From Promethearchaeota archaeon (GTDB lineage Archaea > Asgardarchaeota > Lokiarchaeia > Sigyniarchaeales > SOKP01), in contig RDOA01000069.1 in the NCBI GenBank assembly GCA_011364925.1, positions 1 through 13,310 on the forward strand: a DNA stretch of 13,310 nucleotides, given 5' to 3'. Below, piece after piece: positions 1 to 13,310 of the stretch (within the stretch, counting starts at the first letter, position 1; each line of letters begins with the position of its first letter). A program made the position numbers and the translations under genes. The notes under the pieces were generated by a model. The model saw only the letters and a program-made list of their open reading frames with translations, did not search any database and was not told the DNA's origin.

Positions 1-21
1 CAAAATGTATGGGGAAAAGTA

Positions 22-897
22 TTGGTTGAATTTTCTAAAGACTATACTGTGGACGAAATGATAACCGTTTTAATGGCAAGGGAAGTCCGCAATGATGATG
101 TTATGATTGTTGGAGTCGCAACACCCTGCGTGTGGGCTGCGTTCACTTTGGCTAAAATGACGCACGCTCCAAACGCTATATTTCATTACATTATGGGAAA
201 TACTTTTGTTGATGAACCCCGCCAAGTATCATTACTTTATTTAGAAATGAATACAGCAAGAGCATATCGCTTTCAAAACTCTGGCGAATGCACGCTAGAA
301 TCCCTCCCATCAGAAAAACTTACTACAATTGAGTTTTTTAGACCGGCACAAGTAGATCAATACGGGAATACGAACAATGTTTGTATTGGAGACTATTATC
401 AGCCTAAAATTCGATTACCGGGTTGTGCCGGAATAGCGGACTTTAGTATGTTCTACGCCCGGGGATCTTTTTTATATACTCCTCGTCACGATACTCGGAC
501 ATTCGTTCCAACAGAAAAATTAGATTTTATTTCGGGAGTTGGCTTCCCTAATGGCAAGCCTTCAATATGTGGTGGTGCTGGTCCACAATGCGTAATATCA
601 AACTTAGGTTATATGGATTTCGATGAGAAGACTAAAAGAATGAAGTTAGCTTCAATTCATCCCGATGTTGATCTAGATGAAGTAATAAAATCAACTGGGT
701 TTGATTTAATTATTCCCGAGAACATCCAAAAGACAAAACCTCCGAGCGTGAAAGAAATTAACACATTGAGAGAGAAAGTTGATCCTCTAAAAATTAGAAA
801 ATTGGAAATTTTATCAGGCAAAGAAAGAGAAACATTATTGAATGATGTTATCTATAAAGAACTAAAGAAGCCAATGAAATTTCCTAAAAGGTTATAA
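22..897 (+). CDS. Family I CoA-transferase beta-subunit homolog (GctB/AibB/IpdB-like); catalytic Glu apparently absent; true start uncertain
   Basis: Shows the GctB-type N-terminus DYTVDEM..MARE..D.VMIVGVATP, AKMTHAP, AQVDQYGNTN, RLPGCAG, VISNLG..DFD, and LASIHP.V..DEV...TGFDL. The start is TTG at 22, but frame +1 is also open from base 1 (QNVWGKV), so the gene may extend past the window edge. Confidence 0.88.
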   Translation: MVEFSKDYTVDEMITVLMAREVRNDDVMIVGVATPCVWAAFTLAKMTHAPNAIFHYIMGNTFVDEPRQVSLLYLEMNTARAYRFQNSGECTLESLPSEKLTTIEFFRPAQVDQYGNTNNVCIGDYYQPKIRLPGCAGIADFSMFYARGSFLYTPRHDTRTFVPTEKLDFISGVGFPNGKPSICGGAGPQCVISNLGYMDFDEKTKRMKLASIHPDVDLDEVIKSTGFDLIIPENIQKTKPPSVKEINTLREKVDPLKIRKLEILSGKERETLLNDVIYKELKKPMKFPKRL

Positions 898-902
898 TTT
901 AA

Positions 903-1940
903 ATGCTCTCGCTTGATGGGTGGATTAATGGTCTTTCCTCATTGATTATTTTACTCTCGGGCTTGTTATTTGGATTCTTTTTAATATATAAAGCAATAAG
1001 AACCCACGCAAAATTATTAGGTGTAATGGGTATTGCTATGATATTACTTGGATTAGTCTTTTTGGGTTTAACTACCGAATTTTTTGTAGTGCTTTTATCT
1101 GGGATGAATCTAGACAATTCAGGGGGGATTATAGGCATTTTAGGGTATTTTTGGGTTGCCTTTGCTGTAATACCAGCGGTCTATATAGGTTCAGAGTTAA
1201 TTTTTCCGAAAGTTAAATGGTATTTGGTTGTTGTTTTTAGTGTATTAGGTATTTTCTACGAATTAATACTTTTCCTTGATACGGCAAGTTCATTCAATTT
1301 TACATATCCAAATATTCCTGGAGAAGATCTAATTGACGATCCTTTGGTAATAGGATCACCTTTTTTCTTGTTCTTTCTAAGTTATGTAGGCATAAGTATC
1401 ATTTTTGATGGATTAGGGTGTTTAATTAAAGGCTTAAAATCAGAGGGAATCATAAGAAAGAAATTATTTTTTTTATCTTTGGGATTTTTAATATTTCTTT
1501 CAGTTGGTACATTAGACCAACTTCACCTTCCAGGTATCGTATTGCTTTTCGTCAGGATACCCATGATTGTAAGCTTTTGGTTGTGGTATGTGGGATTAAG
1601 GGAGGTATCGATAGAAAAGAAACCAAAACCAAAAAAGGAAGTTAAAGTTGAAGAAGGACTTTTTAGATTAATTCGAAGACCAGATAATATCACTGAAGAA
1701 GAGATTTCCATTTCCAAAGAGAAAAAGATCTGCCTTGTGTGTAAAGGGAAAGCTACAGGAATTACTTTTATTTGTACTGAATGTGAAGCAATTTACTGTG
1801 TGAACTGCTCTCAAGCAATTTCTAACTTGGAAAATAGATGCTGGGTTTGTAATGCTCCTATTGATCCCACGAAACCAGTTAAAGAAATTGTTAACCAGGT
1901 AAAACCTGAACTAGAAATAGATGTAAAAAAAAAGGAATAG
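903..1940 (+). CDS. Seven-transmembrane protein with C-terminal C4C4 RING-like zinc finger
   Basis: About 7 hydrophobic segments in aa ~8-232, then a Lys/Glu-rich linker, then C-x2-C-x10-C-x2-C-x4-C-x2-C-x10-C-x2-C (aa 277-316, nt 1731-1850). Confidence 0.85.
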   Translation: MLSLDGWINGLSSLIILLSGLLFGFFLIYKAIRTHAKLLGVMGIAMILLGLVFLGLTTEFFVVLLSGMNLDNSGGIIGILGYFWVAFAVIPAVYIGSELIFPKVKWYLVVVFSVLGIFYELILFLDTASSFNFTYPNIPGEDLIDDPLVIGSPFFLFFLSYVGISIIFDGLGCLIKGLKSEGIIRKKLFFLSLGFLIFLSVGTLDQLHLPGIVLLFVRIPMIVSFWLWYVGLREVSIEKKPKPKKEVKVEEGLFRLIRRPDNITEEEISISKEKKICLVCKGKATGITFICTECEAIYCVNCSQAISNLENRCWVCNAPIDPTKPVKEIVNQVKPELEIDVKKKE

Positions 1941-1946
1941 AATTCC

Positions 1947-2672
1947 TTACGGATATAATATGTATAATTTGATAATGCGTCCTGTTTTTTCAAACCTTAT
2001 TAGATTTTTTCTAAGTAATTTGTCAATATGATATTTAATGGAATTTCGGGAGAGGTTAGTTATTCGTGATATCTCACTAGAATTAGTTCCTGGATTATTT
2101 TTAATTATGTTTAATATTTCCAATGTAGTTTTTGATTTACTAAATTGATTTTTAAAAACTTTAATTGCATCTTCTGATGTAGTAATAGGAAAATAAATGG
2201 TGTATTGTCCGGATTTTTCTTTTTTAACAATGTTATGTCTTAATAAGGTATCTATGTGCCATTGTAATTGACCTTTTGTCAAATTGCAGCTTCGTAGCAA
2301 TTCATTGTGATGAATCCCAGGATTATTGAGAATTTGCTTTAGTATATTTAAACGATTTTCGTTTTGGAATATATCTGCAAGAGTTAAATAAGATCTGCTT
2401 TCGTTTACATAGCTCCGTCGAATAAAATAGTTATGATATTCCTTTACTGTAAGAGCTGTAAGAGTCAGTACAATTATTATGGTTGGTACTAATAAGATTA
2501 CTAATAACGATCTGAGAAAAATTACATCTGGATCGAAAACATCGTATTTCTGTAATAATATTATTAAGTATAATATAATCGATAAGAAAACGGATGAAAA
2601 AATAAAAAGAATAATTTTAATTGCGAAATTTTTTCTGAATTTTCCAGATTGTGTTATGTAATTCAATTTCAT
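1947..2672 (-). CDS. Membrane-anchored winged helix-turn-helix transcriptional regulator with two wHTH repeats (ArsR/HTH_24-like)
   Basis: Two N-terminal hydrophobic helices, then two similar repeats: ILKQILNNPGIHHNEL..SCNLTKGQLQWHIDTL and ILNIIKNNPGTNSSEISRITNLSRNSIKYHIDKL, each followed by a wing. Confidence 0.85.
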   Translation of the reverse strand: MKLNYITQSGKFRKNFAIKIILFIFSSVFLSIILYLIILLQKYDVFDPDVIFLRSLLVILLVPTIIIVLTLTALTVKEYHNYFIRRSYVNESRSYLTLADIFQNENRLNILKQILNNPGIHHNELLRSCNLTKGQLQWHIDTLLRHNIVKKEKSGQYTIYFPITTSEDAIKVFKNQFSKSKTTLEILNIIKNNPGTNSSEISRITNLSRNSIKYHIDKLLRKNLIRFEKTGRIIKLYILYP

Positions 2673-2677
2673 GGTAA

Positions 2678-3310
2678 TTAATATTGATTATCTGTTATTG
2701 TTTTATGACTTGGGAATTTCAAGAACGGTATAATAAAAGACACCTTATTTTTATACTCTAGGAATCCATCTCCGTATTTAGCTTTTAAGGCGATCTCTTC
2801 GATCTTTCCCAAAATAAGATAAGCTACTACTTCAACAATCCAAATTAGAGTCAAAATGCTATAACGATGTTCGTAAGAAACTGAAACTCTAAATATTGGG
2901 GAAGTCTGAAATGCCACTATCGTCATTCCTAATGTCATAATCATAAAAGCAAGGTATTGAGGATGCCTTGTAAACCTATAGGGGCCTTTCGTCAATAATC
3001 GACCTCTATGAGACAGTTGGTAGACTAAACTATACACATACAATATTAATCCAAATAATACCACATAGAATCCTTCAGTTCTGATTAGAAATTGGATGTC
3101 GTACCAAAGAATTTGGGGGAACTGAAAATAGAGAAGTATATACGCTAATAGTGGAACGCTCATAATCCCAAACCAAATTGCTGTACACGGAACATATTGG
3201 AAAATCGGAATTAATAGAGAAGTTATGGTGGTAAGAATTGAATTTATTTTAAATTTTACTTTGCTACTTTGTTGTTGCATTTTAAGTTTTACACCTTTAG
3301 TTATTTTCAT
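2678..3310 (-). CDS. Isoprenylcysteine carboxyl methyltransferase / PEMT-family integral membrane methyltransferase
   Basis: Has L.TKGPYRFTRHPQYL, the EE..L..KYG..F..Y...V..IIP motif and several TM segments. An alternative ATG lies at 3280. Confidence 0.82.
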   Translation of the reverse strand: MKITKGVKLKMQQQSSKVKFKINSILTTITSLLIPIFQYVPCTAIWFGIMSVPLLAYILLYFQFPQILWYDIQFLIRTEGFYVVLFGLILYVYSLVYQLSHRGRLLTKGPYRFTRHPQYLAFMIMTLGMTIVAFQTSPIFRVSVSYEHRYSILTLIWIVEVVAYLILGKIEEIALKAKYGDGFLEYKNKVSFIIPFLKFPSHKTITDNQY

Positions 3311-3330
3311 TGAAAAAGAAAAAACATAGC

Positions 3331-3344
3331 ATTTAAAGCTTTAA
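3331..3344 (-). promoter_or_regulatory. Candidate BRE/TATA and palindromic site upstream of the methyltransferase-regulator pair
   Basis: The - strand reads TTAAAGCTTTAAAT about 20-35 nt before ATG 3310. TTAAAGCTTTAA (3333-3344) is a perfect 12-bp palindrome. Confidence 0.4.
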
Positions 3345-3402
3345 GGTGCACTTGTCTAACAATAACCAAAATTTATGGATCTAATTCTTATATATAAGAT
3401 AG

Positions 3403-3410
3403 AAAAAAAA
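3403..3410 (-). terminator. Archaeal-type oligo(T) terminator of the esterase gene
   Basis: A8 on the + strand reads T8 on the - strand, 10 nt after the esterase stop codon. Confidence 0.5.
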
Positions 3411-3420
3411 GAAGCTAAAT

Positions 3421-4920
3421 TTAAATAATACCGTTCCAAGCAGCGCGTTCTTCGTCGAGAAATTTCTCAACTACTTTAAATTCTTTGTTTATTAGCATTG
3501 TGGATCTCTTTTCTGTATCGTATGGAGGCCAATTAGGAATCCCGGCGTGATTTGGATTTCCCGTACGGGCGAAAGCAATCCACGAATCCATCATATTATT
3601 ACTGATAAGCTCCAATTCGGGGCTTTTGCTTATAAGTTGTTGAAATTCTGGAGCGTCAAAAGTGTTAAAGACAAAAGGTAATTCCATAGCATGAGAAGCT
3701 CCTAATGCTCCGTTTAATGCCGGAGATGGAAAAGTAAAAACGTAAGTGTAAGTGTTAGGTTGGTACTTACTTTGCGCTTCAAGTAATCGAATCGTAGAAA
3801 TACGAAAAATATAATCTGTCATAAGGGCGTTCATAATTTCTTTAGGGTCGTTTGAAAACTTGCCCTCTCTCGCTTGTTTGTATATTTCGATTATTTCTTT
3901 ACTTTTGGCGTTATCAATACCTAACCTTCCTAAGAATCCCATTAGAAACATATCACCATTAGCAACATTCATCTTACGTATTTCAGGATCAAGCACAGTA
4001 AATAATTTAGTTTCATCCAAGTTGGTACCTATCATAAAGTCAATATTTTTACAATCACCGTTTTGAAACGCCTTTAAAGGATGAGTTGGTAATATTTCAC
4101 CATCGATAAGAGGTCGAAAAGCAAGAAGATTTAAAGCATCTTCTGCCATAAACTCATTCTGTGCATCTATTATTTTTTCGGGAGATATTTTTCTATTTGT
4201 GCTAAAGTCGTTCTTATCAACGCCTAATTTACGCATTACCTTATTTGTAGGTTTTTTAGTAACCTTTGGATCTATTGCTGGAGCGCTTTGGGCTATAATG
4301 CGATGGAAAAGACCTTTAGCAGCGGGTGTAGCAGCTAAGGCAACTACAGAATAACCACCAGCAGATTCACCAAAAATTGTTACACAGTTTGGATCGCCTC
4401 CAAATAAGGCAATATTGTCGTGAACCCATTTAAGCGCTAAGACTTGATCAAGATGTCCAGCATTAACCGTCACACCTGGAATATACGAATACCCTAATAC
4501 GCCTAACCGATAATTAATAGTGACTACGACGACATCTCCTCGTCGGGCTAATGTTGAACCATCGTACATAGGACTAATTCCTCCTCCCATAATAAAAGCA
4601 CCTCCATGAATCCAGAACATTACTGGACGCTCCTTATTATCTGTAGCTGGCGTCCAAATATTAAGATTCAAACAATCTTCACTCTCAGGTTGAAGCTTTC
4701 CCGTATAATCCTCGAGATTCGAATATCCTTGATATGAACATGCACTGTATTCATTAGCTTCAAACACACCTTCCAGCGGTTTTTTCGCAACTGGAGCTGA
4801 AAAGCGTAATTCCTCGATGGGAGGTTCAGCATAAGGTATTCCCTTAAAAATTACTAAATTTTCTTCTTTATACCCTTGTATCTTACCAGACGTGGTATTA
4901 ATTATATCTGATTTATCCAT
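3421..4920 (-). CDS. Type-B carboxylesterase/lipase (para-nitrobenzyl esterase-like, alpha/beta hydrolase)
   Basis: Has FKGIPYAEPP, SEDCLNLNIW, WIHGGAF (oxyanion hole), NYRLG, GESAG (nucleophile Ser), GTNLDE (acid) and ASHAMEL (His). I moved the start from 4992 to the ATG at 4920 (MDKSDII), which matches the family N-terminus. No signal peptide is evident. Confidence 0.93.
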   Translation of the reverse strand: MDKSDIINTTSGKIQGYKEENLVIFKGIPYAEPPIEELRFSAPVAKKPLEGVFEANEYSACSYQGYSNLEDYTGKLQPESEDCLNLNIWTPATDNKERPVMFWIHGGAFIMGGGISPMYDGSTLARRGDVVVVTINYRLGVLGYSYIPGVTVNAGHLDQVLALKWVHDNIALFGGDPNCVTIFGESAGGYSVVALAATPAAKGLFHRIIAQSAPAIDPKVTKKPTNKVMRKLGVDKNDFSTNRKISPEKIIDAQNEFMAEDALNLLAFRPLIDGEILPTHPLKAFQNGDCKNIDFMIGTNLDETKLFTVLDPEIRKMNVANGDMFLMGFLGRLGIDNAKSKEIIEIYKQAREGKFSNDPKEIMNALMTDYIFRISTIRLLEAQSKYQPNTYTYVFTFPSPALNGALGASHAMELPFVFNTFDAPEFQQLISKSPELELISNNMMDSWIAFARTGNPNHAGIPNWPPYDTEKRSTMLINKEFKVVEKFLDEERAAWNGII

Positions 4921-5171
4921 TTTAATCTTTTTATGCAATTTATTATTTGATTTTATTATTATTATAATTCGAGGATTATTAAAGAATATCAAAAAAAAAT
5001 TAAATTCTTCGCTTTAAGATTCGTAAATATTGCTTATTATTGGTATTACCAAAATTCTTTTCATTAGGGCAAGGGTGAATATATTAATAAAGGATTATTC
5101 AAAAATCATTATTAACGCAATATTCGAAAGATTTTTGTTATTTTTCTATTCCTTAAATGTGAAAAATAATT
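4921..5171. promoter_or_regulatory. Divergent promoter region between esterase and larA-aor
   Basis: 251-bp very AT-rich spacer between divergent genes. It contains the palindrome TTGGTA-T-TACCAA (5040-5052). Confidence 0.45.
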
Positions 5172-6410
5172 ATGGTACAAACTTTTAATATACCATGGGC
5201 AGCATGGTATGGGGATAAAGACATACAGCTTGAATTTCCTGATACATGGGATGTGAATGTATTTGAGATGGAAGACACTTCAGAACTCTCTCAAGCAGAT
5301 ATAAAAAAAGCTTTAGATAATCCTATTGGGACGCCTACAATTCTAGAACTAACAAAAGGGAAGAAGAACGCAGTAATTGCCGTTGAAGACATATCAAGAC
5401 CAACTCAAGTTGAAACGGTTTTAGAATTAGTCTTAAACCAATTAAACGTGGCTGGTATCACTGATGACAACATCACATTAATCTTTGCTGTAGGTGCTCA
5501 CCGCCCCATGAATAGACTAGATTTAATTAAGAAAATAGGAGCAAAAAATGCTGACAGAATAAATGTAGAAAATCATCATCCGTACGAGAATCTTGTATAT
5601 ATTGGAGAATCATCTAATCAAACTCCCGTTTTTTTAAACAAATCTTACTACAATGCCGAAATAAAAATTTCGATTAGTTCTGTGGTTCCACATCCTTTAG
5701 CAGGATTTGGAGGTGGTGCCAAAGTAGTTTTACCGGGATTGTGTGGGATTCAAACTCTTGAAGCAAATCATAAGGCAGGAGTTAGAGGGATAGGAATCGG
5801 TTTAGGAATAGTAACAGAACTCAGGAAAGACATCGAAGAGACTTGCAAACTGGCAGGTTTAGATTTCTCTATAAACATTATTCCTACAATGAATAGAAAA
5901 ATTGGTGGGATTTTCGCTGGTGATTTTATCAAAGCACATCGAGCGGCAATGGAATTTGCAAAAAGAGTGTATTCGACAAATTTACAACCTAATTTAAGGC
6001 TTGACATTGGATTCTTTAACTTATATCCGGAAGATACAGAACTTTCTCAAGCTTTAAAAGGATTGAATTTCATTTTAAAATTGAACACGATTATTAAACG
6101 AGAAGGAGCGGTAATTATCATGACAGCAGCTAGTGAAGGTCGAGGATTTCATTCACTATTAGGTGAAACTGGAGCTAAGTTATATAAAAATTGGGGTGAA
6201 GGTGTTATCTTTAAAGCTGTCTTAAAAAATAAAAGGTTCGGCATCTTCTCTCAAAACATTAGTAAATCGGATGTATTCCATTATTATCCCAAAACAACTA
6301 TTTTTAAAACTGATTTCCAAGAATTAGTGAGAGAACTCGAAAGCATCTATGGAAATTCACCTAAAGTGGGTATATTCCCCAGTAGTAATCAATTACCTAA
6401 AGAATCTTAA
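5172..6410 (+). CDS. LarA-family nickel-pincer nucleotide (NPN)-dependent 2-hydroxy-acid racemase/epimerase; substrate probably not lactate
   Basis: Conserved LarA residues: D73/R76 (EDISRP), H110 (GAHRP), H174 and K184 (PHPLAGFGGGAKVVLPG), H200 (ANH), Q293/K296 (LSQALKG). Confidence 0.9.
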   Translation: MVQTFNIPWAAWYGDKDIQLEFPDTWDVNVFEMEDTSELSQADIKKALDNPIGTPTILELTKGKKNAVIAVEDISRPTQVETVLELVLNQLNVAGITDDNITLIFAVGAHRPMNRLDLIKKIGAKNADRINVENHHPYENLVYIGESSNQTPVFLNKSYYNAEIKISISSVVPHPLAGFGGGAKVVLPGLCGIQTLEANHKAGVRGIGIGLGIVTELRKDIEETCKLAGLDFSINIIPTMNRKIGGIFAGDFIKAHRAAMEFAKRVYSTNLQPNLRLDIGFFNLYPEDTELSQALKGLNFILKLNTIIKREGAVIIMTAASEGRGFHSLLGETGAKLYKNWGEGVIFKAVLKNKRFGIFSQNISKSDVFHYYPKTTIFKTDFQELVRELESIYGNSPKVGIFPSSNQLPKES

Positions 6411-6427
6411 TAAGGAAATAATTTAGA

Positions 6428-8290
6428 ATGGCAGAAAACACAATTGGAAAGATTTTAGAAGTAAACTTAAATAAGCAATCATTTCAAGAAAACATTGTTA
6501 ATAAGCAGTTGATTACTCACTTATTAGGAGGACCTGGTTTTGCGATTGATCTCTTAATGAGAGAAAAAGCGTATCAATATAATTCTTTAGATAAGGACAA
6601 TCCGTTAATATTTGTTAACGGGCTTTTAACTGGCACAACCTATCCTTGTTCAGCATTTTATTCAGTGTCGGCCAGATCTCCTTTAACTGACATATACGGT
6701 GAGGGTATTTCTGGAGGTTTCTTTGGCGCTGAATTAAGAAAAAGTCTAACTGGAATCATCTTTAAAGGTATAGCTAACTCTCCAGTTTATTTGGTAATTA
6801 ATGAGGATCATTGTGAACTTAGAGATGCTTCCTCTGTTTGGGGATTACCTACGGATGATACAATTAAGCAGCTCCATTCAAAACTAGGGAAACAATTTAA
6901 GATAGCTTGTATTGGGCCTTCTGGAGAAAAAGGAGTTTTGTTATCTTCAATTATGAACGATCACCACAGAGCTGCGGGAAGAACCGGTATGGGAGCAGTT
7001 ATGGGCTCAAAAAACCTAAAAGCAATCGCAGTAAAAAGTTCTAAAAAAATTGAATACTTTAACGAAGAAAAATTCAAGAGCATTTCTAAAGAATTATTTG
7101 TTTCGTTTCAAAAATCTCCAATGGCTGAAATTCTCCGTAAATTTGGAACTAATAATATCACATATTTTGAACGATTATGGGATGTTCCCCATAAAAATTG
7201 GACATTACATAAATGGCGAGAAGTATCCAACATCTCTGGGGAAGTAGTTTTAGAAAAGTATCACATTAGAAATAAACCATGCCACCTTTGCCCCTTTATG
7301 TGTGGAAGGGAAATAGAAATAAAGGAGGGCCCTTATGAAATTCATAATGCTGCGGGTGCAGAATACGAGACGACTGCTGCGTTTGGTTCTATGTGTTTAA
7401 TATCAGATGTGGAGGCTATAGCATATTTAAACCATCTTTGTAATAGGATGGGAGTTGATACCATTTCTACCGGTTGCACAATTGCTTTTGCGTTAGATTG
7501 CTACGAGCACGGAATAATTACCGAAGATGATGTTGGCTTTCCATTAGAGTGGGGCGATACTAAAGCTATTGTTAGAATAGCAGAACTAATATGCGCTAAG
7601 GAAGGAATAGGCAAAACATTAAGTATGGGCTCAAAAAAAGCTTCAAAAGTGTTTGGTAAAGAATCCGAGGAATTTTTAACCGATGTTAAAGGTCTTGAAG
7701 CACCTATGCACGATCCTAGAGCGATATACCCTCTTGGTCTTCAATATGCAACCTCTAACCGAGGTGCTTGTCATGGACGTGGTTATGGAAATGACCAGTA
7801 TTCTGGTTTTACTGGTTTTAATGATATCCTAAAAATAACTAAAGAAAAACCTATGAGAGAAACTACCGTTGATGACCCCAAATTTGCAAAAGATATCATG
7901 GTAACTCAAAACTTAGCAGAAGTTGTAAACTCTTTAGGAATTTGCAAACAAACAATGACTTCTGGCTCTCAAATTGTTGACAACCTGCTTAACAGAATTA
8001 TTGATGTTATCTATTATTTAACTGGGGTTAAATTTACCCTCAAAGAGTTAATGGAAGTAGGAGATCGAATTTTTACTTTAAAACGATTGTTTAATACTAA
8101 ATGTGGAATTTCTAAAAAAGACGACATCCTTCCACCAAGATTACAATTTCCATTAGAACGAGGACTTACAAAGAACAAAATAGTAAAAATTAAAGATATG
8201 CTTGAAGAGTATTATAGACTAAGAGGTTGGGATGATAATGGGATACCAACCAGAAAAAAATTGACAGAATTGAAAATAGACTATTACTAA
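6428..8290 (+). CDS. aor: Aldehyde:ferredoxin oxidoreductase family (tungstopterin, [4Fe-4S])
   Basis: Has SPLT, IGPSGE, AAGRTGMGAVMGSKNLKAI, CHLCPFMC (Fe-S ligands), EYET, NRMGVDTISTG, HDPR, NRGACH, NSLGIC and YYRLRGWDDNGIP. It lies 17 bp after the larA homolog. Confidence 0.93.
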   Translation: MAENTIGKILEVNLNKQSFQENIVNKQLITHLLGGPGFAIDLLMREKAYQYNSLDKDNPLIFVNGLLTGTTYPCSAFYSVSARSPLTDIYGEGISGGFFGAELRKSLTGIIFKGIANSPVYLVINEDHCELRDASSVWGLPTDDTIKQLHSKLGKQFKIACIGPSGEKGVLLSSIMNDHHRAAGRTGMGAVMGSKNLKAIAVKSSKKIEYFNEEKFKSISKELFVSFQKSPMAEILRKFGTNNITYFERLWDVPHKNWTLHKWREVSNISGEVVLEKYHIRNKPCHLCPFMCGREIEIKEGPYEIHNAAGAEYETTAAFGSMCLISDVEAIAYLNHLCNRMGVDTISTGCTIAFALDCYEHGIITEDDVGFPLEWGDTKAIVRIAELICAKEGIGKTLSMGSKKASKVFGKESEEFLTDVKGLEAPMHDPRAIYPLGLQYATSNRGACHGRGYGNDQYSGFTGFNDILKITKEKPMRETTVDDPKFAKDIMVTQNLAEVVNSLGICKQTMTSGSQIVDNLLNRIIDVIYYLTGVKFTLKELMEVGDRIFTLKRLFNTKCGISKKDDILPPRLQFPLERGLTKNKIVKIKDMLEEYYRLRGWDDNGIPTRKKLTELKIDYY

Positions 8291-8367
8291 GTTTTACTTG
8301 TCTCAAATTCTTAAAGCTTTTTTAATACCTTCATTCTATCACATATTATAACTAAATTTTTGAATAT

Positions 8368-9780
8368 GTGAATAAAATGGAAAAAGATCCAACCAGTGAT
8401 TATTCTGCAAAAGGAGCAGTAGGTTATAGTTTTGGGCAAATATCACTTATTACCTCGTATCAGGCATTTACATTTTTAATCTTTACATTCTACTTTGCAG
8501 TAGTAGGGATTCCTGTAGACCTTATTACATTAGGATTCATTATCTGGTCGATCTGGAACGCTTTTAATGATCCTTTGATGGGATTTCTTAGTGACCGAAC
8601 TCACACTCGGTGGGGTCGTCGTAGACCCTATATAATGTTCTTTTTGGGTCCGTTAGCTGCTGTCATGTTCTTTTTGTTCTTTCCACCTCTAACCTACGGA
8701 ATTACGGACACTACGATTAACTTTATCTATTTCGTTGTCATAATTATGGTTTTTGAATTCTGTTATACGACTTACGATATTAATCTCACCTCTATGTTAC
8801 CAGAAATATTTATCACAAAAGACACACGAATGAAAGCAAATAACATCCGTCAAGTTTTCGCTATTATAGGACTAATTTTTGCTTTTCTCCTTCCAGGATT
8901 TTTTATTGAGGATTATTCAAATAAGGATTACATCAATAATTACGCCTTCTTTGGAATAACATTGACGGTTATCATAGTAATCGTAGGTATTCTCTTTTTA
9001 AAGTTCACTCCAAGAGAAAGGCCTGAGTTTCAACAGGATCATAAAGATGTCCCGGGTTTCTTCACTTCTTTTAGGACTACTTTGAAAAATAAATCTTTCA
9101 GATTAGCAGTACCGGCTTTTATCGGAGATTTTTTCGTAGATACTATTCTGCCTACAATTATACCTTTATACGGAAAGTATGTATTAAAGCAAGAAGGAAT
9201 AATATTATCGCTTTTACTAGGAGTAGCTTTTATCGCCGCTGCTTTATCAATTACAGTTATATGGAAACCATTGGCTAGAAGAATCGGGATAAGGAAAATG
9301 TGGATGATTTCTTCTGCAGTTTGGATGGTTACGTTATTTCCTTTAATTTTTGATTTAAATCTCATTTTTGCTTTCATCGTATTTTTCCTTGTTGGTATAG
9401 GATTAGGAGGATCGCTCTATTCTAAAGATTTAATTGTTTCAGACATTATTGATGAAGACGAGGTAAGAACAGGGACTAGAAGAGACGCTAGTTTCTTTGG
9501 CAGTTACATTTTTTTCTTGAGAGTAGGTTATATTTTCGTTTTTCTTGCAATTAGTCTTGTTTTCACTAATGTAGGCTGGAAGATCTACGAACCTGACGTT
9601 ACAGCAATTACTGCGAAGCAAATTTTAGGATTAAAATTCTTAGCTTTCGTTTATCCGGCGATGGCACTTACATTTATCATTTTAGCAATGTGGTTTTATC
9701 CATTGCATGGAGAATATCTTAAAGAAATCAAAACTAAATTAGCTAGAATGCATGAGGATAAAAAAGCACGACTTAGTTAG
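8368..9780 (+). CDS. MFS glycoside-pentoside-hexuronide (GPH, MelB-like) cation symporter
   Basis: Has the GPH signature WNAFNDPLMGFLSDRTHTRWGRRRPY, SDIIDEDE..TG.RR....FG, and about 11-12 TM segments. The start is GTG 8368 or ATG 8377. Confidence 0.92.
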   Translation: MNKMEKDPTSDYSAKGAVGYSFGQISLITSYQAFTFLIFTFYFAVVGIPVDLITLGFIIWSIWNAFNDPLMGFLSDRTHTRWGRRRPYIMFFLGPLAAVMFFLFFPPLTYGITDTTINFIYFVVIIMVFEFCYTTYDINLTSMLPEIFITKDTRMKANNIRQVFAIIGLIFAFLLPGFFIEDYSNKDYINNYAFFGITLTVIIVIVGILFLKFTPRERPEFQQDHKDVPGFFTSFRTTLKNKSFRLAVPAFIGDFFVDTILPTIIPLYGKYVLKQEGIILSLLLGVAFIAAALSITVIWKPLARRIGIRKMWMISSAVWMVTLFPLIFDLNLIFAFIVFFLVGIGLGGSLYSKDLIVSDIIDEDEVRTGTRRDASFFGSYIFFLRVGYIFVFLAISLVFTNVGWKIYEPDVTAITAKQILGLKFLAFVYPAMALTFIILAMWFYPLHGEYLKEIKTKLARMHEDKKARLS

Positions 9781-9791
9781 CAATTTAGTAA

Positions 9792-9802
9792 TTTTTTTTT
9801 TT
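9792..9802 (+). terminator. Archaeal-type oligo(T) terminator of the larA-aor-GPH unit
   Basis: T11 run 11 nt after the transporter stop, in the 36-bp gap between convergent genes. Confidence 0.6.
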
Positions 9803-9816
9803 ATCTTTAATTCCTT

Positions 9817-11493
9817 TTAAAACTTCAATATTGCGCCTTCTGCTGCGGAAGCCACAAGTTTTTTATATTTTAATAACGCTCTACTTTTTATTGGATTTTC
9901 TATTGGTTTCCAACTTGTTAACCTCTCGTTAATTTCTTCTGGAGAAAGATGAACATTAAGCGTTCTGTTCGGAATGTCAATACTAATTGTGTCTCCATTT
10001 TGAACAATAGCAATAGGCCCTCCTACATATGCTTCTGGACTAACGTGGCCAATACACGGACCCGAGGTGCCTCCTGAGAAACGTCCATCGGTAATTAATG
10101 CTACGTGTTGTAAATTTCTCTTTAACATTAGCGTTGCAGTTACCGCTAATAATTCTGGCATACCCGGGGCTCCTTTAGGACCCTCGTATCTTATAATGAG
10201 CGCAGAACCGTCAGGAATTTTGTTCAATGCTAAATCGTTAAGAACATCAACTTCAGAATTATAACATTGAGCAGGACCTACGAAATTAAGCATACCTTTA
10301 TCTTTTATTCCTGATTGCTTAATTACAGCACCATTTGGCGCCAAATTTCCTTTTAGAACGACAGTTCCACCTTCTGGATATACTGGATTATTTAAGGGTC
10401 TAATTATATCATCATCTAAAACTTGGCTTCTCCTAAAAGTTTTCCCTATAGGTCTCCCAGATACTGTCATACAATCTAAGTTAAGAAAATCTTTTATCCT
10501 ATTCATAACAGCAGGAATACCACCAGCTTTGTATAAATCTACAACTCCGTAATTACCTGAAGGATAAACATTAGCAATTGTGGGTATTTTTTTGCTGTAT
10601 TTATTAAAAAGCTCGAGATCGAATTCAATTCCCATTTCATACGCAATTGCTGGGAGATGTAATGCTGAATTTGTTGATCCTCCAATTGCTAAATCGACCA
10701 TAAGAGCATTCTCTAAAGATTCTCTCGTCATGATCTGAGAAGGAGTAATACCATTTTCGAGTAATTTCATAATTTGTTTGCCTGAATTCCTTGCTAAAAC
10801 GTATTTCATGTTGGTAACGGCAGGTATAGTGGCAGCATTTGGCAGTGTCATCCCAAATGCCTCCATTAGGCATTGAAATGTGTTAGCTGTACCCATTATT
10901 TCACAAGCCCCAAAACTTGCACACGTAACACATTTAACTTTGTTGTTAAAGTCATCGTATTTTTTTTCATCTATTCCAGAGTAATCAGGGGAAAATTCAA
11001 TCTCCCAGAAGCTTGGACCTCCCGGAACGCATATAGTTGGGATGTCTAAACGAATTGCTGCCATTAACATTGCGGGATTTATCTTATCGCAGGATGATAT
11101 TGTTACAAGTGCATCTAAACTGTGGGCTTCGACCATTAGTTCTACAGAATCAGCTATAACTTCTCGATGTGGTAGAATATGTTTCATCCCTTCATTTCCA
11201 TTTGCCCAACCATCGCAAGGCGCAACTGTACAGAATTCAAAAGGCAAACCTCCCGCTTCTAGAATTCCATATTTTACAGCTTCTGCAATTCTATTGAGGT
11301 GGGCGTGTCCTGGATTAATTTCATTCCAAGAATTTGCAATTCCGATAAATGGTTTACTATCGATATCTTTATCTTCGAAACCTGCGCCCTTAATTATACC
11401 CCGAGTAACATAATTAAAGGGTGTGGTTTTAGTGTATTCGAATATACGATTACTTCTTGATTTAATCTGGGAATTTTTATCATTCATTTTCAT
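9817..11493 (-). CDS. IlvD/Edd-family Fe-S dehydratase, likely a sugar-acid (aldonate) dehydratase
   Basis: Has NPGHAHL, CDG, CDK (C135/K137), GAC..MGTANT (C197), GGSTN..LHLPAIA, LKGNLAP.GAVIK, RYEGPKG.PGMPE, TDGRFSGG and IGHVSPEA. The family call is secure; the substrate is inferred. Confidence 0.92.
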   Translation of the reverse strand: MKMNDKNSQIKSRSNRIFEYTKTTPFNYVTRGIIKGAGFEDKDIDSKPFIGIANSWNEINPGHAHLNRIAEAVKYGILEAGGLPFEFCTVAPCDGWANGNEGMKHILPHREVIADSVELMVEAHSLDALVTISSCDKINPAMLMAAIRLDIPTICVPGGPSFWEIEFSPDYSGIDEKKYDDFNNKVKCVTCASFGACEIMGTANTFQCLMEAFGMTLPNAATIPAVTNMKYVLARNSGKQIMKLLENGITPSQIMTRESLENALMVDLAIGGSTNSALHLPAIAYEMGIEFDLELFNKYSKKIPTIANVYPSGNYGVVDLYKAGGIPAVMNRIKDFLNLDCMTVSGRPIGKTFRRSQVLDDDIIRPLNNPVYPEGGTVVLKGNLAPNGAVIKQSGIKDKGMLNFVGPAQCYNSEVDVLNDLALNKIPDGSALIIRYEGPKGAPGMPELLAVTATLMLKRNLQHVALITDGRFSGGTSGPCIGHVSPEAYVGGPIAIVQNGDTISIDIPNRTLNVHLSPEEINERLTSWKPIENPIKSRALLKYKKLVASAAEGAILKF

Positions 11494-11580
11494 TATCGCA
11501 TTAGAGTAGTGTAAATAAGTTTATAATAAAAAAAGTATCAATTTAATTATATTTTGATAAATTCTTAAGGCTTTAGAATC
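11494..11580. promoter_or_regulatory. Compact divergent promoter region between the dehydratase and the aldolase-hydrolase genes
   Basis: 87-bp AT-rich spacer. TATA-like TTATAAAC on the - strand (11525-11518) lies about 25 nt before the 11493 start, and TTTAATTA (11542-11549) lies about 30 nt before 11581. There is no SD, which is consistent with leaderless transcripts. Confidence 0.5.
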
Positions 11581-12246
11581 GTGGAAAAGTTAGAATCAAT
11601 TTTAAACGAATATTCGAGACTTTATACTTGTGCTGTTTCAGATGCAATTGACGAGCTAGGACTTGAAGCTGGGTTTCTTGACCCTCTAATAAGACCTATG
11701 TGGGCAGGAGCGCGCATTCTTGGATTAGCAGGAACTATGAAAATGGTTCTGTCTGACGAACCACTTGATAGAAATATTATTGCTCGCCTTACAAAATTCA
11801 TGCGGAAAAGTCCGAAATTTCCAATTATGTGCGTCGACATGTCAGATCAAATGATCGCCGCGGGTTTAGGACAGAGCACCAGCAGACTGTTATTGGGGCT
11901 GGGATTTAAAGGAGGTTTGGTTGATGGCCCTATTAGAGATATTTCTCAAGTTCTTGCTCTTAAATTTCCAATTTTCGCTCGTGGAATTATAGCGTCATCC
12001 ATTAGGGGAAGAATGAACATTGACTTAGATTCGGTTATGAAACCTATACATTGTGGAGGTAGAATTGTATCTCCCGGTGACCTCATTTTTGGAGACATTA
12101 ACGGAGTAGTGATAGTTAAACAAAACGATATTGAAGCCGTGTTAAAAAAAGCCAAGGAGATTATTGCCACTGATAAGTGGTGGTTTGAACAGTTGGAAAA
12201 AGGAAGGGATCCTTCCGAGATTGAGAAGGAAAAAGAATTACCGTAA
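11581..12246 (+). CDS. RraA / HMG-CHA aldolase family protein (putative class II pyruvate aldolase)
   Basis: Has T.AVSDAID, G.A.T, VDGPIRD, FPIFARG and CGG..VSPGDLIFGDINGVVIV. GTG start. Confidence 0.88.
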   Translation: MEKLESILNEYSRLYTCAVSDAIDELGLEAGFLDPLIRPMWAGARILGLAGTMKMVLSDEPLDRNIIARLTKFMRKSPKFPIMCVDMSDQMIAAGLGQSTSRLLLGLGFKGGLVDGPIRDISQVLALKFPIFARGIIASSIRGRMNIDLDSVMKPIHCGGRIVSPGDLIFGDINGVVIVKQNDIEAVLKKAKEIIATDKWWFEQLEKGRDPSEIEKEKELP

Positions 12247-12276
12247 AATCATAATAATTAGTTTTTCTTAAAAAAA

Positions 12277-13310
12277 ATGAGTGATGAACAAATAGAAATT
12301 AGTCTTGTAGATATCGAAGCTTTAAAATCTGTTTTTGAGTTATTTTCTACTTTTCTTAATAAGTTTCCAGTGAGAAAACCTAAATTCAATATTGATCGAT
12401 TTAGAAGAAAAATTGAAGAATTGGAGCATAAATACCATAAAAAAGAAGAATCCGTGTACAAAGACTTTATAAATCTATTGAACAAATTGAAATTAACAAT
12501 TCAGAAGGTGGTCGAACCAGAAATGCTTTATATCGTAGGATGGCACGGAGGAATTGTCATTGATGAAATTGGTTTTTGTGAATTTGACGATCCGAAATAT
12601 GCTATGGATCGTTTGATTGAGAATATTCGAATTGCTATAGAAAACGAGATGCCTTATAACTTAGAAGTAGTTGGTAGTTGTTTAAGGTGGTTAAATAAAA
12701 GATATCCTTATAATTTCAAAAAATTCCTCGATTTATTTGAACAAGGGAAGTCTGAAATCATTAATCCTTCTTATTCGCAACCATACAACTTAATTATTGG
12801 TCCAGAGTCTAACATTAAGCACTTTGAATTCGGATTAAGAAATTTGAAAGAACTTGGGTTAGATTCACACTCATTTTACTGTTCAGAAAGCTCAGTTCAC
12901 CCTCAATTGCCTCAAATCCTAAAAGGGTTCAATATTAAATATGCTTCGCTGAGAACTCGCTTGCTAGGGGTAAATCCTACTGCAAATTCTCCACATATTA
13001 ATTGGATAGGCTTAGATAATACAAAGATCGATACTATTATAGATCAATCAGGGGTGTTTAATGGTGAATATTGGCACGGAACTTTTTTTCAAGAATTACC
13101 TAATTTATTATTTCAAGCTGTCGCTCGCCCATATATGAAAAGAATAGTATCTACAACCATTGAAGATTTTATACATAAAATGCCATACCACGAAGCGATC
13201 TGGCGAATATCTAAATATTCAGATGTTTTTGGGAAATTTTTAGGGTTAACAGAATTCTTCGAATTGACTGAGAAGGATGGGGATTTCAAATACATTAGAG
13301 ACGAATTTCG
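12277..13310 (+). CDS. Glycoside hydrolase of the GH38/GH57 (beta/alpha)7-barrel type, partial (runs off window end; not in the ORF track)
   Basis: Translated by hand: ATG at 12277 and no stop for 344 codons (MSDEQIEISLVDIEALK...). Motifs G.SEIINPSYSQP..LIIGPESNIKHFEFG, HPQLPQILKGFNIKYA and WIGLDNTKI resemble the GH38 N-terminal domain. Confidence 0.8.
   Translation, partial: MSDEQIEISLVDIEALKSVFELFSTFLNKFPVRKPKFNIDRFRRKIEELEHKYHKKEESVYKDFINLLNKLKLTIQKVVEPEMLYIVGWHGGIVIDEIGFCEFDDPKYAMDRLIENIRIAIENEMPYNLEVVGSCLRWLNKRYPYNFKKFLDLFEQGKSEIINPSYSQPYNLIIGPESNIKHFEFGLRNLKELGLDSHSFYCSESSVHPQLPQILKGFNIKYASLRTRLLGVNPTANSPHINWIGLDNTKIDTIIDQSGVFNGEYWHGTFFQELPNLLFQAVARPYMKRIVSTTIEDFIHKMPYHEAIWRISKYSDVFGKFLGLTEFFELTEKDGDFKYIRDEF

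Follow-up and report, generated by a model that had tools for sequence, protein, structure and literature searches.

A candidate receptor-type ubiquitin ligase in Lokiarchaeia: a seven-transmembrane protein with a predicted RING-type zinc finger

Introduction

Membrane-embedded RING ligases are considered a eukaryotic trait, as is the service of many substrate-specific E3s by one E1/E2 set. The ubiquitin systems that have been characterised in archaea use, to our knowledge, a small soluble RING protein. Nor do we know of a RING output in the HisKA_7TM or GPCR/rhodopsin families of seven-transmembrane (7TM) proteins. The closest described systems are the archaeal ubiquitylation operons with a small RING finger protein (srfp), as in Caldiarchaeum subterraneum (PMC5654768), the E1/E2/RING E3 cascade of Asgard archaea (bioRxiv 10.1101/2023.07.25.550441) and the eukaryotic membrane RING E3s of the Hrd1/gp78, MARCH and RNF types (reviewed in PMC4021871).

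Here we analysed a stretch of 13,310 nucleotides from a Lokiarchaeial genome (hereafter, the window), in which one gene encodes a protein, P0001, with an N-terminal 7TM domain and a C-terminal RING-type finger. As in the srfp operons and the Asgard cascade, fingers of this family are genomically tied to ubiquitin-like, E1-like, E2-like and JAB/Rpn11-like genes, and, as in the srfp systems, a hydrophobic residue is kept between the first two ligands and the modifier is made as a pro-Ubl that extends beyond its Gly-Gly. In contrast to srfp, the finger of P0001 is C4C4 rather than RING-H2, is borne at the C-terminus of a 7TM sensor rather than by a small soluble protein, and belongs to a family without an Arg/Lys linchpin. 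Moreover, unlike the srfp operons, this family goes with an optional cassette, additional to the canonical operon and led by a P-loop/longin-type protein, and includes several dispersed RING paralogs per enzyme set. Like the eukaryotic membrane RING E3s, P0001 has a polytopic membrane domain with a cytosolic RING after it, and its finger matches the HRD1 RING, among others, in structure; however, the membrane domains are unrelated in sequence, that of P0001 being a 7TM sensor module common to histidine kinases and TIR proteins, and its ligase activity is putative. Our literature search yielded no description of a 7TM-RING fusion or of this system; PMC13734099 refers to '7TM proteins' of Asgard archaea and to a cluster resembling class C GPCRs, which may or may not be the P0001 family.

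Results

Gene and domain layout

P0001 is encoded by an intact open reading frame of 345 codons running from ATG to stop, with the following layout (window coordinates):

903..1940, + strand: whole gene P0001, comprising a 7TM sensor domain, a linker and a C4C4 RING-type finger (ORF call)
903..1607, + strand: 7TM domain, aa 1-235, with N-out/C-in topology (hydropathy, loop K/R, AF2)
1278..1358, + strand: predicted extracellular TM4-TM5 loop, aa 126-152 (conservation in alignment A1, AF2, positive-inside rule)
1608..1730, + strand: charged cytoplasmic linker, aa 236-276 (pLDDT profile, conservation)
1731..1877, + strand: C4C4 RING-type zinc finger, C277-C316, with its tail to P325 (Cys pattern, AF2, fold searches, profile A3)
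1878..1940, + strand: variable K/E-rich C-terminal tail and stop codon (low pLDDT, no conservation in A1)

This layout agrees with the original prediction, made from the letters of the sequence, of seven transmembrane helices, a charged linker and eight regularly spaced cysteines, which was borne out by the reading frame, hydropathy and the AF2 models, with the cysteine pattern kept in 189 of 208 relatives. More than 1000 homologs of P0001 were found at E<=0.001; those that carry a name are assigned to Promethearchaeota, Lokiarchaeia, Hermod- or Thorarchaeota, and the P0001-type family is most abundant in one Lokiarchaeia family, within which its distribution is patchy. P0001 itself has no significant match in Pfam or NCBIfam (best sub-threshold Pfam scores: C1_2, 0.07; B-box, 0.2; DZR, 0.3). 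A profile of the whole protein returned noise alone from the PDB sequences (TatC, 0.01), and a finger-only profile was needed to obtain matches. Among the sampled species genomes, no relative exceeded about 45% identity and none shared the flanking genes of the window, which makes local synteny uninformative.

A sensor-like 7TM domain with exchangeable outputs

Hydropathy and the AF2 model (pLDDT >90 across the transmembrane part) place the seven helices at about residues 4-34, 37-66 (kinked), 76-100, 102-125, 153-179, 183-205 and 212-232. From the distribution of K/R among the loops, the positive-inside rule predicts an external N-terminus and a cytoplasmic finger, the point of topology on which the original prediction had asked for a check. 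The TM4-TM5 loop contains conserved D126, P136, G140 and L143, with a P-G-E-D-L-I-D motif (A1), and short beta elements in the AF2 model; being acidic and devoid of K/R, it is assigned by the same rule to the outside, where it may represent a ligand-facing element. The linker starts with a disordered, K/E-rich segment (pLDDT <50 for residues 239-257 and about 90 from 257 on) and includes a conserved stretch, L-F-R-L..R-P..I-T-E-E-E..S-K-E-K-K, with F254, R255, I263-E267, E273 and K275 each >90% conserved in A1 and a helix (aa 265-274) that packs before the finger. The C-terminal tail (329-345) has pLDDT <50 and shows no conservation in A1.

In relatives, the same 7TM domain is fused to HisKA plus HATPase_c, to PAS plus kinase or to TIR_2, or stands alone, and it thus behaves as a sensor input module, in keeping with the sensor role first proposed for it. 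The HisKA_7TM (PF16927)-type sensors follow the same plan, with a 7TM bundle at the N-terminus and cytoplasmic outputs that can be exchanged. P0001 does not match PF16927, whereas 3 of 54 relatives do (E down to 2.2e-4), and HisKA_7TM is present in 10% of the members of the nearest named Atlas cluster (score 0.89).

The best fold matches of the 7TM part are the transmembrane domains of class C and adhesion GPCRs: the VIA search gave GABA-B (Z 14.0, rmsd 4.0, 226 aligned residues), an adhesion GPCR (Z 13.8) and rhodopsins (Z 11-12), and the best Foldseek match was CaSR (E 3.8e-4, TM-score 0.42). Since sequence identity is about 10% and the GPCRs (Z 14) are not clearly separated from the rhodopsins (Z 11-12), the common ground is a fold class only. 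Of the three comparisons suggested at the outset, the GPCR- and rhodopsin-like fold holds in the model, with no kinship implied, and the HisKA_7TM profile is matched by some relatives but not by P0001 itself.

The cysteine-rich finger is predicted to be of RING type

The eight cysteines of P0001 (C277, C280, C291, C294, C299, C302, C313 and C316) are spaced exactly x2-x10-x2-x4-x2-x10-x2 and followed by N-A-P-I-D-P, and the family as a whole has a conserved tail, N-x-P-I-D-x-x-K-P, reaching P325. All eight are invariant or >90% conserved among the 41 full-length homologs of A1, and the full pattern, with spacings of 10-13, 4 and 10 residues, recurs in 189 of the 208 finger-bearing proteins collected; kept across homologs in this way, it is not a product of chance. 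Leu-Val lies between Cys1 and Cys2 in 170 of these 189 proteins (L-I, I-V, L-M, M-V or M-I in the remainder), providing the hydrophobic E2-contact position between ligands 1 and 2 that is occupied by I30 in archaeal srfp (PMC5654768). A Trp follows Cys7, where Pro is usual, in all 189. The residue after the last Cys is N in 109 of the 189, D in 45, E in 13, G in 8, S in 7 and K in 2 (N317 in P0001); the family accordingly lacks an Arg/Lys linchpin directly after the last ligand, the position of R69 in srfp, where the archaeal E3 needs its Arg (R69A; PMC5654768).

Searched against the PDB, the finger-only profile (A3, an alignment of fingers from the cassette loci described below) matched RNF4 (3.4e-5), TRIM37 (4.2e-4) and p44 (8.6e-4), with the Cys ligands aligned. 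The likeness to TFIIH p44 that had been noted from the spacing reappears among the three best profile matches, and p44 also ranks tenth in the VIA fold search (Z 4.8). As in the C4C4 RINGs of p44/Ssl1 and CNOT4, there are eight Cys and four residues between ligands 4 and 5. Nevertheless, the p44 match is no better than those of RNF4 or TRIM37, which indicates a shared RING subtype rather than demonstrated orthology. P0001 does not belong to the p44/Ssl1 family: Pfam C1_4 is absent among the matches of P0001 and its relatives, and P0001 is a 7TM protein without a vWA domain and without a TFIIH context.

Curated RING profiles match P0001 itself weakly (zf-RING_5, E 3.8; zf-RING_2, E 9.3), whereas zf-C3HC4_3 is matched by 10 of 54 family members at E<=0.01, and one relative with two tandem fingers, P0160, passes the Pfam cutoff of that family (36.8 vs 27 bits). 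At the same threshold, 20 of the 54 members match C1_2, 3 match an ANCHR-like B-box and 4 match DZR (E 0.32 for P0001). Some members are named 'B-box zinc finger protein' by NCBI. We rejected this identity for P0001, which scores E 0.22 against zf-B_box and E 0.12 (whole protein) or 0.0049 (tail alone) against the ANCHR-like B-box; moreover, its last two ligands form a C-x2-C that follows a helical loop of 10 residues, where B-box1 has H..H.

In the AF2 model of residues 247-345, the segment 257-326 (pLDDT about 90) has a beta-beta-alpha core, with strands at 288-290 and 297-299 forming a beta-hairpin between Cys pairs 2 and 3 and an alpha-helix at 300-309 between pairs 3 and 4. Almost all of the top 50 Foldseek matches in the PDB are RING or U-box domains (PRC1, HRD1, RNF4, Rad18, MDM2, Cbl), and the same is true of the top 50 in the independent VIA search, including Nse1 (Z 5.3, rmsd 2.5, 52 aligned residues) and HRD1 (Z 4.8); superpositions are at 2-3 A rmsd over about 50 residues. 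The modest scores (Foldseek E-values all >=0.02, VIA Z only about 5) are expected for a domain of 50 residues. Zinc-ribbon proteins are absent from the top 50 of both searches. Where the original prediction had left the choice among RING, PHD, FYVE and a double zinc ribbon to structural comparison, the models and both searches thus predict a RING fold and not two zinc ribbons. Taken together, the P0001 finger is predicted to be a RING-type beta-beta-alpha cross-brace, with the ligand pairing taken from the alignments, and its original reading as the output of a 7TM sensor is supported by the computational evidence.

Finger genes are linked to an accessory ubiquitin-like cassette

Related Lokiarchaeia carry an accessory cassette that encodes a P-loop/longin-type protein, a JAB protein, a ThiF-type E1, a UBC-type E2 with an HPN motif and a catalytic Cys, and a Ubl, the gene of which is convergent. 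The Ubl, detected only by clustering the unannotated small ORFs of the cassette loci, is 84-95 aa long and has a di-glycine at its end or, where a tail could be read, before 1-5 further residues; its Pfam support is sub-threshold (Rad60-SLD, 1.6e-4; ubiquitin, 0.054), and the two ubiquitin-like proteins of the host retrieved nothing when used as queries against the cassette loci. Alongside E1, E2, Ubl and JAB, the finger protein is the only E3 candidate in the cassette. A catalogued defence system was considered and rejected: PADLOC matched only JAB and E1, generically, leaving E2, the finger proteins and the P-loop protein unmatched.

To quantify the linkage, we counted genes in 18-kb windows centred on the cassette E2. 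Of 64 cassette loci, 47 have a finger-bearing membrane gene within 9 kb and 30 have one within 1 kb of the E2; 29 of 61 Ubl genes follow a finger gene of the same strand at a distance of less than 400 nt. By comparison, no finger gene was found within 9 kb of the canonical-operon E2 in 40 control loci from the same genomes. Finger genes are present in 66 of 67 cassette-positive genomes versus 17 of 84 without the cassette E2, although these genomes are kindred and non-independent, which inflates the statistics. With flanks of 1.5 kb, JAB/ThiF genes were seen beside the paralog of the type found on host contig C65 in only 2-3 of 30 loci, an artefact of flanks that are too short. The finger family is, therefore, tied to a dedicated E1/E2/JAB/Ubl cassette both in gene position and in its distribution among genomes, in a pattern that is patchy even inside the host's genus.

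The host, for which a check for E1, E2 and ubiquitin genes had been proposed, does encode a canonical Ub/E1/E2/JAB operon (contig C19). In addition, contig C65 carries the cassette JAB and E1 adjoining a finger paralog; the cassette E2 and Ubl are missing from the assembly because the contig breaks inside E1. The gene studied here is a dispersed paralog that does not adjoin the cassette, and no cassette genes occur in the window. At the end of the canonical operon stands a membrane RING-like gene of another kind (P0255 in the host). Of 40 relatives, 39 have a P0255-like gene no more than 9 kb from the canonical-operon E2, so that the layout parallels that of the cassette with its finger gene. 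The window-type finger and the P0255 finger align only weakly in hhalign (probability 25%).

Discussion

Judging from sequence and genomic context, P0001 is probably a 7TM receptor-like protein with a RING-type finger that docks the E2 of the accessory Ubl system and acts as a ligase, and the family of such receptor-like membrane proteins is a strong candidate for a receptor-type ubiquitin ligase in a prokaryote. From the evidence above, we infer E2 docking, ligase activity, dependence on a signal and the substrates as follows. The N-out seven-helix bundle would sense an extracellular or membrane signal, with the conserved acidic helix and the C4C4 cross-brace finger lying in the cytoplasm. 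The finger would most likely dock the UBC-type E2 and direct Ubl transfer onto the receptor itself or onto receptor-bound proteins, while JAB would trim the tails of Ubl precursors and reverse the tagging. One enzyme set could serve several dispersed sensor-RING paralogs, the window gene among them.

The most serious alternative, although we consider it rather unlikely, accepts the RING fold but not the ligase: the finger would be a docking or scaffold element tying the receptor to the accessory Ubl system, comparable to the RING of p44 in TFIIH, with the Ubl, the P-loop/longin-type protein or JAB as its possible partner, or else a mark that makes the receptor a substrate. The p44 RING, whose role is chiefly that of a structural contact, is one of the best profile and fold matches, the linchpin position is occupied by N, D or E instead of R or K, and gene linkage points to a shared pathway rather than to the step performed. 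Against this, Asn can act as a linchpin in Rbx1, the hydrophobic pair between Cys1 and Cys2 and the invariant Trp sit where RINGs touch the E2, the cassette offers E1, E2, Ubl and JAB with no other E3 candidate, and a membrane RING-like gene closes the canonical operon as well.

A scenario that separates the finger from Ubl tagging altogether appears improbable. Here, the finger of the dispersed window copy would be a B-box-, C1- or PHD-like treble-clef used for dimerisation or for binding lipids or other proteins, on a plain receptor or transporter regulator. The B-box names at NCBI, the C1_2 and ANCHR-like B-box matches, the 17 of 84 genomes with finger genes but without the cassette E2, and the window itself, which holds no cassette genes, all fit this scenario; yet the window finger is 36-64% identical to the cassette-locus fingers and scores 2e-37 on their profile (A3), its last ligand pair is at odds with B-box1, its structural matches are RING/U-box domains, and some cassette-negative genomes, the host included, are merely broken at the cassette. 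Less probable still are two sequential zinc ribbons (ligands 1-4 and 5-8), a common appendage of prokaryotic membrane proteins unrelated to RINGs. The Cys spacing alone and the DZR matches would suit such a structure, but the predicted helix and hairpin between the later Cys pairs, the RING profile matches and the top 50 of both fold searches, free of zinc ribbons, speak against it.

Building on the preferred reading, P0001 as a putative E2-docking ligase, a bolder and more tentative picture would be a receptor-to-ubiquitin pathway in Lokiarchaeia, in which a GPCR-like 7TM domain senses a ligand or membrane state and switches a fused RING E3 that works with its own E1/E2/Ubl/JAB set, to which a longin/P-loop protein is coupled, with one such set serving many diversified receptor-ligases, as a prokaryotic forerunner of membrane RING ligases; this is possible, but we would not assert it. 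If true, the closest prokaryotic relatives of eukaryotes would possess a sensor-coupled, membrane-bound E3 layer, with kinase and TIR outputs on the same sensor, and the eukaryotic logic of few enzymes and many E3s would be present in Lokiarchaeia. The concentration of the family in one Lokiarchaeia family and its patchiness imply that it may instead be a lineage-specific accessory system rather than ancestral to the machinery of eukaryotes. The idea lends itself to direct testing: E1, E2, Ubl, JAB and the soluble RING tail are all small, and relatives encode them in adjoining genes.

Architecture and conservation of the 7TM-finger protein

The gene under study is an uninterrupted ORF of 345 codons, with the following surroundings:

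Upstream, 5-nt gap to the ORF start: CoA-transferase-like gene
window:903-1940(+): 7TM-finger gene, encoding protein P0001
window:1947-3310(-), downstream and convergent: genes for a double winged-helix regulator (HVO_0163-like N-terminal HTH plus HTH_24) and an ICMT/PEMT-like membrane methyltransferase

The genes at window:1947-3310(-) showed no connection with the 7TM-finger gene, and conserved synteny was not found for the locus. Hydropathy and the AlphaFold2 model, which rests on 41 homologs, concordantly give P0001 seven TM helices (pLDDT >90 in the TM region), followed by a K/E-rich linker and Cys residues at 277, 280, 291, 294, 299, 302, 313 and 316. The coordinates, helices and charged linker agree with the original prediction, and the Cys spacing does so exactly. 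Lys and Arg are concentrated in the loops following TM1, TM3, TM5 and TM7, the remaining loops being acidic or neutral; by the positive-inside rule, this distribution places the N-terminus outside and the finger in the cytoplasm.

More than 1000 relatives were found at E<=0.001 in a library of 1.8 billion proteins, those with names belonging to Promethearchaeota/Lokiarchaeia, Hermod- and Thorarchaeota. Among 41 full-length homologs with identities of 36-76%, all eight finger Cys, Leu-Val between Cys1 and Cys2, L-E-N before Cys7, Trp after Cys7, the P-I-D..K-P tail past the finger and the linker segment L-F-R-L..R-P..I-T-E-E-E..S-K-E-K-K are invariant or >90% conserved. The full eight-Cys pattern is present in 189 of the 208 finger-bearing proteins collected.

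Three membrane proteins of the host (genome of 3.9 Mb in 112 contigs) carry the finger, namely P0001, the product of C24:44878-45876 and a paralog on contig C65 with a different TM domain. The 7TM domain has six close and three distant host paralogs, and 4 of the 6 close ones are ~235-aa proteins lacking an output domain. Contig C11 also carries a decayed finger gene (G000:C11:86784-86909(-)), in which the multi-TM ORF terminates early and the last Cys pair and P-I-D-K-S-K-P tail alone survive, in another frame. Immediately downstream of the C65 finger-membrane gene lies a gene for a 65-aa two-TM protein (L007:1285-1482(-)); its conservation in 28/29 orthologous loci of other genomes (29/30 including the host) suggests a membrane partner subunit.

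Identity of the finger

All Pfam matches of P0001 (C1_2, B-box, DZR and RING models) were sub-threshold. In the AF2 model covering aa 247-345, confidence is high over 257-326; a first helix is followed by two short strands and, past Cys6, by a second helix, a predicted order that is that of the RING beta-beta-alpha core. Foldseek matches of this model in the PDB were nearly all RING/U-box domains (PRC1, HRD1, TRIM37, Rad18, RNF4, MDM2 and Cbl), with E-values of at least 0.02, as expected at ~50 residues. The top 50 of an independent VIA search of 48,161 chains were also nearly all RING/U-box, led by Nse1 (Z 5.3, rmsd 2.5, 52 aligned) and including the GATOR2 and CesA RINGs, HRD1 and, at rank 10, TFIIH p44 (Z 4.8). 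Furthermore, a finger-only profile of 32 diverse sequences matched PDB sequences of RNF4 (3.4e-5), TRIM37 (4.2e-4) and TFIIH p44 (8.6e-4) with the ligands in register, and 10 of 54 family members matched Pfam zf-C3HC4_3 at E<=0.01. From the model, both structural searches, the profile and the Pfam matches of relatives, we conclude that the C-terminal domain of P0001 is a predicted C4C4 RING-type finger, the first four of these favouring a RING over a double zinc ribbon. The p44-like character originally proposed holds as a subtype resemblance, but not as p44 family membership. A B-box1 is disfavoured by the terminal C-x2-C pair following a 10-residue loop.

P0160, a metagenome protein of 412 aa, carries the linker-plus-finger module twice in tandem and scores above the zf-C3HC4_3 cutoff; no other member was seen to exceed a curated RING cutoff of Pfam.

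The 7TM domain

Among 256 proteins (254 family matches plus two host operon proteins), the 7TM domain stands alone in 27 and is elsewhere joined, besides the finger, to HisKA and HATPase_c (P0191, P0214, P0233), to PAS plus kinase (P0210) or to TIR_2 (P0109, P0185, P0215, P0217). A membrane module that stays constant while its cytoplasmic outputs are exchanged is what marks a sensor input domain, in agreement with the sensor-type role first put forward. HisKA_7TM was matched weakly by 3 of 54 members and is also the nearest named Atlas cluster. The best structural matches are GPCR TM domains (CaSR, E 3.8e-4 by Foldseek; GABA-B, Z 14.0, and adhesion GPCR, Z 13.8, by VIA), but rhodopsins come next (Z 11-12 by VIA) and sequence identity is ~10%; no claim beyond a common 7TM fold class is supported. 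The conserved, acidic, outward-facing TM4-TM5 loop, with a P-G-E-D-L-I-D motif, may be a ligand site.

An accessory Ubl cassette linked to finger genes

A second, ubiquitin-like (Ubl) cassette came to light through relatives in which 7TM-finger genes stand in tandem arrays. It is composed of:

P-loop protein, ~300 aa: N-terminal domain plus G-x4-G-K-T motif
JAB: protease
E1, 292 aa: ThiF-type
E2, 187 aa: UBC, HPN motif, catalytic Cys
Ubl, 84-95 aa (e.g. L082:8864-9127(-), and 60 other loci): uncalled gene, convergent on E2

The Ubl gene, convergent on the E2 in 61 of 64 loci, was missed by a search with host ubiquitins and found by clustering of unannotated small ORFs alone. Where readable, the Ubl ends in Gly-Gly or 1-5 residues beyond it, and its best Pfam matches, all sub-threshold, are ubiquitin-like families. 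With these five components, the cassette is a putative Ubl conjugation kit complete save for an E3.

Ubiquitin, E1 and E2 genes are also present in the host in a separate operon:

G000:C19:25945-30158 (L081:6946-11158), outside the window: canonical operon of Ub, E1, E2, JAB, then P0255

Its Ub is 110 aa long, with a short tail after A-G. P0255, a multi-pass membrane protein of 373 aa, combines a linker rich in Thr and Arg with a RING-like finger that differs from that of P0001 and has one Zn site that looks degenerate; a P0255-like gene is found in 39 of 40 canonical E2 loci of relatives.

A finger gene lies within 9 kb in 47/64 cassette loci and within 1 kb of the E2 in 30/64, 29 of 61 Ubl genes follow a finger gene on the same strand at a distance of <400 nt, and a finger-bearing query was matched in 66/67 cassette-E2-positive versus 17/84 cassette-E2-negative genomes (14/15 versus 3/24 for the finger in the host's genus, host excluded), counts that are descriptive only because related genomes are not independent. 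No finger or 7TM gene occurred in 40 control loci around the canonical E2 of the same genomes (648 kb). The association spans several genera and extends to fingers carried by three or more unrelated TM domains. In the host, JAB and E1 adjoin the C65 finger paralog and the contig ends within E1, leaving E2 and Ubl unassembled; in the closest relative (G136, L131), both lie just past the corresponding point. No cassette genes are found near the window gene, which is a dispersed paralog.

Possible function

On the most likely reading, which we consider probable, the 7TM domain would sense a signal and the cytoplasmic RING would recruit the cassette E2~Ubl, directing the tag to the receptor itself or to proteins bound to it; the JAB would mature the Ubl precursor and remove tags, and several sensor-RING paralogs would share a single enzyme set. 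Activating RINGs carry Arg or Lys directly after the last ligand. The archaeal E3 srfp requires that Arg (R69A) (PMC5654768), whereas the position is N, D or E in 167 of 189 finger relatives. This absent linchpin, as well as the p44 resemblance, would allow the main rival, a RING-fold docking domain devoid of ligase activity, which we rate as possible though unlikely. That the finger works outside Ubl tagging is improbable, and least likely of all is a double zinc ribbon, against which the helix separating the third Cys pair from the fourth speaks. The 7TM-finger/cassette system may have a defence-type role, considering the TIR paralogs, patchy distribution and tandem arrays; however, PADLOC did not recognise it as a known defence system.

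Cascades with soluble RING E3s are known from Caldiarchaeum (PMC5654768) and reported from Asgard archaea (10.1101/2023.07.25.550441), whereas in the P0001 family the RING is fused to a 7TM domain; no description of such a fusion or of the accessory cassette was found in the literature searched.

Several further genes accompany the cassette. Upstream of the P-loop gene, the divergent region holds a conserved basic small ORF of ~53 aa with no Pfam match (L082:5336-5494(-) and 52 other loci). The genes for two Ras-family small GTPases of 349 and 377 aa with long N-terminal extensions (L082:13625-15982(-)) have cassette-linked 7TM-finger genes on one side and a 7TM gene without a finger, standing alone, on the other. 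In several genomes, the cassette is flanked by a gene for an 870-890-aa form of its P-loop protein fused to a carbon-nitrogen hydrolase domain (L082:104-2719(+), with equivalents in L084, L085, L088 and others).

Follow-up and report, generated by a model that had tools for sequence, protein, structure and literature searches.

The gene cluster and its setting

The window analysed here, a 13,310-nt stretch of DNA, is the entire contig C82 of a Promethearchaeota archaeon (Lokiarchaeia, sediment Asgard archaea). It carries a cluster of six contiguous genes. All six ORFs lie at the positions and on the strands given below, and the Pfam assignments confirm the families that a first-pass annotation had named for them:

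5172-6410, + strand: LarA-family nickel-pincer 2-hydroxy-acid racemase/epimerase (Lar_N, 174 bits)
6428-8290, + strand: AFOR-family aldehyde:ferredoxin oxidoreductase (AOR), tungsten-type by family (Pfam AFOR_N/C)
8368-9780, + strand: GPH-like glycoside:cation symporter (MFS_2, 189 bits)
9817-11493, - strand: IlvD/Edd-family Fe-S dihydroxy-acid dehydratase, accessory subfamily (ILVD_EDD_N/C)
11581-12246, + strand: RraA/HMG-aldolase-fold enzyme, proposed 2-keto-3-deoxy-acid aldolase (RraA-like, 82 bits)
12277-13308, + strand: GH38-fold glycosidase-like protein, N-terminal 344 aa, open at the contig end (weak GH57/GH38N profile matches)

The intergenic gaps are, in cluster order, 17, 77, 36, 87 and 30 nt. 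The contig end falls inside the glycosidase ORF. Because full-length orthologues of this cytoplasmic glycosidase have ~800–840 aa (this one would have ~810 aa if complete) and unrelated genes come after the glycosidase gene in complete relatives, no pathway gene appears to have been lost at the contig end.

As noted earlier, the genes of the window include neither a kinase nor an aldose dehydrogenase nor a class I aldolase. The accompanying description of the pathway as 'kinase-free' holds at the locus but not for the genome, which encodes elsewhere a KDG-kinase-like PfkB protein (contig C11), a KDPG/KHG aldolase (C38, 220 bits) and a MOFRL glycerate kinase-like protein (C51), the last scoring over the Pfam cut-off and under the glycerate kinase equivalog cut-offs.

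Enzyme families and active sites

The dehydratase likely starts at the ATG at 11487, which gives a protein of 556 aa with the motifs PGH, PCDG, CDK, CxxMGTAN and GRFS. The Fe-S cysteines, CDK lysine and catalytic serine of the IlvD/Edd superfamily are all in place and invariant (C93, C135-D136-K137, C197, S473).

The predicted model of the RraA protein matches the Pseudomonas putida HMG/CHA aldolase (3noj; TM 0.68, 22% identity in the structural alignment), and the catalytic Arg-Asp pair, R119-D120, is invariant, as are D172 and D198. HMG/CHA aldolases bind their metal through the motif D-X20-R-D or G-X20-R-D-X2-E/D. The RraA protein has neither; its variant reads Q98-X20-R119-D120-X2-Q123, with Gln at two motif positions (Q98 in 127 and Q123 in 125 of 129 homologues), and its score is far under the ligK cut-offs. 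Since one Gln aligns with an HMG aldolase Asp that we take to be metal-binding, aldolase activity is not assured by the sequence. The existence of two motifs in HMG/CHA aldolases has been described (PMC5065237). The RraA fold and catalytic Arg-Asp are also shared with FlDet of Flavobacterium, the sugar-acid RraA enzyme that our literature search turned up, and this acts as a KDGR dehydratase/decarboxylase (PMC8563752). However, the context of these two characterised enzymes is aromatic or alginate degradation, whereas that of the RraA protein is glycoside catabolism.

The LarA homologue belongs to an unassigned subfamily and scores under every cut-off of the NCBIfam LarA models (best 229/500). 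Nevertheless, it retains the catalytic and NPN residues D73, R76, H110, H174, K184, H200, Y285 and K296, including the equivalents of R75, H108, H174, K184 and H200 that mark the superfamily. The genome encodes larB, larC and larE for the NPN cofactor, in line with the claimed NPN dependence. NPN-binding and catalytic residues are shared with GntE and LarAH group 22 (PMC7583248 Table S1; PMC11770544). The GntE signature consists of E, V, A and H at LarA positions 175, 176, 358 and 359 (PMC11770544). Our comparison with it rests on positions 175/176, which are P and L here, as 358/359 gave no confident alignment. With 28/500 bits against the hexonate-epimerase model NF052594 in addition, we rejected an assignment as a GntE gluconate 2-epimerase. 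Several of the nearest non-Asgard relatives adjoin genes for sugar ABC/TRAP transporters, GH116 or Gfo/Idh/MocA proteins. A pairing of LarA with COG0129 was tabulated in 2020 for 30% of LarAH group 22 (PMC7583248 Table S1); COG0684 (RraA) and COG2414 (AOR) are absent from that supplement.

Profile matches of the glycosidase ORF are weak (GH57, 36 bits; GH38N, 23 bits, under cut-off). A model of a full-length orthologue, however, matches GH38 alpha-mannosidases along its whole length (E ~1e-25, 12–14% identity to solved enzymes), with the catalytic, middle and C-terminal domains of the GH38 fold. The best 40 Foldseek matches were all GH38 (TMq ≤0.67; atlas TM 0.71–0.79). The His, His-Asp and acid/base Asp positions are retained, and E204, H90 and D297 are invariant. 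Yet the protein differs from GH38 in its additional N-terminal helices, in a zinc motif in which H-G-G replaces HxD, so that one Zn ligand is missing, and in its nucleophile site, where a Glu, in common with GH57, aligns with the Asp of Ams1 in 124/124 proteins. A classical GH38 enzyme, with Asp nucleophile and H-x-D motif, was therefore rejected, and because of this Glu the sequence does not imply mannose as the sugar. The earlier example of mannonate-to-gluconate epimerisation is thus left without residue support, both from LarA, which lacks the GntE signature, and from the glycosidase, which lacks the Asp nucleophile and one Zn ligand of GH38. The family comprises ~153 proteins, with all named members from Asgard archaea, and probably represents a new family, or subfamily, of glycosidases.

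The AOR contains AFOR domains and the CxxCxxxC and EYE motifs of the tungsten AOR family, and its closest solved structures are AORs (383–386 bits, versus 218 for WOR5). The GPH symporter scores under the TIGR00792 cut-off (167/231).

Co-occurrence and gene replacement

The genes are syntenic in relatives: at least 16 further loci, redundant ones among them, contain all six together, arranged in three gene orders, a grouping far beyond chance. Co-occurrence was scored in 161 genomes of the class, 37 RraA-positive and 124 RraA-negative, which are related, so that the counts are not independent. The 37 genomes with an RraA orthologue contain the glycosidase in 37, the dehydratase in 35, LarA in 32 and the AOR in 28 cases, and some RraA-negative genomes retain pieces (the dehydratase in 24, the glycosidase in 21). 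LarA is the loosest member of the cluster, as its subfamily is found in 98/161 genomes, 66 of them without RraA. Conversely, the AOR orthologue is confined to RraA-positive genomes (0/124 others). The 36 cluster AORs form a single clade (SH-aLRT 100, quick tree) separate from 14 genome paralogues, and this is, judged by sequence, a dedicated, cluster-specific clade. KDG-kinase-like genes occur in 31/37 cluster genomes versus 49/124 others, an enrichment that fits KDG-like intermediates.

Two gene replacements fit the roles claimed earlier for RraA as aldolase and for the AOR in oxidation. Firstly, an SDR orthologue occurs only in G027, G030 and G034, all without an AOR orthologue and from two families only; no locus has both SDR and AOR, and no SDR orthologue was found in the source genome (best match 32%). 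The SDR mostly accompanies a metallo-beta-lactamase-fold (MBL) gene, in rraA-SDR-MBL-ilvD/larA operons. This corresponds to the dehydrogenase plus lactonase layout of oxidative sugar routes (PMC9795676), which supports the pathway logic. Secondly, the paralogous loci L171, L172, L175 and L177 combine the same IlvD subfamily with a different AOR and, in place of RraA, a DHDPS/NAL-family enzyme, from the aldolase family of the archaeal non-phosphorylative Entner-Doudoroff (npED) route (PMC2063504); three of them include LarA.

The symporter is also exchanged: GPH type A is present in 22/67 and type B in 20/67 loci, the second subfamily replacing the first in other loci. The accessory genes next to the loci have carbohydrate functions: GH4, GH20, YdjC deacetylase, and GH15 glucoamylase together with a sugar porter. 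High-GC loci, probably bacterial, carry SDR-RraA, in one type as LarA-SDR-RraA-MBL.

A probable sugar-acid route and competing readings

The genes, families, active-site motifs, synteny, co-occurrence and gene replacements are observations, from which we infer every reaction and substrate that follows. On balance, we consider it probable, with some reserve, that the cluster encodes an oxidative, Entner-Doudoroff-like route via an aldonate, in which aldol cleavage falls to RraA and aldehyde oxidation to a ferredoxin-linked AOR. A small glycoside would be imported by the GPH symporter and its sugar released by the GH38-fold enzyme in the cytoplasm. The sugar would be oxidised to an aldonic acid, which the IlvD-family enzyme would dehydrate to a 2-keto-3-deoxy acid, and the RraA-fold enzyme would cleave this to pyruvate and an aldehyde. 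LarA might invert C2 of an acid wrongly configured for the dehydratase, or racemise a hydroxy-acid product. We see roughly equal chances that the AOR, with ferredoxin, would oxidise the free aldose, the product of the cleavage, or the two of them; our literature search found no paper showing an AOR oxidising an aldose. In the source genome, the route would probably join the kinases encoded elsewhere (KDG kinase-like, with the KDPG aldolase, and glycerate kinase-like), by analogy with branched archaeal ED pathways. In contrast, Eda and a close KdgK orthologue were not found in searches of four f5/f6 cluster genomes (82–93% complete), where RraA and the AOR may therefore be the sole exit.

Aldonate dehydration, aldol cleavage and ferredoxin-linked aldehyde oxidation follow the logic of the npED and branched ED pathways of Thermoproteus, Sulfolobus and Thermoplasmatales (PMC2063504), and genes of the branched version (KDG kinase-like, KDPG aldolase, MOFRL glycerate kinase-like) lie elsewhere in the source genome. 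Of the npED pair of aldehyde oxidoreductase and class II glycerate kinase, the AOR is in the locus and the C51 protein is a candidate for the second. Nevertheless, a classical npED route was rejected. The NAD(P)-dependent aldose dehydrogenase of the entry step is missing from the window, the dehydratase is of the IlvD/Edd rather than the enolase family, and the proposed aldolase has the RraA rather than the DHDPS/NAL fold, the latter being present only in the paralogous loci. Moreover, the cluster extends this set by a nickel-pincer isomerase, a transporter of the GPH type and a glycosidase with the GH38 fold. With the bacterial Dahms/Weimberg pentose and hexose routes (PMC9795676, PMC9314677) it shares the IlvD/Edd dehydratase and, in the SDR and MBL variant, the order dehydrogenase-lactonase-dehydratase-aldolase. 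However, the dehydratase has the PGH/PCDG set instead of PCN and scores far under the L-arabinonate and D-xylonate dehydratase cut-offs, and the host is an anaerobe with an AOR. No enzyme of the cluster has a characterised close relative, and the literature searched contained no description of the combination, as the first-pass annotation had supposed.

Lokiarchaeia abound in sediments and stand close to eukaryotic origins, and their sugar metabolism has mostly been read from generic annotation. About a quarter of the class genomes searched have the cluster. It points to an oxidative route via sugar acids, overlooked by standard annotation under labels such as ilvD, RraA, lactate racemase and hypothetical. 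It offers five targets for assay: the Glu-nucleophile GH38-fold glycosidase, the RraA enzyme with its new metal motif, the unassigned nickel-pincer isomerase, the distinct subfamily of IlvD and the AOR dedicated to the pathway.

In a bolder and rather doubtful version, the five enzymes would make up a kinase-free, self-contained cycle linked to ferredoxin. The AOR would oxidise the free aldose directly to the aldonate, replacing dehydrogenase and lactonase; LarA would set C2, IlvD would dehydrate and RraA would free pyruvate. The same AOR, LarA and IlvD would then reprocess the aldehyde, turning glyceraldehyde via glycerate into pyruvate or acting on a longer aldose that stems from a C7–C9 ulosonic acid. 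This would reconcile the SDR/lactonase replacement, the strict tie of AOR to RraA and the survival of larA-ilvD alone. If true, the synthetic cell-free cascade from glucose to pyruvate (PMC9314677) would have a natural counterpart, and an aldose-oxidising AOR or a natural glycerate dehydratase would interest biocatalysis as well.

An unlikely alternative starts from a uronic acid or some other sugar that carries a second acid group. The AOR (or SDR and lactonase) would produce an aldarate, epimerised by LarA and dehydrated by IlvD. RraA would then cleave the keto-deoxy-aldarate, or dehydrate and decarboxylate it to 2-oxoglutarate semialdehyde for oxidation by the AOR. Characterised RraA-fold catabolic enzymes indeed use dicarboxylic 4-hydroxy-2-oxo acids (HMG/CHA, PMC5065237; FlDet on KDGR, PMC8563752), and glucarate/mannarate epimerisation has been proposed for a LarA homologue (PMC7583248). 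The near-invariant R142 and R144 of RraA, and also R102, K54 and R38, could bind a distal anion, and an AOR acting on the RraA product would explain why it never occurs without RraA. However, among the PDB and NCBIfam matches listed the SDR shows no particular resemblance to uronate dehydrogenase, and most annotations of the accessory glycosidases nearby are for neutral sugars. Also, aldarates are usually processed by enolase- or UxaA-family dehydratases.

We regard it as quite improbable that the genes do not form one linear pathway but loose modules (GH and GPH; IlvD and LarA; RraA and AOR or SDR) acting on related small hydroxy acids, for example by racemisation and dehydration of glycerate, with RraA as a decarboxylase or repair enzyme. 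Remnant loci fit such modules: larA-ilvD stands alone in G231, G236, G243 and G257, and GH alone, GH-GPH or GH-larA is found at the same chromosomal site. The remnant IlvDs nest within the RraA-linked clade, and in families f5/f6 IlvD is unlinked. Yet the co-occurrence of GH and IlvD with RraA includes unlinked cases, and the genes stay grouped through several rearrangements. Furthermore, a KdgK-like gene is present in each of the four genomes with a larA-ilvD remnant, alongside Eda in three of them, and these could process the product instead.

A sulfo-Entner-Doudoroff route is very unlikely. A sulfosugar would yield a sulfo-aldonate, a keto-deoxy sulfo-acid and then pyruvate and sulfolactaldehyde, which the AOR would oxidise to sulfolactate for racemisation by LarA and a SuyAB-type sulfolyase. 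Known sulfo-ED pathways do have a PF00920 dehydratase and a need for S-to-R sulfolactate racemisation, but for the aldol step they use PF03328 instead of RraA (PMC12421959). A split UxaA pair adjoins LarA in paralogous loci of the DHDPS type, and also elsewhere in the source genome; however, it lies outside the RraA clusters and scores as generic UxaA/GarD only. A gene with faint likeness to SftI (sulfoquinovose isomerase; 40 of 700 bits) follows GH in four loci. Among the annotated RraA loci we saw no PF03328 aldolase, known sulfoquinovosidase family or linked sulfolactate genes, and the AOR is nearer to AOR than to WOR5.

Finally, that the dehydratase is an ordinary branched-chain amino-acid enzyme in an incidental neighbourhood is highly improbable: its top profile matches are ilvD models, it scores nearer to DHAD than to sugar-acid dehydratase models and ilvC is in the genome, but it is patchy (57–59/161 class genomes), has no ilv/leu neighbours and differs from the housekeeping paralogue in a remodelled helix region after the third motif, with a deletion of ~13 residues. 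Nor is it the genome's only IlvD, one half of a condition named earlier as counting against the proposed pathway. The paralogue on C19 passes the ilvD cut-offs (659 and 666), which the cluster enzyme narrowly misses (613/618 and 628/644), and this near-universal protein, present in 24/24 genomes of the genus, is likely the housekeeping enzyme.

Conservation of the gene cluster

The six open reading frames of the cluster (5172–13308; LarA, AOR and GPH symporter on the + strand, IlvD/Edd dehydratase on the − strand, RraA and glycosidase on the + strand) lie where the first-pass annotation had placed them, with gaps of 17–87 nt. Pfam and NCBIfam profiles confirmed the LarA, AFOR, GPH-like MFS_2, IlvD/Edd and RraA-like families, while the last frame gave weak GH57/GH38 matches; none of the six reached a named equivalog cut-off in these profile sets. 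The glycosidase gene is cut by the end of contig C82, which the window covers in full and which belongs to a 3.9-Mb genome of 33% GC; the gene's C-terminal half is absent from all other contigs. Its orthologues are ~800–840 aa long and are followed by unrelated genes in relatives. A promoter and terminator scan, using a bacterial model on an archaeal host, gave counts at chance level.

The genome contains 16 AOR and 15 GPH-like paralogues, and hence chance adjacency was a real concern. As the first-pass annotation had expected of a common pathway, the six genes are jointly kept in relatives, in three gene orders. The RraA orthologue was found in 37 of the 400 phylum genomes searched, all from one class. 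Among the 161 genomes of this class, which are related by descent, such that the counts are not independent events, the glycosidase occurred in 37 of the 37 RraA-positive versus 21 of the 124 RraA-negative genomes, the IlvD subfamily in 35 versus 24, and the LarA subfamily in 32 versus 66. The AOR orthologue occurred in 27 RraA-positive genomes (28 with a contig-end piece) versus none of the 124, in a search that scored seven candidates per genome and may have missed some (one was recovered). At 67 partly redundant loci, all with RraA, we found IlvD at 54, the glycosidase at 52, AOR at 33, the window's kind of symporter (GPH type A) at 22, the subfamily replacing it (GPH type B) at 20 and LarA at 20. 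Against chance adjacency, the cluster AORs form a separate clade in a quick tree.

Remnant loci retain larA-ilvD, the glycosidase or glycosidase-GPH alone, which indicates that the cluster is modular. At one chromosomal site (L161–L164, L191, L202, L206–L208), the decay products were larA-ilvD only, glycosidase only, glycosidase-GPH, glycosidase-larA and glycosidase-ilvD. Locus L040 (DATKTW010000125.1), titled 'Nanopelagicaceae bacterium', bears the Lokiarchaeia cluster at 80% identity, is grouped with the same-genus genomes and is probably mislabelled.

Gene swaps and the proposed oxidation and cleavage steps

Most of the functional argument comes from two gene swaps. In families f2 and f4, an operon of rraA, SDR and a metallo-beta-lactamase-fold gene (MBL) occurs with ilvD and larA, and the genomes carrying it lack the AOR orthologue. 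The SDR orthologue is absent from the window's genome, and SDR and AOR did not occur together at any locus compared. This exchange, combined with the known dehydrogenase-lactonase layout of oxidative sugar routes, an SDR with a metallo-beta-lactamase-fold hydrolase (PMC9795676), suggests that AOR may perform the same oxidation, perhaps on an aldose. High-GC, probably bacterial loci have SDR-RraA and LarA-SDR-RraA-MBL arrangements, with the MBL from a different subfamily.

An alternative explanation might be that AOR oxidizes the cleavage product. AOR follows RraA more closely than the glycosidase or IlvD, which fits this role, known for AOR in the non-phosphorylative Entner-Doudoroff (ED) route (PMC2063504); our literature search yielded no publication in which an AOR oxidizes an aldose. 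We give the aldose and the cleavage product even odds as the AOR substrate.

In the second swap, paralogous loci have a DHDPS/NAL-family enzyme and a different AOR alongside the cluster's IlvD subfamily, and three of the four include LarA as well. This pairing places RraA in the aldolase slot. The DHDPS proteins fall under all named cut-offs, and therefore the swap supports this placement of RraA but does not prove it. The paralogous module (L171:4868–14900, L172, L175, L177) consists of LarA, a split UxaA pair, another AOR, a DHDPS-family enzyme, the same IlvD subfamily and GPH; genomes G198, G199, G191 and G003 have both cluster and module. The DHDPS proteins of L171 and L172 contain GSASE, and the customary pattern for the Tyr motif gave no match in them. 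Variant clusters (L036:330–7238, L043) carry a second RraA (G-type motif, RDxxE), a PPC/DUF296 protein, GH4 and an amidohydrolase.

The pathway had been called kinase-free, which fails at the genome level: a KDG-kinase-like PfkB (C11), a KDPG/KHG aldolase (C38) and a MOFRL glycerate kinase-like protein (C51) are encoded, and the enzyme set resembles a branched ED pathway. KdgK-like and Eda genes each occur in ~80 of the 161 genomes, the KdgK-like genes in 31 of the 37 cluster genomes versus 49 of the 124 others. Four cluster genomes of families f5 and f6 (82–93% complete) showed neither Eda nor a close KdgK orthologue in the searches, and hence the RraA/AOR exit may stand alone there. At C11:8042–9908 (L222) of the source genome, a gene for beta-keto-acid cleavage (Kce-like) comes immediately after the PfkB gene, and Eda lies apart (C38:54174–54809).

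Properties of the individual enzymes

The cluster dehydratase is distinct from the housekeeping IlvD. It is not the genome's sole IlvD, in line with the first-pass reading, since a paralogue on C19 scores above the ilvD cut-offs and occurs in 24 of 24 genus genomes. The cluster enzyme retains the Fe-S cysteines and the catalytic serine, is ~13 residues shorter in the helical stretch that follows the third motif, and falls outside the known [2Fe-2S] sugar-acid dehydratases of the NCBIfam profiles.

The RraA protein shares the fold of HMG aldolase and its Arg-Asp but carries Gln at both remaining motif positions, and a number of its basic residues are near-invariant. A dicarboxylic sugar acid (aldarate) as substrate is improbable, but stays alive because FlDet, the sugar-acid RraA enzyme in the literature searched, dehydrates and decarboxylates a dicarboxylic acid (PMC8563752). 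A link to inositol through iolB beside one bacterial RraA was rejected, as a transposase lies between them and the adjacency is not conserved.

GH38 architecture spans the glycosidase's whole length. All 124 sequences compared have Glu at the Asp nucleophile position and H-G-G at the HxD zinc motif, and retain His-Asp and the acid/base Asp. The enzyme is probably active, which does not imply a mannosidase. The match to mannosylglycerate hydrolase (22–44 of 1138 bits) was dismissed as generic GH38 likeness.

LarA keeps every NPN and catalytic residue, and larB, larC and larE are present in the genome. Its specificity positions are P,L, in contrast to E,V in GntE and F,F in lactate racemase (PMC11770544). 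A second LarA on C36 (L031:6753–8033), with F,F and W,E, is of the lactate-racemase type. A ~50%-identical LarA subfamily (L181, L182, L183, L185, L186, L189; L158) often adjoins histidine-utilisation-like genes in Lokiarchaeia, as read from N-terminal sequence, and a deltaproteobacterial relative adjoins urocanase. A possible lead for this subfamily is imidazolelactate racemase activity.

Substrate, novelty and neighbouring genes

The first-pass view that the substrate cannot be read from sequence still stands. The accessory neighbours (GH4, glucoamylase with a sugar porter, GH20, YdjC, a FucI/SftI-like isomerase, DUF3604) point to carbohydrate and disagree on the sugar, and glycosidase genes in RraA-negative genomes gave no substrate clue, their neighbourhoods being remnants or unrelated. 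A sulfo reading of the cluster draws weak support and is very improbable.

The pathway logic is already known from the non-phosphorylative ED and Dahms routes, and the LarA-IlvD pairing was tabulated in 2020 (PMC7583248). The gene combination had been thought undescribed; in the literature searched, with subscription papers outside its coverage, we likewise found no report of the enzyme set, the AOR-for-SDR swap or the Glu-nucleophile GH38-fold family. That the cluster forms a self-contained ferredoxin-linked cycle is unlikely.

Elsewhere in the genome, at C112:93265–98258 (L045), a split UxaA pair adjoins a paralogue of AOR, a RidA-like gene and, by eye, a D-threonine aldolase/D-serine dehydratase look-alike. 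Window positions 22–4992 encode a CoA-transferase beta subunit, a membrane protein with C-terminal Cys motifs (seven paralogues in the genome), a TM-wHTH regulator, an ICMT-like methyltransferase and a carboxylesterase; several of these genes accompany the cluster in close relatives only.
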